A stretch of DNA of 64,000 bases from Thermoplasmata archaeon. GTDB lineage: Archaea > Thermoplasmatota > Thermoplasmata > RBG-16-68-12. The notes below the pieces were generated by a model, which did no database searches, was not told where the DNA came from, and was given only the letters and a program-made list of their open reading frames with translations. Positions within the stretch are counted from its first letter, which is position 1. Each line of letters opens with the position of its first letter. Positions 1 to 64,000 of the stretch are shown one piece after another. Position numbers and translations under genes: made by a program. The stretch covers positions 549 to 64,548 of the forward strand of contig DASWDU010000011.1 of assembly GCA_036395115.1 (NCBI GenBank). The letters are read 5' to 3'.

Positions 1-718
1 CCGGTTCAACGTGCAGATGATCCCCCAGGCCGCGATTGACATGTACTGGCTCCTCGCCGCGGTGGGCGTGATCTCGATCCTGTACGGCGCCGTCGTGTGC
101 CTCGCGCAGGACGACCTCAAGCGCATGGTCGCGTTCTCGAGCGTCAGCCACATGGGGTTTGTGACCCTCGGGATCGCCGCCGGAGTGTACGGCTACACGC
201 AGGTCGGGCTGAGACCCGGGGCCGTGCTCGGCTTCAGCGGCGCGATCTTCCAGATGTTCGCGCACGGGCTCGTGGCCGCCGCCCTGTTCATGGTCGCGGG
301 CTCGCTCGGCCACTCCCTCGGCACGCGGAACATCTCCGAGCTCGGCGGGATCGCGAAGAAGGTCCCGCGCCTGGCGACGTTCATGATGATCTCGTTCCTG
401 GCGTCCCTCGGGCTCCCCGGCCTCGTCGGGTTCGTCGCGGAGTTCTCCGTCTTCCTCGGGGTCTACGCCGCGTTCGGCCTGTGGGTCTTCATCCCGATCC
501 TGACCGTCATCCTGACGGCGGCGTATTTCATCTGGGCGATGCAACGCTCGATCTTCGGGCCGCTGAACCCGAAGTGGGAGGGCGCGAAGGACCTCCACCG
601 CTTCGAGGTCGCGCCGCTCGCCGTCCTCGCGGCATCGTTCGCGGTGTTCGGCATCGTGCCGGTGCTCCTTCTGGACCTCCTCTCGACGTGGTCGAGCGGC
701 ATCCTCGGAGGGCTGTGA
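1..718 (+). CDS. nuoM: NADH-quinone oxidoreductase subunit M, C-terminal part; the gene starts upstream of the window
   Basis: ORF 11..718 is a hydrophobic multi-TM protein with the NuoM/ND4 pattern (MVAFSSVSHMGFV, FQMFAHGL). It is in frame from the window edge. The stop at 716-718 is followed by a GTG start at 720. Confidence 0.8.
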   Translation, partial: RFNVQMIPQAAIDMYWLLAAVGVISILYGAVVCLAQDDLKRMVAFSSVSHMGFVTLGIAAGVYGYTQVGLRPGAVLGFSGAIFQMFAHGLVAAALFMVAGSLGHSLGTRNISELGGIAKKVPRLATFMMISFLASLGLPGLVGFVAEFSVFLGVYAAFGLWVFIPILTVILTAAYFIWAMQRSIFGPLNPKWEGAKDLHRFEVAPLAVLAASFAVFGIVPVLLLDLLSTWSSGILGGL

Positions 719-719
719 G

Positions 720-2291
720 GTGTCGAGCTACACGGTCTTCCTCCCGGAGGCGATCCTCGTCGTCACGGCGCTCGCCTCGGCGGTCCTAGGGTTCGCATGG
801 CGGCGCCGGCCGGAGGCGCTATGGGCACTCGCCTTGGTCGGTACCGGCCTCGCGGTGTTCATCACGCTCGACATGATGGGCCTCGGGATCACGACGGCGC
901 TGCGCGTGTCTCTGTGGCCGTCCCCCGTCGGCGCCGAAGGCGACTTCACCGCCGAGCTCAAGATGGACGTCGACCGATTCGCGCTCTTCTTCCAGGTGAT
1001 GTTCGAGTTCGTCGCCCTTCTCGCGATCCTGGCGTCCCGAGGCTTCATCCAGAAGGAGGAGCCGCACCAGGGCGAGTACTACGCGCTCATGCTCCTCGCG
1101 ATCGTCGGCATGATGTTCACCGCCGCGGCGACGGACCTGTTCGTGCTTTTCCTGGCGTTCGAGACGTCGAGCCTGAGCACGTTCGCCCTCGTCGCGTACC
1201 GGAAGCGGGACAAGCAGGCGACCGAGGCGGCGGTCAAGTTCTTCATCATCGGCGCGGTGAGTTCCGGCGTCGTCCTGTTCGGCATCTCGTTGATTTACGG
1301 GATCGCGGGCACCACGTCGATCCCGTCGACGACGGACCTGGCGCTCTTGCGGACCCACCTCGACCTGACGGCGTACCCGGCGATCGAGCCCCCGCTGATC
1401 ATCGCCCTCGTGTTCCTGATCGCGGGATTCGGGTTCAAGGTCGCCGTCGTCCCGTTCCACATGTGGGCGCCCGACGTGTACCAAGGATCGCCGACGACGA
1501 TCAGCGTCCTCCTCACGTCTGCGTCGAAGAATGTCGGGATCGTCGCCCTCTTCCGGGTGTTCCTGATCGGCCTGCTGAACGTCCAGGTCGACTGGGTCGC
1601 AACCCTCGCGATCCTCGCGATTGTGACGCAGACCGTGGGAAACGTCGTCGCGATCCCGCAGCGATCGATCAAGCGCATGCTGGCGTACTCGAGCATCGCC
1701 CAGGCCGGGTACATCCTGATCGCCCTCGCCGTCGGTGCGGTCGCCATCCAGTCGACGTCGCCGACGGACAACGCCGCGAATGTGGCCGCGTACGGCCTCG
1801 TCGGCGGTATGCTCCATGTGTTCGTCTACGCGGCGATGAAGGCGGGCTCGTTCCTCGTCGTCGCGGGCACCGAGTCGCGCGGCGTCCCGGACGACATCGA
1901 GGCGTACAAGGGCCTGAGCCGGCGGATGCCGTTCCTCGCGTTCTCGATGATGGTCTTCCTCCTGAGCCTCGCGGGCATCCCCCCGCTCGGAGGGTTCTTC
2001 TCGAAATTCGTCCTCTTCTCGAGCGCCGTCAACGCGGCGGCGTTCAACCAGTGGTACCTCGCCCTCGCCGTGTCCGGGGTCTTGAACAGCGCCCTCTCCC
2101 TGTACTACTACGCGCGGGTGATTTGGTACATGTACATCCTCGAACCGGAGGAGGGGGCGACGAAGATCTCCGCCCCGCGGTCGATCGACGCTGCAGTGTT
2201 CATCGCCCTGGCGATCGTGATACTGACCGCCATTCTCGCAGCGTTCTTCCTCAACTACCTGATCCAAGCCGCCCAGGGGTTCTTCTTCTAG
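720..2291 (+). CDS. nuoN: NADH-quinone oxidoreductase subunit N (complex I antiporter-like subunit)
   Basis: 523-aa polytopic protein with NuoN/ND2 motifs (FKVAVVPFHMWAPDVYQG, MLAYSSIAQAGY). It is tightly coupled to the upstream nuoM stop. Confidence 0.85.
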   Translation: MSSYTVFLPEAILVVTALASAVLGFAWRRRPEALWALALVGTGLAVFITLDMMGLGITTALRVSLWPSPVGAEGDFTAELKMDVDRFALFFQVMFEFVALLAILASRGFIQKEEPHQGEYYALMLLAIVGMMFTAAATDLFVLFLAFETSSLSTFALVAYRKRDKQATEAAVKFFIIGAVSSGVVLFGISLIYGIAGTTSIPSTTDLALLRTHLDLTAYPAIEPPLIIALVFLIAGFGFKVAVVPFHMWAPDVYQGSPTTISVLLTSASKNVGIVALFRVFLIGLLNVQVDWVATLAILAIVTQTVGNVVAIPQRSIKRMLAYSSIAQAGYILIALAVGAVAIQSTSPTDNAANVAAYGLVGGMLHVFVYAAMKAGSFLVVAGTESRGVPDDIEAYKGLSRRMPFLAFSMMVFLLSLAGIPPLGGFFSKFVLFSSAVNAAAFNQWYLALAVSGVLNSALSLYYYARVIWYMYILEPEEGATKISAPRSIDAAVFIALAIVILTAILAAFFLNYLIQAAQGFFF

Positions 2292-2356
2292 GCGTTCGAT
2301 TCGCCCGTCCCCGTGGCGAAGGATTTTATCTCAGGACCCGTCCATGAGGAAGCGCC

Positions 2357-3469
2357 ATGGCTTCGGCCTCCGCCGGATCGCGCGTCGTGTTGCACGTCGA
2401 CATGGACGCGTTCTACGCCGCCGTGGAGATTCGGGAGAATCCCGCGCTGGAGGGCAAGCCTGTCGTCGTCGGCGCGGATCCCCGCAAGCATCCGCGCGGC
2501 GTCGTCCTCACGGCGAGCTACGAGGCCCGACGCTACGGCCTGCGGTCCGCGATGTCGTGCGTGGAGGCGCTCCGCCGGTGTCCCGACGCCATCTTCGTGC
2601 CGCCGCACTTCGAGCTGTACGGCCGGGTGAGCGGCGAAATCATGGCGACCCTCCGCGGCTTCGCGGATCGTCTCGAGCCGAGCGGGATCGAGGAGGGCTA
2701 CCTCGACGTCACGAACCGGTGCGACGGGAACTTCTCCCGCGCTCAGGAGATCGCACGGGACATCAAGGCCGCGATACGGAGGGACCATCGGCTCTCCTGC
2801 TCAATCGGCATCGCGCCAACGAAGGCGCTCGCGAAGATCGCGTCGGACTTTGAGAAGCCCGACGGCCTCACGGTCGTCTCGCCCGACCACGTGGTCGAAT
2901 TCCTCGCACCGATCCCGGTCCGGAAAATTTCGGGCGTCGGCCCGAAAACCGCCGAGCGGCTGAAGGAGCTCGGGCTCGAATCGATTGGCGACGTGCAGCG
3001 GACGAACCGCCAAGACCTCGTCGAGCTCCTCGGGGCGTTCGGGGAGTACGTTTACGACGTCGCCCTCGGTCGCGACGCCGGCGAGGTGGTCGAGCCGAGC
3101 GGCCCACCGGAATCAATCAGTACGGAGACGACCTTTGCGAAAGACCTCGACTCGTATAGCACGGTCTGGCCCGAACTCGAGGCGCTCGCGAAATCGCTCC
3201 ACGAGCAGCTCCTCCTCGAGAAATACGCATACCGGACGGTCACCCTCAAGGCCCGATACTCGAACTTCGAGACGCACACTCGGTCGCGCAGCCTGAAGAT
3301 CCACACGACCGACCTGGATCCGATCTTGACCCTGAGCCAGATGATGCTCAAGGAGGTCCTCGCGCCCGACCGGAAGGTGCGCCTCATCGGCGTGCGGCTC
3401 TCGCACCTGAAGGAGCACGCGGCGCCGCAGGCCACGCTCGCGAAATGGTCGACCATTCCGCCCGATTGA
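2357..3469 (+). CDS. dinB: Y-family DNA polymerase IV (Dpo4/DinB-like translesion polymerase)
   Basis: N-terminal VVLHVDMDAFYAAVE catalytic motif, SIGIAPTKALAKIAS, and helix-hairpin-helix and little-finger regions. 370 aa. Confidence 0.85.
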   Translation: MASASAGSRVVLHVDMDAFYAAVEIRENPALEGKPVVVGADPRKHPRGVVLTASYEARRYGLRSAMSCVEALRRCPDAIFVPPHFELYGRVSGEIMATLRGFADRLEPSGIEEGYLDVTNRCDGNFSRAQEIARDIKAAIRRDHRLSCSIGIAPTKALAKIASDFEKPDGLTVVSPDHVVEFLAPIPVRKISGVGPKTAERLKELGLESIGDVQRTNRQDLVELLGAFGEYVYDVALGRDAGEVVEPSGPPESISTETTFAKDLDSYSTVWPELEALAKSLHEQLLLEKYAYRTVTLKARYSNFETHTRSRSLKIHTTDLDPILTLSQMMLKEVLAPDRKVRLIGVRLSHLKEHAAPQATLAKWSTIPPD

Positions 3470-3523
3470 GCGGAAGAGCTGGTCTCGAGAAACCCGACGG
3501 ACCGGCCCGAAACCAGAGGCCGC

Positions 3524-4471
3524 CTAGACGACCTTCACGTCGAGCGCCTTCTCGAGGTTCGGCATCTTGTTCGCCACCGTGAAGAACGGAGATCCGGCGA
3601 ACAACAGCCCGACGGCGCGGCCGTCGTACCCGACGATCGTGCTCCCGGAATCTCCGCCCGCGCTGAAGGACCCGCGCTCGCCCTTGATGATCATCTGGTC
3701 CGTGAAGACGTAGGCGCCTGTCGCGTAGCCCACCCGGAGCGTCGCGCTCGCGTCCACCACCGCTCCGTTCGTGAGGCGCGTCGTGCGGCCGCTCTTCATC
3801 ACCTTCTCGTCGAGCGTCGGCTCGCGGGTCCCCCGCAATCGGCCGATGTTCAGGATGTCCGGGGTCACATCCCGCGCGTCGAACGGGGCCGCGATTGCGG
3901 CGTCCACGAGGTTCGGACCTTCCGGGTCCACCGCGACGTACGTGTCGAGGCGACCGATCACGTCGCGGTCCGTCTTGCCGCCATCGAAGGTGCCGGGCTG
4001 GAGGACCGGATCCCCTTCGACGCCGCGGTTCTCATTCGCGAGGACGTGGTTGTTCGACAAGATGAACGTCTCGCCAGCGTCCTGCACGAGGCACGACATC
4101 GTGCCGGCGGTGATGGCGTAGTGACCGATCGACAAGCCGCCCATCGCGGGACGGACCTTCCGTTGGTAGATCGGCGGGATCGGGCGCCAGATCGAGAACT
4201 CGCCCGCCTCCTCGATGTCCGTCGGCACGCCCTCGATCTCGTCCGGGATCGTCCGACCGTCCTTCACGAGGAGGGGATGGAGCTTTTGGCGGACGTAGAC
4301 CTTCACGACGAGCTCGTCCGTCGGGAAGCTGCGGACTGTGCGGTGGCCGATCCCCACCCCGACGACGTCCGGGTGGGTCGACGGCGTCAGTCCCTCCCTC
4401 TCGATCCCGAGGAGTTGGCACTCGCAGACGAGCTTCGCGTCTTCCGCGTTCGGCGTCATCCCACCCTTCAC
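3524..4471 (-). CDS. S1-family chymotrypsin-like serine peptidase
   Basis: 315 aa with an LSNNHV His region and a GDSGS catalytic serine motif near the C-terminus. The N-terminal ~90 aa form a separate domain (VVGVGIG...VYV...IPDEIEGVPTDIEEAGEF). Confidence 0.75.
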   Translation of the reverse strand: MKGGMTPNAEDAKLVCECQLLGIEREGLTPSTHPDVVGVGIGHRTVRSFPTDELVVKVYVRQKLHPLLVKDGRTIPDEIEGVPTDIEEAGEFSIWRPIPPIYQRKVRPAMGGLSIGHYAITAGTMSCLVQDAGETFILSNNHVLANENRGVEGDPVLQPGTFDGGKTDRDVIGRLDTYVAVDPEGPNLVDAAIAAPFDARDVTPDILNIGRLRGTREPTLDEKVMKSGRTTRLTNGAVVDASATLRVGYATGAYVFTDQMIIKGERGSFSAGGDSGSTIVGYDGRAVGLLFAGSPFFTVANKMPNLEKALDVKVV

Positions 4472-4692
4472 AGGGCCTTGAAGGTCCCCGTCACCACGAC
4501 CTCGATGGGGATGTCGTCGAGCGAATCCGGGATTTGCGCTCGGATTCGAGGACTGTCCTCGTCCACGTAGATCCGGATGCAGTCCTTGCCGTCCTTACGC
4601 CCGATGCCGACCCCGACCACCCCCCGCATCTTCATGAGATGGGCCTCGTGTCGACGCTTCACTTCCTCCACGGACCCCATCGACGTCTCCAT
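4468..4692 (-). CDS. small protein (74 aa) paralogous to the N-terminal domain of the downstream S1 peptidase
   Basis: An internal ATG in ORF 4468..5046 gives METSMGSVEEV...VVGVGIGRKDGKDCIRIYVDE...IPDSLDDIPIEVVVTGTFKAL. Its stop overlaps the peptidase start (ATGA). It aligns with the peptidase N-domain. Confidence 0.5.
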   Translation of the reverse strand: METSMGSVEEVKRRHEAHLMKMRGVVGVGIGRKDGKDCIRIYVDEDSPRIRAQIPDSLDDIPIEVVVTGTFKAL

Positions 4693-4781
4693 AGGAACGA
4701 GCGGACGATAAATCCGTCGACGGTTTTCCGGACCGAGAGGCACCGGTCGAGACCGGCAAGCCGGGAGTTCGACCGCCCGGG

Positions 4782-6176
4782 TCAGGGCGGGGGTGGCCGG
4801 ATGAAGCCGTCCTGCATCAGGAACTTCGTCTCCTCGTGCGCGCGTCGGATCAGCGCGAGGGCGCCTTCGAGGAGCTCGTCGCGGCTCTTCGTGACGCGGG
4901 CGATCCCTTGGTCGATCGCCTTCCGGCCGACGGCGGCGGCCTCCCGGGCGAAGACGTCGATCTCCTCCATGGTCGGCACGATGTGCTCCTCGTCCAGCCC
5001 GCGCTCCTCCTGGACTCTCGCGAGCTCCTCCGCCGCGGCGATGCACATCTCATCTGTAATGGTCCGCGCCCGCACGTCGAGGGTGCCGCGGAAGATGCCG
5101 GGGAAGCCGAGGCTGTTGTTCACCTGATTCGGGAAGTCGCTACGGCCCGTCGCGATCACGCGCGCACCGGCTTCCGCGGCTTCCCACGGCCAGATCTCCG
5201 GCACGGGGTTCGCAATCGCAAACAGGATTGAGTCGTCTGCCATCGACGCCACCCAGTCCTTCTGGATGACGCCGGGTCCGGGCTTTGACGCCGCGATCAC
5301 AACGTCGGCGTCGGCCATCGCCTCCGGGATGCCACCCTCGCGGCCTTCGGCGTTCGTCGTCTGGGCGAGTTCCCACTTCTCGTGGTAATCGGCCGCCGCC
5401 GCTTCGATGTCCGCGCGCCGACGACCGACGATCCCTTTCGAGTCCACGAGGATGAGGTGGCCCGGCTTCGCGCCGGCGGCGATGAGCAGCTTCGCCGTCC
5501 GGATGTTCGAGGCGCCCGCGCCGACGAGGGTGATCGTCACGTCAGCAACCTTCTTGCCCACGACCTTCAGCGCGTTGATGACGCCGGCCACGTTGATCGT
5601 CGCGGTCCCTTGTTGGTCGTCGTGCCAGACCGGGATCTCGCACTCCTTGCGCAGCCGCTCCAGGATGCCGAAACACTTCGGCTGCGCGATGTCCTCGAGG
5701 TTCACGCCACCGAACGAGGGCGTGATGAGCTTGACGGTCTCGGTGATCTTCTCCGGGTCCTTCGTCGCCAGCGGGACGGGGAACGCGTCGACGCCTCCGA
5801 GGTACTTGAACAGGAGCGCCTTGCCTTCCATGACCGGTAAGCCCGCTTCGGGACCGATGTCGCCGAGGCCGAGGACGCGCGTGCCGTCCGTGACGACGGC
5901 GACCTGGTTCCACTTGTTCGTCAGCGTCCAGACCTTCTCGGGATTCGCGTAGATGTCGAGGCACGGCTGCGCCACGCCGGGAGTGTACCAGATCGCGAAG
6001 TCGTTGAACGTCCGCACGGGGACCCGCGGGACGATCTCGATCTTGCCCTGATAGTACGGATGGTACTTCGCGGACTGCTCCTTCGGCAAGTTCGCCTTGC
6101 GGAGGTTGTCCGCCACCTCCTGTGGCGTCGGCGCCTTGACGTCCTTCGAGCGCGCGCGCTTCTTGGTCGCGACCAT
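4782..6176 (-). CDS. NAD(P)-dependent malic enzyme (malate dehydrogenase, decarboxylating)
   Basis: 464 aa from an internal ATG (MVATKKRARSK...). Contains the malic enzyme N-domain (FAIWYTPGV) and a Rossmann GAGASN motif. The 5' extension of the 600-aa ORF is low-complexity and is rejected. Confidence 0.85.
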   Translation of the reverse strand: MVATKKRARSKDVKAPTPQEVADNLRKANLPKEQSAKYHPYYQGKIEIVPRVPVRTFNDFAIWYTPGVAQPCLDIYANPEKVWTLTNKWNQVAVVTDGTRVLGLGDIGPEAGLPVMEGKALLFKYLGGVDAFPVPLATKDPEKITETVKLITPSFGGVNLEDIAQPKCFGILERLRKECEIPVWHDDQQGTATINVAGVINALKVVGKKVADVTITLVGAGASNIRTAKLLIAAGAKPGHLILVDSKGIVGRRRADIEAAAADYHEKWELAQTTNAEGREGGIPEAMADADVVIAASKPGPGVIQKDWVASMADDSILFAIANPVPEIWPWEAAEAGARVIATGRSDFPNQVNNSLGFPGIFRGTLDVRARTITDEMCIAAAEELARVQEERGLDEEHIVPTMEEIDVFAREAAAVGRKAIDQGIARVTKSRDELLEGALALIRRAHEETKFLMQDGFIRPPPP

Positions 6177-6267
6177 GGGAACACGAGAACGGGCGGCCGA
6201 TGAGCAGAACGAAGTCGGATAAACCTTTGGTCCTCGGATGAAGGTCCGCGCCTGATCCGCGGAGTTC

Positions 6268-7059
6268 GTGCGTTCTTCCGATCCTCGCACGAAGCTTTTT
6301 CTGAATCGGTGGATTCCGATGGACGTGCTCCTCACGGTGGTGGACAAGGCGGGCGGGGGAGGGGTGCGGGAGGTCCGAGAGGCGTTCGAAACGGTCGAGC
6401 GCGGGTACGCGGAAGAAGGCTTGCGGCTGCGGTCGCCGGTCTCCGCCGAAATCGTCTCCATGCCGATCATGGGCGCCTCGAAATCCCTGAGCGACCGACA
6501 CACGCTCTTCGTCTCCGTGCGGGCGGTGCAATCGGGGACACTTGACGGCCTCGTCGCCCACGAGATGGGCCACATGCTCCGCACGGAAGCCCGCCACGCC
6601 TCGCACGATCCGGACGTTTACGGAGCCGTCAGCCGGGAGGTGCGGATTCCCCAGGCGGGGGAGGATGCGTTCTCGCAGGCTTTCAACCACATCCAGGACA
6701 TATACGCCGACGACCTGGCGTTCCTCGTCTTCGCCTCGGACGGCGGGGACCGAGCGTACCGATTCTTTGCGGGCTGGGTCGACGGGAACGCGGGGATGCG
6801 AGGCGAAGACCGCTGGCGGAACGTCGGGCTCGCGGTGAGCAACGGGTTCTCGCTCGGCAACCTGAGGCGGCACGCGCTGATCGCCGCGGATGACCCGCTA
6901 TGGGTTCGAGCGCGGACGTTCGACCGGGAGGCCGGCTTCGTCACGGTCGACGCCCTCGCGGAGTTCTTCGCGAACCTCCCAAACGACCCTTCCGGGGCGG
7001 CGTTCCTTTTCGAGGTGCGGAGGCTTGCCAGCCTGATGACCAAGGCCGCCCAGACGTAG
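6268..7059 (+). CDS. hypothetical protein with an HEMGH (HExxH) zinc-metallopeptidase-like motif
   Basis: 263-aa ORF with protein-like composition and the motif LVAHEMGHMLR. The start is uncertain (ATG at 6268 or 6319). Confidence 0.45.
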   Translation: MRSSDPRTKLFLNRWIPMDVLLTVVDKAGGGGVREVREAFETVERGYAEEGLRLRSPVSAEIVSMPIMGASKSLSDRHTLFVSVRAVQSGTLDGLVAHEMGHMLRTEARHASHDPDVYGAVSREVRIPQAGEDAFSQAFNHIQDIYADDLAFLVFASDGGDRAYRFFAGWVDGNAGMRGEDRWRNVGLAVSNGFSLGNLRRHALIAADDPLWVRARTFDREAGFVTVDALAEFFANLPNDPSGAAFLFEVRRLASLMTKAAQT

Positions 7060-7069
7060 GTCGGCAACG

Positions 7070-7078
7070 TTTAATATA
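7070..7078 (+). promoter_or_regulatory. TATA-box-like element TTTAATATA upstream of the mrp/apbC-like gene
   Basis: AT-rich octamer in a GC-rich intergenic region, about 40 nt upstream of the TTG start at 7116. Confidence 0.35.
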
Positions 7079-7115
7079 CGCGCGAATCTGACTCCGTATC
7101 TCTCCCGGTGAAAAC

Positions 7116-7991
7116 TTGGCCGAAGAACTCGAGACCGCGCAGATTCCCCCGCACATTATGGCGGCGATGCGCGAGCGCATGAAGATGGCGCAGCGAATGT
7201 CCCGCATCAAACACAAGATCGTCGTCATGTCAGGAAAAGGCGGTGTCGGCAAGACAACTGTTGCCGCCAATCTGGCGTGCGTCCTCGCCGAAGAAGGCGC
7301 CGTCGGCCTCGTCGACGCGGACGTCACAGGTCCCGACGTCGCGAAGATCATGGGCGTCGAAGACGCGCAGGTGAAGGCGACCGCGACGGGGCTCGAGCCG
7401 ACGATCGGCCCTGCCGGGGTGCGCGTGATCTCGATGGCCCAGCTCATCGAGCGCGACACCGCGGTCGTCTGGCGAGGGCCGCTGAAGATCAAGGCGTTGA
7501 AGCAGATGCTCTCCGACACCGAGTGGGGCGACCTCGACTATCTCGTGATCGACCTCCCACCGGGGACGAGCGACGAGCCGCTCAGCGTCGCCCAGGAGAT
7601 CCCCGACGCGGACGGCGCGGTCGTCGTGACGACGCCACAGGAGGTGTCTCTCCTCGACGTGCGTAAGTCGATCGCCTTCGCGAAAGCGGTGAAGCTGGAC
7701 ATCCTTGGAGTCATCGAGAACATGAGCGGGTTCGTGTGTCCGCACTGCGGCAAGCCGACGGACATCTTCAAGGTCGGTGGCGGCGAGGCCGCGGCAAAGG
7801 AGATGGGCCTGCCGTTCCTCGGCCGCATCCCGCTCGACCCGCGGATCGTCATCGGCGGAGACGCCGGCAAGCCGTTCGTGATCGAGCATCCGGACTCCGA
7901 GGCGGCAAAGGCGTTCCGAACGATCGTCGTGAACCTGAGGCCGCAGCTGAAGGAAGCGAAACCGCGCCCGACCGGTCCGCTCGCGCAGTGA
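7116..7991 (+). CDS. Mrp/ApbC/NBP35-family iron-sulfur cluster carrier ATPase
   Basis: P-loop GKGGVGKTT, deviant Walker A of the ParA/MinD type, and a CPHCG Fe-S ligating motif. 291 aa. Confidence 0.85.
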   Translation: MAEELETAQIPPHIMAAMRERMKMAQRMSRIKHKIVVMSGKGGVGKTTVAANLACVLAEEGAVGLVDADVTGPDVAKIMGVEDAQVKATATGLEPTIGPAGVRVISMAQLIERDTAVVWRGPLKIKALKQMLSDTEWGDLDYLVIDLPPGTSDEPLSVAQEIPDADGAVVVTTPQEVSLLDVRKSIAFAKAVKLDILGVIENMSGFVCPHCGKPTDIFKVGGGEAAAKEMGLPFLGRIPLDPRIVIGGDAGKPFVIEHPDSEAAKAFRTIVVNLRPQLKEAKPRPTGPLAQ

Positions 7992-8012
7992 GCCAGATCA
8001 AGCCGCCGTGGC

Positions 8013-8420
8013 TCACGTCCACCGATCGACGACCGCCTCGATTTGCGCCCGCGGCAGCGCGCCCACGAGGCCCTCCACGAGCTTCCCGTCCTTGAAGAGG
8101 AGCATCGTGGGGATCGAGCCGACCTGGAACCGAGCGGGCGTCTGCGGACTCTCGTCCACGTTCAGCTTGCCGAGGCGCATTCGGCCCACTCGAGCCTTCG
8201 CGATGTCTTCGAGGACCGGCGCGACGCGGTGGCACGGCCCACACCACTCCGCCCAGAAGTCGACGAGCAGCAGCCCAGGCCTGCGGACCTCCGCCTCGAA
8301 CGTGGTGTCGGTCAAGGTGATCGGGCCGGTCCATGCCGGCGGCGCGGGCTTCGGCGCGAGTGCCGCGAGCAGCTCTTGACGCTTCCTCGCACGGATCGCC
8401 TCGAGATCGGGATCCTCCAT
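8013..8420 (-). CDS. trxA: thioredoxin
   Basis: WCGPC active site in the C-terminal 135 aa (internal ATG MEDPDLEAIR...). The 283-aa ORF's N-terminal extension is Arg/Pro-rich and is rejected. Confidence 0.7.
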   Translation of the reverse strand: MEDPDLEAIRARKRQELLAALAPKPAPPAWTGPITLTDTTFEAEVRRPGLLLVDFWAEWCGPCHRVAPVLEDIAKARVGRMRLGKLNVDESPQTPARFQVGSIPTMLLFKDGKLVEGLVGALPRAQIEAVVDRWT

Positions 8421-8464
8421 GCGGAAACCCACTTGGACGGGCGGATAAAAGCCTTTGGTCCCGC

Positions 8465-9796
8465 TCAGCGTGGGATCTTCGTGACGGAGCCGAATTCCTC
8501 CGCCATCTGACCCAGGAGCCGGAGCTCGCGCCGGACGAGCGCGATCTCGCGTTCGCCGAACGCGGTCGGGTCGAACGGGACGAGGAGGATCGCCTCCCGC
8601 ATCGCGACGGATTCGCTCAGGTCGTGCAAGAGGGCGAGGACCGAGCCGAAGTCGTTGTGCGACACGAGGTACTCGAACCCGTCGAGGAGGACGATCGGGT
8701 TCTCGCTCACCTCGATGAAATGCTCGACCGCCAACGCCACCTTCTCCGGTGGCGACGGCCGGATCGCGTTCTTCTCCGTCGCGACGCGGCTCAGCCAGAG
8801 CACGGGCGTCTTCTCGAGCCCGTATTCCGTCATGACGGACTTCGGCGAGCGACGGGTGATGCACAGGCCTTGCGCCCCGTGCGTCACGGAGTCCTTGAAG
8901 ATCTCGAACGCCTGGCCCGCGTCCCGTTCCAGGACGGCGTACGCGTGGCCTCGGTCCAACTCGTACGTCGGCTTCGTGAGCAGGTGCGCCTCCGCCTCCG
9001 GCAGGATCAGTGCCTGCAGGAACGACTTCTCGCGGACCCCGAACGCGATCAGCCCGACGAGCGCCATCTCGACGATGAACCCGGGCGCCCGCAGGTCGAT
9101 CCCGTTGTTCGGGAGAAAGATCTCGAAGAGGAGTTCGCCGACCGCAAACCCCGAGATCCCGAAGATGATGAGGAACGTGTCCCGCCGGACTTCCTGCCCG
9201 GGTTTCGTCTTACGCAGGTACGCGACGAACCGGTACGGAGCGTAAAGGATCAGCGTCGCCACCGCGAAACCGTTGATGAATAGGAAGTACGGCTCGAACG
9301 AGATCACGGTCGGGTTCGTCGAGATGACCTGGACCGGGGACACGAGGATCGTGATGATCGTGATGACCATGATGAACACGTAGAACACGTACGAGCTCGG
9401 GAACTCGTCCGTCATGTAGGCCGCGAAGTCCTTGCGCGAGCTGATCGCCGGCGTCGTCGCGACGACGATGAACGCGCCGATCGCGATCGCGAACAGGTAG
9501 TCGAACGTCGCCTGAACCCGCTTCGACAGGACGATGCCGTCTTTGAGAGACTGGATGAACTGTTGTCCCGGTTCGGTGACGTAGATCCCAATGAGGACGT
9601 TCGAGATGATCGCGCAGACCAGCAGGGAGACCGCGAACAACAGAACGTGCTTCTGGAACACCCGGTGCGTCTTCTGCCGCGCGATCGCGACGATGATGAG
9701 GATCGATAGGAATAGCGCGCTCGCGGCGCTCAGGTACGAGACGATGCTGTCGCTGGCGGCCAGGGAGAGTCCCCCGTTTCGACGCTGCACCAACAC
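8465..9796 (-). CDS. polytopic membrane protein with a C-terminal DUF835 domain
   Basis: N-terminal ~270 aa has 7-8 predicted TM helices. The C-terminal ~170 aa match the DUF835 pattern (WLSRV...VLLDGFEYLVSHNDFGSVLALLHDLSE...LLVPFDP). Confidence 0.7.
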   Translation of the reverse strand: MLVQRRNGGLSLAASDSIVSYLSAASALFLSILIIVAIARQKTHRVFQKHVLLFAVSLLVCAIISNVLIGIYVTEPGQQFIQSLKDGIVLSKRVQATFDYLFAIAIGAFIVVATTPAISSRKDFAAYMTDEFPSSYVFYVFIMVITIITILVSPVQVISTNPTVISFEPYFLFINGFAVATLILYAPYRFVAYLRKTKPGQEVRRDTFLIIFGISGFAVGELLFEIFLPNNGIDLRAPGFIVEMALVGLIAFGVREKSFLQALILPEAEAHLLTKPTYELDRGHAYAVLERDAGQAFEIFKDSVTHGAQGLCITRRSPKSVMTEYGLEKTPVLWLSRVATEKNAIRPSPPEKVALAVEHFIEVSENPIVLLDGFEYLVSHNDFGSVLALLHDLSESVAMREAILLVPFDPTAFGEREIALVRRELRLLGQMAEEFGSVTKIPR

Positions 9797-9939
9797 GCGT
9801 CCGGCAGGCTATTTAAGCGGTCCCTAGCGGTTATCCGGAGCGATTCCAGCCGCCCCGTGTTCTCAAGAATAAGAATCGTGGCGGAGAATCAACACGGGCT
9901 CGTTCATATGCACCGTGGGCAACGACTCTCCTGAATTCG

Positions 9940-11232
9940 GTGACGCTCCAACCCGCCGTCCCGCTCGGCATCAACCGGGAGGACCTGGAACTCCTGTCCC
10001 GGACGGTCTTACGCCTCGGCGGATACGCCGAAGGCCTCTTCGAGTTCCATGACTTCGGGTTCGACAAGGCCTCCTTGCGGGACCACATCACGAACGTTCA
10101 CAAGGCTTTGAAGGAGCTTCGGGAGAACTCGACCTCAGGCGGCATCCCCCTGCGTCCGCCGAACATCCCGCCTGGGGCGTTCTGGGAGGACCAAGGCGAG
10201 GTGTGGAACTACCTGCAGACGCTCCGTTTCGCGGCGGGGGCGACGATGATGACGGAGCAGTTCAGCCCTCACATGCCGCGGGAGAACATCGCGAAGACAA
10301 TGACCGCGAAGGTCTACCGGGAATGCGTGATCGGCATCCTGGACGACCTGATCGACAAGGGGGCGTACTCGTACCTTGAGGCGAAAGACCTGCACCACAT
10401 GGTCCTCAGCACGATGTTCGATCCGGACTTCGATTCGACGTCGTTCATGAAGCGCCTGGTGACGATGCTGCGCCAGGACCAGATCCCTTTGTTCGACTTG
10501 ATCAACAACATCACCCGCGGGTTCAACGTCCTCTGGAACCACGCCCCCCATGGGGCCGACTACTTCTATCAGATGGAGATCATGAACGAACGCGTGGCCC
10601 TGAGCCAGGCCCTGACGATGTACCAGAAGGAACCGAACTTCTCGGTCGGTCGGATGGAGAAGGTCTCGGAGAGCTTCTACGCGCCCGACGACTCAATCAA
10701 TTGGTGGGAGAAGCTCGGCGGGCACGTGAGCGTCGCGAGCGGGCACAACCTGATCGACATGGCCTTCACCGACCAATCGTACGACCTCCGGCAGATGAAG
10801 AACTTCCTCGCAGGATGGTACTACTACGACGCCGCCGTGATCCTGATGGACCACGTGTCGAGCATCCACCAGGACCTCCGGAACGGGATTGCGAATCTCT
10901 CGCTCATCGCGATGCGGCAGAAGGAGCTCCGCGAGCTGACATCCCTGAAGAACTACAACCCGCACCTGACGATCGAGGACTACGACGCGCACCTGCGGCG
11001 CATCGCCGACCTCACGTCGATGGGGCTCCGCCTCGCGACGAAGGACATCCCGGACGAGAACCTCGTCTACCCGTTCATGACGATCATGATGCCCGTCGTC
11101 ATGATGGCCGACTGGATCGGGAACCGGGATGACATGATCCATACATTCCTCGAGGCGATCGCGCCCACGGTCAAGAGCGTCGCGGCCAACGGCAAGGTCC
11201 CGATGCGGGCCGTCGCGTCCGTCGCGGATTAG
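9940..11232 (+). CDS. hypothetical soluble protein with a DDLID (DDxxD) motif, immediately upstream of idsA
   Basis: 430 aa, predicted all-alpha, with GILDDLIDKG. No confident family assignment could be made from the sequence. Confidence 0.5.
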   Translation: MTLQPAVPLGINREDLELLSRTVLRLGGYAEGLFEFHDFGFDKASLRDHITNVHKALKELRENSTSGGIPLRPPNIPPGAFWEDQGEVWNYLQTLRFAAGATMMTEQFSPHMPRENIAKTMTAKVYRECVIGILDDLIDKGAYSYLEAKDLHHMVLSTMFDPDFDSTSFMKRLVTMLRQDQIPLFDLINNITRGFNVLWNHAPHGADYFYQMEIMNERVALSQALTMYQKEPNFSVGRMEKVSESFYAPDDSINWWEKLGGHVSVASGHNLIDMAFTDQSYDLRQMKNFLAGWYYYDAAVILMDHVSSIHQDLRNGIANLSLIAMRQKELRELTSLKNYNPHLTIEDYDAHLRRIADLTSMGLRLATKDIPDENLVYPFMTIMMPVVMMADWIGNRDDMIHTFLEAIAPTVKSVAANGKVPMRAVASVAD

Positions 11233-11340
11233 GCCATCCGCAGGACCTGACCCCGCGGTGAAACGCCCGCCTGCTTTGCGACGGCGTGGGAGGCCGGACC
11301 CGCAGCCCCTGGGGCGCCGGCGGTCCGGTACCCAGGAAAC

Positions 11341-11353
11341 GATTATATAAGCC
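11341..11353 (+). promoter_or_regulatory. TATA box (GATTATATAAGCC) for idsA
   Basis: Strong archaeal TATA consensus about 30 nt upstream of the first ATG (11384) of the polyprenyl synthase, suggesting a short leader or leaderless transcript. Confidence 0.4.
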
Positions 11354-11383
11354 GATTTGATAGCACGGATTGGGACGGCCCCG

Positions 11384-12355
11384 ATGACGGGTTCGCACGA
11401 TTTTGGCGTGACCAAGGAACTCGCCCTCGTCGAGGAGCGGATCCGGGAGAGCATCGTCTCGGAGGAGCCTCTCCTCCATGACATCGCGGCCTACGTGATC
11501 GAGGCCGGGGGGAAGCGGATCCGGCCGATGGTCACCCTCCTCGCCTTCCAGGCGCTCGGCGGCACGGATGTCCGCCAGGCGATCGACCTCGCCGCCGCGC
11601 TCGAGATGATCCACAGCGCGACGCTCATCCACGACGACATCAACGACGGCGGCGAGATGCGCCGCGGCCGCCTCGCAGCCTACCGGAAGTTCGGCGTGCA
11701 GAACGCGCTCGTGACGGGGGACTTCCTCTTCGTCAAGGCGTTCGGCATCGGCGGCAAGTTCGACGCGGACATCGTCGAGCTCACGGCGCAGGCGTGCGCC
11801 GCGCTCGCGGAGGGCGAGATCCGGCAGCAGCGCCACGCGTACGATACGCACGTGAGCCGCGAGGAGTGCCTCGACATCATCCTCCGCAAGACCGCGCTTC
11901 CGATGATGGCGGGCGCGAAGATTGCCGGCCTGCTCGCGGGGGCGCGCCTCGAGGACGTCGACGCCGTCGGGGACTACGGCCTGAACCTCGGGATCGCCTT
12001 CCAGATCGTGGACGACATCCTCGACGTGGTCGGCGACGCCCTCCGGCTGGGGAAGCGGCCGGGGACGGACCTCCGGGAAGGGAACGTGACGCTCGTCGCG
12101 ATCCACGCCCTGAACGACGGCAGCCGGATTGACGTGCCGGCCCTCGCCCGGCTGATCCGCAAGCGGCGCAAGCAGGAGGCCGACGTGCAACGAGGGCTCG
12201 CCCTCCTCCGCGACTCCGGCGCGATCGAGAAGGCGCGGGCCGAGGCCCTGACGTACGCCGAGCTGGCGAAGAAGGCGCTCGATCCGATCCCGGACAGCGA
12301 GGCGAAGGCGAACATGTACCGCCTCGTGGAGTACGTGTTGTCGCGCGACGCCTGA
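11384..12355 (+). CDS. idsA: geranylgeranyl diphosphate synthase (short-chain polyprenyl synthetase)
   Basis: FARM motif LIHDDINDGGEMRRG and SARM motif FQIVDDILD. ATG at 11384 is preferred over the TTG at 11357 given the TATA position. Confidence 0.8.
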   Translation: MTGSHDFGVTKELALVEERIRESIVSEEPLLHDIAAYVIEAGGKRIRPMVTLLAFQALGGTDVRQAIDLAAALEMIHSATLIHDDINDGGEMRRGRLAAYRKFGVQNALVTGDFLFVKAFGIGGKFDADIVELTAQACAALAEGEIRQQRHAYDTHVSREECLDIILRKTALPMMAGAKIAGLLAGARLEDVDAVGDYGLNLGIAFQIVDDILDVVGDALRLGKRPGTDLREGNVTLVAIHALNDGSRIDVPALARLIRKRRKQEADVQRGLALLRDSGAIEKARAEALTYAELAKKALDPIPDSEAKANMYRLVEYVLSRDA

Positions 12356-12367
12356 GGGGGCGCCGCG

Positions 12368-13465
12368 ATGCCGACCCCCTACGACGTCCTCGTGGTCGGC
12401 GCGGGCCCCGCCGGGGGGACGGCGGCGCGGTACGCCGCGCGGCGCGGCCTCCGAGTCTTGCTCGTCGACAAGCGCAAGGAGATCGGCGTGCCGGTGCAGT
12501 GCGGCGAGTACGTCGCCCACAACGACGAGGTGCGGGCGATCTTCCCGACCGTCTCGGATCTGGAAGACCTCATGGAGATTCCGTACCGCGTCCGGGAGGT
12601 CGACACGCCGGTCATCCGGATCTGGTCGCCGGCGGGACGTCGCTACGACATCCCGTTTCGCGGCTTCACGGTCCGTCGGGACAAGATGGACCAGGGGATC
12701 GCCGACCAGGCGGCGGCGGAAGGCGCCGAGGTCGCGACCGAGACGACCGTCCTCCGCGTCCACGGCGAGGACGTCGAGACAAACCGCGGCAGCTTACGCG
12801 CGAAAGTGATCGTCGGCTCGGACGGTCCGCGCTCGACGGTCGCGCGGTCCGTCGGCCTCGAGTGGCCCGTGTCCGGACCCGCCATGAGCGCGACCGCAGA
12901 GGGCGACTTCGGCACGGCGACGGACCTGTACTTCGGGAACCTCGCGCCCGGCGGATACGCCTGGATCATCCCGAAAGCCGGCTGCGCGAACGTCGGCCTG
13001 GGCACGTGGGAGCATTTCCGCGGGAACCTCCGCGCGCTGTTCGACCGGTTCACCTTCGATCGAGGACTCGAGCCCGGCAAGGCGACGGGCGGGTTCGTGC
13101 CCGTCCAGGGACCGCCTCCGCGAACGGTCGCCGGCAACGCGATGCTCGTCGGCGACGCGGCGGGGATGGTCATGGCGACGAACGGCGGCGGGAACAACGT
13201 GGCGATGATCGCCGGCCGGATCGCGGGCCACACGGCGGCCGACCATCTCCTCGACGGCACGCCGATCGACGCATACGAAGAGCGCTGGCGTTCCGCCGTT
13301 GGCGGCCCGCTCGCGCAAGGCGTGCGGATCAAGCACCTCGCGGACCGCTTCTTCGGGAGCGATCGCCTCTTGGAGTTGTCGATGGTCCTCCTCGGTCGGC
13401 GGCGGATGGCGCGCGCGATCCGCTGCCAACCGCTGTTCGTGCGGGGCAGCGCCAGTCTCTTATAG
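12368..13465 (+). CDS. geranylgeranyl reductase family FAD-dependent oxidoreductase (digeranylgeranylglycerophospholipid reductase-like)
   Basis: N-terminal YDVLVVGAGPAGGTAARYAA Rossmann motif and GGR-family length (365 aa). Adjacent to idsA. Confidence 0.8.
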   Translation: MPTPYDVLVVGAGPAGGTAARYAARRGLRVLLVDKRKEIGVPVQCGEYVAHNDEVRAIFPTVSDLEDLMEIPYRVREVDTPVIRIWSPAGRRYDIPFRGFTVRRDKMDQGIADQAAAEGAEVATETTVLRVHGEDVETNRGSLRAKVIVGSDGPRSTVARSVGLEWPVSGPAMSATAEGDFGTATDLYFGNLAPGGYAWIIPKAGCANVGLGTWEHFRGNLRALFDRFTFDRGLEPGKATGGFVPVQGPPPRTVAGNAMLVGDAAGMVMATNGGGNNVAMIAGRIAGHTAADHLLDGTPIDAYEERWRSAVGGPLAQGVRIKHLADRFFGSDRLLELSMVLLGRRRMARAIRCQPLFVRGSASLL

Positions 13466-13492
13466 CGGCCCGAAGTATCGAATCGGGAACCG

Positions 13493-14716
13493 ATGGACTT
13501 TCAATTCCTCGGCGGGGCGTCCGAGGTGGGCCGCCTCGGGATGGTCCTCAAGAAAGGGCCGATCTCCCTCCTGTTCGACTACGGGCTGCTCCCGCGAGAT
13601 CCGCCGCAGTATCCGATGCCCGCCCCTCCGGTGGACGGGATGTTCATCAGCCACGCGCACCTCGATCACACGGGGATGATCCCGTGGGTGACCCGCCGCC
13701 AGGACCTCGACGTCGTGCTGACCCCGTCCACGGCGGACGTCACGGACCTCCTCCTCCAGGACAGCCTGAAAATCGCGGATGCGGAGGGCTTCGACGCGCC
13801 GTTCGACGACGGCGATCTGCGGGGCGCCCGGCGGCGCTTCAAGACGATCGACTTCGGGGACAACGTCGACATCGGCGACCTCGAGGTCACCGCGCATCCG
13901 GCGGGCCACATTCCCGGCGCGACGATGTTCGAGGTGAATGGGACGGAGACGACCGTCTTCACGGGCGACCTGCACACGCTGACGACGGACCTGGTGTGGG
14001 GCGCCCGGCCGGTGAAGTGCGACACGCTCTTCATCGAGTCGACGTACGCGGGGCGCCAGCATCCGGAGCGGCTCAAGTCGGAGCATGCGTTCCTGAAGAA
14101 GATCGAGCAGGTCGTGAACCGCGGGGGCCTCGCGCTCGTACCCTCGTTCGCCGTGGGCCGGACGCAGGACATCCTCTTGACGCTCGCCAAGGCCCGCCAC
14201 GAGGTCTGGCTGGACGGGATGGGGAAGAAGGTGAACTCGATTTACGTCGAGCACCCGGAGTACCTCCGGTCCGTCAAGGCCCTGCGGAAGGCGATGAACC
14301 GCGCGCGCGTCGTGCGAGGTCGGAGGGACTCGCAGCTCGCGTTGCGGGGCGACGTCATCGTCACGACGAGCGGGATGCTCGATGGCGGGCCCGTCTTGCG
14401 GTACATCGAGGAGATCCGGGAGGACCCTCGCAGCGCGATCCTCTTGACGGGCTACCAGGTCGAAGGCACGAACGGACGGCGGCTCATCGACGAGGGCGTG
14501 ATCGAACTCCACGGCGTCACGGTCGACATCAAGTGCGAGTGGCAGAAGTTCGATTTCAGTGCCCACGCGGGCCACGACGACCTCGTTCGGTTCATCGAGG
14601 GATGCGATCCGCAGCGGGTCGTCCTGATGCACGGGGAGAACCGCCAGATCTTGGCGGACGCCCTCGAAGGACGCGAGGTCCTCCTCCCTCTGGAAGGCCA
14701 GTGGCACACATTGTGA
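13493..14716 (+). CDS. metallo-beta-lactamase / beta-CASP family nuclease (CPSF-like)
   Basis: HAHLDHTG zinc motif plus beta-CASP motifs (TESTYAG, HAGHDD). 407 aa. Confidence 0.8.
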   Translation: MDFQFLGGASEVGRLGMVLKKGPISLLFDYGLLPRDPPQYPMPAPPVDGMFISHAHLDHTGMIPWVTRRQDLDVVLTPSTADVTDLLLQDSLKIADAEGFDAPFDDGDLRGARRRFKTIDFGDNVDIGDLEVTAHPAGHIPGATMFEVNGTETTVFTGDLHTLTTDLVWGARPVKCDTLFIESTYAGRQHPERLKSEHAFLKKIEQVVNRGGLALVPSFAVGRTQDILLTLAKARHEVWLDGMGKKVNSIYVEHPEYLRSVKALRKAMNRARVVRGRRDSQLALRGDVIVTTSGMLDGGPVLRYIEEIREDPRSAILLTGYQVEGTNGRRLIDEGVIELHGVTVDIKCEWQKFDFSAHAGHDDLVRFIEGCDPQRVVLMHGENRQILADALEGREVLLPLEGQWHTL

Positions 14717-14800
14717 CCGGATGCCCCGGACATCGGCCGGGCTTCCTCTCGTTGGCGGGTCGTGCCGCTCCGTCGAGCGAGGACCGCAGGGGCGGACCCG

Positions 14801-16018
14801 TCAGATGCCGACGTTCCTCGCGATCATCGCCCGCAATGCCTTCCCCACGTACTTCAGGAGCCGCGGGTCTTCCTTGATCAGGGCCCAACCCACCTTCGAC
14901 GGGAAGTCAATGTCGCCCTTTCTCTCGATCAAGTCGCGGATCTCGGGACTGTCGAAGATGTCGAACAGCTCCTCGAACTGCGCGTCCGTGAGGCGCGCGA
15001 AGCTTTCGTGAATCGCGAGGTCCTTCCGGAGCTCCTTTCCGATCGATCTTGTCCACGCCCGGTGGTAGCGGTGGAGCATCCGCCCGGAACAGTCGTTCGC
15101 CTGGAGGGCCTCGATCGCCGTCCTCGCGGCGAGGTCGGAGCACGTCAGGGCCGTGAAGATGCCACCGCCGGAAACGGCCTTCGCCTGGCACGCCGCATCG
15201 CCGACGATCATGACGTTGTCCGCGTACGTCCGGCGCGGGAATCCGAGGGGGATCCCGCCCGCGATGTACAGGATCGGCTGCGCTCCCTTCGTGTACTGTC
15301 GCACCTCGGGGCGTTGCAGCATTCTCTCGAGGTAGGCGTACGCGTTCCCCTGGCCGACGCACAGGCCGACGCGGGCCGTGTCGCCGCTCGGAATGATCCA
15401 GCCGAAGAAGCCCGGGGCGATGTCGCTCCCGATGAAGAGCTTCACGAATCCCGGGTCGCCGCGCACCCCGGTCATCTCGACCTCGAATCCGGGGAGGATC
15501 TTCTTCGGACGCAGGATGTTGAACCATTTCGCGACGTTCGAACGGACACCGTCGCAGCCCACGAGGATCTTGCAACGCAGCTTCCTCGGCTGTCCGTCCT
15601 GATCGACGACGACCTCGACGCCGCCGTCCTCGCGTCTCGCGGCTTGTGCCTGAGCGCCGAGGAACGTGTGCGCGCCCTTCCGGACCGCGTCCGTGGCGAT
15701 GGCGCGGTCGAACATCGCCCGTTGCACGACGACGGCCTCCGTATCGCGCCCGTCGATGACGAGCTTGCGGCCCGAAGGCGAGTACAGCTCCGCCCCATGG
15801 ACCGCTCCGATGATCGTCTCCTTGCAGTCCACGTACTCGAAGACCCGCGGGGTGACGAGGCCGCCGCACTGGATCGGCTCGCCGATCTCGCGGTGTTCCT
15901 CGACGAGGGCGACCTCGTATCCGGCCTTTGCGACCCTGCCTGCGAGGTAGCCCCCGGCCGGCCCGGCACCGATCACGATGACATCGAAGGAGCGCGCCGA
16001 GGAGACCACGTGCGGCAT
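14801..16018 (-). CDS. geranylgeranyl reductase family oxidoreductase (second paralog)
   Basis: Internal ATG (MPHVVSSARSFDVIVIGAGPAGG...) gives 405 aa. The start shares one base with the upstream TrmB stop (TGATG). The 5' extension of the 678-aa ORF is rejected. Confidence 0.8.
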   Translation of the reverse strand: MPHVVSSARSFDVIVIGAGPAGGYLAGRVAKAGYEVALVEEHREIGEPIQCGGLVTPRVFEYVDCKETIIGAVHGAELYSPSGRKLVIDGRDTEAVVVQRAMFDRAIATDAVRKGAHTFLGAQAQAARREDGGVEVVVDQDGQPRKLRCKILVGCDGVRSNVAKWFNILRPKKILPGFEVEMTGVRGDPGFVKLFIGSDIAPGFFGWIIPSGDTARVGLCVGQGNAYAYLERMLQRPEVRQYTKGAQPILYIAGGIPLGFPRRTYADNVMIVGDAACQAKAVSGGGIFTALTCSDLAARTAIEALQANDCSGRMLHRYHRAWTRSIGKELRKDLAIHESFARLTDAQFEELFDIFDSPEIRDLIERKGDIDFPSKVGWALIKEDPRLLKYVGKALRAMIARNVGI

Positions 16019-16020
16019 CA

Positions 16021-16761
16021 CTCCTTCAGGTTCATGATGATCTCGAGGAAGTTCTCCAGGTGCTTCGACAGCGACGCGTTGTCGGTATACCCGCACGCGG
16101 ACAGGTCCGGCGCGGCGATGAGCGCGGACGCGCCGTCCACGATGACGTCCGTGGCGATGAGACCCTTCCGGTGGACGGACGACGCTCCCTCCGGAATCTT
16201 CTGCCCCGGCTCCGTGATGATCGTGAATCGGATGCCGCGGGCGATCGCCTGCTCGATTTTCTTCCCCACGTTCTCCCGGATCTCCGAGAACGTCGGCGTC
16301 GACACGATCACGTTCTCCATCGACTGATCGATGAGCTCGCCGACCTTCTCGAGGACGCGCGGCTTCGTCACGATCGTGTAGACGAGCTGCGGCTCGCCTT
16401 TCGACCTCAGGACTTCGTGGAGCAGGTCGAGCTTGGTGAACGTGTCCTCCAGGTGCTCGATGACGCGGCCCTTGACCTTCCCGGGCGCCTCCGGCTTGAA
16501 GATCGTCGGGCGGCCCCGGGTCGAGATTGCAAACCCTTTCTGGCAGAGGCTCTGCAAGACCTTGTACGCGGAAGTGCGCGGAATGTGCGCCGTCTCCGCG
16601 ATCGTCTCCGCGCTCCCGTAGCCGTGGGCCACGAGGGCGATGTACCCGCGCGCCTCGTATCCCGAGAGCCCGATCGATTCGAGGGTCCTCGTGGCCCGAT
16701 CGAACTCCGCCTCCAGGTCCGCACCCCCGGCGAGGAGCTTCGACAAGTCTTGCGGAACCAC
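16021..16761 (-). CDS. TrmB-family transcriptional regulator
   Basis: N-terminal wHTH (LESIGLSGYEARGYIALVAHGYGSAETIAETAHIPRTSAYKVLQSLCQKGF) and a TrmB C-domain. GTG start at 16761 inferred (VVPQDL...). Co-oriented with GGR2. Confidence 0.7.
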
Positions 16762-16791
16762 GATTCCACGATACCCTAGGGCGCCATTTGA

Positions 16792-16806
16792 CCTTTTCGA
16801 AAGGGC
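16792..16806. promoter_or_regulatory. inverted repeat CCTTTTCGAAAGGG in the divergent TrmB / DUF835-protein intergenic region
   Basis: Near-perfect palindrome with a TTTCGAAA core, between the divergent starts at 16761 and 16873. Candidate operator. Confidence 0.25.
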
Positions 16807-16872
16807 CGCGTGCGGGCCGGGCGGTCGACCGGCACAAGCCTTTATCCCGACGGGACCTTTCCGTCGCGGTCC

Positions 16873-19326
16873 ATGGGCTCGGTGCGACCGGCCGGCTTGG
16901 CCCTCGGGGCCGCCCTCCTCCTGTTCTGGGCCGTCGTCGGGCCGTCGATCGGACAGAATCCGGCGGGCCGGATGATCGTCGCGACGGACTACGAGCTCTT
17001 CGGGACCTCGGACTTGCGCGGCGGCGGTCACGTCTCGTGGACCTTCACGGGATCGAAGGCCGCGGAGTTCCGCGCGAGGCTCATCCACATGTTCGACGAG
17101 TACGACATCGTCCCGCGTGGCTTCCCCGAGTCCGGCGCCTCGATTCTCGCGAACCGCGACGGGCGGCTCGACGCGGCGGAGGGACTCGTCTATACGGACC
17201 GCCTCGAGGTGATGCTCGAACGCCCCCCGGCGACAACGCTCCCCGGCACACCCGTGCAGTACATGAACCTCGGTCGCTTCAATCTGCGGGAGGACGATCC
17301 GAGCGATCGGGACACAGGTTTCCGGCGGAGCACCGCCGGCCTCGCGGGGGAGGATCTCAATTCCACTGCCGATGTCGTCATCCGCTTTCTCTTCGAGGCC
17401 TATTCGACCACGGCGAACGCACGCGTGCCGCTCCCGACGCCGGTCTTGGCGGAGGCTCCGTATGCCTTCTTTTCCTATGAGGCACAGCAGTCGCCGACGA
17501 TGACGCCGTCGGGCTTTCTTCCGGACGTCTGGCCGTTCTTGCACGAAGGCGGTTGGCACAACAATACCACCGCGGACGGGAGGAAAGCGATGTGGGCGGG
17601 CAACGACACGACCGGCGCGTACGACAACAACACCGTCGCCGCCACCCGGACGACCGCGGATCCCGCCCTCGCGCGCGCTTCGTCGTTCTACGAGCCGTTC
17701 GATCTACGGTTCGCATCTCACGCGTGGGTGACGTTCAACTACACGGGCCAGGTCGCGGACCCGAACGACCGGCTGCATCTGCAGATCGCGCAGGAGCCTT
17801 CCTTGACGATATGGACGAACCTGTCGTTCGGGCCATCGTTCGATCTGCCGTCGACGCCTGTCGGCTCATGGACGAACGCGACCGTGGACCTGGACGCGTA
17901 CCTCGGGCAGCGCGTACGGCTCCGCCTGAACTTCACTTCCGACGGGACGGGGAGCGGGCCGGGCTTCTTCATCCGAGATTTCGCCTTGCACGCGCCGGCC
18001 GACTACGAGGGCGAAGTCGTCGAGACGGATTCGCACTACCTGGTCGGCACGCTCAGCTTCTCCGATCCCGCACTCGTCTCCGGCGGCACTCAGCTCATCC
18101 GAACGCCCGGGGGCGAGATCCTGTACTACACGTCGGCGTGGGACGCGAGCGCCCCGGCTCCCGACTCAATTCGCTTCCGCACCCTCGACCTCACCGAGAA
18201 CCCGCAAGTCCTGTTCGGAGTCATGCTCGTGGCGTCGCACGCCATCTCGCGTCTCCAGAACGGCGCCTACCACCGGTACCGCGAGTCCCATCCGAGCGTT
18301 TTTCGGCCGGCGGTGCACAGGGTGAAATGGCTGCACAACATCGGCCGCGTCGCGATCGGTGTGCTGATCCTCTTCTACTTCGTCCCGACGGCCCTGGGAG
18401 TGGTCGGCCTTCGCACCTTCGTCTCGGGGCCCGCATACTGGTTCCTCTCCTTGACCCTCGCCTTGCTCGTCGGATTCGGCACGCGGGCGTACTACCGGCA
18501 GAGACTCGAGGAGGCGCCGCCTCCCGTGGTTGGCGCTCCACCCATCCTCGAGGGGCGAGAAGAGGTCCCGCCCTCGCCCGAACCGGTGGCCGTGTTCGCC
18601 CACTGCACGCACTGTCTGCGCGAGGTGCGGGAAGGCGACAAGACGTACAACTGCACGTGCGGCGCGGTGTACCACCTCAGCTGTGCTGCCGGCCTGATGC
18701 GTTGCGCGAACTGCCGAAAACCGATCGCCCTCGAGGTCGTCCGGGAGAAGAAGGTCGTCTCGATGCGGTGCGAGTCGTGCGGCGAGCTGCAGGTGATCCC
18801 GGAGGGCGCCGATCCCCGCGCGGTCACATGCGAGCACTGCGGCGGCCGCCTCCGCCACCTGGACACGGGCAAGCGGTACCTGATCGTCGCGAACAATCCC
18901 GCGATCGCGTTCGCGTGGATGCACGACCTGACGCAGGGCGGCAAGCCGTCCCTCTGCTTCTCGCCTGCGGCCCCGGACCGGCTCCGGCTCGAGTTCGGCG
19001 GCGAGGACGTGCAGTTCTTGCAGGTCTCCTCGCAGGCGCCGAACGCAATCGATCCGCACAAGCTCGATCCCGCCGGGCTGCGGGCGATCCTACCGCTCGC
19101 GCGGCAGGGCAAGGGTGGTGTCATCCTGTACGACGGCCTGGATCAGATCGTCTCGGACGCGTCTCTGGGCGACGTGATCCGCTTCCTCCGAAAGGCCAAC
19201 GACATGGCGTTCGTGCACGGGGTCACGGTGGTCGCGCGCGTCTCGCCCGGCCTTCTCCCGGACCCGGACCTCCGGCGGCTTCGCGCGGAGTTCGACGAGT
19301 ACATGGACCTCTCGGCCCAGATGTGA
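16873..19326 (+). CDS. large exported membrane protein: signal peptide, ~480-aa extracellular region, TM segments, cytoplasmic four-CxxC zinc-binding module and a C-terminal DUF835 domain
   Basis: ATG MGSVRPAGLALGAALLLFWAV is followed by a hydrophobic signal. TM helices lie around aa 500-560. The Cys cluster is CTHC...CTCG...CANC...CESCG...CEHCG. The C-terminus (RYLIVANNP...VILYDGLDQIVSD...) matches the DUF835 pattern. Confidence 0.65.
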   Translation: MGSVRPAGLALGAALLLFWAVVGPSIGQNPAGRMIVATDYELFGTSDLRGGGHVSWTFTGSKAAEFRARLIHMFDEYDIVPRGFPESGASILANRDGRLDAAEGLVYTDRLEVMLERPPATTLPGTPVQYMNLGRFNLREDDPSDRDTGFRRSTAGLAGEDLNSTADVVIRFLFEAYSTTANARVPLPTPVLAEAPYAFFSYEAQQSPTMTPSGFLPDVWPFLHEGGWHNNTTADGRKAMWAGNDTTGAYDNNTVAATRTTADPALARASSFYEPFDLRFASHAWVTFNYTGQVADPNDRLHLQIAQEPSLTIWTNLSFGPSFDLPSTPVGSWTNATVDLDAYLGQRVRLRLNFTSDGTGSGPGFFIRDFALHAPADYEGEVVETDSHYLVGTLSFSDPALVSGGTQLIRTPGGEILYYTSAWDASAPAPDSIRFRTLDLTENPQVLFGVMLVASHAISRLQNGAYHRYRESHPSVFRPAVHRVKWLHNIGRVAIGVLILFYFVPTALGVVGLRTFVSGPAYWFLSLTLALLVGFGTRAYYRQRLEEAPPPVVGAPPILEGREEVPPSPEPVAVFAHCTHCLREVREGDKTYNCTCGAVYHLSCAAGLMRCANCRKPIALEVVREKKVVSMRCESCGELQVIPEGADPRAVTCEHCGGRLRHLDTGKRYLIVANNPAIAFAWMHDLTQGGKPSLCFSPAAPDRLRLEFGGEDVQFLQVSSQAPNAIDPHKLDPAGLRAILPLARQGKGGVILYDGLDQIVSDASLGDVIRFLRKANDMAFVHGVTVVARVSPGLLPDPDLRRLRAEFDEYMDLSAQM

Positions 19327-19327
19327 T

Positions 19328-19897
19328 TCAGACGTCCGGCGGGCCGCCCCAACGCGGACCCAAGCCGTGCTCGACCCCGAGGTGGTCGAGGATCCGCGCG
19401 ACGACGAAGTCGACGAGGTCGTCGATCCGCTTCGGCTTGCCGTAGAACCCCGGAGAGGCAGGGAGGATCACGACGCCGAGGCGCGCGAGTTTGAGCATGT
19501 TCTCCAGCGTCACGGCGCCGAGCGGCGTCTCCCTCGGCACGAGGATGAGCGTCCTCCGCTCCTTCATCGCGACGGCCGCGGCCCGCGTCACGAGGTTGTC
19601 CGCGATGCCCGTGGCGATTTTCGCGAGGGTCGTGCCGCTGCATGGGACGACGACGAGGGCACGGAAGGGATGCGATCCGGACGCGGGTCCGGCCGCGAGA
19701 TCGTCCCCGGTATAGATCGTCCGGGCGCCCGCGGCGAACTCTTTGACAGAGAGCCCCGCCTCGACGTCGATGACGGCCTCCGCGTCTCGCGTCACGATGA
19801 GGTCCGCGCGGTCGCCGAGGGCCTCGATTAGTCGACGGGCGTACACGACGCCGGAGGCTCCAGTGACGCCCAGCAGGATTCGGGACTCCGGGCCCAC
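19328..19897 (-). CDS. ubiX: flavin prenyltransferase UbiX (PAD1 family)
   Basis: ILLGVTGASG flavoprotein motif. 189 aa, with typical UbiX conservation. Confidence 0.85.
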   Translation of the reverse strand: MGPESRILLGVTGASGVVYARRLIEALGDRADLIVTRDAEAVIDVEAGLSVKEFAAGARTIYTGDDLAAGPASGSHPFRALVVVPCSGTTLAKIATGIADNLVTRAAAVAMKERRTLILVPRETPLGAVTLENMLKLARLGVVILPASPGFYGKPKRIDDLVDFVVARILDHLGVEHGLGPRWGGPPDV

Positions 19898-20069
19898 GCC
19901 GGCGGAAGAGGCTCGGCGTGCGGATGAAGGTTCCGCGCCGGGCTATCGCCGTACGGCCATGCCGACGAGGCCAGGAAGCGGTTCCTTGGCAGGTGCGTCA
20001 TCTTCATCGCGGGAGGCGGCTGTAGGCGGCGGGGCGAAAAGAGTAACTTCTCTGGAGGAATTTCCGGGC

Positions 20070-20579
20070 GTGCCTCGCGTGCGCGTCCGTCGCGCGACCC
20101 TGAAGGACTTGGACCTCCTCGTCCGCCATCGGCGCGGGATGTGGGAGGCGGTCGCCGACCTGTCCGTGCGCGATCTCGACGCCGCAGACCGCGTGTACCG
20201 ACGCTGGGCCCGGGCGCGCATCCGTTCCGGGCGGCTCGTTGCTTTCATCGTCGAGCAGGATGGCGTGGCGGTGGCGAGCGGCTGCGTGTGGATCATGGCG
20301 GTCCAGCCGAGACCGCTCTGGAAAGGCACCCGCGCCGCGTATCTCTTATCGATGTTCACTGAGCCGAGCCACCGCGGCCGAGGGCACGCGACACGGGTCG
20401 TCCGCGCCGCCGTCCGCTGGGCGAAAGCGCGGGGAATCGACGTGATGCTCCTCCACGCGTCTCGGTTCGGCGAGCCGATTTACCGGAAGGAAGGTTTCGA
20501 GCCAACCACGGAGATGCGGCGCTTTCTCTCCACGCAGCGCCGCCGACGCCTGCCGAACCCGTCTCCGGCCTCCCGGTAG
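20070..20579 (+). CDS. GNAT-family N-acetyltransferase
   Basis: GTG start preceded by GGAGGA. Acetyl-CoA binding region (HRGRGHATRVVRAAVRWAKARG). 169 aa. Confidence 0.7.
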   Translation: MPRVRVRRATLKDLDLLVRHRRGMWEAVADLSVRDLDAADRVYRRWARARIRSGRLVAFIVEQDGVAVASGCVWIMAVQPRPLWKGTRAAYLLSMFTEPSHRGRGHATRVVRAAVRWAKARGIDVMLLHASRFGEPIYRKEGFEPTTEMRRFLSTQRRRRLPNPSPASR

Positions 20580-20794
20580 TTTCCTCCGGTGGGAGCACGC
20601 AACCTTCGTGTGAGCGAGAATTCGTATTGCAAGCCATGGAAGCGGAGTGGTTTCGCCGTCGTTCGCTCCCCATAGCATGCCGGAGCTCCGAGTCTTGGCA
20701 GAGTGACGTTAACCAGTCAGAAAGGTCTCGGCGTCCCTGGAGGGACCCTTCCTCCGTTAATGCGGGCCGGTTGCCACACAGGGCCATGCTGCTG

Positions 20795-21280
20795 TTACGC
20801 CTTGGTAACGGACGTGATTGTGAGGTTCGACCTGTCCGTGCTCGGGCAGGGCCATCCGCCGTGGTCGGGCCCGTTCACCGAGCTGCTTCTCGTAATTTGA
20901 GAACCCAACGGTACGAAATACTGATTCTTTCCCGCGGAATCGCCGTTCACGTAAAACATCACGCTAGCGAAGCCATTTGCATTGCCCGTGTTGACCAGAG
21001 TGAATGTCCACCTGAATGTGTAGTAATATGGACCGAAGAGGCCGCAGCCCGACTGTGTGTATGCGGCGTCAGTCAAGGTGATCTTGGGCGTGGCTGCAGA
21101 TTGCTGTGCGAGCGGGATTCCGAATCCCCAAGCCAATCCCACGATGACAACAGCAACTATGGCAATTACGACGTAGCGAGCAATGTGGCTCGGCCTCAGC
21201 GGCGCTCGTGGGACGTCGGGCGGCGGCGGTTGTTCGTACGGTGGCTCATAAGGTGGCTCCGAAGGTCCAGAAGGCTGCAT
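20795..21280 (-). CDS. hypothetical single-pass membrane/exported protein with a Pro-rich cytoplasmic N-terminus
   Basis: 161 aa. PPYEPPYEQPPPP repeat, then one TM helix, then a beta-rich ectodomain. Lies in a locally low-GC (~52%) islet. Confidence 0.5.
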   Translation of the reverse strand: MQPSGPSEPPYEPPYEQPPPPDVPRAPLRPSHIARYVVIAIVAVVIVGLAWGFGIPLAQQSAATPKITLTDAAYTQSGCGLFGPYYYTFRWTFTLVNTGNANGFASVMFYVNGDSAGKNQYFVPLGSQITRSSSVNGPDHGGWPCPSTDRSNLTITSVTKA

Positions 21281-21473
21281 CTCCTCCTCCGGAGTGTATC
21301 GCGACGCGGTGTACTCAATGGTTTCGGTCGTTTCGCGGCGAGGGAAAACGGCTCACAATCAAGCTGCACCACAAGACGGACCGAGCTTCGCTCTCGTGCC
21401 ACGGTGGGAACGCATTCAAGACCTTGCGACCGAGTGCGGCAATGATGCTATGCGACAATTCCCCGCCCCAAGC

Positions 21474-21500
21474 CTTCATATACGACCTCGATTTATGAAG
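21474..21500 (+). promoter_or_regulatory. AT-rich TATA-like elements (CTTCATATACG / ATTTATGA) upstream of rps19e
   Basis: 15-40 nt upstream of the ATG at 21515, consistent with a short-leader archaeal promoter. Confidence 0.3.
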
Positions 21501-21514
21501 CCCGAATTCACCGA

Positions 21515-21988
21515 GTGTCGACGATGACGACCGCCTACGACGTGCCTCCCGCCCTCTTGATTGAGCGGCTGAAGGACCACCTGCAGAAGGAGGGCAAGAT
21601 CAAGCCGCCGGAGTGGGCCGCGTTCGCCCGCACGGGGGTGCATACGGAGAAGGCGCCGACCCAGAGCGACTGGTGGTATCGGCGAGTCGCGGCGGTCCTC
21701 CGAAAAGTCTACCTCCGAGGGCCCGTCGGCACGACGCGCCTCGCGGCGGAGTTCGGCGGGCGCCGGGACGATGGCTCCGCCCCCTACCATCCGCGGCGCG
21801 GGTCGCGGTCGATCGCACGGGAGGCGATGCAGCAGCTCGAGTCGATGGGCCTGCTCGCGAAGACGGACAAGCGGGGCCGCTCGATCAGCCCCCAGGGCCG
21901 GAAACTCCTCGACGCCTTGTCCCACGAGATCCTGAAGGAGCTCGCCGTGACGATGCCGGAGCTGGCGAAGTACGCCGGAGGGCCCTGA
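21515..21988 (+). CDS. rps19e: 30S ribosomal protein S19e
   Basis: Full-length match to S19e ([16 protein letters not shown]...[13 protein letters not shown]). Confidence 0.9.
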
Positions 21989-21991
21989 TCG

Positions 21992-22327
21992 ATGTCGTTG
22001 GACGACGACGAGCTCGAGGCGATCCGCCGGAGGAAGCTGCAGGAACTGCAGCAGGCCCAGGTCCAAGCCGCGGCGGACCAGCAGTACCGGGACCAGATCC
22101 AGGCCCAGCGACAGCAGATCATGCGGCAGATCCTGACGCCGGAGGCACGGGAGCGACTCGGCCGCATCGAGCTCGCCTATCCGGAGCTGAAGGAGAGCAT
22201 CGAGAACCAGCTCATCGCGCTCGCCCAGAGCGGACGCGTGCAGCGCGCGATCGACGACGCGACGTTGCGGCAGATCCTGGAGCGCGTGATCCCGCGGAAG
22301 CGGGACATCAAGATCGAGAGGCGCTGA
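21992..22327 (+). CDS. PDCD5/TFAR19-like dsDNA-binding protein
   Basis: 111 aa with a Gln-rich coiled N-terminus and a PDCD5 domain. Conserved position between rps19e and rpl39e. Confidence 0.8.
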
Positions 22328-22329
22328 CG

Positions 22330-22485
22330 ATGGCCCGCAACAAGCCGTACGCAAAGAAGCTGCGGCTCCTGAAAAAGGTGAAGGCGAACCGTCGCGTGCC
22401 CGCATGGGTGATCCAGCGGACGAAGCGGAACTTCACGCGGCATCCGAAGCGCCGCTCGTGGCGCCGCAACAAGCTGAAGGCGTGA
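22330..22485 (+). CDS. rpl39e: 50S ribosomal protein L39e
   Basis: 51-aa basic protein [35 protein letters not shown]... Confidence 0.85.
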
Positions 22486-22488
22486 GCC

Positions 22489-22752
22489 ATGGCGGAGCAG
22501 GAAGAGGAACGCATCATGGTCGTGCCCCTCAGGGCCGCCTGGGCGGCCTCCCGGACGAAGCGCACGCCCCGGGCGATCAAGGCGATCCGGGAGCACGTGC
22601 AGCGGCACCTCAAGCCGGACCGCATCTTCATCGACGACGTGCTGAACGAATACCTATGGAAGCGGGGCCGCGAGCACCCGCCGCGCCGCATCCGCATCAA
22701 GGCGATCAAATTCGAGGACGGGTCCGCCGTCGTGAGTCTGCCGGAGGATTGA
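22489..22752 (+). CDS. rpl31e: 50S ribosomal protein L31e
   Basis: 87 aa with L31e conservation (VPLRAAW...IKAIREHVQRH...VLNEYLWKRG). Confidence 0.9.
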   Translation: MAEQEEERIMVVPLRAAWAASRTKRTPRAIKAIREHVQRHLKPDRIFIDDVLNEYLWKRGREHPPRRIRIKAIKFEDGSAVVSLPED

Positions 22753-22761
22753 GGGACCTAT

Positions 22762-23415
22762 TTGCTCCGCCGGCTCGACATCGCAGGGAACCCCTACATC
22801 GGAGTTTTCTGCGCGGCGAACGACGAGCTGCTCCTGGTCGCCCCCGACGTCCCGAAGTCCGCGATCCGCCGCATGGACGAGGCGCTCCAGACGACGCACG
22901 TCGTCACGTCCGTCGCCCACTCGACCGTCGTTGGTTCGCTCGTCGCGATGAACTCGAAGGGGATCCTCGCCTCCCCATTCATCGAAGAGGCCGAGCTCGA
23001 TGCGATCGGGGACGCCGTGTATCCGCTCCCGCACCGGCTGAGCGCGGTGGGCAACAACATCCTGTCCAACGACCACGGCGCCGTCGTGCATCCGAACTAT
23101 GACGACGAAGCGGTCGCATTCATCCACAAGTCGCTCGGCGTGCCGGTCGTACGCGGGACGATCGCCGGGATCAAGACGGTCGGCTCGGTTGCCGTCGCGA
23201 CGAACAAGGGCGTCCTATGCCATCCGCATGCGCGACCTGGCGAGCTCGAACTCCTCAAGTCGACGCTCCAAGTCCCCGTGCACATCACGACGGCGAACTA
23301 CGGCGCGGCGCAGGTCGGCGCGTCCATGGTCGCGAACGCGCACGGTGCGGTCGTCGGCTCCCGGACCACGCCGATTGAGCTCGGGCGAATCGAGGAAGGC
23401 CTCGGGTTGTTCTAG
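22762..23415 (+). CDS. eif6: translation initiation factor 6 (aIF6)
   Basis: 217 aa with the pentameric repeat pattern of eIF6 (GNPYIGVFCAANDELLLV...). Confidence 0.9.
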   Translation: MLRRLDIAGNPYIGVFCAANDELLLVAPDVPKSAIRRMDEALQTTHVVTSVAHSTVVGSLVAMNSKGILASPFIEEAELDAIGDAVYPLPHRLSAVGNNILSNDHGAVVHPNYDDEAVAFIHKSLGVPVVRGTIAGIKTVGSVAVATNKGVLCHPHARPGELELLKSTLQVPVHITTANYGAAQVGASMVANAHGAVVGSRTTPIELGRIEEGLGLF

Positions 23416-23666
23416 CTCACGGGTTCCTGATCGTCTGAGATTCTGTCACGTTCGCGGATGGTGGCCTTCGTTGGCCGCCTCTATGGTCGTATCGGGGAGA
23501 GGTCGGCGGATGTGAGAATCCGGACGGAGCTGCCACCACATTGGCTTCCGGTGCAAGGGCGGCGGTCCGCGGGTATGGAGTCGGAATGCGTCGCCTATCC
23601 TCGTGGATGAGTAGACTATCTGCCCTTGTGACCACCGGGCTTTGTGACAACAATCGTCCGACAAGT

Positions 23667-23678
23667 TTGATATATCAA
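23667..23678 (+). promoter_or_regulatory. palindromic TATA box TTGATATATCAA upstream of the DUF373 gene
   Basis: Perfect 12-nt palindrome in a ~280-bp low-GC intergenic region, ~25 nt upstream of the ATG at 23701. Implies a leaderless mRNA. Confidence 0.45.
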
Positions 23679-23700
23679 GGGACGGGTAAGCAAGGCGTCC

Positions 23701-24798
23701 ATGAAGACGCTCGTCCTCTGCGTGGATCGAGACGACGACATCGGGGCGAAGACGGGGCTCCGGGGTCCGATCGTCGGGCGCGATGCGAACTTGGCCGCGG
23801 CCATGCGGCTCGCGATCGCCGACCCGGAGGATTCCGACGTCAACGCGCTCTTCAGTGCGATTTCGATTTTCGACGGTTACTGGAGGGAGAATCCGGACGC
23901 CGAGATCGCGACGATCTGCGGCGATGTGCACGTCGGCACGGTGTCGGATATCGAGCTGACGCGGCAGCTCGATCAGATCCTCCGGGACCTCCGCCCGGAG
24001 CGCGTGTTCCTCGTGTCCGACGGTGCGGAGGACGAGGCGTTCGCCCCGATCATCAGCTCCCGGATCCGGGTCGACCACGTGCGTCGCGTGTACGTGCGGC
24101 AGACGCCCACGGCGGAGTCGCTCTACTACACGCTCGGGCGGCAACTGAAGAATCCGAGGGTGCGACGGAAGATCGTCGCCCCGCTGGGCTTCGTCCTGCT
24201 CTTGTTCGGGGCGATCTACTTGGCGTGGCCCACCGCGGCGGGGGGCTTGGCGCTGCTCCTGGCCGGCTTCTACCTGATCGTGATCTCGTTGCCCGTCAGC
24301 AGCTTCCGGGATGTCTTCGAGAAGGGCGGTCACTACTACCAGCGCGTGCGGGATTCCGTCGCCTCCGGAGAACTGGCGATTTTCTTCAACGTGTCCGCGC
24401 TCATCTTGATCCTCGTGGGCGTGTTCTTCGGCGCCGATCTCGCGAGTCGCTCGGGCGAGACGTCGTACGTGGCGAGGTTCCTCTCGTTCGTCTTCGGGTC
24501 GGTCTGGTTCTTCGTCATCGGCGCGCTGGCTTTCGAAGGCGGGAAGGTGATCGACGCCTACCTGAAGCGGCGCCGGGCGCCGGGTCACGCGCTCGCCGTC
24601 GCGGTCTCGTTCGTCGCGATGGGCCTCCTCGTCCTGGGGATGACCCAGATCCTGCAGACAATCTTAGCCGGGTACAACCCCGCCGCCTCGCTCCCCCTGA
24701 TCTACTTGAGCATCGGGCTCGCCGTATTCCTGGTCGCGGTGACGGGTCTCTCGTACCGGAGCCGCGAGGAACGGAAAGATCGACCTGAGGACGGTTAG
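23701..24798 (+). CDS. DUF373-family archaeal membrane protein
   Basis: N-terminal MKTLVLCVDRDDDIGAKTG...ADPEDSDVNALFSAISIFD is the DUF373 signature, followed by a C-terminal multi-TM region. Confidence 0.75.
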   Translation: MKTLVLCVDRDDDIGAKTGLRGPIVGRDANLAAAMRLAIADPEDSDVNALFSAISIFDGYWRENPDAEIATICGDVHVGTVSDIELTRQLDQILRDLRPERVFLVSDGAEDEAFAPIISSRIRVDHVRRVYVRQTPTAESLYYTLGRQLKNPRVRRKIVAPLGFVLLLFGAIYLAWPTAAGGLALLLAGFYLIVISLPVSSFRDVFEKGGHYYQRVRDSVASGELAIFFNVSALILILVGVFFGADLASRSGETSYVARFLSFVFGSVWFFVIGALAFEGGKVIDAYLKRRRAPGHALAVAVSFVAMGLLVLGMTQILQTILAGYNPAASLPLIYLSIGLAVFLVAVTGLSYRSREERKDRPEDG

Positions 24799-24814
24799 CG
24801 CCGCCGGGGTTCCG

Positions 24815-25462
24815 ATGGACTTCGAGGCGTGGGAGCCGTTTTACGTCCAGATCTTGAAGGACTTCGGCTTTTCCCGGGACGCCGACGAGGCCGTCGCGGC
24901 CGAGCTGGACCGGATCTTGACGGGGACGCGCGCGGCGGACGCCGATCTGCGGCGCCTGATTCGGGGCAAGGAGGTGACGGTCGCCGGGAACGGCCCGAAC
25001 GTCGAGGACGAAATCGCCGACGCCCAGGGGGTCCTCGTGGCCGCGGACGAGGCCACTTCGGTCGCGCTCGCGTCGGGAAGGCTCCCGTCCGTCCTCGTCA
25101 CGGACCTCGACGGGACCGTCTCGGACCAGGTGAAGGCGAACCAGGAGGGGACCGTCGCGGTCGTGCACGGCCATGGGGACAACGGGCCCGCCGTGCGGGA
25201 ATGGGCCCCCCGTTTCTCCGGCCCGACGGTGGCGACCACGCAGTCGCGGCCCGCCGGCGGGCTCCGCAACTTCGGCGGCTTCACGGACGGCGACCGGGGG
25301 GTCTTCCTGGCGGACCATTTCGGCGCCCGGCGGATCCACCTCGTCGGGTTCGACTTCGAGCGTCCCAACGCGAAGGACACGGACCGCCGGATGAAGCAGC
25401 GGAAGCTCGACTGGGCGTACGTCCTGCTGAGCAGCCTGGACCGCGACGACCTCGCACTCTAG
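24815..25462 (+). CDS. mptE: DUF115 / MptE-like 6-hydroxymethyl-7,8-dihydropterin pyrophosphokinase
   Basis: 215 aa with DUF115 pattern (VTVAGNGPN...VLVTDLDG...VVHGHGDN...HLVGFDF). Confidence 0.65.
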   Translation: MDFEAWEPFYVQILKDFGFSRDADEAVAAELDRILTGTRAADADLRRLIRGKEVTVAGNGPNVEDEIADAQGVLVAADEATSVALASGRLPSVLVTDLDGTVSDQVKANQEGTVAVVHGHGDNGPAVREWAPRFSGPTVATTQSRPAGGLRNFGGFTDGDRGVFLADHFGARRIHLVGFDFERPNAKDTDRRMKQRKLDWAYVLLSSLDRDDLAL

Positions 25463-26905
25463 TCACGTCGACCCGCGGGCCTTCGCGGTCCGCCAGCTGA
25501 GGATCGGATCGCGGGCCGCCTGCACCTCATCGACGCGCGCCACCGACGTGTTGTGCGGCGCGCCGTGCAGGGTCTCGGGGCTCTCGCCGACGATCTTCGT
25601 GAGCGCGTCGACGAAGCCGTCGAGCGTCTCCATCGTCTCCGTCTCCGTGGGCTCGATCATCAACGCCTCCTCGACGAGGTGCGGGAAGTAGACGGTCGGC
25701 GGGTGGTATCCGAAGTCCATGAGCCGTTTCGCGAGGTCGACGGTCCGCACGCCGCGCGACGCGAGCTTCGCGGCGCTCGCGACGAACTCGTGCTTCCGCA
25801 GCCCGCCGAACGGCACGTCGAGCACGCCTTGCAGCCGGTGCCGCACGTAGTTCGCGTTCAGGACCGCGTGGTCCGAGACCTCCCGCAATCCGTCGGCGCC
25901 CATCCGCAGGATGTACGCGTACGCGCGCACGAGAAGGGCGAAGTTACCGTACCATGCGCGGACCTTCCCGATCGACTTCGGACGGTCGTAGTTCAGATGG
26001 TAGCCGCGCCCGTCGAGGCCGATGACCGGCACCGGGAGGAATGGCTCGAGCGGGCCGCGCACCCCGACGGGCCCGGCGCCGGGTCCGCCGCCGCCGTGCG
26101 GCGTCGTGAACGTCTTGTGGAGGTTGAAGTGCACGATGTCGAAGTTCATCTTCCCCGGGGAAGTCCGGCCGAGGATCGCGTTGAAGTTCGCTCCGTCGTA
26201 GTACAAGAGCCCGCCCGCGTCGTGCACGACCTCTGCGATGTCGAGGACGCGGTCCTCGAAAATGCCAAGCGTGTTCGGGTTCGTGAGCATGAACGCGAGC
26301 GTCTTCTCACCCGCAGCGGCCTCGAGCGCCTTCAGGTCGACGCGGCCGTCCTTCGAGGGGATTTCAACGATCTCGAAGCCGAGCATGCCGGCCGATGCGA
26401 AGTTCGTCCCGTGCGCCGTGTCCGGCAGGATGACTTGATGCCGCTCCTCCCCGCGGTCTCGGTGGTACGCCTGCGCGAGGAGGAGGCCCGTGTACTCGCC
26501 TTGCGCGCCGGCCGCCGGTTGGAGCGTGACCGCGTCCATGCCTGCGATCCGCGCGAGCATGTCCTGCAGCTCGTAGAGGAGGCGGAGCGCCCCCTGCATC
26601 GTCGCCTCGTCTTGGTCCGGGTGCATCCGCGCGACGGCCGGGAGGGCCGCGAGCTCTTCCGTGAACTTCGGGTTGAACTTCATCGTGCACGAACCGAGCG
26701 GATAGAAGCCCGTGTCGATCCCGAAGTTCATCTGCGACAACCGGGTGTAATGCCGCACGACCTCATGTTCGGGGAGGTTCGGAATCCCGAGCCGCTCTCG
26801 GCGGAGGTTCGGCGGGACCAGGTCGGCGACGTCGACCCGATCGTCCGGGGCGGACCGCTTCTCGAGGAGGAGGGGCTCGTCCCAGTAGGCTTGCCGGAAG
26901 CTCAC
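25463..26905 (-). CDS. gcvPB: glycine dehydrogenase (decarboxylating) subunit 2
   Basis: PLP-dependent GcvPB conservation. GTG start overlaps the gcvPA stop (GTGA). The 5' extension of the 807-aa ORF is rejected. Confidence 0.85.
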   Translation of the reverse strand: MSFRQAYWDEPLLLEKRSAPDDRVDVADLVPPNLRRERLGIPNLPEHEVVRHYTRLSQMNFGIDTGFYPLGSCTMKFNPKFTEELAALPAVARMHPDQDEATMQGALRLLYELQDMLARIAGMDAVTLQPAAGAQGEYTGLLLAQAYHRDRGEERHQVILPDTAHGTNFASAGMLGFEIVEIPSKDGRVDLKALEAAAGEKTLAFMLTNPNTLGIFEDRVLDIAEVVHDAGGLLYYDGANFNAILGRTSPGKMNFDIVHFNLHKTFTTPHGGGGPGAGPVGVRGPLEPFLPVPVIGLDGRGYHLNYDRPKSIGKVRAWYGNFALLVRAYAYILRMGADGLREVSDHAVLNANYVRHRLQGVLDVPFGGLRKHEFVASAAKLASRGVRTVDLAKRLMDFGYHPPTVYFPHLVEEALMIEPTETETMETLDGFVDALTKIVGESPETLHGAPHNTSVARVDEVQAARDPILSWRTAKARGST

Positions 26906-28224
26906 GCGACCGCCTCCAGGGCCTGGAGCAGGCGGTTTACGTCGTCCGCCTTTTGCCGTTCCGTCGTCGCGAACAGCGCGGAGTCGCTCAGCTCGGGGAG
27001 TTGCCGGGCGAGCGACAGCCCGCCATGGACGCCACGGGCCAAGAGGCCCCGGTGGACGGCCGAGTAGTCCCCCTTGTACCGCACGACGAATTCGTTGAAG
27101 TGCGCCCCGTTGAACACCGGCGCGGTGAAGCCCGAGATCTTGTCGATCGACGCGGCGAGCTCCTTCGCCCGGCGGATGTTCTCCGCCGCGAGCCGTCGCA
27201 GGCCGTTCGAACCTTGGACCGCTACGAACGCCGCTGCCGCGACGGCCAAGAGCGACTCGTTCGTGCAGATGTTCGACATCGCCTTCTCTCGTCGGATGTG
27301 CTGCTCCCGCGTCTGGAGAGTCATGCAGAACGCGCGGTGGCCTTTCACGTCGCGCGTGAGGCCGATCACCCGGCCCGGCATCTTCCGCACGTGCTCCTGC
27401 CGGCACGCGAAGATTCCGAGGAGGGGACCGCCGCAATTCACCGCGGTGCCGAGGGACTGGCCTTCTCCGATCACGATGTCCGCGCCGAAGTCTCCCGGAG
27501 GCCGAACGACCGCTTGCGCGATCGGATTGACGCCGACGACGAATACGGCTCCGGTGAGGGCGCGGATCTCCGCGAGCTGCTCCTCGAATCGCCCGAGGAA
27601 GTTCGGATTCTCCACGTATACGCCGCACACGGCGGGGGAGAGCGCCGCCTCCAGCTTCGTGAGGTCGAGCATGCCCGTCCCCCGGTCGTAGTCGACCTCG
27701 CGCGCCTCGACGCCCGTGCCGTTCAGGTAGTTCGCGAGGACGGCCTTGCGGTTGTGGCGCAATGCCCGCGGCACGAGGAACACGTTGCCGCCGTGGATGC
27801 GGTGCGCCATCCGCGCCGCTTCCCCGAGCGCGGTCGACGCGTCGTACATCGAGGTGTTCGCGGCGTCCATCCCGGTGAGTTCGCAAATCAGGCTCTGGTA
27901 CTCCCAGAGCGCCTGAAGGAGGCCTTGGCTCAGCTCGGGCTGGTACGGCGTGTACGCGGTGTAGAACTCGGACCGCGACGTGATCGCGCGGACGCTCGCG
28001 GGGACGAAGTGGTCGTACAGGCCGCCGCCGAGGAACGTCGGCATCTCGGCCATCGTGCGGTTCGCGGACAGGAGGGAGGTCACGTGCCGGACGACGGTCA
28101 GTTCCGGGAGGCCGTCCGGAAGATCGATCTTCGGGATGCGGACGGCGGCGGGGATGTCCGCGAAGAGGTCATCGATGCGCTGCAAGCCCATCGCTTGGAG
28201 CATCTCGTCCTCATCGGAGGGCAT
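26902..28224 (-). CDS. gcvPA: glycine dehydrogenase (decarboxylating) subunit 1
   Basis: 440 aa with GcvPA conservation throughout. Confidence 0.85.
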   Translation of the reverse strand: MPSDEDEMLQAMGLQRIDDLFADIPAAVRIPKIDLPDGLPELTVVRHVTSLLSANRTMAEMPTFLGGGLYDHFVPASVRAITSRSEFYTAYTPYQPELSQGLLQALWEYQSLICELTGMDAANTSMYDASTALGEAARMAHRIHGGNVFLVPRALRHNRKAVLANYLNGTGVEAREVDYDRGTGMLDLTKLEAALSPAVCGVYVENPNFLGRFEEQLAEIRALTGAVFVVGVNPIAQAVVRPPGDFGADIVIGEGQSLGTAVNCGGPLLGIFACRQEHVRKMPGRVIGLTRDVKGHRAFCMTLQTREQHIRREKAMSNICTNESLLAVAAAAFVAVQGSNGLRRLAAENIRRAKELAASIDKISGFTAPVFNGAHFNEFVVRYKGDYSAVHRGLLARGVHGGLSLARQLPELSDSALFATTERQKADDVNRLLQALEAVA

Positions 28225-28277
28225 GCGGGTTCCGCTGAGAGAGGTGCCTCCTTAAAGGGTTTGGCATCGAGTGCAGG

Positions 28278-28865
28278 TCACGGAGCCGCAGCGCTGAGTC
28301 GTGTGAAATCCCGGACGAGCCGTAGGCCGGAGCCGGCTTCGATGATCGCCGCGGACCCGAACCCGATCGAGTCCTTGTAGGTCTCCGACGGGCGGTCGCC
28401 CTTGAGTTCCGAGAGGACGAGGGAGAAGAGAGTGCCGTGACCTGATACCGCGACGACGCGGCCGGGGTTGTCCGAGCCGATCGACTCGAGGCACGTCCTC
28501 GCGCGGGTCACGGCCATGCCGAGGGATTCTTTCGAGGGCGGCAAGTAATCGAGGTCCGCCCATGCGCGGGTCTCGAGGGCCTTGAACTCCGGTTGCGAGA
28601 TCCCGGATTCGTCCGGAGCCCATTCCTTGAGACACGGCCGCTTGAGGATCGGAATGTGGAACGATTCGGAGAGGACGATCGCGGTCTCGATGCTCCGGCG
28701 CAAGGGGCTCGTATAGACCCGAGTGGGCGGTGCGGTGGGCCATGCCGCCACGAGATCCTCGATCTGTCGGCGGCCTCGATCGGACAGGGGAGCTCGGTCG
28801 AAATTGGATGTGCCGAGAGGGCGCACGATTTCGCCATGACGCAGGAGGACGAGTGTCGCGTGCAT
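28278..28865 (-). CDS. histidine phosphatase family protein (phosphoglycerate mutase-like)
   Basis: LVLLRHGE catalytic RHG motif. 195 aa. Confidence 0.7.
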   Translation of the reverse strand: MHATLVLLRHGEIVRPLGTSNFDRAPLSDRGRRQIEDLVAAWPTAPPTRVYTSPLRRSIETAIVLSESFHIPILKRPCLKEWAPDESGISQPEFKALETRAWADLDYLPPSKESLGMAVTRARTCLESIGSDNPGRVVAVSGHGTLFSLVLSELKGDRPSETYKDSIGFGSAAIIEAGSGLRLVRDFTRLSAAAP

Positions 28866-28871
28866 AGGAAT

Positions 28872-29153
28872 TCATCCGCCCGAAACGACTCCGATCACGC
28901 AGATCCGCTCCCCATCGCGGAGCGGTTCATCGATCGGGATTGGGATGTCGCCTCGGACGAGAAGGTGCGCGTCCGGCGGCAGCCGCAGAGCCTTCAGGAG
29001 ATCCTCGCCGGTCGCATCCGACTCCAAGGCCACGGCGACCTCCGTTCGGCGGGGAACGAGCTCGGCGACGATTTGCACGACGCGGACCGAGGGCGGCGCC
29101 GGTCTTAAGCGTTCCTTCCTTCGCCTCCTGGTCGGAACGCTTATCCGAAGCAT
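28872..29153 (-). CDS. ThiS/MoaD-fold (SAMP-like) small beta-grasp protein ending in Gly-Gly
   Basis: C-terminal ~70 aa VRVVQIVAELVPRRTEVAVALESDATGEDLLKALRL...VRGDIPIPIDEPLRDGERICVIGVVSGG* follows the ThiS/MoaD pattern. Start assigned to an internal ATG just before the tRNA. The longer ORF would run through tRNA-Ser. Confidence 0.55.
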   Translation of the reverse strand: MLRISVPTRRRRKERLRPAPPSVRVVQIVAELVPRRTEVAVALESDATGEDLLKALRLPPDAHLLVRGDIPIPIDEPLRDGERICVIGVVSGG

Positions 29154-29173
29154 CGTTTTCCGGATGAACGACT

Positions 29174-29255
29174 GCCCAGGTCGCCTAGCCCGGTAGGGCG
29201 GCGGTCTCGAAAACCGCTGGGTTACCCCTCGCAGGTTCAAATCCTGCCCTGGGCG
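29174..29255 (+). tRNA. tRNA-Ser (anticodon CGA), class II with a 13-nt variable arm
   Basis: Folded by hand. The 7-bp acceptor GCCCAGG/CCTGGGC, D-arm GG, anticodon stem GCGGT/ACCGC with loop CTCGAAA, a GGG-TTA-CCC variable hairpin, and a T-arm GCAGG-TTCAAAT-CCTGC all pair as expected; the discriminator is G. Confidence 0.85.
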
Positions 29256-29416
29256 CTTCACCCATAGACCTGGTGCCAATTTCCGTATTAGCGTTACGAC
29301 CTGCACTAAGTGGCGCCCCTGCCCCGCATACAGGCTAGGCCCCGCGCCTTCGTTTGCTTGTCTGATGGCAGGAAGCTTTAGGCGCGGGCTCCTCCATCGC
29401 GCTCCGCGTCATACAT

Positions 29417-29659
29417 ATGCCAACTTCCTGGCAGGCTTTCCAAACTGATTGGGGGAATTTTCTGAATTGGCTGAATTCGGGCCCAGGACGTGCTTTCTGC
29501 GGCACGCTACTCGTACTAGTGATTTTGTTCATCGTCTTCTATGTCGCCACACGCCTTCTGGGCAGGGCCCATCGTGCCCTGCTCCCGGAAGCCTCCGAGG
29601 ACGAATCCGGGGTGGAAGGAGCCCCTCGGCCAGAGGACAACAAGGACGGACGAGAGTAG
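29417..29659 (+). CDS. small hypothetical membrane protein (80 aa) inside the tRNA-flanked insert
   Basis: One predicted TM helix (FCGTLLVLVILFIVFYVATRLL) and an acidic tail. Only weakly supported. Confidence 0.3.
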   Translation: MPTSWQAFQTDWGNFLNWLNSGPGRAFCGTLLVLVILFIVFYVATRLLGRAHRALLPEASEDESGVEGAPRPEDNKDGRE

Positions 29660-29748
29660 TTTCACGGCGGGGAGCGTCCCCAAAAACCGGGTTGCTTTCG
29701 AGGAATGGGGGCGGCTCCGTTGCGAATCTGAGTCCGGATCAGCCGAAC

Positions 29749-29826
29749 GGTCGCCTAAGCCCGGTAGGGCGGCGGTCTCGAAAACCGCTGGGTTACCCCT
29801 CGCAGGTTCAAATCCTGCCCTGGGCG
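29749..29826 (+). repeat. direct repeat: 77/78-nt copy of the 3' portion of tRNA-Ser(CGA); matches 29179-29255 with one indel
   Basis: GGTCGCCTA(A)GCCCGGTAGGGCGGCGGTCTCGAAAACCGCTGGGTTACCCCTCGCAGGTTCAAATCCTGCCCTGGGCG. The copy lacks the 5' acceptor strand, so it is not a functional tRNA. This is the att-site-like signature of integration into a tRNA gene. Confidence 0.8.
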
Positions 29827-29883
29827 CTCCGGTGCGAGAGTGGACCGGTCTGGCAGACTCGGGGCCGCGACTGCGGCGCTCGC

Positions 29884-31797
29884 CTACTTCAGGTGCGTGT
29901 CGAACCAACGCAGGTACGCCTTCAGCCGGGCGATTCGGTGCTTCGGCTTCCCCGCGCGCGAGAGATCGTGATTCTCTTTCGGGAACAGGACCATCTCGGC
30001 CTCTTTGCCGTAGTACTTCAGGGCGGTGAAGAACTGGATCGCCTCGACGTGCCAGCAGCGAAGGTCTTCGAACGAATGGACGAGGAGGAGGGGTGTCGTG
30101 ACGTTCCTGACGTAGCGGAGCGGCGACTTCGCCAGCGTCGTCTCCTCGTCGTCCCACGGGTCAACCCCGGTCTGGTCGCGACCGAAGTACGGCCCGATGT
30201 CGCTCGTCCCCCAGAACGTCCACCAGCTCGAGATCGAGCGGTCCGTGACTGCGGCCTTGAACCGGTCTGTGTGGGTCACGACCCAGTTCGTCATGAACCC
30301 ACCGTACGAGCCGCCAGCGACCGCGAGCCGCTTCGCATCGACGAACGGATAATGAGCGATCGCGTAATCGACGGCCTCCATGAGATCCTGGTAATCCCGT
30401 TCGCCGTAGTGCTTGCGGAGGTCCGCGAACGCCTCTGTGTATCCGTCGCTCCCCCGCGGATTCGTGAAGAGGACCGCGTACCCCCTGGCGGCGAACACCT
30501 GGAATTCGTGGAGGTAGCTGTAGCCGAATGCGGTCTTCGGCCCGCCGTGTACGTAGAGGATGGTAGGGACCTTGCCCCGCTTCGACGGCCAGAGGATCCA
30601 ACCTTCGACGTCGACCCCGTCGCTCGCGCGGAAGGTGAAGTGCTCCGGCTTCCGGATCGCCAGATTGGACCGCGCCTCATCGTTGAACGACGTCACCTTG
30701 CGCGGCTCCCCGTCGAATCGGTACAGTTCGGGGAGCGACATCGATTCCATCCCGGTGAAGATCAGGGCGCCGTCGTTCACCTGAAATGCCTCGACGCACC
30801 GTTCGCCGCCGACTAGGCGGTTCACGCGGCGATCCGCGACGTCGAGCGAGCAAAGATGCACGCCGCCGCCCTCCGCCGCGACGAAGTAGATGCGGTCGCC
30901 GACCCACTTCGGATCCGGGCTCATGCCGCCCATGCGGACGTCGCAGTTCAGCGCGTTCGACAGGTTCCGGTCCATCGACTCGAGGCGCTCCGGCGCTCCC
31001 CCTTTTGCGTCGACGACCCACAGGTGTTCGTGCGAGGCGAATCCGCGCGGCAGGTCGTCTCCCCGGAACACGAGCCGCCGGTCGTCCGGGGACCAGCCCA
31101 CGCTCGCGATCTCCATCGTATGTTTCGTCAAAGGGATCGTCTTCCGCGAGGCCACATCGAGCACGAATACGTCTTGGAGGTACGGCCGCACGTCTTCCAT
31201 CTGGGCGACGTACGCGACGCGCTTCCCGTCGTGCGACCACGCCGCCTTCGTGACGTCGAACTCCCCCTTCGTCACCTGCTTGACGGCCTTCGTGGCGAGG
31301 GTCAGGATGAAGGCGTGCTTGCGGAGATTGTAGATGAAGCCTTTGTCGTTGAACCAGAAGTTGATGCGGCGGATCGTACGGACATCCTCGTCGTCTTCGC
31401 CGACGTTCGACAAGAAGAGCACCCGCTTCCCGTCCGGCGACCACGCGGCGCCTTCAATGCCCTCTTCGCGCCGGAGCAAGAGGGTCGCCTCGCCGCCGTC
31501 TGTCGGGATTAGGTAGAGCGCGTTCCCCTTGTCGTCTTTCCCCATCTCCCGCTTCGACGTGAACAAGATCCGCTTCCCGTCGGGGGAGATCTTCGGGGCG
31601 CCATCCTTGCCGGCCGTCGTGAGCTGCCCCGGGGCCGTCCCGTCGAGCGGGACGATCCAGATGTTGCCCTCGTACTCGTCCTTGTCCAGCAGGGCGCGGT
31701 GCACGGAGATCGCCGCGAACGTCCCGTCCGGCGCGAGGCTCGGTTCGGAGAGCATCGCGTAGGCGGCGAGATCCTCGGGTTCGACGGGCTTGGCCAT
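29884..31797 (-). CDS. S9-family serine peptidase (acylaminoacyl-peptidase / prolyl oligopeptidase-like) with an N-terminal beta-propeller
   Basis: Internal ATG MAKPVEPEDLAAY... gives 637 aa. The C-terminal alpha/beta hydrolase carries GGSYGG around the catalytic Ser. The 130-aa 5' extension of the ORF is rejected. Confidence 0.8.
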   Translation of the reverse strand: MAKPVEPEDLAAYAMLSEPSLAPDGTFAAISVHRALLDKDEYEGNIWIVPLDGTAPGQLTTAGKDGAPKISPDGKRILFTSKREMGKDDKGNALYLIPTDGGEATLLLRREEGIEGAAWSPDGKRVLFLSNVGEDDEDVRTIRRINFWFNDKGFIYNLRKHAFILTLATKAVKQVTKGEFDVTKAAWSHDGKRVAYVAQMEDVRPYLQDVFVLDVASRKTIPLTKHTMEIASVGWSPDDRRLVFRGDDLPRGFASHEHLWVVDAKGGAPERLESMDRNLSNALNCDVRMGGMSPDPKWVGDRIYFVAAEGGGVHLCSLDVADRRVNRLVGGERCVEAFQVNDGALIFTGMESMSLPELYRFDGEPRKVTSFNDEARSNLAIRKPEHFTFRASDGVDVEGWILWPSKRGKVPTILYVHGGPKTAFGYSYLHEFQVFAARGYAVLFTNPRGSDGYTEAFADLRKHYGERDYQDLMEAVDYAIAHYPFVDAKRLAVAGGSYGGFMTNWVVTHTDRFKAAVTDRSISSWWTFWGTSDIGPYFGRDQTGVDPWDDEETTLAKSPLRYVRNVTTPLLLVHSFEDLRCWHVEAIQFFTALKYYGKEAEMVLFPKENHDLSRAGKPKHRIARLKAYLRWFDTHLK

Positions 31798-31881
31798 GCG
31801 GAGGGCGAGCCCGTCGCGTGTGATAAATTCTGCTCCCACGCCCGCAAGGCTCATCGCCCCCGCCGACTTGTCCCCGAGGCG

Positions 31882-32298
31882 ATGGCCGGCCCGCTGGGCA
31901 AGCTCGCGTACCTGTACGTCGGGACCGCCGACCTCGATCGCGATCTCGACTACTACACGAAGGTTCTCGGGGCGAAGCTCCTCTGGAACTACCACGAGTT
32001 CGGCGCGAAGGTCGCCTCGGTGCGGCTGTGCGACGGGCCGCAGTACATCCTCGCGGACCACCGCCACGCGCCGTCCGTCCTCCCGATCTTTGACGTCGGG
32101 GACCTCAAGGCGACCGCGAAGGACTTGCGTTCGCGTGGCTGGAAGTCCGAGGGGCGCTCGTTCGAGATTCCTCCCGGCCCGTGCCACCTGTTCAAGGACC
32201 CGAGCGGGAACGAGCTCGCGATGTTCGAGAACGTGCGGCCGGGCCTAATGGAAGGGTCTTTCGGGGATGCCGGCATTCGGCGGTTCGGTCGCGGGTGA
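31882..32298 (+). CDS. VOC/glyoxalase-family protein
   Basis: 138 aa from an internal ATG (MAGPLGKLAYLYVG...). Glyoxalase-like betaalphabetabetabeta pattern. Confidence 0.6.
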   Translation: MAGPLGKLAYLYVGTADLDRDLDYYTKVLGAKLLWNYHEFGAKVASVRLCDGPQYILADHRHAPSVLPIFDVGDLKATAKDLRSRGWKSEGRSFEIPPGPCHLFKDPSGNELAMFENVRPGLMEGSFGDAGIRRFGRG

Positions 32299-32310
32299 CG
32301 GAGGCGATCC

Positions 32311-32703
32311 ATGTTCGAGCACCCGAACGCGACGCTGGTCAACCACCTCTACGACGCGTTCGACAAGAAGGACAACGAGCGGCTCAAGAAGCTGATCGCC
32401 GAGGACGCGGTGTGGTACGTGCCGGGTTCCTCGCCGATTTCCGGCGAACACCGGGGCCATGCGGCGATTTTCGCATACTTCCAGAAGCTCGCGGAGCTCA
32501 GCGGCGGCACGTTCCGCGCGGAGCTCGTCGACATCCTCGCGAGCGACATGCACGCGGTGGCCCTCGCGACCGCGACGGCGAACCGGGACGATCGCGCGTT
32601 CGAGGGCAGCTACCTCCTTCTGATGCGGATCGAGAAAGGGCGGATCCTCGAGGCGCGGCTCTTCATCGACGATCTGGCGGCGTTCGAGGCGTTCTGGGCC
32701 TAG
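32311..32703 (+). CDS. SnoaL-like / NTF2-fold protein
   Basis: 130 aa (LVNHLYDAFDKKDNERLKKLIAEDAVWYVPG...) typical of ketosteroid-isomerase-like proteins. Confidence 0.65.
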   Translation: MFEHPNATLVNHLYDAFDKKDNERLKKLIAEDAVWYVPGSSPISGEHRGHAAIFAYFQKLAELSGGTFRAELVDILASDMHAVALATATANRDDRAFEGSYLLLMRIEKGRILEARLFIDDLAAFEAFWA

Positions 32704-32751
32704 GGGCGATGCACCCTGTCGTCGAGCGGCCCTCCTCCGACGCAGCCGACG

Positions 32752-33366
32752 ATGAGTCCGGCGCGGATCGAGACCCTCGCGGACGGCGTGTTCGCGATCG
32801 CGATGACGCTCTTGGCGTTCAACCTCACCGTGCCCGAGGTCCTGCCGATGGAGGATCCGGCCGTCGTCCTCCCGGGCGAACTCGTCGCGCTCTTGCCTCG
32901 CTTCCTCATTTACGCGATTAGCTTCGTGGTCCTCGGCATCTACTGGGTCGCCCACCACGCCCAGTTCCGCGTGATCCACAACGCGGACCGTCCGCTGCTT
33001 TGGATCAACATCCTCTTCCTCATGCTCGTGGCGTTCGTGCCTTTCTCGACCTCCCTGATGAGCCGATATTGGAGCGCGCCCGCGGCGGTCCAGGTGTACG
33101 GGCTCGTGCTCATCCTCATCGGCGGGGCGGGGTACCTGCACTGGTGGTACGCGACCTCGGGACGGCGGCTCGTCCCGCCCTCGACCCCGGATTCCCTGAT
33201 CCGGGCCGCGAAACATCGCATCGCGATCGCGCCGGCCGTGTGCGTCATCGCCATCGCGTTCTCGCCCGTGAACACGGTGGTCAGCATCGCGCTCTACGCG
33301 CTCCTCATCCCGTTCTACATCGCACCCGCGGGCCTCGACCGGCATGTGTTCCGCCAACGCGAGTGA
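32752..33366 (+). CDS. DUF1211 (TMEM175-like) membrane protein
   Basis: RIETLADGVFAIAMTLL signature of DUF1211 / TMEM175 channels. 204 aa, 6 TM helices. Confidence 0.7.
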   Translation: MSPARIETLADGVFAIAMTLLAFNLTVPEVLPMEDPAVVLPGELVALLPRFLIYAISFVVLGIYWVAHHAQFRVIHNADRPLLWINILFLMLVAFVPFSTSLMSRYWSAPAAVQVYGLVLILIGGAGYLHWWYATSGRRLVPPSTPDSLIRAAKHRIAIAPAVCVIAIAFSPVNTVVSIALYALLIPFYIAPAGLDRHVFRQRE

Positions 33367-33369
33367 CGT

Positions 33370-34365
33370 GTGACCATAGCGCCGGGAAGTCGCTCAACAT
33401 ACGCCGCCGTCGCGATGGGAGGCCCCATGTTGGCAGATCTCCAGAATGCGTACATCCAGGCGGTGGAGCGAGCGGGCGAGAGCACGGTCAACGTCAGCAC
33501 GGCACGAGGCCCCTATGGGCCGCCGTTCGGGCCGTGGCCGCGCCGCGGGATCGGGTCGGGCGTGATCCTCGACGAGAAGGGCCACATCCTCACGACGCAC
33601 CACGTGATCGACGGCGCGGACAAGGTCATCGTCGCCTTCACCGACGGGCGCGTCCTCAGCGGGACAGTCGTCGGCGGTGACGAGGAGACGGACGTCGCGG
33701 TCGTGCGCGTCGACGGGAAGGACTTCCGTCGCGCGGACTTCGCGAACTCGGACGAAATCAAGGTCGGCCAGCCGGTGCTCGCGATCGGAAACCCGCTCGG
33801 ATTGCCCGGCGGCCCCACAGTGACGTCGGGCGTGATCAGCTCCCTCCGCCGGAACCTGACGCGATGGCCGGGCGACGGCTTGCCGGTGATCCAGACGGAT
33901 GCGGCCGTGAACCCTGGGAACAGCGGCGGGCCCCTCGTGGACCTGCAGGGTCGCGTGGTCGCGATCAACACCGCGACGATCCCCTACGCGGAAGGCATCG
34001 GCTTCGCGATCCCGATCAACGCGGCGCTCGACGTCGCCCGCCAGATCCTCGAGCACGGGCACGTCCAGCGGGCATGGCTCGGCATCGCCGGATACGACGT
34101 GAACCGACGCCTCGCGGCGTACTACGGGATCACGGCCCGGACCGGCGTGTTCCTCGCCGAGGTGAACGCGAAATCGCCCGCGGACGTCGCGGGACTGCAG
34201 GTCGGCGACGTGATCACGTCCCTCGGCGGCCGGCCCCTGAGCGGGATCGCGGACCTCGTCGAGGCGTTACGGGAGCGGGCGTTCGGCGACACGGTCGAAG
34301 TCGATGCCGAGCGACGCGGGGTGCGGGTGCACGCGACCGTGGCGCTCGCCGTTCGGCCGTATTGA
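33370..34365 (+). CDS. HtrA/DegP-like trypsin-family serine protease with a C-terminal PDZ domain
   Basis: GSGVILDEKGHILTTHHV His region, GNSGGPL catalytic Ser, and a PDZ (GVFLAEV...GLQVGDVI). The start is uncertain. Confidence 0.75.
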   Translation: MTIAPGSRSTYAAVAMGGPMLADLQNAYIQAVERAGESTVNVSTARGPYGPPFGPWPRRGIGSGVILDEKGHILTTHHVIDGADKVIVAFTDGRVLSGTVVGGDEETDVAVVRVDGKDFRRADFANSDEIKVGQPVLAIGNPLGLPGGPTVTSGVISSLRRNLTRWPGDGLPVIQTDAAVNPGNSGGPLVDLQGRVVAINTATIPYAEGIGFAIPINAALDVARQILEHGHVQRAWLGIAGYDVNRRLAAYYGITARTGVFLAEVNAKSPADVAGLQVGDVITSLGGRPLSGIADLVEALRERAFGDTVEVDAERRGVRVHATVALAVRPY

Positions 34366-34420
34366 TCGAGGCACGGAGCCCAACAACTTCAAATCCGGAG
34401 GCCTCATCGCCCGGTTCGTG

Positions 34421-34606
34421 ATGCGGCCTCCCCACCCGGAAGTCTGCCCGAATTGCGGCAAGCTCACCTGGAACTGGCAGTACCTGTCCGTCCGGGTGTG
34501 GATCGAGTGCGAGCACTGCGGCTACAAGGATAGCGTCAGCAATACGCCGGTGAGCGGGGCGAACACGGACAGCACGTCGCGCAAGTCGACCCGATCGAAG
34601 GCGTAG
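34421..34606 (+). CDS. small zinc-ribbon protein of the WYC/WIEC family
   Basis: CPNCGKLTWNWQ...WIECEHCGYKD. Paralogous to the C-termini of the 34658 and 51407 proteins. Internal ATG. Confidence 0.4.
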   Translation: MRPPHPEVCPNCGKLTWNWQYLSVRVWIECEHCGYKDSVSNTPVSGANTDSTSRKSTRSKA

Positions 34607-34657
34607 GCCGCGTCCAGAGCGACCGCCCGTCCAGAAACATGAAGTAGGCCCACGGAG

Positions 34658-35053
34658 GTGCGGCCTCCGTCGAGATCCGTGGTCGCCGTCCTGCAAATCG
34701 TCGGAACCGAACTTCTGGTCATCCTCATCGGCGTCTGTTTCGCCACGCTCCTGGCCGTCATCGTCGCCGCCCTCTGGTTGCACGGGGACGCGCAGAGCCG
34801 TGGGATGGACGCGACCGTGTGGATCGTCCTGCTCATCCTCGCCTCGTTCTTCGGCGGATTCATCGGCTTCGCGATCGTCGTAGTTGTCTACCTCGTCGTG
34901 CGGGGGAACCATCCCGTCGGAGGCGCGATGCCCTACGGATACGTCCCGTACCCGGTCGCCCCGCAGGCGGCTTGTCCCGTCTGCGGCGGTCCGATGACCT
35001 GGTACCCGGAGTACCAGCGCTGGTACTGTCCGTCGTGCGGGCAATACCGCTAG
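34658..35053 (+). CDS. membrane protein with a C-terminal zinc ribbon (CPVCGGPMTWYPEYQRWYCPSCGQYR)
   Basis: Three predicted TM helices, then a CPxCG...W...WYC..C..YR ribbon. 131 aa. Confidence 0.55.
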   Translation: MRPPSRSVVAVLQIVGTELLVILIGVCFATLLAVIVAALWLHGDAQSRGMDATVWIVLLILASFFGGFIGFAIVVVVYLVVRGNHPVGGAMPYGYVPYPVAPQAACPVCGGPMTWYPEYQRWYCPSCGQYR

Positions 35054-35126
35054 CGCGTCAGGCGGCGGAACGGCGCCCGGAGCCAAGGGCCGGCGCGTCA
35101 AAAGCCTTGGGTCGCGGGGCGGCGCT

Positions 35127-35294
35127 TCAGGAAATCGGCCACCGGTACGTGACGAGCAGGACGAGCGCCGAGAGGCCGATGCACAAGACGACGACGACCC
35201 ACGGCGGGATCTTCAGCGCCTTCTCGTCCTCTTGGTCGAAGTAGCGGATGAGGCCCGCCGCCGAGTGGAAACCGGAGTCGCGGTCGCGTGCCAT
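35127..35294 (-). CDS. preprotein translocase subunit Sec61beta
   Basis: 55 aa: MARDRDSGFHSAAGLIRYFDQEDEKALKIPPWVVVVLCIGLSALVLL..., typical archaeal Sec61beta. The longer ORF extension is rejected. Confidence 0.75.
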   Translation of the reverse strand: MARDRDSGFHSAAGLIRYFDQEDEKALKIPPWVVVVLCIGLSALVLLVTYRWPIS

Positions 35295-35405
35295 GCACTC
35301 GCCGTCTCCATGCGGGATGGAATCTAAAACCTTTCGCATCCGGCCCGGGCTGCAGAGGATTAATACGCGGCTTCCGGATGGCGGCTCGCCCCCGGGGGGC
35401 CTTCG

Positions 35406-35678
35406 TTGGCCGAGTCCGACATCGTCTACATCGGCAAGAAGCCGACGATGAACTACGTCCTCGCCGTCGTCACTTACTTCAACGGCGGCTCGCGGGATGT
35501 CGTGGTGAAGGCCCGGGGTCGGTCGATCTCTCGCGCGGTCGACGTCGCGGAGATCGTCCGTGGCCGCTTCGTCCCGGAGGCGAAGGTCCGCGATGTGCGC
35601 ATCGCGACGGAGAAGGTGACGTCGGAGGAAGGCCGCGCGACGAGCGTGAGCAGCATCGAGATCGTCTTGTCGCGATGA
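35406..35678 (+). CDS. albA: chromatin protein Alba
   Basis: 90 aa with Alba conservation ([20 protein letters not shown]...[15 protein letters not shown]). Confidence 0.9.
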
Positions 35679-35681
35679 CGC

Positions 35682-36587
35682 TTGGCGAGAAAGACATTTA
35701 TCATCCTTCCCTTTAGCCGTCGCCGCGTGTCGCCGATCGACGTGCTGCTCCTCCTCGCCCTCTTCGCGTTCCTCGCGGGGATCGGGGGGTCGTTCCTCGG
35801 CATCGGCGGCGGCGTCTTCCTGATCCCCTTCATGACGCTCGTCCTGGGGATCGACATCAAGGTCGCAATCGCGACGAGTCTGATTGGCGTCATCGCCACA
35901 TCGTCGGGCGCTGCGTCCGTATACGTGCGGGACCACCTGACGAACTTGCGGCTCGCGATGTTCCTCGAGGTCGCGACCACGCTCGGGGCGATCGTCGGTG
36001 CGGTCGCCGGACTTCTGCTCCCGGGCCCGTACCTCTTCGGCGTGTTCGGGGTCGTCGTGCTGTACGCCGCAGGGGCGATGGCGCGCACCCCCGAGACGGC
36101 GAAGGACCGGGCGTACCAGGCGGGCGAAGAGTCCCCGCTCTCGACTCGCCTGAACCTCGGGAGCGTGTACTTCGATCAGGAAGACCAGGGCGTCTACCGC
36201 TACCGCGTCGACCGTCCGGGCGCGGGCTTCGGCGTCAGCGCGACGGCCGGCCTGTTCTCCGGCCTCCTCGGCGTCGGAGGCGGCTTCATCAAGGTGCCCG
36301 CGATGAACATGCTCATGCGCGTGCCGATGAAGGCCGCGGTGGCGACGAGCAACTTCATGATCGGGGTCACGGCCGCGGCGAGTGCGTTCATCTACTACTC
36401 CCAGGGTTGGGTGAACCCGAGTTACGCGGCGATGGTGATCGTCGGCGTCTTCAGCGGCTCGAACCTCGGCACCCGGGTCCTCGTGCGGTCGAAGGCGCAG
36501 CGGGTCCGGTTCGTGTTTTCGGTCTTCCTCGCGGCGATCGGTATCTTCATGGCCATCCGGGCGGCGGGGATCGAGATGACGCTATGA
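35682..36587 (+). CDS. TauE/SafE-family sulfite/anion exporter
   Basis: Duplicated GIGGG TM motifs (FLGIGGGVFLIPFM; LLGVGGGFIKVPAM). The TTG at 35682 and the GTG at 35727 are both possible starts. Confidence 0.75.
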   Translation: MARKTFIILPFSRRRVSPIDVLLLLALFAFLAGIGGSFLGIGGGVFLIPFMTLVLGIDIKVAIATSLIGVIATSSGAASVYVRDHLTNLRLAMFLEVATTLGAIVGAVAGLLLPGPYLFGVFGVVVLYAAGAMARTPETAKDRAYQAGEESPLSTRLNLGSVYFDQEDQGVYRYRVDRPGAGFGVSATAGLFSGLLGVGGGFIKVPAMNMLMRVPMKAAVATSNFMIGVTAAASAFIYYSQGWVNPSYAAMVIVGVFSGSNLGTRVLVRSKAQRVRFVFSVFLAAIGIFMAIRAAGIEMTL

Positions 36588-36988
36588 TGTACCCGCGCGT
36601 CGGCCTGAAGATGGTCCAGAATCGGATTGCCGCGCTGCGCCGCGCGGTCGTCGCGGAAGTCGAGGACATCAACCGCCTCATCTATCACGTCCTCCGGGGC
36701 GGCGTCGTCGTCTCGGTGGCGTTCATCGTGTTCGCTTTCATCCTGGAAAGCCTCGGCGGGGGAGACATTCCGTCGCACTCGATCGCCGCGCGCAACCTCC
36801 TCCCGCAACTCGTCCGCTTCACCCCCGCGGGCTATCTGAACCTCGGGATCCTGCTGATGATCTTCACCCCCGTGGCCCGCGTGGTGCTGAGTTTCCTGTC
36901 GTTCGCGGAGGAGCGGGACCGCACGTACGTCGTGCTGACGGCGTTCGTGCTCCTGAACCTGTCGGTGAGCGTGTTCCTGCTGGCGTGA
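36584..36988 (+). CDS. DUF1634-family membrane protein
   Basis: 134 aa from an ATG that overlaps the TauE stop (ATGA). Two-TM architecture of the DUF1634 type. Confidence 0.6.
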   Translation: MMYPRVGLKMVQNRIAALRRAVVAEVEDINRLIYHVLRGGVVVSVAFIVFAFILESLGGGDIPSHSIAARNLLPQLVRFTPAGYLNLGILLMIFTPVARVVLSFLSFAEERDRTYVVLTAFVLLNLSVSVFLLA

Positions 36989-37008
36989 GCCTTTAAGGCG
37001 CCCCACGC

Positions 37009-38229
37009 TTGCGGAGGACCGTGGACGAGGTCCTCGCCGCCGCACGCCTGGTCGATTGGTCGAAGCTCGGCGATCGGACGCTGTGCGACGCCTGCCTCGG
37101 TCGCCTCCTCGGCAAGGTCGGCCATGGACACACGAACGAGGAGCGAGGCCGCGCGATCCGGGACGTCACGGGCCGCGCGGACGGGCCGTGCTGGGTGTGC
37201 GCGGGGCTGACGGCCCGCTACGACGGGCTCGCCGAGTTCGTCGTCCGCACGCTCGGGCCGTGGGAGTACGACACGTTCCGCGTCGGCTCGCGGATCGATC
37301 GGGAAGCCTCGGCCCGCGAGGAGTCGCTGTGGTCCGACCTCGCGCTCTCCGCGGCGGAGCCGCTGAAGGCCGAAGTGAATCGCGAAGTCGGAAAGCGCGT
37401 CTCCGAGGCGGTCGACAAGGAGCCGGACGTGGCCGCGCCCGACATCGTCGCGATCCTCGACCCCGCGTTCGACCACGTGGACTTGCAGGTGAACCCGCTC
37501 TATCTCCGCGGCCGCTACCGGAAGGTCGTCCGGGGCGTGCCGCAGACCCGGTGGCCGTGCCGACGGTGCATGGGCAAGGGATGCGCGCGATGCGGCGGGA
37601 CCGGCAAGATGTATCCGACGAGCGTTGAGGAGGCCATCGCCGCCGAGGTCATGCGGGAGTCCGGCGGAACGGGCCACGCGCTCCACGGGATGGGCCGCGA
37701 GGATGTCGACGCGCTCATGCTCGGCCGCGGCCGTCCGTTCATCCTCGAGATCAAGGAGCCTCGTCGCCGGCACATCGATGTCGTGTCCGCGGTCGCCCGC
37801 ATCAACGCGTCCGGCATCGTCGAGGTCGACCAGCTCGTCCCGGCGCGGGGCGCCGACGTCGTCCCGTTGAAAGAGGACCGCGCGGCGAAGACGTACCGCG
37901 TCCTCTTCCGGATGGTCCCTCCCGTCGCGGAAGCAAAGCTTAAAACGGCCGTGCCAGTTTTGGTGGCCGAGCCGATCGCCCAGCGCACCCCCGAACGGGT
38001 CGTTCACCGGCGTGCGGATACCACGAGGCATCGACGCATCCTGGCGGCGGAGGTCGTCCGGGTCGACGAAGACCGCGCGGAGATCCGCGTGACGGCGGAG
38101 GCGGGGACTTACGTCAAGGAGTGGATCCACGGGGACCGCGGAAGGACGTCGCCGTCCCTCGCGGAACGGCTGGGGGTCGCCTGCGAGGTGATCGAGCTCG
38201 ACGTCTTGGACGTCCACGACGACCGGTGA
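37009..38229 (+). CDS. pus10: tRNA pseudouridine synthase Pus10
   Basis: CDAC...CWVC zinc ribbon, a THUMP-like region, and a Pus10 catalytic domain (GREDVD...EWIHGDRGRTSPS). Confidence 0.8.
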   Translation: MRRTVDEVLAAARLVDWSKLGDRTLCDACLGRLLGKVGHGHTNEERGRAIRDVTGRADGPCWVCAGLTARYDGLAEFVVRTLGPWEYDTFRVGSRIDREASAREESLWSDLALSAAEPLKAEVNREVGKRVSEAVDKEPDVAAPDIVAILDPAFDHVDLQVNPLYLRGRYRKVVRGVPQTRWPCRRCMGKGCARCGGTGKMYPTSVEEAIAAEVMRESGGTGHALHGMGREDVDALMLGRGRPFILEIKEPRRRHIDVVSAVARINASGIVEVDQLVPARGADVVPLKEDRAAKTYRVLFRMVPPVAEAKLKTAVPVLVAEPIAQRTPERVVHRRADTTRHRRILAAEVVRVDEDRAEIRVTAEAGTYVKEWIHGDRGRTSPSLAERLGVACEVIELDVLDVHDDR

Positions 38230-38234
38230 GACCG

Positions 38235-38525
38235 ATGGTGAAGGCCTCGAAAGGGATCATGGAGAAGACGCGGCAGAAGTTCCGCCGCAGCCCCCGCGAG
38301 CGCGGGCTCTCCCCGATCACGCGGTCCTTCCAGACGTTCGAGGACGGCGACCGCGTTACGATCGTGATCGACTCGAGCGTCCAGCGCGGCTGGCCACACC
38401 ACCGATTCCACGGCATGACGGGCACCGTCGTCGGGCGGCGCGGCGGCTCGTTCCTCGTCGACGTGCGCTTCGGCGGCAAGATCAAGCAGGCCGTGGTCCG
38501 GCCCGAGCACCTGAGGCGGGCGTAG
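38235..38525 (+). CDS. rpl21e: 50S ribosomal protein L21e
   Basis: Internal ATG MVKASKGIMEKTRQKFRR.... 96 aa, L21e. Confidence 0.9.
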   Translation: MVKASKGIMEKTRQKFRRSPRERGLSPITRSFQTFEDGDRVTIVIDSSVQRGWPHHRFHGMTGTVVGRRGGSFLVDVRFGGKIKQAVVRPEHLRRA

Positions 38526-38535
38526 GGGGGAGATC

Positions 38536-38856
38536 ATGGAGGAAATGTTCGTCTCCCTCGCCGAGCTGAAGGTCATCCTCGAGAAAGAGAAAGCCGCCCG
38601 CGGCGAGTTGAACCCAGAGCAGCAATACTCCCTCTCGCACGCGTCTCTCTTCGCCCGCGTGCCCGCGGACAAGGTCCCCGGGATCGTGAAGGAGCTCATG
38701 GAGGTCCCCATGATGTCGCCCTTCAACGCGGTGAAGATTGCCGACCTGATGCCGACCCACTTGGACGACGTCCGCGCGATCTTCGCCAAGGAACGGTTCG
38801 CCCTCTCCAAAGAGGATGCGGAGAAAGTCCTCGAGATCGTGGGGAAGTACCGCTGA
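38536..38856 (+). CDS. rpoF: DNA-directed RNA polymerase subunit F (Rpo4/Rpb4 homolog)
   Basis: 106 aa in the conserved position after rpl21e, with an Rpb4-like helical pattern. Confidence 0.8.
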   Translation: MEEMFVSLAELKVILEKEKAARGELNPEQQYSLSHASLFARVPADKVPGIVKELMEVPMMSPFNAVKIADLMPTHLDDVRAIFAKERFALSKEDAEKVLEIVGKYR

Positions 38857-38869
38857 CGAGGCGAGCCGC

Positions 38870-39418
38870 ATGGAAGATTACGCCCGCATCCTCGACTACT
38901 TACCGCAAGGCCATCCGGACCAGTCGAAGTTCCACCGTGAGCCGCTCGCGTACGCGCTCGGTGTGGACGAGTTCAAGCTGTTCGAGCTCGTGCCGAAGGA
39001 AGGAGTCGCCTTGTCGATTGGACAACGGGTGTACATCGGCAAGGAAGTCGACCAGCGGACGGAGGTCTTGCACGTGAAGCGCCGCGTCGGATACGAGGAG
39101 CTGACGACGGCCGCGCAGAAGGAGATGCCGTTCGTGGTCCAGGAGACGGTCAAAGAGAAAGAGGCGAAGTTCGTGGACTTCTTCAACCGCGCGCAGGCGA
39201 TCACGACGCGGTTCCACATGCTCGAGCTCCTCCCGGGCCTGGGGAAGAAGACAATGTGGGCGATCCTCGAGGAGCGAAAGAAAGGCCCGTTCCTGTCGTT
39301 CCAGGACCTCGAGCAGCGGGTCGCGAGCGTCCATCATCCGGAGAAGCTGGTCGCGAAGCGGATCGAGATGGAGATTTCCGACCCGACTCAGAAGTACCGG
39401 CTCTTCGTCGCCCGTTAA
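38870..39418 (+). CDS. DUF655-family nucleic-acid-binding protein
   Basis: MEDYARILDYLPQGHP...FELVPKEG is the DUF655 N-terminus. Conserved partner of rpl21e-rpoF in archaea. Confidence 0.75.
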   Translation: MEDYARILDYLPQGHPDQSKFHREPLAYALGVDEFKLFELVPKEGVALSIGQRVYIGKEVDQRTEVLHVKRRVGYEELTTAAQKEMPFVVQETVKEKEAKFVDFFNRAQAITTRFHMLELLPGLGKKTMWAILEERKKGPFLSFQDLEQRVASVHHPEKLVAKRIEMEISDPTQKYRLFVAR

Positions 39419-40290
39419 GCCGCGGCTTTCGTCAAGTCGGTCTCGATTTCTCGAACATCGTGGGACGACAGCCCGAGCTTCTTCCGCAGCGCTTCGAGGA
39501 GTTCGCGTTCTTCGTCGGTGATCGGGCCGCCTTCCAGTGCCTCGGCGGCGACCGCGCGGTAAATCCCTGTCCGGGTCTCGAGCACCTCTTCGATGACCTG
39601 GCTCTCGATCCGTTCCTGCTCCTCTTTCGAGATCCCGAGGTTCTCCCGGAGCTGCTCGACGAGCAGGCGTTCCGTCGCCGTCACTCGGCCGTCCTTCCAT
39701 GCCGTCATGACGGCGCGCGTGTACTCCTCGACGCGCTTCACCCGCTCGTCCATCGCGCGCTTGCGGCGGTCGTCGATGCCCTCCAGGTACTCGAGATCGA
39801 GCTCGTCGACGTTCATCGCCTCGCGCACGATATCGGAGAACGTGAGGTGGACGGAGGTCGCGCGGTCGATCTCCGCCAAGGTCATGTCCTTCGTCACCCC
39901 GGCGACCTTCACGGGGACGCGGACCGTCGAGAGGCGCTCCTTGATCCCCATCGCCCGCTCCCACCCGCGCGGCGCGAGGTAGTACGCGAGCATCCGTTGC
40001 TTCTCGCCTTCGATATGCGCCTTCGTCTCGACGAGAAAGCCGTCCCGGACCATCTCGTCGAGGTAGCGGGAGAGGTGCTTCCGCTGCACGCCCGCCGCGA
40101 ACGCGATTCCCTTCTGGGTCAGCGCTTGCGGCAGCACGTACCGCTCCTCCGTGTTCCGGAAGTCGGACAGATACAGCAGGATGCGGTCTTCCGTGCCGAG
40201 CGCGAGTGGTGAATCCGGCTTCACGGCCCGGGAACGTTTTGCGTAGCGGATAATCCTTCGCGTGTCTCGATTCGGGGACCCGGTCGGCAC
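39415..40290 (-). CDS. putative transcriptional regulator: N-terminal winged HTH plus two C-terminal TerB-like repeats
   Basis: HTH-like KHLSRYLDEMVRDGFLV. Repeats are ITxxERxLLExLRxxLGIS (x2). The start is uncertain. Confidence 0.5.
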   Translation of the reverse strand: MPTGSPNRDTRRIIRYAKRSRAVKPDSPLALGTEDRILLYLSDFRNTEERYVLPQALTQKGIAFAAGVQRKHLSRYLDEMVRDGFLVETKAHIEGEKQRMLAYYLAPRGWERAMGIKERLSTVRVPVKVAGVTKDMTLAEIDRATSVHLTFSDIVREAMNVDELDLEYLEGIDDRRKRAMDERVKRVEEYTRAVMTAWKDGRVTATERLLVEQLRENLGISKEEQERIESQVIEEVLETRTGIYRAVAAEALEGGPITDEERELLEALRKKLGLSSHDVREIETDLTKAAA

Positions 40291-40325
40291 CTTCTTAAAG
40301 CCTTTTCGGACTCGCTCGAGGGCGC

Positions 40326-41660
40326 ATGCTCACGCTCCCGATGCAACCGCCTCCGGAGTTCGGCGCGCTCTTCGACGCGGACACGCGTGCCGCGATCGCG
40401 AGCGGCCTCTGCGTCTCGTGTCGTGGCGCGAAGCTCCTCTGCGGCAAATCGCGCTGCCCGATCATGGTCCGCTGGGACTCCATGATGAAGACCGCCCCGA
40501 TGATCGATCGGGTGGATCTCGACGGCTCCTCCCCGCCGGGGGTGTTCGTCGGCCGCTTCGGCTATCCGAAGGTCTTCGTCGGACCCCTCGTGCCGCCGGT
40601 CCACGGCGACACGCAGATCCTCGATTCGCCGGAGGCATGGGTCGGCCTTCCGATGGACGACATCGTGAGGTTCCGGTCGCAGCTCGTCCGCGGCATGCAC
40701 CGGGTGCACGTGATGGACGTCGACCGCGGTGGCCGGCTCGTCGACTCGACGCGGGAGCTCGCCCTCGCGACGTCGCCGGCAGAGGTCGAGGCGGGCTTCA
40801 GCCGTAGGCCGCACGGCCGCGTCGTCCTGGACGACAACGTGCAACCGTTCGGGCCGTCCGCGCCGCTGACGCGCCTCGACGTCGGCACGCTGAAAGTCGA
40901 CGCGGCCATCGACCGCGCGTATTCGGACGCGGACCTGAAGGCGAAGGACGCCGTCCTCGGGCTCTTCGACCGGAATGTCCCGGTCTCCAAGATCCAGCGG
41001 GCGTTCAGCGTCGGCGCGTTCGGGATCGAGAAGGCGCGTCGGTTCGTGCCCACCCGGTGGTCGATCACCGCCGTCGACGACACGATCGGCAAGGCGTTGC
41101 GGGACCAGGTGAAGTCGTCGCCGCTGATCAACGAGATCCGAGTGTACGAGGCGGTCGGGTACGACGACCGATTCCTGGCGGTCATGATCCCGAGGCCGTG
41201 GCGGTACGAGCTGATCGAGGCGTGGTATCCGAACACCTTGTGGAACCCGCTCGGGCGCGAGATCGTGATGTTCGGGGACCACGAAGGGTTCGAGGGCCGC
41301 ACGACGTACGCGAGCATCGGCGGCTGCTACTACGCTGCGCGCCTCGCCGTCGGGGAGGCGTTGGTCCGGGAACGCCGACAGGCCGCGACGGTCATCTTGC
41401 GCGAGACGCACCCGGGGTACATCATGCCGGTCGGCGTCTGGAACGTCCGGGAGCACGTGCGGGAGGCCCTGCGGCGCCGCCCCGCCGTATTCGAGACGAT
41501 GGCCGCGACCCTGTCCCATCTTCGGACGCGGCTGGACATCCCGATGGAGCGATACGTCCGCGTCAGCGAGGTCCTCAAGCACGTCCTGTACCAGCGGACG
41601 TTCGACGACTTCGTCCTCTGGGATGCGGGCCGCCTCGCGCTCCCGGCGTCGCAGGCTTAA
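40326..41660 (+). CDS. nreA: NreA-family archaeal DNA repair protein
   Basis: N-terminal CVSCRGAKLLCGKSRCP zinc motif and GSSPPGVFVGRFGYPKV characteristic of Nre. 444 aa. Confidence 0.75.
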   Translation: MLTLPMQPPPEFGALFDADTRAAIASGLCVSCRGAKLLCGKSRCPIMVRWDSMMKTAPMIDRVDLDGSSPPGVFVGRFGYPKVFVGPLVPPVHGDTQILDSPEAWVGLPMDDIVRFRSQLVRGMHRVHVMDVDRGGRLVDSTRELALATSPAEVEAGFSRRPHGRVVLDDNVQPFGPSAPLTRLDVGTLKVDAAIDRAYSDADLKAKDAVLGLFDRNVPVSKIQRAFSVGAFGIEKARRFVPTRWSITAVDDTIGKALRDQVKSSPLINEIRVYEAVGYDDRFLAVMIPRPWRYELIEAWYPNTLWNPLGREIVMFGDHEGFEGRTTYASIGGCYYAARLAVGEALVRERRQAATVILRETHPGYIMPVGVWNVREHVREALRRRPAVFETMAATLSHLRTRLDIPMERYVRVSEVLKHVLYQRTFDDFVLWDAGRLALPASQA

Positions 41661-41680
41661 GGCGCGCGGGGCGCTTCCGG

Positions 41681-42142
41681 GTGGTCGTGCCCGCATCCGC
41701 GGAATCCCCGGACGAGCCGGTCCCTGCCGTCAGCGCGATCGTTTTCCGGGGCGATGAGGTCCTCCTCGTGAAGCGGGCATCCGAACCGAACAAGGGGCGG
41801 TGGAGCATCCCGGGGGGCGTCCTCGAAGTCGGAGAGACGATCGAGGAGGCGGCGATTCGAGAGACGCGCGAGGAGACGAACGTCGTCGTGCGCCCGCGGG
41901 AGGTGTTCGGCGTGAGCGATTACATCGAGAGGGACGGGTCAGCCGTCCGATGGCATTACGTCCTGATCGACCTCCTCTGTGACTACGTCAGCGGAGATCC
42001 GTTCCCGGCGACGGACACCGAGAACGCCCGCTTCATCCCGCTCCGAGAACTCGGGGAGTACGAACTCGCGCCCGCCGCACTCGAGGTCGTCCAGGAGGCC
42101 GCAAAGGACCGCGGGAGCGCAGCGCTTTCGGGCCCGCGCTGA
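41681..42142 (+). CDS. NUDIX hydrolase
   Basis: NUDIX box GGVLEVGETIEEAAIRETREETN. GTG start. Confidence 0.75.
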   Translation: MVVPASAESPDEPVPAVSAIVFRGDEVLLVKRASEPNKGRWSIPGGVLEVGETIEEAAIRETREETNVVVRPREVFGVSDYIERDGSAVRWHYVLIDLLCDYVSGDPFPATDTENARFIPLRELGEYELAPAALEVVQEAAKDRGSAALSGPR

Positions 42143-42167
42143 TCTGCGAAGCCTCTTGTGGGCTCGG

Positions 42168-42887
42168 ATGCATTCGCGTCCCGTGGCGGTTCCATCCGGC
42201 ATCGCCCGCAAGATCCGGACGATCCTCGACGTGCAGGACGTCCCGATCGCTCCACCCGCACGACGCGGAGGCCGCAGCTGGCTGCTGCATCCCCGCCGGC
42301 TCGAGGTCCTGCTCGCGTCGGCCGCGTATCCGGGCCTGCACGAGCGATCCGCGTCCCGGCTCCTGCTCCTGCCGCTCCCGTCGCTCCGATACCATGTGGA
42401 GCAGCTTGTGGCCCAAGGATTCCTCGAACGTCGTCGATACGCCGGTCGCACGTCCCTCTTCGCGTCCGGGATGTATCCTCGGGCATCCGAGTGCTTCCTC
42501 GTCGCGTGGGAGGACCGCATCGATCGGGCGATCCTCGTCGCACTCGCGCGAACGCCGAAGGCAGCGGCCGACGCGATTGCGAAGGCGGCCCGCATCTCCA
42601 CCCCGGGGGCCGTGGCAGGGCTCCGGCGACTCGCCGCGATTGGCGCCGTCCGGCTCTCTCGGGACCGCGTGCCTCGCGCATCCCTGACCGCAGGGTGGCG
42701 TGCGTTCGAACGAGACTGCCACGTGCGGACCGGCGCGCGCCTCGATCGCTTCGTCGCCCTGTTGCAGCGCGACGACCTGCACCCGGTCGTCGAGCCTCTG
42801 GACCGGAGCCGCGTGCGCATCACGGTCGACGGGCCACGCTCCCGGATCCGTTTCGTGCTGCCGCTCGATCCGATCGCTCGAGGGTAA
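42168..42887 (+). CDS. hypothetical protein, possible HTH regulator
   Basis: Internal ATG of ORF 41979..42887. Arg/Ala-rich with HTH-like segments. Weakly supported. Confidence 0.4.
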   Translation: MHSRPVAVPSGIARKIRTILDVQDVPIAPPARRGGRSWLLHPRRLEVLLASAAYPGLHERSASRLLLLPLPSLRYHVEQLVAQGFLERRRYAGRTSLFASGMYPRASECFLVAWEDRIDRAILVALARTPKAAADAIAKAARISTPGAVAGLRRLAAIGAVRLSRDRVPRASLTAGWRAFERDCHVRTGARLDRFVALLQRDDLHPVVEPLDRSRVRITVDGPRSRIRFVLPLDPIARG

Positions 42888-42941
42888 GGCTTCCCAGAAC
42901 TCCGTCGATATGTTTATCGGGCCTCCACTCCGTGCGCTATC

Positions 42942-43958
42942 GTGGCCGCCCCTACCCCTGCGCCCGCCGGCCCGCCGGTGCCGTATTGGCCGTCCGTCGT
43001 CGTGAAGCCGGACACGCTCCGGGGCGTGCAGACGTACTACGTTTGCCTGATCCTCGACATCATCTTCGGCGTGTTCGCGCTGACCGTCGGTACCGCGGCG
43101 ATCCTGCTGACGACGTCCGATCAGGCGTCTGCCTTCGCTGCGGCGTCGATCATCGGTTCCGCGGCGTGCGGCCTCGTCATTGTCTTCGTGATTAACTTCA
43201 TCGTCGCGCTCATGTCCGTCCTCCGCATGCACCACGGGGCGAACGAATACGGCCCCGACCACGCCCGAGACGCGAGCCGCGGCGTCCTCTTCAAGTGGAT
43301 CGGCACGACGCTTTCCACGATCGCCACGATCCTCGTTGTGTCCCTGCTCATCACGGGCAGCTCGTTCCTACTCGGAGCGGGAACCGTGTCCGGGACCGTC
43401 TTCGTGCCGTTGCTCGTGACGGTCTTCTGGACCGCCGGCGTCGGCTCGAAGGCCCAGATGTACCGCTTCATGGTCCGATCCCTCCAGCCTCCGGAGACCC
43501 GTCGGTGGGCCGACGCCGCGAGCGTCCTCATCCCGACCCTCGGCGTCATCGGGATCGCCGCGGTCGGATTCCTGACCGTCCGTCTGCTCGACCTCGCAGC
43601 GAACCCGTCCACCGTCTCCTCGGAGGAAGCCCTCCGGATGTCGACGCTGCTCATCGGCGGCGTGTTCCTTCCGCCGGGCCTCGCCCTCGTCGGGTACGTG
43701 ATCTTCCTCTCCATCTATGCGAAGACACGGGCCCGGCTCGATGCCGGGCTCGCACAGCTGTACCGGGCGGTGCCCCCGCCGCTCGCTTGGGCGTGGCCAC
43801 CCGCCCCTGCGCCCGCGCCATCTCCCGCTCCTTCGAACCCGTCGGCCGTAGCGGCGCCGCCGCCTGCCGTCGCGTCGGGGAATTGCGCGACGTGCGGGGT
43901 CGCGGTGCCCGCCGAGGCGATGTTCTGCATGAACTGCGGGACCCGAGTGCGAGGGTGA
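42942..43958 (+). CDS. polytopic membrane protein with a Pro/Ala-rich linker and a C-terminal double zinc ribbon (CATCG...CMNCG)
   Basis: Seven predicted TM helices, then PPPLAWAWPPAPAPAPSPAPS low complexity, then CxxCG...CxxCG. Confidence 0.5.
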   Translation: MAAPTPAPAGPPVPYWPSVVVKPDTLRGVQTYYVCLILDIIFGVFALTVGTAAILLTTSDQASAFAAASIIGSAACGLVIVFVINFIVALMSVLRMHHGANEYGPDHARDASRGVLFKWIGTTLSTIATILVVSLLITGSSFLLGAGTVSGTVFVPLLVTVFWTAGVGSKAQMYRFMVRSLQPPETRRWADAASVLIPTLGVIGIAAVGFLTVRLLDLAANPSTVSSEEALRMSTLLIGGVFLPPGLALVGYVIFLSIYAKTRARLDAGLAQLYRAVPPPLAWAWPPAPAPAPSPAPSNPSAVAAPPPAVASGNCATCGVAVPAEAMFCMNCGTRVRG

Positions 43959-43982
43959 CGCCCGGGTAACCGGAACCCACAT

Positions 43983-44312
43983 GTGCCGGGAAACGCTCCC
44001 ATGCGCGTGGCGGCGACTTCGCAACTTCGGATCTATACGATCAAGGAAGGCAAGATGGAGGAGTGGCTTGACGGCTGGACGCGCGGCGTGCTCCCGCTCC
44101 GCCGCAAATTCGGATTCCGCGTCGATGGCGCATGGGTCGTCCGAGGGGAGAACCGGTTCGTCTGGGTCCTCACCTACGACGGCGGCGGGGGCTTCGAGAC
44201 GCGCGACGCCGACTACTACGCATCCCCGGAGCGCAAGGCCCTGAGCCCCGACCCCGCGCCACTCATCGAGAAGGCGGAGACGTGCTTCGTGACCTCCGCC
44301 CTTTCCCGCTGA
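43983..44312 (+). CDS. NIPSNAP-like dimeric alpha/beta-barrel protein
   Basis: LRIYTIKEGKMEEWLDGW...FGFRVDGAWVV pattern. The start could be an internal ATG. Confidence 0.5.
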   Translation: MPGNAPMRVAATSQLRIYTIKEGKMEEWLDGWTRGVLPLRRKFGFRVDGAWVVRGENRFVWVLTYDGGGGFETRDADYYASPERKALSPDPAPLIEKAETCFVTSALSR

Positions 44313-44394
44313 CGACGCCCGGTCGAGGCGTATCGGTTCATCGATCCCTTGCACGGTCGGCGGGAGGCCGCAACTCCGACGTCTTCCGGGACCT

Positions 44395-45366
44395 CTATCT
44401 CGAGTCCCCGAGCGCGCCGAGCGCCCGCAACGTGATCCACTTGCTCGGCGCATGGAGTCGTTCGAGAGCGAATCGGCGAACGCCTTCCTCTCGGTGATAG
44501 TTCGCCCCCCGCGCGAGGTCCGGGTGGACGGCCTCCAGGGTCCACCTCCCGTCCGGTCGCATCTTCTGCCTGAGCAGCGACCGCGCGGGCTCGTTCCGCG
44601 GATCGTCGCCGTATCCGAGGCGGGCGAGCGTCTCGAGGCCGACGAGGGCGTCGTAGTAGTAGTGGACTGGGTAGTGCAGGCGTTCCCACGACATGTAACG
44701 TTGGCGGCCTTCGCGGAGGAGCGTTCGCTCGAGGTAGAATTCAGCCCCCCGTTCAACCGCGTGTTTCCATCTGCGGGTCCAACGCCGACGCCCGATCACG
44801 GCGTACGCGGCCAGCGCCTCCCAGCAGTCGAGCGTCCCGTTCGGACGGCCGAAACAGTCCCACCCGCCGTCGTCGAGCTGCTGGTCGGCGAGCCAGTCGA
44901 GGGACGCCCTCACCCGGCGATCCTCCGTGAGGCCGAAGAGGATCATCATCCGCGCCGTGTTGCCGACGAAGCAGAAGTGGGGCTCGCCTCCGAGTCGGCA
45001 GAACGGCCCCTCGGACCCGCCGTAGTCCTGCAGCATGAGGTCCACCGCACGGCGGACTTTCGGGTGGCGGGCGGTGAGGCCGAGTTCGGCGAGGGCGAGC
45101 AGTCGCCAGTTCGTCGCCACATACTTCGGCCGGTACAGGCTCTCCCGGGTCTTCCAGAAGCCGCGCGGATCCTGTTCGGCGAGGATCTCCGCAGCCCATC
45201 CGCGCGTTGGGATCTGTCGGCGCGCGACGCGGGCCTGCGCCGATTCCGGCGATCGGCCCTCGACCTCCACTAGATAGCGGTACCACGCCGCCGGTTGCGC
45301 GGAGTCCGCAAGCCAAGCATCCCGCTCGCGACGGGGCACAGCGAACGGCATCGATTCGTTCCTCAT
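44395..45366 (-). CDS. prenyltransferase / squalene-oxidase-repeat protein (terpenoid cyclase-like alpha-alpha toroid)
   Basis: Repeated QxxDGGW-type motifs (QQLDDGGWDCFG, RPDGRW). 323 aa. Confidence 0.6.
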   Translation of the reverse strand: MRNESMPFAVPRRERDAWLADSAQPAAWYRYLVEVEGRSPESAQARVARRQIPTRGWAAEILAEQDPRGFWKTRESLYRPKYVATNWRLLALAELGLTARHPKVRRAVDLMLQDYGGSEGPFCRLGGEPHFCFVGNTARMMILFGLTEDRRVRASLDWLADQQLDDGGWDCFGRPNGTLDCWEALAAYAVIGRRRWTRRWKHAVERGAEFYLERTLLREGRQRYMSWERLHYPVHYYYDALVGLETLARLGYGDDPRNEPARSLLRQKMRPDGRWTLEAVHPDLARGANYHREEGVRRFALERLHAPSKWITLRALGALGDSR

Positions 45367-45393
45367 TAAGCCGAGGCCTGAGCTGGTCGGCCC

Positions 45394-45666
45394 TCAAGAT
45401 TTGCCAAATCGTTTCGTGGCCCTCGCGTGGGCGCGCGCCGCTTCGAGCTCCCGATTCCGCGGCTCCGAACCGGTCACCAGGGAGTCCAACAAGTTCCGGA
45501 CGGCCGCCGCGACGTCAACGACGGCACGATTGAACGCATCATCGTTGGCGCGCGAAGGCTTACTGAATCCCGATACCTTCCGGACGAACTGGAGCGAGGC
45601 TTCTCGGATCTCCGCGTCGGTCGCGGCAGGGTCGAAGTTGAACAAGGTCTTGATGTTCCGGCACAT
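45394..45666 (-). CDS. DUF2277-family small protein
   Basis: MCRNIKTLFNFDPAATDAEIREASLQFVRKVSG... is the DUF2277 N-terminus. Only the C-terminal 90 aa of the 298-aa ORF are kept. The upstream part overlaps the opposite strand of the SnoaL gene at 45859..46251 and is rejected. Confidence 0.6.
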   Translation of the reverse strand: MCRNIKTLFNFDPAATDAEIREASLQFVRKVSGFSKPSRANDDAFNRAVVDVAAAVRNLLDSLVTGSEPRNRELEAARAHARATKRFGKS

Positions 45667-45858
45667 GTCGTTCTCACCCCGAGGAGGCGGTAAACCCCGA
45701 ACCGATCCTATCCGGAAAATGTTTCGCGCACGAGCCCCGACGCGCCCCGTGGGCTGCCTCCAGCCGACGGGATAGAACCTCCCGATCTCCGCGAAACGCT
45801 TCACGTCCGGAACCCAGATATGGAGGCTTGCCAATGTGGGAGCGGTGGTGGGTGAGGG

Positions 45859-46251
45859 ATGAATACCGAAGGTGAGAGCCGCACCGTCCGCGGATTGATC
45901 AACGCGGTTAACGATCGTGACTGGGATCGAATTCGTGACAGTTATCGGGCGGACATCATCATGGAGCATCCCGCGTACCCGGAACCAGTCGTCGGATCCC
46001 GCCAGGTTCTCGAATATCTGAAGAAACTGATCGGGGACTTCCCGGACCTCCATGTTGAGATCGCCAACATGTTCGGCGATCGCGGATGGGTCTGTGTGGA
46101 ATCCGACATCACGAGTACATTCCGAGGGGCGCCGTTGCAGTACCCGGAGTGCGTCGTCCTCCGGGTCGAGGACGGTCAAATCGCGCGCGAACGACACTAC
46201 GTCGACCTCCTGGTGTTCCAGAGGGGATCGAGTCCGACACCGACCCGGTGA
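45859..46251 (+). CDS. SnoaL-like / NTF2-fold protein
   Basis: 130 aa (VRGLINAVNDRDWDRIRDSYRADIIMEHP...). Confidence 0.65.
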   Translation: MNTEGESRTVRGLINAVNDRDWDRIRDSYRADIIMEHPAYPEPVVGSRQVLEYLKKLIGDFPDLHVEIANMFGDRGWVCVESDITSTFRGAPLQYPECVVLRVEDGQIARERHYVDLLVFQRGSSPTPTR

Positions 46252-46280
46252 GGCTCGCACATCGGCGTGTGGATGGAAAC

Positions 46281-46337
46281 GGTTAACCAAACCGTTAAAT
46301 ATCCGGCTCGCATATCACTTAACCAGATGGTTAACCG
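46281..46337. promoter_or_regulatory. two GGTTAACC palindromes (46281-46288 and 46329-46336) flanking an AAATAT TATA-like element, overlapping the arsR start
   Basis: GGTTAACC is self-complementary, and related half-sites ACCGTTAA and TTAACCAGATGGTTAACC are present. The arrangement is typical of ArsR/SmtB autoregulatory operators. Confidence 0.4.
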
Positions 46338-46698
46338 ACTAGCGGTCGAAACGGACCTGGACGCGATCTTCGCGGCCCTGGCCCATCCGATTCGGCGGGC
46401 CATCCTCGAGCAGATCTCCGGCGACGAAGCCACCGTGGGTGAGCTCGCGGAACCGCACAAGGTGAGCTTGCCTGCGATCTCGAAGCACCTGCGCGTCCTC
46501 GAGGAGGCGGGGCTGATCCGGATCGAACCGGAGGGGCGCGTACACCGCGTCCAGATCGATGCGGCTCCGCTGAGCGCGGCGTTCGGCTGGCTCACCCGGT
46601 ACCGCGTGCTCTGGGAAGACCGGTTCGATCGGTTGGCCGAGCACCTCGAGCGAAGGCCGAGGAAGTCGAGTTCCCGAAAAGTCAGGAGGAAGACGTGA
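46327..46698 (+). CDS. ArsR/SmtB-family transcriptional regulator
   Basis: IFAALAHPIRRAILEQI...VGELAEPHKVSLPAISKHLRVLEEAGLI HTH. 123 aa. Confidence 0.75.
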   Translation: MVNRLAVETDLDAIFAALAHPIRRAILEQISGDEATVGELAEPHKVSLPAISKHLRVLEEAGLIRIEPEGRVHRVQIDAAPLSAAFGWLTRYRVLWEDRFDRLAEHLERRPRKSSSRKVRRKT

Positions 46699-47678
46699 TG
46701 CCAACACAGACGAAGAAACCAGCGAAGGGACAGGCGAAGGAGAACGAGCTCGTGGTCACGCGGACGTTCGATGCGCCGCGCGACCGCGTGTGGAAGGCGT
46801 GGACGGAGCCGGAGGAGGTCAAACGGTGGTGGGGCCCGAAAGGGTTCACGGCCCCGTTCTCCAAGATCGACCTCCGGGTCGGGGGAAAATACCTTTACTG
46901 CATGCGTTCGCCGGACGGCAAGGACTACTGGGGCACGGGCGTGTACCGCGAGGTCGTCCCCAAGACGAAGATCGTCGCCACGGACAGCTTTGCGGATGCG
47001 AACGGCAACGTCGTCCCAGCGTCTCACTACGGCTTCACCGCGGACTTCCCGCTCGAGTTGCTCGTGACGATCACACTCGAGGATGTCGGCGGAAAGACAA
47101 AGATGACGCTACGGCACTCCGGCTTCCCCGCCGGACCGGACCGAGAGGGCGCGGAGCAGGGCTGGACCGAGTCGTTCGAGAAGCTTGCGGCCTCGATCTC
47201 GGAAGGGTCCTCCGGGACGAAGTTCGTCACGGACCGGGGGAAGCGGCAGGTCGTGATGTCTCGCGTGTTCAACGCCCCGCGGGAGCGCGTCTTCCGGACC
47301 TACACGGACCCGAAGCTCATCCCTCGGTGGTGGGGCCCGCGGAGGCAGACGGCGACCGTCGAGACGATGGACGTGCGCAAGGGCGGCCGGTGGAGGTACG
47401 TCTCCCGGGACCCGGACGGAACCGAGTACGGGTTCAGGGGGGAGTACCGTGAGGTCGTCCCACCCGAGCGCCTCGTGTCCACGTTCGAGTTCGAGGGGAT
47501 GCCGGGCCACGTCCTCCTGGACACGGCGACGTTCGAGGATCTCGGCCCGAGGACGCGGGTGACGATCACGTCCCAGTTCGACTCCGTCGAGGACCTCGAG
47601 GGGATGGTCGGGTCTGGGATGGAGGGCGGGGCACGCGAGACGTGGGATCGCCTCGAGGAGCTCCTCGCGAAGACGTGA
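46695..47678 (+). CDS. tandem SRPBCC (Aha1/AHSA1-like) domain protein
   Basis: Two repeats with ...RVWKAWTEPEEVKRWWGP... and ...RVFRTYTDPKLIPRWWGP.... The start overlaps the arsR stop. Confidence 0.75.
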   Translation: MMPTQTKKPAKGQAKENELVVTRTFDAPRDRVWKAWTEPEEVKRWWGPKGFTAPFSKIDLRVGGKYLYCMRSPDGKDYWGTGVYREVVPKTKIVATDSFADANGNVVPASHYGFTADFPLELLVTITLEDVGGKTKMTLRHSGFPAGPDREGAEQGWTESFEKLAASISEGSSGTKFVTDRGKRQVVMSRVFNAPRERVFRTYTDPKLIPRWWGPRRQTATVETMDVRKGGRWRYVSRDPDGTEYGFRGEYREVVPPERLVSTFEFEGMPGHVLLDTATFEDLGPRTRVTITSQFDSVEDLEGMVGSGMEGGARETWDRLEELLAKT

Positions 47679-47722
47679 ACGGAGGACTGGGTGGACCCGC
47701 CGCCGGCTGGCCCGGCGGCGGC

Positions 47723-48085
47723 TCAATAGCCCTTCGTGTCGACGACGCAGAAGAGATTGCCTTCCGGGTCCTCGAGGACCACGAAATCCTCGCCGGGATC
47801 TCGGGGTCGGTAGCGGGTCGCGCCGAGACGGAGCAAGCGTTCGACCTCTCCCTCTTGGTCGTCCGTGTAGAGGTCGAGATGCAACACGTTCCGTTCGGGG
47901 GGCATCCCGTCGATCGATACGTTCGGTCCTTTCCCGGTCGGGTCCTTCAAGATGACGAACGGATCCTCGGGGTCGGGCGGTCGGCCGGGGCGGTACCCGA
48001 GGGCCTCCTGCCAGAAGGCCATCATTCGGTCGAAGTCTCTGACGTCGATGACGATCGACCCGATCCGCACGTTGCCCTTCTCCAT
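47723..48085 (-). CDS. VOC/glyoxalase-family protein
   Basis: Internal ATG (MEKGNVRIGSIVIDVRDFDRMMAFWQEALGY...), 120 aa. The upstream part of the ORF would overlap msrB and is rejected. Confidence 0.6.
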   Translation of the reverse strand: MEKGNVRIGSIVIDVRDFDRMMAFWQEALGYRPGRPPDPEDPFVILKDPTGKGPNVSIDGMPPERNVLHLDLYTDDQEGEVERLLRLGATRYRPRDPGEDFVVLEDPEGNLFCVVDTKGY

Positions 48086-48153
48086 GAGCCCATGACCCGA
48101 GGTTCGGGCGATAAACTTTGCTCTTGTGCTCTCCCCTGAGACCGGCCTGCGCT

Positions 48154-48540
48154 TCATCCTCGACGGAACGTGAGGGAGGCGGAGTTGATACAGTACCTCA
48201 ACCCGGTCGGCCGGGGTCCGTCGTCGAACACGTGCCCTAGGTGGGAACCGCAGTTGGCGCATTCGACCTCCGTCCGCCGCATGAACAGACTCCGATCTTC
48301 CTTCTGCCGTACGCTTTCCTTGTCGACCGGCGCCCAGAAGCTCGGCCAGCCCGTTCCGGAGTCGTACTTCGTCCCTGCGGTGAAAAGCTCCTTCCCGCAG
48401 ACGACGCATGCGTAGACGCCGGGCTCGTGGTTGTTCCAATATTCCCCGGTAAAGGGTCTCTCGGTCCCCGCGTTGATGCAAACTTCGTACTGCAATGGCG
48501 TGAGCTTTTGCCGCAGCTTCGCCTTGTCTAGCGTCTCCAC
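48154..48540 (-). CDS. msrB: peptide-methionine (R)-S-oxide reductase MsrB
   Basis: CxxC...CxxC zinc site and a catalytic RYCINSASL motif. 128 aa. Confidence 0.9.
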   Translation of the reverse strand: METLDKAKLRQKLTPLQYEVCINAGTERPFTGEYWNNHEPGVYACVVCGKELFTAGTKYDSGTGWPSFWAPVDKESVRQKEDRSLFMRRTEVECANCGSHLGHVFDDGPRPTGLRYCINSASLTFRRG

Positions 48541-48658
48541 GAGGACGAACTCAGCCTCCGCTCCGTTTTAAGCTTTCGTTTGAGCAGATAGGTTCGGACC
48601 TGCGGAATCCGATCGGTCCGGATTCGGTGCGCGAAGCCATAAGCCGGTCCGTGTTATC

Positions 48659-49267
48659 GTGGCGTCGGAGGCGGTGGTCATCCTTTCGAGGCCCGAGCTA
48701 CCGGGCCGATTCGTGGCGGCCCTTCGCGACCTCCGGGCCGAGCCACATGCCGTGGCCACGGAGGCAGTCGCCTCGCAGACTCTGCGCTCCATCGTCGAGG
48801 CGCACCATGCGAATCGAATCGTCGTCGCGAACATCCCGGCGGCGCTTCGCTCCGTCGTGGCCGACGGCCTTCGAGGATTGGCCGTTCGCTTCCTCGACGA
48901 GGTCCCCGCGGAAGAGGTCGTGAGGACGTGCGCGGACGCGGACGTCGGCGTGACGTGGGCCGAGTTCGCGGTCGCGGACGATGGCGCGGTCGTCGAGGTC
49001 GCCCACGACGATTCGGCGCGGCTTGCCGCCTCCTTGCCGATCGTGCACATCGTCCTCATCCCGAGCGAGCGGTTGGTCCAGGGCGTCGGCGAAGGGATGG
49101 CGGCGGCCGGTGAGATTCTCCGTTCGAGCGCGCCGGGCCACCGACCCACGATCACGTTCATCTCGGGCCCGAGCCGGACCGGGGACATCGAGCTTCGCCT
49201 CCTGTACGGGGTCCACGGCCCGCATTCGCTCCACGTCATGATGCTCGACTGGTACCCCGGGAGGTAG
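48659..49267 (+). CDS. lutC: LUD-domain protein (lactate utilization protein C-like)
   Basis: 202 aa of the LutC/YkgG family (GVTWAEFAVADDGAVVEV...HIVLIPSERLV). Confidence 0.7.
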   Translation: MASEAVVILSRPELPGRFVAALRDLRAEPHAVATEAVASQTLRSIVEAHHANRIVVANIPAALRSVVADGLRGLAVRFLDEVPAEEVVRTCADADVGVTWAEFAVADDGAVVEVAHDDSARLAASLPIVHIVLIPSERLVQGVGEGMAAAGEILRSSAPGHRPTITFISGPSRTGDIELRLLYGVHGPHSLHVMMLDWYPGR

Positions 49268-49355
49268 GAAGCTGCGGAAGGCGCGTCAGCGGCTCGCGGC
49301 GGAAGTCCGTCGGTCGATCGAACAGCCCGAGAGGATCGGAAAACTCTGGGAGGCG

Positions 49356-51380
49356 ATGGAGCGAGGTCGAGCGAACCGGGCCGCGACGATCCAGCAGGCC
49401 GGGCTCGACCTCCCGGCGTTTCGGGATCGCGTTCGATCGATCAAGGAGACGGCGGCCCACGATCCTTCGATCGCGGACGCCTTCGCCGATGCGGTCCGGG
49501 CGAACGGAGGACGCGTCTTCCTAGCGGCGACGGGCCGCGACGCGGTTCGGTACGTGCTTGACGTCTGCAGGGCCAACGCGGCGGACCTCCTCGTGAAGTC
49601 GAAGTCCCTCACGTCCGAGGAGATCGAGATGAACCAAGGCCTCGCGGCGGAGGGGATCCGCGCGATCGAGACGGACTTGGGTGAGCTGTTGTGCCAAGTG
49701 GCCGGGGAGAAGCCCTCCCACCTCGTCTTCCCGGCGATCCACATGACCTCGGACCGGATCGCCCGGATGCTCACGCAGGCCTACGGGGAGGCGATCGCCG
49801 CCGAACCGTCGAGCATCTTGTCCGCGGTCCGCGCGCGGCTCCGGCCGCTGTTCCTCGCGGCGAAGGTCGGCGTGACCGGAGCGAACATCGGCGTCGCGGA
49901 AACGGGATCCATCGTCGTCGAGACGAACGAGGGCAACGGCCGCCTCGTGACGAGCGTGCCCCGGGTTCACATCGCCCTCATCGGCCTCGAGAAGATCGTC
50001 CGCCGGTGGGAGGACGCCGCCGACCTCGTGCGCGGCCATGCGATCAGCGCGACCGGGCAACGCATGACGGTGTACGTATCGCTCATCTCCCAACGACAGG
50101 CGGTGACCGGAGACCCGATGGGAAGGGAATTCCATGTGATCATCCTGGACAACGGCCGCACGAAGATGCGGTCCGATCCCGCGTTCCAGGAGGCGCTCAA
50201 CTGCATCCGCTGTGGCGCGTGCATGAACGTCTGCCCGACGTACGGAGTCACGGGCGGCCACGTCTTCGGCCACATCTATCCGGGACCGATCGGCATCCCA
50301 TGGACCGCGAACGTCCACGGCCTCGAAGAGGCCGGGTTCGCACACCTCTGCGTCTCGTGCGGCCTGTGCCACGAAATCTGTCCGGTCGACATCGACATCC
50401 CGTGGATGATCGCAAAGGTGAAAGAACAAGACGTCGAAGCCCACGGCCAGCCGACCTCGGAGCGGTTCTTCATGGCCTCCGAGGCGTTCGCGAAAGTCGC
50501 GTGCCTCGCGGCGCCGCTCGCGAACGGCCTCCTCCGGGATGGTCCCGTGCGGACCCTCATGGAGTGGACCCTCGGCGTGGATCGGCGACGCACCCTGCCG
50601 TCCTTCGCGCGTCGGCCGTTGAGGGCTCGCTTCCGGGAGCGACCCGCTCGCGCGGGATCGGTCGGCAAAGTCGCATTCTTCCCCGACCTGTACGCGGAGT
50701 TCAATAACCCGGACTTGGGACTGCGGGCGATCGAACTCCTCGAACGCCTCGGGTACACGGTCGTCATCCCGGACGTGCGGTGGGGCGGGATGCCCTACGT
50801 CTCCTACGGCCGGCTCGGTAGGGCGTCGAAGGTCGCCGCGGAAAACCTGCGAGTCCTCGGTCCGCTCGTCGACGAGGGGTATGTCGTCGTCTCGACGGAG
50901 CCCACCGCGATTTACATGCTCCAAAAGGTATATCCGAAGCTCCTCGAAGGGGACGTCGCGGCGAAGGTCTCGGCGCGGTCCCGTGGGTTCTTCGAATTCG
51001 TCCAGGGGCGTCTCGGAGACTTGCCGCTGAGGCCGACCCGGGATGCGGCAGGGCTCGTCGGATTCCACATACCGTGCCACGACCGTGCGCTGTCCTCAGG
51101 CGCGCCCGCGATCCGGTTCCTCGAACGCGCGTCGTACCGCGTGCGGGTTGTGGAGACGGGCACGTGCTGCGGCATCGCGGGGACGTTCGGCATGAAACAC
51201 GGGTGGCTCGGCTATGAGCTGTCGATGGCGGTCGGAGAGAAGCTGTTCGATCAGTTCCGGGGGAGCGGCTGCGATCTCATCGCCACCGAGAGCAGCGTGT
51301 GCTCCCTCCAGTTGCACGACGGCCTGAGAGTCGATGTCCTGCATCCCCTCGACATGGTCGCGGTGGAGCCCAGCCGCTAG
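49356..51380 (+). CDS. lutB: fused LutB-like iron-sulfur protein and LutA-like CCG-domain Fe-S oxidoreductase
   Basis: The N-terminal half has a LUD domain and two 4Fe-4S motifs (CIRCGACMNVCP; CVSCGLCHEICP). The C-terminal ~260 aa carry two CCG cysteine-rich domains (HIPCHD...GTCCGIAGTFG). 674 aa. Confidence 0.75.
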   Translation: MERGRANRAATIQQAGLDLPAFRDRVRSIKETAAHDPSIADAFADAVRANGGRVFLAATGRDAVRYVLDVCRANAADLLVKSKSLTSEEIEMNQGLAAEGIRAIETDLGELLCQVAGEKPSHLVFPAIHMTSDRIARMLTQAYGEAIAAEPSSILSAVRARLRPLFLAAKVGVTGANIGVAETGSIVVETNEGNGRLVTSVPRVHIALIGLEKIVRRWEDAADLVRGHAISATGQRMTVYVSLISQRQAVTGDPMGREFHVIILDNGRTKMRSDPAFQEALNCIRCGACMNVCPTYGVTGGHVFGHIYPGPIGIPWTANVHGLEEAGFAHLCVSCGLCHEICPVDIDIPWMIAKVKEQDVEAHGQPTSERFFMASEAFAKVACLAAPLANGLLRDGPVRTLMEWTLGVDRRRTLPSFARRPLRARFRERPARAGSVGKVAFFPDLYAEFNNPDLGLRAIELLERLGYTVVIPDVRWGGMPYVSYGRLGRASKVAAENLRVLGPLVDEGYVVVSTEPTAIYMLQKVYPKLLEGDVAAKVSARSRGFFEFVQGRLGDLPLRPTRDAAGLVGFHIPCHDRALSSGAPAIRFLERASYRVRVVETGTCCGIAGTFGMKHGWLGYELSMAVGEKLFDQFRGSGCDLIATESSVCSLQLHDGLRVDVLHPLDMVAVEPSR

Positions 51381-51406
51381 GCCGTCGCCTCCGTGTCCAC
51401 GGCCGG

Positions 51407-51772
51407 TCACGTCGACATGGTGCCGCGGTAAGCCTGGCACTCCGTACAGTACCACTGCCCGAGTTCGTCGACCCAGTGCAGGGGCCTGCCGCAGCCAGGA
51501 CAAGCGAAGGAGACCCACGGGGGCCGTCCGCCCGGGGCCCACGACGGCGGCCCGGCGGCGACGTAGATGACGATGGCGACGACCAAGGCCGCTATTCCGA
51601 GGACGAGCAAAAGCGGAGCGACGAGACCGGGGCTTTGGCCGCTAAGGAGACGGGTCACCGTGTAGAAGCCGCCCACGTAAAGGGCCATGAACCCAACCAG
51701 GCTGATTAGGACTCCATCTCCACGGGCGACCATGGACAAGCCCCGCCGCCGAACACGCCTCGAGATTATCAA
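51407..51772 (-). CDS. membrane protein with a C-terminal zinc ribbon (CPGCGRPLHWVDELGQWYCTECQAYR)
   Basis: 121 aa with three predicted TM helices, then a ribbon paralogous to the 34658 protein. Confidence 0.5.
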   Translation of the reverse strand: MIISRRVRRRGLSMVARGDGVLISLVGFMALYVGGFYTVTRLLSGQSPGLVAPLLLVLGIAALVVAIVIYVAAGPPSWAPGGRPPWVSFACPGCGRPLHWVDELGQWYCTECQAYRGTMST

Positions 51773-51886
51773 CCGTGTGTGTTCGAAGGAGGGATTTCAC
51801 AAAGGGGCGGCCCGCCTCGTCCCTGGCTCGACCAAGCCGCGAGATATCTCCCGACCCACAGACGCGTCGCTGATTCGCTCGGCCTC

Positions 51887-53272
51887 TCAGGCCAGCTCGA
51901 CGTACTTCCCGGGATTCATGATTCCCTTCGGATCGAACAACCGCTTGATCTCTTTCATGAGCCGGAGGCCTTCCTGGCCTCCATGGGCCTCCATCTGCTC
52001 TCGCATGAGCGATGCCTTCTGAACTCCGATCCCGTGTTCCCCGGTCACCGTGCCTCCGACTCGAATCGCGTATCGACAGAGCTCCTCAAGTGCCGCCGTT
52101 GCCGCGCGTTGACTCGCGGGATTCGCGCGGTCGAACAGGATCGTCGGATGGACGTTCCCGTCCCCGGCGTGGCCGAGCGTCGGGATGCGAAGGCCGAGCC
52201 GACGGGCGGTCTCCTTCACGAGACCGAGGTATTCGGCCAAGCGCTCGATCGGGACCGTGACATCTTCGATTTGCACGCCGGACGCGAGTTCCTTGACGGC
52301 CAGATACGCGCGGCTCCGTGCGGAATAGAGGCGGCCCGCCTGCTCTTCGTCCGCGGCGCGGGTGAAGCCTCGCGCCCCGTGTGTCCGGAAGACCTCCTCC
52401 GCCGACGGGACGAGAGGCGCTTCCAGATCCACCAGGAGTGTGGCTTCCGCCTCCTCGAGGTCCATGCGGAACGCGGCGTTCACGGCCCTCACGGTCTCCA
52501 AGTCCATGAACTCCATGAGGTTCGCCGAGATTCGCCTCCGGCGGAGCTCTTGGATCGCACGGCCCGCGGACGGCCAATCGCCGAATGTGACGAGCATGCG
52601 GACGATCGGGACCGTGGGAAGGGGCAGGATCTTCAGGTAGGCCTCCGTCACGATTCCCAATGTCCCCTCGCTGCCGATCATCAGGTGGACAAGGTCGTAC
52701 CCTGCTCGGTTCTTCGCGAGAGGCTCGCCGAACATGGCCGTGCGGCCGTTCGCCAACACGACGCGGAGGGCGAGCACCCAGTCCCGCATCGTCCCATACC
52801 GGACGCACCGCATGCCTCCGGACCCCTCGGCAATCGCCCCGCCGGCCGTGCAGACGAAGCTGCTCGCGGGATCGGGCGGAAAGAAGAAGCCGTCCTTCCG
52901 GAGCGCGTCGTTGAGGTCGTCGAGGACGACCCCGGCCTGGACGTGGACGTACCAGTTCACCGGATCGACCTTGAGGATCCGGTTCAACCGGGTCACGTCG
53001 AGCACGATTCCTCCTTTCAGGACGACGGCCCCCGTGAGGCTCGTCCCCGCCCCGCGTGCCACGATCGGAATGCCTCGGCGGGACGCCACCTTGACGATCC
53101 GCACGATTTCGTCTTCCGTCCCGGGACGGACGACGGCGCTCGGGACGGCTTCGAAGTCGGCCATGTCCCTTTGGTAGGCACCGAGGGCGGCCTCATCGGT
53201 CACGATGTGTTCCGTACCGACAATCGTCGACAACTCCTCGGCCAAACCTTTTCGGGCAGTTCGCGCGGGCAT
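51887..53272 (-). CDS. glcD: FAD-linked oxidase (glycolate oxidase subunit GlcD / D-lactate dehydrogenase-like)
   Basis: FAD_binding_4 N-domain (IVARGAGTSLTG), then an FAD-oxidase C-domain. 461 aa. Confidence 0.8.
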   Translation of the reverse strand: MPARTARKGLAEELSTIVGTEHIVTDEAALGAYQRDMADFEAVPSAVVRPGTEDEIVRIVKVASRRGIPIVARGAGTSLTGAVVLKGGIVLDVTRLNRILKVDPVNWYVHVQAGVVLDDLNDALRKDGFFFPPDPASSFVCTAGGAIAEGSGGMRCVRYGTMRDWVLALRVVLANGRTAMFGEPLAKNRAGYDLVHLMIGSEGTLGIVTEAYLKILPLPTVPIVRMLVTFGDWPSAGRAIQELRRRRISANLMEFMDLETVRAVNAAFRMDLEEAEATLLVDLEAPLVPSAEEVFRTHGARGFTRAADEEQAGRLYSARSRAYLAVKELASGVQIEDVTVPIERLAEYLGLVKETARRLGLRIPTLGHAGDGNVHPTILFDRANPASQRAATAALEELCRYAIRVGGTVTGEHGIGVQKASLMREQMEAHGGQEGLRLMKEIKRLFDPKGIMNPGKYVELA

Positions 53273-53530
53273 CGAACGCGAATGGCCTTGAAGTCGTGAA
53301 AAGCCTTGGTGTACGCTTGGCCCCGGTAGGACTCAGGCGGGCCCGCAGGCTCCATCGGTCGTCGTAGGGGCCTTGGCGGCACTCGCGCGGGACCGATAGG
53401 TTGAAAAATGCCCATGCCATGCCGGCGCACGGGAGGAGGTCGAACGGCCTCGAAGGGCGTTTGTCGCCCGGCTTGTGAACTCCGAGTGTCGGTCGCTTGC
53501 GCTCCCGCACCGTGAATCGGGGTTGGTTCT

Positions 53531-55075
53531 GTGGTCGAAACGGAAGTCCTCGAGGAGGGGCAGGAGACGATGCCCGGTACGGAAACCGTCCAGATCGGCG
53601 TGAGTCGACCGCCGCTCCCTGTGACGGACCTCCCGACGCCGGAGGAAGCGTTCAACATCAAGGGTCCGATCACGCCGGGGAAAGTCATCCGATACATCAT
53701 CGGTCCGAGCCTGATCGCGCTCGGGGTGTCGATCGGCAGCGGGGAATGGCTGATCGGCCCGTTTAACGTCGGGACGAAGGGGTTCGTCGGGATTCTCTGG
53801 GTCGTCCTCGTATCCGCCCTCCTGCAAGTCTTCTACAACGTCGAACTCGCGCGGTTCACGATCGCAACCGGGGAGTCGCCCGCCATCGCGTTCGGCCGTG
53901 TCCCGCCCGGCTTTTGGTTATGGATCCCATTGGCGGTGTTCCTCTACTGGCTGGCGTTCATCTGGGGCGGATGGGCCTCGGGTGCGGGCCAGAGCCTGTT
54001 CGTCCTGATTTACAACCGCTTGCCGGCGTCCTCGGAAGCGATCGTATCGAGATCGCTCGGTGCCGGCCTCCTGTTCCTCATTATGGGAATCGTACTGTTC
54101 GGTAAGAAAATCTCGCGCACGATGGAAATCGCGAACTGGATCATGGTCGCGTTCATCTTGTTCTCCGTCGTCAGCCTCGTCGTGCTCCTTGTCCCCGCGG
54201 AGTTCTCGGCGAGTGCGTTCGCCGCGATGGTGACGCCGGCCGCTCCTCCCTCCGGAACGACGGCCACGGACCTCGGCGCCCTCGCCGGGTTCACTGCCAC
54301 CGCGAGCGGGGTGAACTACTTCATCATCAGCTATTATCGAGACAAAGGGTACGGCATGGGGCACCGGGTCGGCTACATCGCCGCGCTCGTCGGAGGCAAG
54401 CAGGAGAAGCTGCTCGCCTCAGGGTTGACGTTCCCGGCCGATGCGAAGAACACGGCAATCTGGAAGCGCTGGTTCAAGTATCTCCTGATTGACCAGTGGG
54501 GCGTATTCTTCACGGGTGCAATCGTCGGCATGATGATGCCCGTGATCCTCGTCGGATACCTGAGCCAGCAATCGGGCGTTGCGCCGACCAGAGCAGGAAT
54601 GCCCGTGTACGCCGGGAGTCAGATCACCGCCCTCTACGGGCCGTTCTTGGGGAATTGGGCCTATATCGTCGGCTTCTTCATCCTCTTCAGCACGCAGATG
54701 GTCGTCTTCGAGGCCTTGGTTCGGCAGTTCGTCGACGGCGCCCACGCGATGAGTCCGAAGTTCCGGAAGTTCACGCGGGAGGACCCGCGCCGGTTCTACT
54801 ATCCCTTCATGCTCGGACTCGCCACCCTCATTTCAATCATCGTCATCTTCGGGGCGAACCCGCTCGATTTGGTGAACCAGTCTGCGAACTTTTCGAACCT
54901 GGCCTCCCTGATCGTCCCGTTCGCGGTGATTTACCTCAACCGTAGGCTGCCGGCGCCAGCGCGGATGAAGTGGTGGTCGTACGTGGTCCTCATCCTGAAC
55001 GTGATCTTCTTCGGGTTCTTCTTCATCAACTTCGCCTTCGAGAGGATCACGGGGAGCGCGCTGGTCAAGTTCTGA
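53531..55075 (+). CDS. polytopic membrane transporter (about 12 TM; Nramp/APC-like fold suspected, family not resolved)
   Basis: 514 aa, strongly hydrophobic with periodic TM helices. There is no canonical DPGN motif, so the Nramp assignment is tentative. Confidence 0.5.
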   Translation: MVETEVLEEGQETMPGTETVQIGVSRPPLPVTDLPTPEEAFNIKGPITPGKVIRYIIGPSLIALGVSIGSGEWLIGPFNVGTKGFVGILWVVLVSALLQVFYNVELARFTIATGESPAIAFGRVPPGFWLWIPLAVFLYWLAFIWGGWASGAGQSLFVLIYNRLPASSEAIVSRSLGAGLLFLIMGIVLFGKKISRTMEIANWIMVAFILFSVVSLVVLLVPAEFSASAFAAMVTPAAPPSGTTATDLGALAGFTATASGVNYFIISYYRDKGYGMGHRVGYIAALVGGKQEKLLASGLTFPADAKNTAIWKRWFKYLLIDQWGVFFTGAIVGMMMPVILVGYLSQQSGVAPTRAGMPVYAGSQITALYGPFLGNWAYIVGFFILFSTQMVVFEALVRQFVDGAHAMSPKFRKFTREDPRRFYYPFMLGLATLISIIVIFGANPLDLVNQSANFSNLASLIVPFAVIYLNRRLPAPARMKWWSYVVLILNVIFFGFFFINFAFERITGSALVKF

Positions 55076-55205
55076 GGACCTGATTGTCGACGGGAAGGCG
55101 TACGCGCCCTTCCCCCGGAGCCCTACGAGTCCGCAACAGGGCCCGGCCGAACGGAGTGTCCATGTAGGCCGAGTCCGCTTGTTCGGAACACGCGGAGGAT
55201 AGCGG

Positions 55206-56593
55206 ATGAGCGCCGGCAAGTCCAATGGTCGAAGTCGGGGATGGGGCCTGAACGTCGAGCTCCTCGCGACGAACGCGACGAACTCAGTCCTTCGCTCCTT
55301 GCGACGCGATGCCTTAGAGATCCTCCGACACGCCCTCGATGACGTCGATCCGGAACAGGCCGTCGCCACCGTGATTGAGCGGCGCGGCGATTACTTGTAC
55401 GTCCTTGGTAAACAGGTCCCCATCGTCGCGAGACCAATTTATGTGTTAGCGATCGGAAAAGCGTCAACCCGGATGGCAAAGGGCGTCCTCCGCGTCCTCC
55501 GACCCGAGTCGGGCCTCCTCGTTGCAGAGAAGGCCCCGTCTCCCGCTTTGGAAGGCTTCCAAACCGTCCTCGCGTCCCACCCTCTGCCCGACGAAGGGAG
55601 CTTGAGGGCGGGCGAGGCCGCCCTGCGGATCGCAGACGGACTTCGGCCCGGCGATGTACTCATCGTCCTTCTGTCAGGTGGGGCGAGCGCGATGTTCGAA
55701 GCATCTCGTGTGCCGCTGGGCGACCTCCGCGACGCAAATACTCAGATGCTGCGGAGCGGCTTGGACGTTCGGGACCTGAACGAGGTGCGAAAAGGTCTCT
55801 CCGATGTCAAGGGTGGACGGCTCGCCGAGCGGGCGGCGGGTCGTGGCGCCACCGTTGTCGGGTTGATCCTCTCCGATATCGTCGGGAGTCCAATCGAGGA
55901 TATCGGGTCCGGGCCCACGGCCCCCGGTTCGTCCCGTGGCGAACGGGCGAAGGAGATCCTCGTTCGGCACGGGCTATGGGATCGGATGCCCGTCTCCGTG
56001 CGGCACAGCCTAGCCGAGGCGGCGAGCGCGACGAGACCCCGACTGTCGGCGCCGACGGCTGTTCACAATTTCATCGTCGCAGACAACGTGCGCGCGTGTG
56101 AAGCCGCACGACGGGAAGCGGAGCGCCGCGGGTATGCCGCGCACATCTTGACGACGTCGTTGGAGGGCGAGGCTCGCCAGGTGGGCCCCGTCCTGGCCGC
56201 CGATGCGATTCGGTGGAAGCCACGCGCTCGACGGATAGCAGTCGTCGCCGGGGGCGAGACGACCGTCACGGTCCGTGGCAGGGGCCTGGGTGGGCGCAAC
56301 CAAGAGCTCGCTCTCGCGGCCGCCCGAATTCTGGAGGGCCGGTCTGCCGTCCTCCTCTCCTGCGGGACCGACGGGGCCGACGGGAACACGGACGCGGCCG
56401 GCGCGATCGCGGATGGCGAGACGATGTCGAGAGCGCGGTCCCTGCGGCTCGATCCGAAAAAGTTCCTCGAGGCGAACGACTCATTCGCATTCTTCCAGGC
56501 TCTCGGGGACCTGATCGTCACGGGTCCGACCGGAACGAACGTCGCGGACATCCAGATCGTCCTCGAGGACCGATCACGCCCACTTCCTGGCGG

Positions 56594-56606
<13 letters not shown>
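55206..56606 (+). CDS. glycerate 2-kinase (MOFRL family)
   Basis: DUF4147 N-domain and MOFRL C-domain conservation (VLAIGKAS...LLSGGASA...[19 protein letters not shown]...CGTDGADG). Confidence 0.75.
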
Positions 56607-58222
<1,616 letters not shown>

Positions 58223-58622
58223 CTATGCCGAGACTCGGCTATGTTCCTTTGTGTTGCCGTTACACAGATGCGTTCGGCCGTGTCCATGGAAGTGTGGGGA
58301 GAGGTCGATGAGGGTGAAAATGGCCGGCGCCTATGCTAGAACTTCGGTCGCCACGTTCACTCGCCTCCACCTGAGAGACTGAAGGGAGTCTTCTCACCAG
58401 AGCGAGGGTGGAGCCGTTGGTGTTACTAGCACCCGCAGCCCTGCTTGGTCGATGGTATGAGCTTCAGGCGCGGCTCTTCAGGGCTCGAATGTCCGTCAGC
58501 CCTTGGCCATCACCGTGGTTCGACGTGAACGTTGGGGCCCATTCAAGCGTCGCTGACAAAACAGTTAAGCGCACAACAGAAATCGGGTCCTCGAACCGTT
58601 CAGAAAAAAAGGAGGGGGTTGC

Positions 58623-60848
58623 TTGAGAAGGACGTTCTCTCTCGTCGCGTGCATCGGACTGATGGCGGTCTTGACGGTATCGAGCTCGGACGCGCGCGCC
58701 TCGTCGGGCACCACCGATGGTCCCGCCATCAGCCCCTCGTCAACGGGGCTCGGCATCTTGATCCTCGACGCCACCGTCCTCGGCGGCAATACCAGCGTCG
58801 AGGCGGAGCAAGCCCAGGACCTCGGCTTTGCGGTGACCGTTGTGGACGACGCGACGTGGAGTATCATGAGCGAAGACGACTTCGCCGCCTACGATGCGAT
58901 CGTCCTCGGCGACCGCGTATGTGCAAGTTCGAGCCGCCTTGCCGCGGCCGAGGCCAACGTGGGCGTCTGGTCCGCCGCCGTCACCGGCAACGTCGTCCTC
59001 GTGGGCACCGACCCGGTGTTCCACATCCGCAATTATCCCTTCACACCTGCAGGCACCCAACTCACCCGGAACGCAATCCGGTACGCCGCGAGCCAAGCCG
59101 GTCACACCGGGCTCTACCTCTCGTTGAGTTGCTATTATGCGAACGCCCCCCCGCTCACGCCGGTGCCCGTGCTCGATGGGTTCGGCAACTTCGCCGTCGA
59201 GGGCCAAGGGAACTGTCCCAACACCGTGGAAATCGTGGATCCCACTAATCCCGTCTTTGACGGGTTGAGCAACGACAGCTTATCGAACTGGTCGTGCTCG
59301 GTCCACGAGGCGTTCGACGCCTGGCCGCTGGACTTCCAGGTCCTGGCCAGGGCGCCCGAGATCAATGACAGCCCGTACATCCTCGGCCGGGGGGCCGCCG
59401 CGCCGACGCCGTCCTGCGGGGGTCCGACGATCCCGCTTCCCGGGTCCGGGTTCTGGGTCGGGTTCCGCTGGAGCTTCTCGTACTTCGTCTCCCTCAACGA
59501 CGGCCTCGTCGTCCGGGACGTCACGCTCGCCACGCGCTACATGGCCGTGCAGATGAGCATGCCGTACTACTACGTGCAGACGAGTGCCTTCGGCCTCACC
59601 CGTGGGGAGCTCAAGCCGGACAGCAACGACACGACCGCCCGCAGCCGGCTGGTCGGATTCGTGTCGACCGCGAACGACGAACACATCACCGTGAAGGCCA
59701 CGTACGCTGTGGACCGCATCCCGCCCGGGTCTGATAGCTGCCTGATCATCGTGCAGACGTACGAGTTTCACAAGGAACTGGGCAATGGCGGCTGCGAGCC
59801 GACCAACTCGATACCGGCGCCACTGAAAAACCCTTCCTTGCCCTGCAATCTTTGGAAGTTCCAAGTGAGCTACGGGTTCGCCGGTGCCAACGGGGAGACG
59901 CTCACCTCGATCAACGTGCCCCTACGGATGCACTTCCGCGACGAGAACCGAATCGGCAACAACGCCTCCACGTACCAGGATAGGGACTCGTTCATCCCTC
60001 CGACGCCCATCGAGAAAAGCCAGTCGATTCTCGAAGAGTCGAGCTTCCGCGCGATCGTCCAAGGCGACAAGGGCACTTGGGACAACTATCACCAGACCTA
60101 CCGAGCCAAAGTGACGGAACCGACGGGACTCCCCGTCGTAGGGCCCGGCTGCCCCGAGTGCATCCACATCCACTGGCGGTGGGGATACCCCGCAGGCTTC
60201 TTCAACGCCTCGTACGGCGGCCACTGCGAACTCTGGGCGTCCGACTGCACCGCTGGCGCCCCGATGATCCCCAAGGATTCCAACCAAGATGTGGAGTTCG
60301 CGGTCGTGCGCTACCATCCGGGCGAGGAAGATCCGCCGGACTTCCACCCCTTGATGAATCGCGAGACCTTGCGGAACCAAGACATGGTCTTCTGGTACTC
60401 TGCGACGGGCTACCACGACCACGACACGTTCTTCCAGCACGGCGGCTTCTTCTCCACTCTGAGCCGCTTCGCTGACTTGGCCTTGACAGGCTCCGCGTAC
60501 CCCGGCCCGGTGACGGCCGGGGACGTGTTGACGTACACCTTCACCATCACAAACAACGGCCCGACTAAAGCCACCCGTGTCGTCCTCACAGACGTGTGGT
60601 CGGTCGGGGTGGCGTCCTTCGAGCCGACCGGGTCGAGTGACAGTTGCAAGGTCGCCCCTGGGGCGCCAGAGGTCGACTGCGACCTGGGCAGCATCCCGAG
60701 CGGGCAGTCGCGCACCATCACCGTCGTTCTCCACACGGCCGTCGCTGCACAAATCAGGAACGACGCATCCGTCGAGTCGCCCGGGGAAGTGGATCAGAAC
60801 CCAAACAACAACCAAATCACCCTGTTGACCCAGATCGTGGCCCCCTGA
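58623..60848 (+). CDS. large secreted protein with an N-terminal signal peptide and a C-terminal DUF11/CARDB-like domain
   Basis: TTG start with a strong GGAGGG Shine-Dalgarno. Signal peptide MRRTFSLVACIGLMAVLTVSSSDARA. The C-terminus (VLTYTFTITNNGPTKATRVVLTDV...NNNQITLLTQIVAP) follows the DUF11 pattern. Confidence 0.6.
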   Translation: MRRTFSLVACIGLMAVLTVSSSDARASSGTTDGPAISPSSTGLGILILDATVLGGNTSVEAEQAQDLGFAVTVVDDATWSIMSEDDFAAYDAIVLGDRVCASSSRLAAAEANVGVWSAAVTGNVVLVGTDPVFHIRNYPFTPAGTQLTRNAIRYAASQAGHTGLYLSLSCYYANAPPLTPVPVLDGFGNFAVEGQGNCPNTVEIVDPTNPVFDGLSNDSLSNWSCSVHEAFDAWPLDFQVLARAPEINDSPYILGRGAAAPTPSCGGPTIPLPGSGFWVGFRWSFSYFVSLNDGLVVRDVTLATRYMAVQMSMPYYYVQTSAFGLTRGELKPDSNDTTARSRLVGFVSTANDEHITVKATYAVDRIPPGSDSCLIIVQTYEFHKELGNGGCEPTNSIPAPLKNPSLPCNLWKFQVSYGFAGANGETLTSINVPLRMHFRDENRIGNNASTYQDRDSFIPPTPIEKSQSILEESSFRAIVQGDKGTWDNYHQTYRAKVTEPTGLPVVGPGCPECIHIHWRWGYPAGFFNASYGGHCELWASDCTAGAPMIPKDSNQDVEFAVVRYHPGEEDPPDFHPLMNRETLRNQDMVFWYSATGYHDHDTFFQHGGFFSTLSRFADLALTGSAYPGPVTAGDVLTYTFTITNNGPTKATRVVLTDVWSVGVASFEPTGSSDSCKVAPGAPEVDCDLGSIPSGQSRTITVVLHTAVAAQIRNDASVESPGEVDQNPNNNQITLLTQIVAP

Positions 60849-60967
60849 CGGGAGTGAGTGGCTTGGCGCAGGCTCGGGACGTAGCCAGTAGAGTCAGCTG
60901 CCGCGTCCGATAACATCTGATAACTATCCAGGAAGGTTTATTCCAAATCGCTCCGTGGGCGCGCGCC

Positions 60968-61519
60968 GTGGCGTCCCGTAAGCGCGGCCTGATCGCCGTC
61001 GGTCTCGTCCTGCTCCTCATCGGCGGCTACACGCTGTACAGCTACAACCCCGCCCACACGTACCAGTCCACGTTCAACGTCCTCCCGCTGAGGTACTTCA
61101 AAATCCTTGCGAACCTCCGTGATCAGACCCGGATCACTGGTACGTTCCAGGAGACGGCTGGACGAGCCGTGGCCTTCATGGTGATGAGCAGCGCCCAGTT
61201 CGCCGCCTTCCAGGCCGCGAACACGACGACGAATGTGTATTCCCTTCCCGAGGCGGCTACCGGCAACATGGATTTCACCTCCACGGTCCCCGACGCCTAT
61301 TACCTGGTCTTCCGGCACGGGACCGGCCAATCGAACACGACCCAAACGGTCACCTTCCAGCGGACGTACACCTCCGTGGACGAAGTCGCCATCCTGTCGG
61401 GCATCGCCCTCCTCGTAATCGGGGCCGTCGAAATCTATTGGGGCTTCCGTCCGACCGGCGGCCGGGCGCCCTCGCCGCAAGCGGATCCGGGCGACGTCCC
61501 GCGGCCTCCGTGGCCCTGA
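60968..61519 (+). CDS. hypothetical bitopic membrane protein
   Basis: GTG start. N-terminal TM helix, a ~120-aa Thr/Ser-rich ectodomain, then a C-terminal TM helix. 183 aa. Confidence 0.45.
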   Translation: MASRKRGLIAVGLVLLLIGGYTLYSYNPAHTYQSTFNVLPLRYFKILANLRDQTRITGTFQETAGRAVAFMVMSSAQFAAFQAANTTTNVYSLPEAATGNMDFTSTVPDAYYLVFRHGTGQSNTTQTVTFQRTYTSVDEVAILSGIALLVIGAVEIYWGFRPTGGRAPSPQADPGDVPRPPWP

Positions 61520-61528
61520 GGGACCCTC

Positions 61529-63265
61529 GTGAGGCGCGCGAGGCGATCGAGCCGGCGTCCCGCCAGCCGTCGCGCGTCCCTTCGGCGGCATCTCCCCTTC
61601 CTCGCCTTCCTCGTGGCGTTCACCGGGTATTGCGCGTTCCTCCAGTTCTACCTCACGGACGCATTGAACCGCCTCTACCTGGTCCGCACCTTCTTCCAGG
61701 TCGCCATCGCCGCCGCAGTGATCGCGTCGATGCGGAACGTTATCGGTGGGAGGACCCTCGGGATGTTCGGCTCCGTCATCATCGCCCTCGCGTTCCTCGC
61801 GACGGGGCTCTTCCTGGGCCTCCTGATCCTCGGCTTGATCCTGGGCGTCGTCCTGCTCGTGCGCGGCGCGCTCATCCGGGAGCGCGTGCAAGAAGCCCAC
61901 CGCGTCGCAATCCTCGTCACGATCGTGGGTGTCACGATCTCGTCGATTGCAATCATCGGTCTCGAATGGCAACAGCACGACCTGTTCTTCGCCGTCCTCT
62001 TCCCGGTGCTCATCAGCGCGTGGTTCGCGGAACGGTACGTGGAGCGCGTCACCCGCGTCGGTTGGGACGAGCCGACGAAGGCCCTGATCTGGACGGTCAT
62101 CGGGATTGCCCTGTCGTTCTTCGTGATCACGCAAGACGCCCTTGTGAACTTCGTCATGCTGACGCCGCTGACCTGGCCCCTCCTCGTCGTGATCAACTGG
62201 TTCCTTGGGACGCAGATCCGCTTTCGCCTCTTGGAACGCTATCGGTTCGGCGGCGTCTCGCGGTACGCATTAGCGGACGGACCGATCCGCGGGGATTTTG
62301 GCGACGATGTGCTCACGATGAATGTCCGGAATCGGGAGTTCGTGGCGAAGTACAATCCGCCCGAGACGATGGCAAGGCTCGGGAAGGATGAGGCGAAGCG
62401 CATCCTGATCCCAATGGGCGTGCCGATGGCGAAGACGTACGGGATCCTGCGGACGCGCGAGGACCTGGGGGCGCTTCGATCGTGGATGGAGAGTCACGAT
62501 CAATTCGTCCTCAAGCCGGCCTCGGGGCACGGCGGCGAAGGCATCGTGCTCGTCCGCGGGAAAGGCGCCGATGCCTTCAACACGAGTCTAGGACCCCTGA
62601 CGGGGCGCCAGATTGAGGCCCACGCCCTTGCGATCCTCGCCGGGGAGTACGGCGGGGACCACCGGGACGCGGCCGTGCTCGAGGAACTGCTCGAACGGCA
62701 CGAGGCTCTGCGCGCGCTCTCCCCGATTGGGCTCGCGGACGTTCGCGTGATCTCCTTCCGCGGGTATCCGGTCATGGCGATGATGCGCATTCCGACCCAA
62801 GCTTCCGGAGGCAAAGCGAACCTCCACCTTGGCGCGTTAGCCGCCGGCGTGAGGCTCTCGACGGGCACGATCGTCCACTGCGTCTGGCGGGGGGCACCGC
62901 AGCCGAATCATCCCGACACGGGCACGCCCCTCCTCGGCCAAACCGTTCCGTTCTGGGACGAGATCCTCGAACTCGCCGCGGAAGCCCAGCGCCTCTCCGG
63001 CCTCGGCTTCGCGGGCGTGGACATCTCCATCGATGCGCGACAAGGCCCCGTCGTCATGGAAGTGAATCGACGGCCGGGATTGGAGATCCAGGTCGCGAAC
63101 GCCGCGGGTCTCTTACGGCGGCTGCGGCTGATCGAGGGACTCCCGGACGGCCACCTCCCGGTGGAGGAGCGGCTCCAGGTCGTTCGGGAATTCGACGCGG
63201 GGCATTGGGGCGTCAGCCCTTTGGCGAGCCGTCGTTCGGGAACTCCGGTGGACGAGCCGGCATGA
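61529..63265 (+). CDS. ATP-grasp ligase (alpha-L-glutamate ligase / RimK-like) fused to an N-terminal 7-TM domain
   Basis: The N-terminal ~260 aa are polytopic. The C-terminal ~300 aa carry ATP-grasp motifs (FVLKPASGHGGEGIVLV; VMEVNRRPGLEIQ). Confidence 0.65.
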   Translation: MRRARRSSRRPASRRASLRRHLPFLAFLVAFTGYCAFLQFYLTDALNRLYLVRTFFQVAIAAAVIASMRNVIGGRTLGMFGSVIIALAFLATGLFLGLLILGLILGVVLLVRGALIRERVQEAHRVAILVTIVGVTISSIAIIGLEWQQHDLFFAVLFPVLISAWFAERYVERVTRVGWDEPTKALIWTVIGIALSFFVITQDALVNFVMLTPLTWPLLVVINWFLGTQIRFRLLERYRFGGVSRYALADGPIRGDFGDDVLTMNVRNREFVAKYNPPETMARLGKDEAKRILIPMGVPMAKTYGILRTREDLGALRSWMESHDQFVLKPASGHGGEGIVLVRGKGADAFNTSLGPLTGRQIEAHALAILAGEYGGDHRDAAVLEELLERHEALRALSPIGLADVRVISFRGYPVMAMMRIPTQASGGKANLHLGALAAGVRLSTGTIVHCVWRGAPQPNHPDTGTPLLGQTVPFWDEILELAAEAQRLSGLGFAGVDISIDARQGPVVMEVNRRPGLEIQVANAAGLLRRLRLIEGLPDGHLPVEERLQVVREFDAGHWGVSPLASRRSGTPVDEPA

Positions 63266-63287
63266 GCTTTGCACCGAGGTTCCGAAC

Positions 63288-64000
63288 CTAGAGGTACCCC
63301 AGCGCCCGCTTCCCGTCGATCACTCCATAGCCGTACCACGGGTCATGAGGAATTACTTGGCCCGGTGCCGCGACGGCCGACCGCGCCAGAGCCCATTTGA
63401 GTGCGAGGACGTTCGCGGTGGAGCCGGCGGGGCGGAGCTCGGGGTGGGCTTGAAGGAGGAGCGCGACGATCCCCGCCGCGACCGCCGTCGAGGGGCTCGT
63501 TCCGGTCAAGGTTACGTAGTGGGCGCCCGGTGCGGTCGAGATGATTTGGACCCCGGGCGCTGTCACCTCGGGCTTCAGGTTCGGATCCGTCCGATTCCCG
63601 ACGAAACTCGCAGACGAAAACGACGCGACGCGTCCCGACGCGTCGACTGCGCCGACGGCGAGGGCCAGAGGGACGTTCGCCGGGATTTCCACATCGCCGT
63701 CGTCGAACGGCCCGCCATCGTTCCCGGCCGCGGCCACGACGATCACGCCGCGATCGAGGGCCCATTGGGCCGCGACCGAGACCTCGGTCCCGACGAAGAG
63801 CGGAGCGGAGGAGCCCAAGGAGACCGAGATGATGTCGGCGCCGCGGGTCCCGTCTCCGAAGGGGTCCACACAAAACCGGATGCCGTCGGCAACGACACGG
63901 GAACTCCCGAAACCGGTGTTGTTGATTGCCTTCGCCACAAGGAGAGCGGCATCCGGTGCAATGCCTCTCAGGCTGCCGTTCGCGGCGATGAGTCCGGCCA
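63288..64000 (-). CDS. S8-family subtilisin-like serine peptidase, C-terminal part; the gene continues past the window end
   Basis: GTSPSTAVAAG catalytic Ser motif and an AAAGNDG Asn/oxyanion region. The ORF is open at the window edge. Confidence 0.8.
   Translation of the reverse strand, partial: AGLIAANGSLRGIAPDAALLVAKAINNTGFGSSRVVADGIRFCVDPFGDGTRGADIISVSLGSSAPLFVGTEVSVAAQWALDRGVIVVAAAGNDGGPFDDGDVEIPANVPLALAVGAVDASGRVASFSSASFVGNRTDPNLKPEVTAPGVQIISTAPGAHYVTLTGTSPSTAVAAGIVALLLQAHPELRPAGSTANVLALKWALARSAVAAPGQVIPHDPWYGYGVIDGKRALGYL

Follow-up and report, generated by a model that had tools for sequence, protein, structure and literature searches.

RloABC, described in Pseudomonas aeruginosa and other Gammaproteobacteria, comprises a secreted retropepsin (RloA), an inactive transglutaminase–7TM protein (RloB), and an ATP-grasp enzyme (RloC) (PMC12239564). 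In P. aeruginosa, deletion of rloB or rloC rescues the loss of the RloA proteases (PMC12239564), a result consistent with a product of the ligase and membrane protein that requires processing by the protease. RloA contains a basic channel and cleaves polyglutamate in vitro, and no genome-encoded substrate could be found for the bacterial system (PMC12239564). A related pairing is that of RimK and RimB, in which polyglutamylation of S6 is antagonized by a retropepsin. The three-gene system was reportedly predicted earlier by Iyer et al. 2009. Our literature search found no mention of PF14402, PF14397, or TIGR02291; Iyer et al. 2009 lay outside its scope, and an earlier mention of the S8 association is possible.

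Here, we analyzed a locus at the end of a 64,000-nt stretch of DNA (the window). The region is probably an archaeal variant of an RloABC-type envelope system, composed of a membrane domain, an ATP-grasp ligase, and an extracytoplasmic protease. All four open reading frames named in the preliminary description are present (Table 1), and the archaeal origin read there agrees with the source, a Thermoplasmata MAG, and with the Spt4, S24e, and S27e genes next door. The Rfam search gave no match in the region, and the PADLOC defence-system models yielded a generic subtilase match only. A scan for sigma-70 promoters and terminators was uninformative for an archaeon.

Table 1. Features of the locus, in window coordinates
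Feature	Position	Strand	Remarks
DUF11 protein, 741 aa	58623..60848	+	adjoins the module, not part of it
TATA-like TTTATT	60937..60942	+	about 28 nt 5' of the GTG that starts the 183-aa gene; by eye
Accessory membrane protein, 183 aa	60968..61519	+	TM, GOLD-like beta-sandwich (predicted), TM
7TM_transglut/ATP-grasp fusion protein, 578 aa	61529..63265	+	Pfam and NCBIfam
Polytopic membrane domain of the 578-aa fusion	61529..62263	+	PF14402; 8 predicted helices
Cytoplasmic (predicted) ATP-grasp amidoligase domain, aa ~261-540	62309..63148	+	PF14397; ORF runs on to 63265
S8 subtilase, 3' part, aa ~139-375	63288..64000	-	PF00082; convergent; gene cut by the window end

The membrane-embedded ATP-grasp ligase

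The ATP-grasp domain had been likened to the alpha-L-glutamate-ligase-like enzymes, and the profile scores bear this out. The 578-aa protein matches PF14397 (ATPgrasp_ST) at residues 267–536 with 200.5 bits (Pfam cut-off, 31.4). By far the best-scoring model is the hypothetical-equivalog family TIGR02291, with 253.4 bits (E = 2.5e-75), below its cut-off of 314.2 bits. Alcanivorax RloC shares 40% identity with the window ligase over 303 aa. The RimK-family model TIGR00768 reaches 39.2 bits against a cut-off of 143.4 and matches the C-terminal ~45 residues alone, and the core-metabolic ligase models NF040720 (35.5 versus 350 bits) and NF007764 (22.8 versus 331 bits) also stay below their cut-offs. 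A grouping with RimK or LysX, named beforehand as the outcome that would speak against the assignment, thus did not hold by profile score. A PDB search with the ligase returned weak RimK matches only (E about 1e-3). Lys329, Asp498, Glu511, and Asn513, located in the LKP, AGVD, and MEVN motifs, are invariant in alignments of 19 and 53 sequences. These sequence features show an ATP-grasp amidoligase of the RloC/TIGR02291 family, predicted to be cytoplasmic and catalytically intact. Stand-alone ATPgrasp_ST genes of other Thermoplasmata (L042, L066, L074, and L083) lack both the 7TM domain and S8; they were treated as belonging to another subfamily and not considered further. The window ligase has in common with RimK a C-terminal Mg/ATP motif and an antagonistic peptidase, but RimK is a soluble cytoplasmic enzyme whose protein substrate is known, whereas the window ligase is membrane-embedded and its protease lies outside.

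The membrane domain is homologous to that of RloB. Residues 50–241 match PF14402 (7TM_transglut; 61.8 bits, Pfam cut-off 25), the NCBIfam model NF052267 (RloB) matches the 578-aa protein over the 7TM part alone, and phmmer comparisons of bacterial RloB with this domain gave E-values of 1e-7 to 1e-15. The preliminary description was right about a fusion to the ligase but not about the helix number: hydropathy and the AF2 model indicate eight helices (residues 14–41, 52–72, 79–92, 94–118, 122–146, 150–177, 180–201, and 203–227) instead of seven. About 20 residues precede the first helix. The predicted inside loops carry 10, 1, 3, 3, and 6 Lys and Arg residues, and the outside loops carry 1, 0, 0, and 0. 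By the positive-inside rule and the AF2 model, both termini of the domain are predicted to lie inside, including the Arg-rich N-terminus. A PDB fold search with the membrane domain gave no match at E ≤ 1e-3; because the domain resembles no solved transporter, a role in export is an assumption. The inactive transglutaminase ectodomain (PF14400) had no match in the fusion or its neighbors.

The fusion of 7TM and ATP-grasp domains is not an archaeal peculiarity, since bacterial transglutaminase–7TM–ATP-grasp fusions of 800–880 aa are common among the representative matches. Such bacterial chains and operons (L078, L086, L087, P0304, P0310, and others) share the 7TM-to-ATP-grasp junction and have extracytoplasmic partner proteins with a TM–ectodomain–TM layout. 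They differ in having a transglutaminase-fold partner, a retropepsin partner, or both, often together with a prenyltransferase-like toroid protein, and none has S8. Intermediate architectures combine the 7TM–ATP-grasp chain with a separate transglutaminase and a retropepsin (L086) or with a transglutaminase alone (L087 and L013); in L013, the separate partner is a Cys-to-Ala transglutaminase, and no protease is encoded nearby. A further intermediate architecture fuses ATPgrasp_ST to a MATCAP carboxypeptidase. These architectures show that a peptidase partner recurs while its fold changes; the missing protease at L013 counts against the RloABC-type reading. As a separate observation, Glu-rich linkers occur in some fused homologs only.

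The S8 subtilase partner

The full S8 gene in the parent contig (L001, 11760–12887) corresponds to window positions 63288–64415 and encodes 375 aa, matching PF00082 with 157 bits. Of the catalytic triad, the window covers only the Ser, together with the oxyanion Asn; the part of the gene that encodes the Asp, the His, and the membrane anchor comes after base 64000. The equivalents of BPN' Asp32, His64, Ser221, and Asn155 are invariant in all 13 partner S8 proteins, in subtilase order. The N-terminus consists of a cytoplasmic motif (PPDFYRGRNRA) followed by one TM anchor (residues ~35–63) and the extracytoplasmic catalytic domain. These residues and the anchor show a membrane-anchored S8 peptidase, which is predicted to be catalytically intact with its catalytic domain facing outward. 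Since S8 keeps this N-terminal anchor, the ligase would reside inside and the protease outside.

An S8 ortholog directly adjoins or is fused to the ligase in 12 of the 13 archaeal-type loci whose downstream flank could be examined, at identities of 43–79%. The two genes are convergent in L001 (the window's own contig), L004–L006, and L008, co-directional in L007, L010–L012, and L014–L016, and fused in L009. At least seven protein clusters with PF00082 are single-chain 7TM–ATP-grasp–TM–S8 proteins, and this single-polypeptide version of the module occurs in some Bathyarchaeia and related archaea. The fused proteins correspond to the two window genes joined end to end, retaining the TM anchor and the cytoplasmic motif; this arrangement fixes the topology, with the ligase inside and the protease outside. 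The ligase and S8 diverge in parallel, their identities to the window copies being 78/77, 79/75, 63/63, 61/60, and 55/55% and, in further pairs, 48/51, 46/49, 43/48, 43/47, and 48/50%. The suggested functional partnership with the subtilisin-like peptidase is real, as shown by the conserved adjacency, the three gene orientations, the Rosetta-stone fusions, and the parallel divergence. S8 peptidases are abundant in archaeal genomes, and the convergent orientation in the window means that the two genes do not form one transcript, as would suit an ordinary secreted subtilase that happens to lie beside an ATP-grasp membrane protein. Such a coincidence is nevertheless extremely improbable, refuted by the single-chain fusions, by adjacency conserved across these identities and orientations, by the parallel divergence, and by the distinctive motifs that mark these peptidases as a specific S8 subfamily. 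The ligase–protease pairing is far beyond chance.

Single-sequence phmmer searches found the retropepsin (PF05618) at none of the archaeal-type loci versus 28 of the 63 bacterial loci, while S8 shows the reverse pattern, being present at none of the 63 bacterial rloBC loci. The S8 subtilase stands in place of the secreted retropepsin RloA, a non-orthologous protease displacement. The archaeal and bacterial systems share a homologous ATP-grasp enzyme, a homologous 7TM_transglut domain, the ligase inside/membrane/protease outside layout, and a tight coupling of ligase and membrane domain, encoded by adjacent genes in bacteria and in one chain in the archaeon. In contrast to secreted RloA, the archaeal protease is membrane-anchored and sometimes fused. 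The archaeal version also differs in its fused membrane and ligase parts without the transglutaminase ectodomain, in an additional TM–GOLD-like–TM partner, and in a host without an outer membrane or peptidoglycan.

The S1 region of S8 is acidic: position 156 in BPN' numbering is Asp, the DDGDV loop is invariant, and the S8 proteins of the window's clade also carry a Glu at position 166. Subtilisin engineering and the analogy with kexin and furin indicate that an acidic S1 predicts basic P1 residues rather than polyglutamate. This feature argues against a simple polyglutamate substrate, and since the RloA channel is basic, the two proteases may not share a substrate.

The 183-aa protein and the extent of the module

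The 183-aa protein, previously described as a small bitopic membrane protein, is indeed a small membrane protein. However, its two hydrophobic helices (residues 6–26 and 135–160) indicate a two-TM protein with an ectodomain rather than a strictly bitopic one. Searches of Pfam and NCBIfam gave no match at E ≤ 0.01, and the family of this protein contains only 65 clusters. The best Foldseek matches of its AF2 model (pLDDT 84) are p24/TMED GOLD domains, at E-values of 1.6e-7 to 1e-5, rmsd values of 2.2–3.3 Å, and TMt values of 0.79–0.83 (7rrm_A, E = 1.6e-7, TMt 0.79; 5azw_B, TMt 0.83). The ectodomain (residues ~27–134) is accordingly modeled as a putative extracytoplasmic GOLD-like beta-sandwich; the GOLD assignment is generic, because protease-associated jelly-rolls (the Tk-SP C-domain and collagenase PPC) score similarly. 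Like the p24/TMED domains, the domain of the 183-aa protein is membrane-tethered and faces the lumen or the outside, but the 183-aa protein has no sequence-family match, and its domain lies between two TM helices. Homologs are encoded directly 5' of the fusion gene in L004, L005, L007, L008, L088, L089, and L090; as a third component of the module, the protein is conserved within the window's clade alone. A universal role was rejected, as the protein is absent from the L010–L016 clade and a distant homolog is unlinked. The GOLD-like protein possibly substitutes for the missing inactive-transglutaminase ectodomain. Read by eye, the 183-aa and ligase genes are probably co-transcribed, and TTTATT may act as the archaeal promoter of their two-gene mRNA, which would be leaderless and would not include the DUF11 gene.

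The short, disordered cytoplasmic tail of this protein ends in PPWP, and PPPWP is conserved in close relatives. This tail raises the alternative of regulated proteolysis or protein tagging, in which the ligase would modify a cytoplasmic tail or loop of a membrane protein, such as the 183-aa tail or S8, and the outside S8 would cleave a protein substrate at basic residues as part of a trans-membrane signaling or maturation device. The basic P1 preference predicted from the acidic S1 region, the conserved cytoplasmic juxtamembrane motif of the clade A S8 proteins, and the modification of a protein C-terminus by RimK-type relatives are consistent with this scheme. Against it, more distant linked homologs do not conserve the tail motif, the second archaeal clade (L010–L016) has no 183-aa protein, no acidic or otherwise obvious acceptor sequence was found, and the bacterial study found no genome-encoded substrate (PMC12239564). 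We consider the tagging scheme unlikely.

A RiPP or graspetide-like pathway is another alternative. Graspetide clusters hold the same parts list of an ATP-grasp enzyme, a protease, and a membrane protein, and S8 peptidases process leaders in some RiPP pathways; a PatA/PatG-type model matches S8 weakly (63 bits versus a cut-off of 421). The ATP-grasp enzyme would then cyclize a ribosomal precursor, S8 would remove the leader, and the membrane domain would export the product. This possibility is highly improbable: the grasp_GAK model scores 18 bits against a 300-bit cut-off, the ATP-grasp domain instead scoring with RloC/TIGR02291; no small ORF that could encode a precursor is conserved, the sole conserved small gene encoding the folded two-TM protein; and S8 is anchored outside while the ligase is inside.

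The 741-aa secreted protein has a hydrophobic N-terminus (residues 3–24) and a DUF11 domain (PF01345) of the DUF11/CLIPPER repeat type at residues 618–731 (69.6 bits versus a cut-off of 24.6, E = 3.7e-19). It is modular, residues 38–266 being common to many bacterial secreted proteins. The preliminary description had placed it in a four-gene cassette and suggested that it could be the substrate or product of the ligation system. Its gene is adjacent and on the same strand, and large secreted surface proteins are encoded near some other ligase loci: in L009, the gene of an Ig-repeat protein overlaps the start of the fusion, and L004 and L008 have secreted proteins of 1028 aa and 815 aa, respectively. 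However, these surface proteins are mutually non-homologous, and the DUF11 protein has no C-terminal anchor. An acidic C-terminal or internal acceptor peptide had also been anticipated, but no acidic acceptor tail occurs in any of the four protein sequences. Only contigs of the same species carry the DUF11 gene upstream of the module, no homolog was found at other ligase loci, and two homologs on longer contigs (P0193 and P0190) are surrounded by LysR, RND-efflux, and two-component genes and have neither a ligase nor an S8 gene close by. A 119-nt spacer with the TATA-like element splits it from the module. The cassette is largely refuted by this lack of conservation, and a role for the DUF11 protein as substrate or product carrier is very doubtful. 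Of the archaeal membrane-associated peptide-ligation system originally proposed, the partnership of ligase, 7TM domain, and S8 stands, but DUF11 membership does not.

A probable ligase–protease system across the archaeal membrane

In the RloABC-type envelope system that we favor, the ligase would use ATP at the inner face of the membrane to make or lengthen a peptide-like product joined by amide bonds, and the polytopic domain would pass or present this product to the outer face. The protease outside would then trim, release, or turn over the product, with the beta-sandwich ectodomain of the 183-aa protein as a possible binding partner of either the product or the protease. On this reading, the cell envelope would be acted on by a "writer" inside and an "eraser" outside. 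A bolder form of this scheme is a trans-membrane machine that makes and processes a new archaeal peptide-like envelope polymer or tag. The furin-like acidic S1 region would then point to a cationic product or carrier rather than polyglutamate. We regard this form as quite unlikely; if it were true, bacterial Rlo would be one branch of a much wider family, with a chemistry that depends on which protease is the partner.

The archaeal loci indicate that a protease with an unrelated fold can take over in such a system, and that ligase and protease can be joined in a single covalent chain with a membrane anchor in between. Its operation in archaea shows that the system depends on neither peptidoglycan nor an outer membrane. 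The archaeal variant argues for a physical complex in which the ligase, membrane domain, and protease work on a common object, and its single-chain and two-gene versions offer compact targets for biochemical reconstitution.

Architecture and membrane topology of the ligase locus

All four reading frames of the cassette delineated in the preliminary description are present in the ORF list (Table), and the 578-aa product does carry a 7TM module and the ligase on one chain. The ligase scores 253 bits against TIGR02291 ('alpha-L-glutamate ligase-like', NCBIfam), under the equivalog cut-off of that model, versus 39, 35, and 23 bits against the RimK-family, MptN, and RimK equivalog models, which match the last ~45 residues only. 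Its ATP-grasp domain shares 40% identity over 303 residues with Alcanivorax RloC, the ATP-grasp protein of the bacterial RloABC system, and its assignment to the TIGR02291-like ligases is thereby borne out. An identical fusion protein is on record from a Thermoplasmata archaeon metagenome-assembled genome. Since genes for Spt4, Rpo7, and the ribosomal proteins S24e and S27e lie past the S8 gene in the parent contig, the host is an archaeon.

Coordinates of features in the window and in other ligase loci (L numbers) found by genome scans
Locus	Position (nt)	Strand	Feature	Remarks
Window	29174–29256		tRNA-Ser(CGA)	
Window	29753–29826	+	Second tRNA	Rfam, 32.6 bits; not reported by ARAGORN; about 500 nt past tRNA-Ser(CGA)
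Window	51887–58222		Glycolate/glyoxylate-type cluster	Just upstream of the ligase region
Window	51887–53272	-	GlcD-like FAD oxidase	
Window	53531–55075	+	Polytopic membrane protein, 501–514 aa	Inside the cluster; no family match
Window	55206–56606	+	DUF4147/MOFRL glycerate kinase	
Window	56594–58222	-	Malate synthase	
Window	58623–60848	+	741-aa ORF	DUF11 at aa 618–731 (Pfam)
Window	~28 nt ahead of the 183-aa GTG start	+	TTTATT element	Read by eye
Window	60968–61519	+	183-aa ORF	No family match (Pfam, NCBIfam)
Window	61529–63265	+	578-aa ORF (fusion)	7TM_transglut aa 50–241, 61.8 bits; then ATPgrasp_ST aa 267–536, 200.5 bits
Window	63288–64415	-	Peptidase_S8 ORF	Pfam; runs past the window end; complete gene 375 aa
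L004	3757–6843		Large secreted/anchored protein	1028 aa
L008	5054–7501		Large secreted/anchored protein	815 aa
L009	3532–5007		Ig-repeat He_PIG/cadherin-like protein	Overlaps the fusion start by 4 nt
L010	12994–14212		3-TM protein and NAL1-type peptidase	Example for L010–L016
L013	11599–12723		TM-anchored transglutaminase-core protein	Thermoplasmata SMAG_U8293
L078	9026–11635		Single rloB + rloC ORF, 869 aa	Arenimonas daejeonensis
L086	1833–4751		Alpha-alpha-toroid protein	Ahead of the 7TM-ATP-grasp gene
L086	6375–7798		TM-anchored transglutaminase-core protein	
L087	3725–6004		Alpha-alpha-toroid protein	Ahead of the 7TM-ATP-grasp gene
L087	7685–8866		TM-anchored transglutaminase-core protein	

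Hydropathy analysis revealed eight hydrophobic segments in residues 22–226 of the fusion protein, and an AF2 model of residues 1–262 (pLDDT 74.5) contains the same eight helices. Lys and Arg residues number 10, 1, 3, 3, and 6 in the alternate 'inside' loops and 1, 0, 0, and 0 in the 'outside' loops. The loop charges and modeled helices therefore place the N-terminus and the ATP-grasp domain in the cytoplasm, which matches the need of an ATP-dependent enzyme. Conserved charged residues (R112, E118, H124-R125, and E168-R176) occupy the inside loops, and conserved polar residues (H150 and Q202-D203) lie outside. Within the ATP-grasp domain, K329, D498, E511, and N513 are invariant. As judged from these residues and the predicted topology, the ATP-grasp is evidently catalytically intact and situated on the inner face of the eight-helix domain.

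Genomic coupling of the ligase to a subtilisin-like protease

A protein search identified about 120 close homologs of the fusion protein, all combining 7TM_transglut with ATPgrasp_ST. Seven clusters (P0104, P0106, P0108, P0112, P0113, P0114, and P0116; 911–989 aa) additionally carry a C-terminal Peptidase_S8 domain. The four inspected (P0104, P0106, P0112, and P0116) correspond to the two window genes joined end to end, in the order ligase, linker, the motif (L/I)P(P/R)(D/E)FYxG(R/K)xRA, TM helix, and S8 domain. Retention of the TM anchor in these chains is what a ligase-inside, protease-outside layout would predict.

Loci were also gathered by scanning a single genome of each species, and all ORFs of the loci returned were compared with the window proteins by phmmer. 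An S8 ortholog (E 1e-84 to 1e-181) directly adjoins the fusion gene, convergently in the window's own contig (L001), L004–L006, and L008, co-directionally and often with overlap in L007, L010–L012, and L014–L016, and fused in-frame in L009. These loci come from Thermoplasmata, Methanomassiliicoccales, and Bathyarchaeia and, in one case, from a 4-kb contig binned as bacterial (L007; 'Bacillati bacterium ANGP1'). This contig retains the archaeal gene order at 63% identity to the archaeal module; it reflects either mis-binning or a recent transfer, being too short to tell. Measured against the window copies, the ligase and S8 identities drop in parallel (ligase/S8 per locus: 78/77, 79/75, 63/63, 61/60, 55/55, 46/49, 43/48, and 43/47%, with two loci at 48/51 and 48/50%). 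A chance juxtaposition is excluded by the conserved adjacency, the fused chains, and this parallel drop, which establish the adjacent peptidase as the partner originally proposed; the genomic coupling of ligase and protease is obligate. Because of the RloC identity and the conservation of S8 beside archaeal fusions, the contrary case raised at the outset, a RimK/LysX-type ligase in an unconserved neighborhood, does not apply to the ligase–protease core. A single Thermoplasmata locus, L013, lacks S8; there, a transglutaminase-core protein overlaps the end of the fusion gene.

Within the window, the S8 is represented by its C-terminal ~237 residues alone, which contain the oxyanion Asn and catalytic Ser. 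All 13 partner S8s preserve this Asn together with the Asp-His-Ser triad. Since a basic N-terminal stretch and a single TM helix (aa ~35–63) precede the catalytic domain, this domain is placed outside. By these sequence features, the subtilase is evidently catalytically intact and anchored outside. In L010–L016, a Methanomassiliicoccales-type clade, the genes after S8 encode a conserved 3-TM protein of ~115 aa and a second protease, this one on the inside: a trypsin-like (NAL1-type) cytoplasmic peptidase of ~315 aa.

The 741-aa DUF11 protein had been proposed as a cassette member and possible substrate or product of the ligase. Its hydrophobic N-terminus fits a signal peptide by hydropathy, and it has no acidic tail. 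No homolog was found by phmmer among all ORFs of the other returned ligase loci. Of about 14 full-length homologs, the two on longer contigs are surrounded by LysR regulator, RND efflux, and two-component genes, and neither has a ligase or S8 nearby. The missing homologs and unrelated contexts led us to reject this protein as a component of the module. An unnamed ~230-aa module at residues 38–266 is shared, at 40–50% identity, with many multidomain proteins secreted by bacteria, where it is N-terminal; elsewhere these proteins carry Big_1, DUF4215, HYR, GDSL-lipase, or PKD domains. A second unnamed module (aa 261–617; ~355 aa), with CPECIHIHWRWG and YHDHDTFFQHGG motifs, occurs in only ~14 proteins; neither region has a Pfam family. 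The modules of L004, L008, and L009 also have large surface proteins nearby, either secreted or anchored, that are unrelated to it and not homologous to one another; this may reflect the commonness of such genes or a loose thematic link.

Relation to the bacterial RloABC system

In the 63 bacterial loci that the scan also returned, most of them from Gammaproteobacteria, the fusion match is split over two adjoining genes. One encodes a ~510-aa Transglut_i_TM + 7TM_transglut protein and the other a ~320-aa ATPgrasp_ST protein, with a PF05618 retropepsin usually encoded ahead. This arrangement is the rloABC operon of P. aeruginosa (PMC12239564). RloA proteases are secreted and possess a basic substrate channel, and in vitro they cleave runs of at least eight glutamates. 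When all three are lost, hypo-osmotic lethality results, along with morphology, biofilm, and antibiotic phenotypes; deletion of rloB or rloC suppresses these effects (PMC12239564). In Shewanella, mutation of rloB leads to overproduction of membrane vesicles (PMC12096838). The archaeal module shares with RloABC its way of working and two homologous domains. However, no retropepsin or RloB-type inactive transglutaminase was found in the archaeal-type loci, and no S8 of the archaeal subfamily within 10 kb in the 63 bacterial loci. Lacking these two defining features and scoring below the TIGR02291 cut-off, the module is not counted as a member of RloABC. The bacterial genetics suggest, by analogy, that an amide-linked product would be made or extended by the ligase, pass through or along the membrane domain to the outer face, and be trimmed or turned over by the outside protease.

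Alignment of the 13 partner S8s to subtilisin with HMMER and MAFFT revealed an acidic S1 region. BPN' position 156 is Asp in 12 of the 13, position 166 is Glu in the window's clade and Gly in the L010–L016 clade, and positions 161–165 are invariantly DDGDV, a loop that could alternatively be a Ca2+ site. In engineered subtilisin, acidic residues at 156 and 166 favor Lys or Arg at P1. The S8 pattern also lines up with the furin S1 residues Asp301 and Asp306. Either way, this acidic region is the opposite of the basic RloA channel, so polyglutamate may not be a substrate of the archaeal protease. What is made, or where it is cleaved, may differ from the bacterial proposal.

Partner exchange in the wider ligase family

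When 1.84 billion representative proteins were searched exhaustively, 331 matched at E<=1e-30, and a sample of these was analyzed with Pfam. The sampled architectures include 7TM-ATPgrasp proteins of 540–650 aa, prenyltransferase-toroid-7TM-ATPgrasp giants, and ATPgrasp_ST joined to a MATCAP-type carboxypeptidase. The latter combination in P0343 (795 aa; PF08014) places ligase and metallocarboxypeptidase in one soluble chain, a pairing reminiscent of the tubulin tyrosination cycle. Many proteins of 800–880 aa match from about residue 330, like the L078 transglutaminase-7TM-ATPgrasp ORF, in which rloB and rloC are merged. The membrane–ligase fusion appears to have originated repeatedly. In sister Arenimonas genomes, a stop and 3 nt separate rloB from rloC, and ~20 representative clusters of 800–880 aa resemble L078 in length and match position.

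Two more distant 7TM-ATPgrasp fusions (37–40% identity) occur in operons ordered prenyltransferase-like, fusion, and transglutaminase-core, followed in L086 by a retropepsin; L087 has no other protease. The large prenyltransferase/terpene-cyclase-like toroid protein is N-terminally fused in proteins of ~1350–1430 aa (P0302). The transglutaminases of L013, L086, and L087 all have a TM-ectodomain-TM topology and keep His and Asp, and the catalytic Cys position holds Cys in L087, Ser in L086, and Ala in L013. This pattern hints that an active transglutaminase-fold peptidase may itself serve as the protease partner.

The 183-aa protein parallels these separate transglutaminases in placement and topology, and may therefore share an outside-binding role. 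Its TM helices (aa 6–26 and 135–160) flank a ~110-residue domain, which forms a beta-sandwich in the AF2 model (pLDDT 84). In the PDB, p24/TMED GOLD domains match it best (E 1.6e-7, TMt 0.79–0.83), and the lower-ranked matches include protease-associated jelly-roll domains such as the Tk-SP C-domain and collagenase PPC. The family is small, with 65 clusters. In every window-clade locus with enough flank, including L088 and L089 (both with S8 fused) and L090, a homolog is encoded immediately ahead of the fusion gene; the family is absent from the L010–L016 clade. At least nine homologs have a longest contig of the same size as that of a listed fusion homolog, consistent with co-location, and a distant zinc-ribbon-tailed homolog has no linkage to a ligase gene. 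A GAGGGA sequence precedes the start of the fusion gene, which lies 10 nt past the 183-aa stop. This by-eye reading, together with the TTTATT element, suggests that the two genes may share one transcript, separate from the DUF11 gene.

The assembly GCA_030157145.1 contains three paralogous systems of different types (L087, L088, and L090): one with a transglutaminase, one with a small protein and a triple fusion, and one with a small protein, a fusion, and a convergent S8. If the bin is clean, several versions of the system operate in parallel in one organism.

Domain databases and NCBI protein naming already show the 7TM-ATP-grasp fusion. The bacterial system was reportedly first predicted in a 2009 comparative-genomics paper, which lies outside the scope of our literature search; within that scope, no mention was found of S8 displacement, single-chain ligase-anchor-protease proteins, the GOLD-like partner, or the archaeal distribution, any of which may have been mentioned earlier. 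Across the family, the membrane-coupled ligase core is conserved and a peptidase-fold partner recurs, its fold having been exchanged several times. The archaeal module introduces no new principle; its value is as a clean natural experiment, which places constraints on the topology and partnership of such a system, and as a source of compact constructs with which its chemistry could be worked out.
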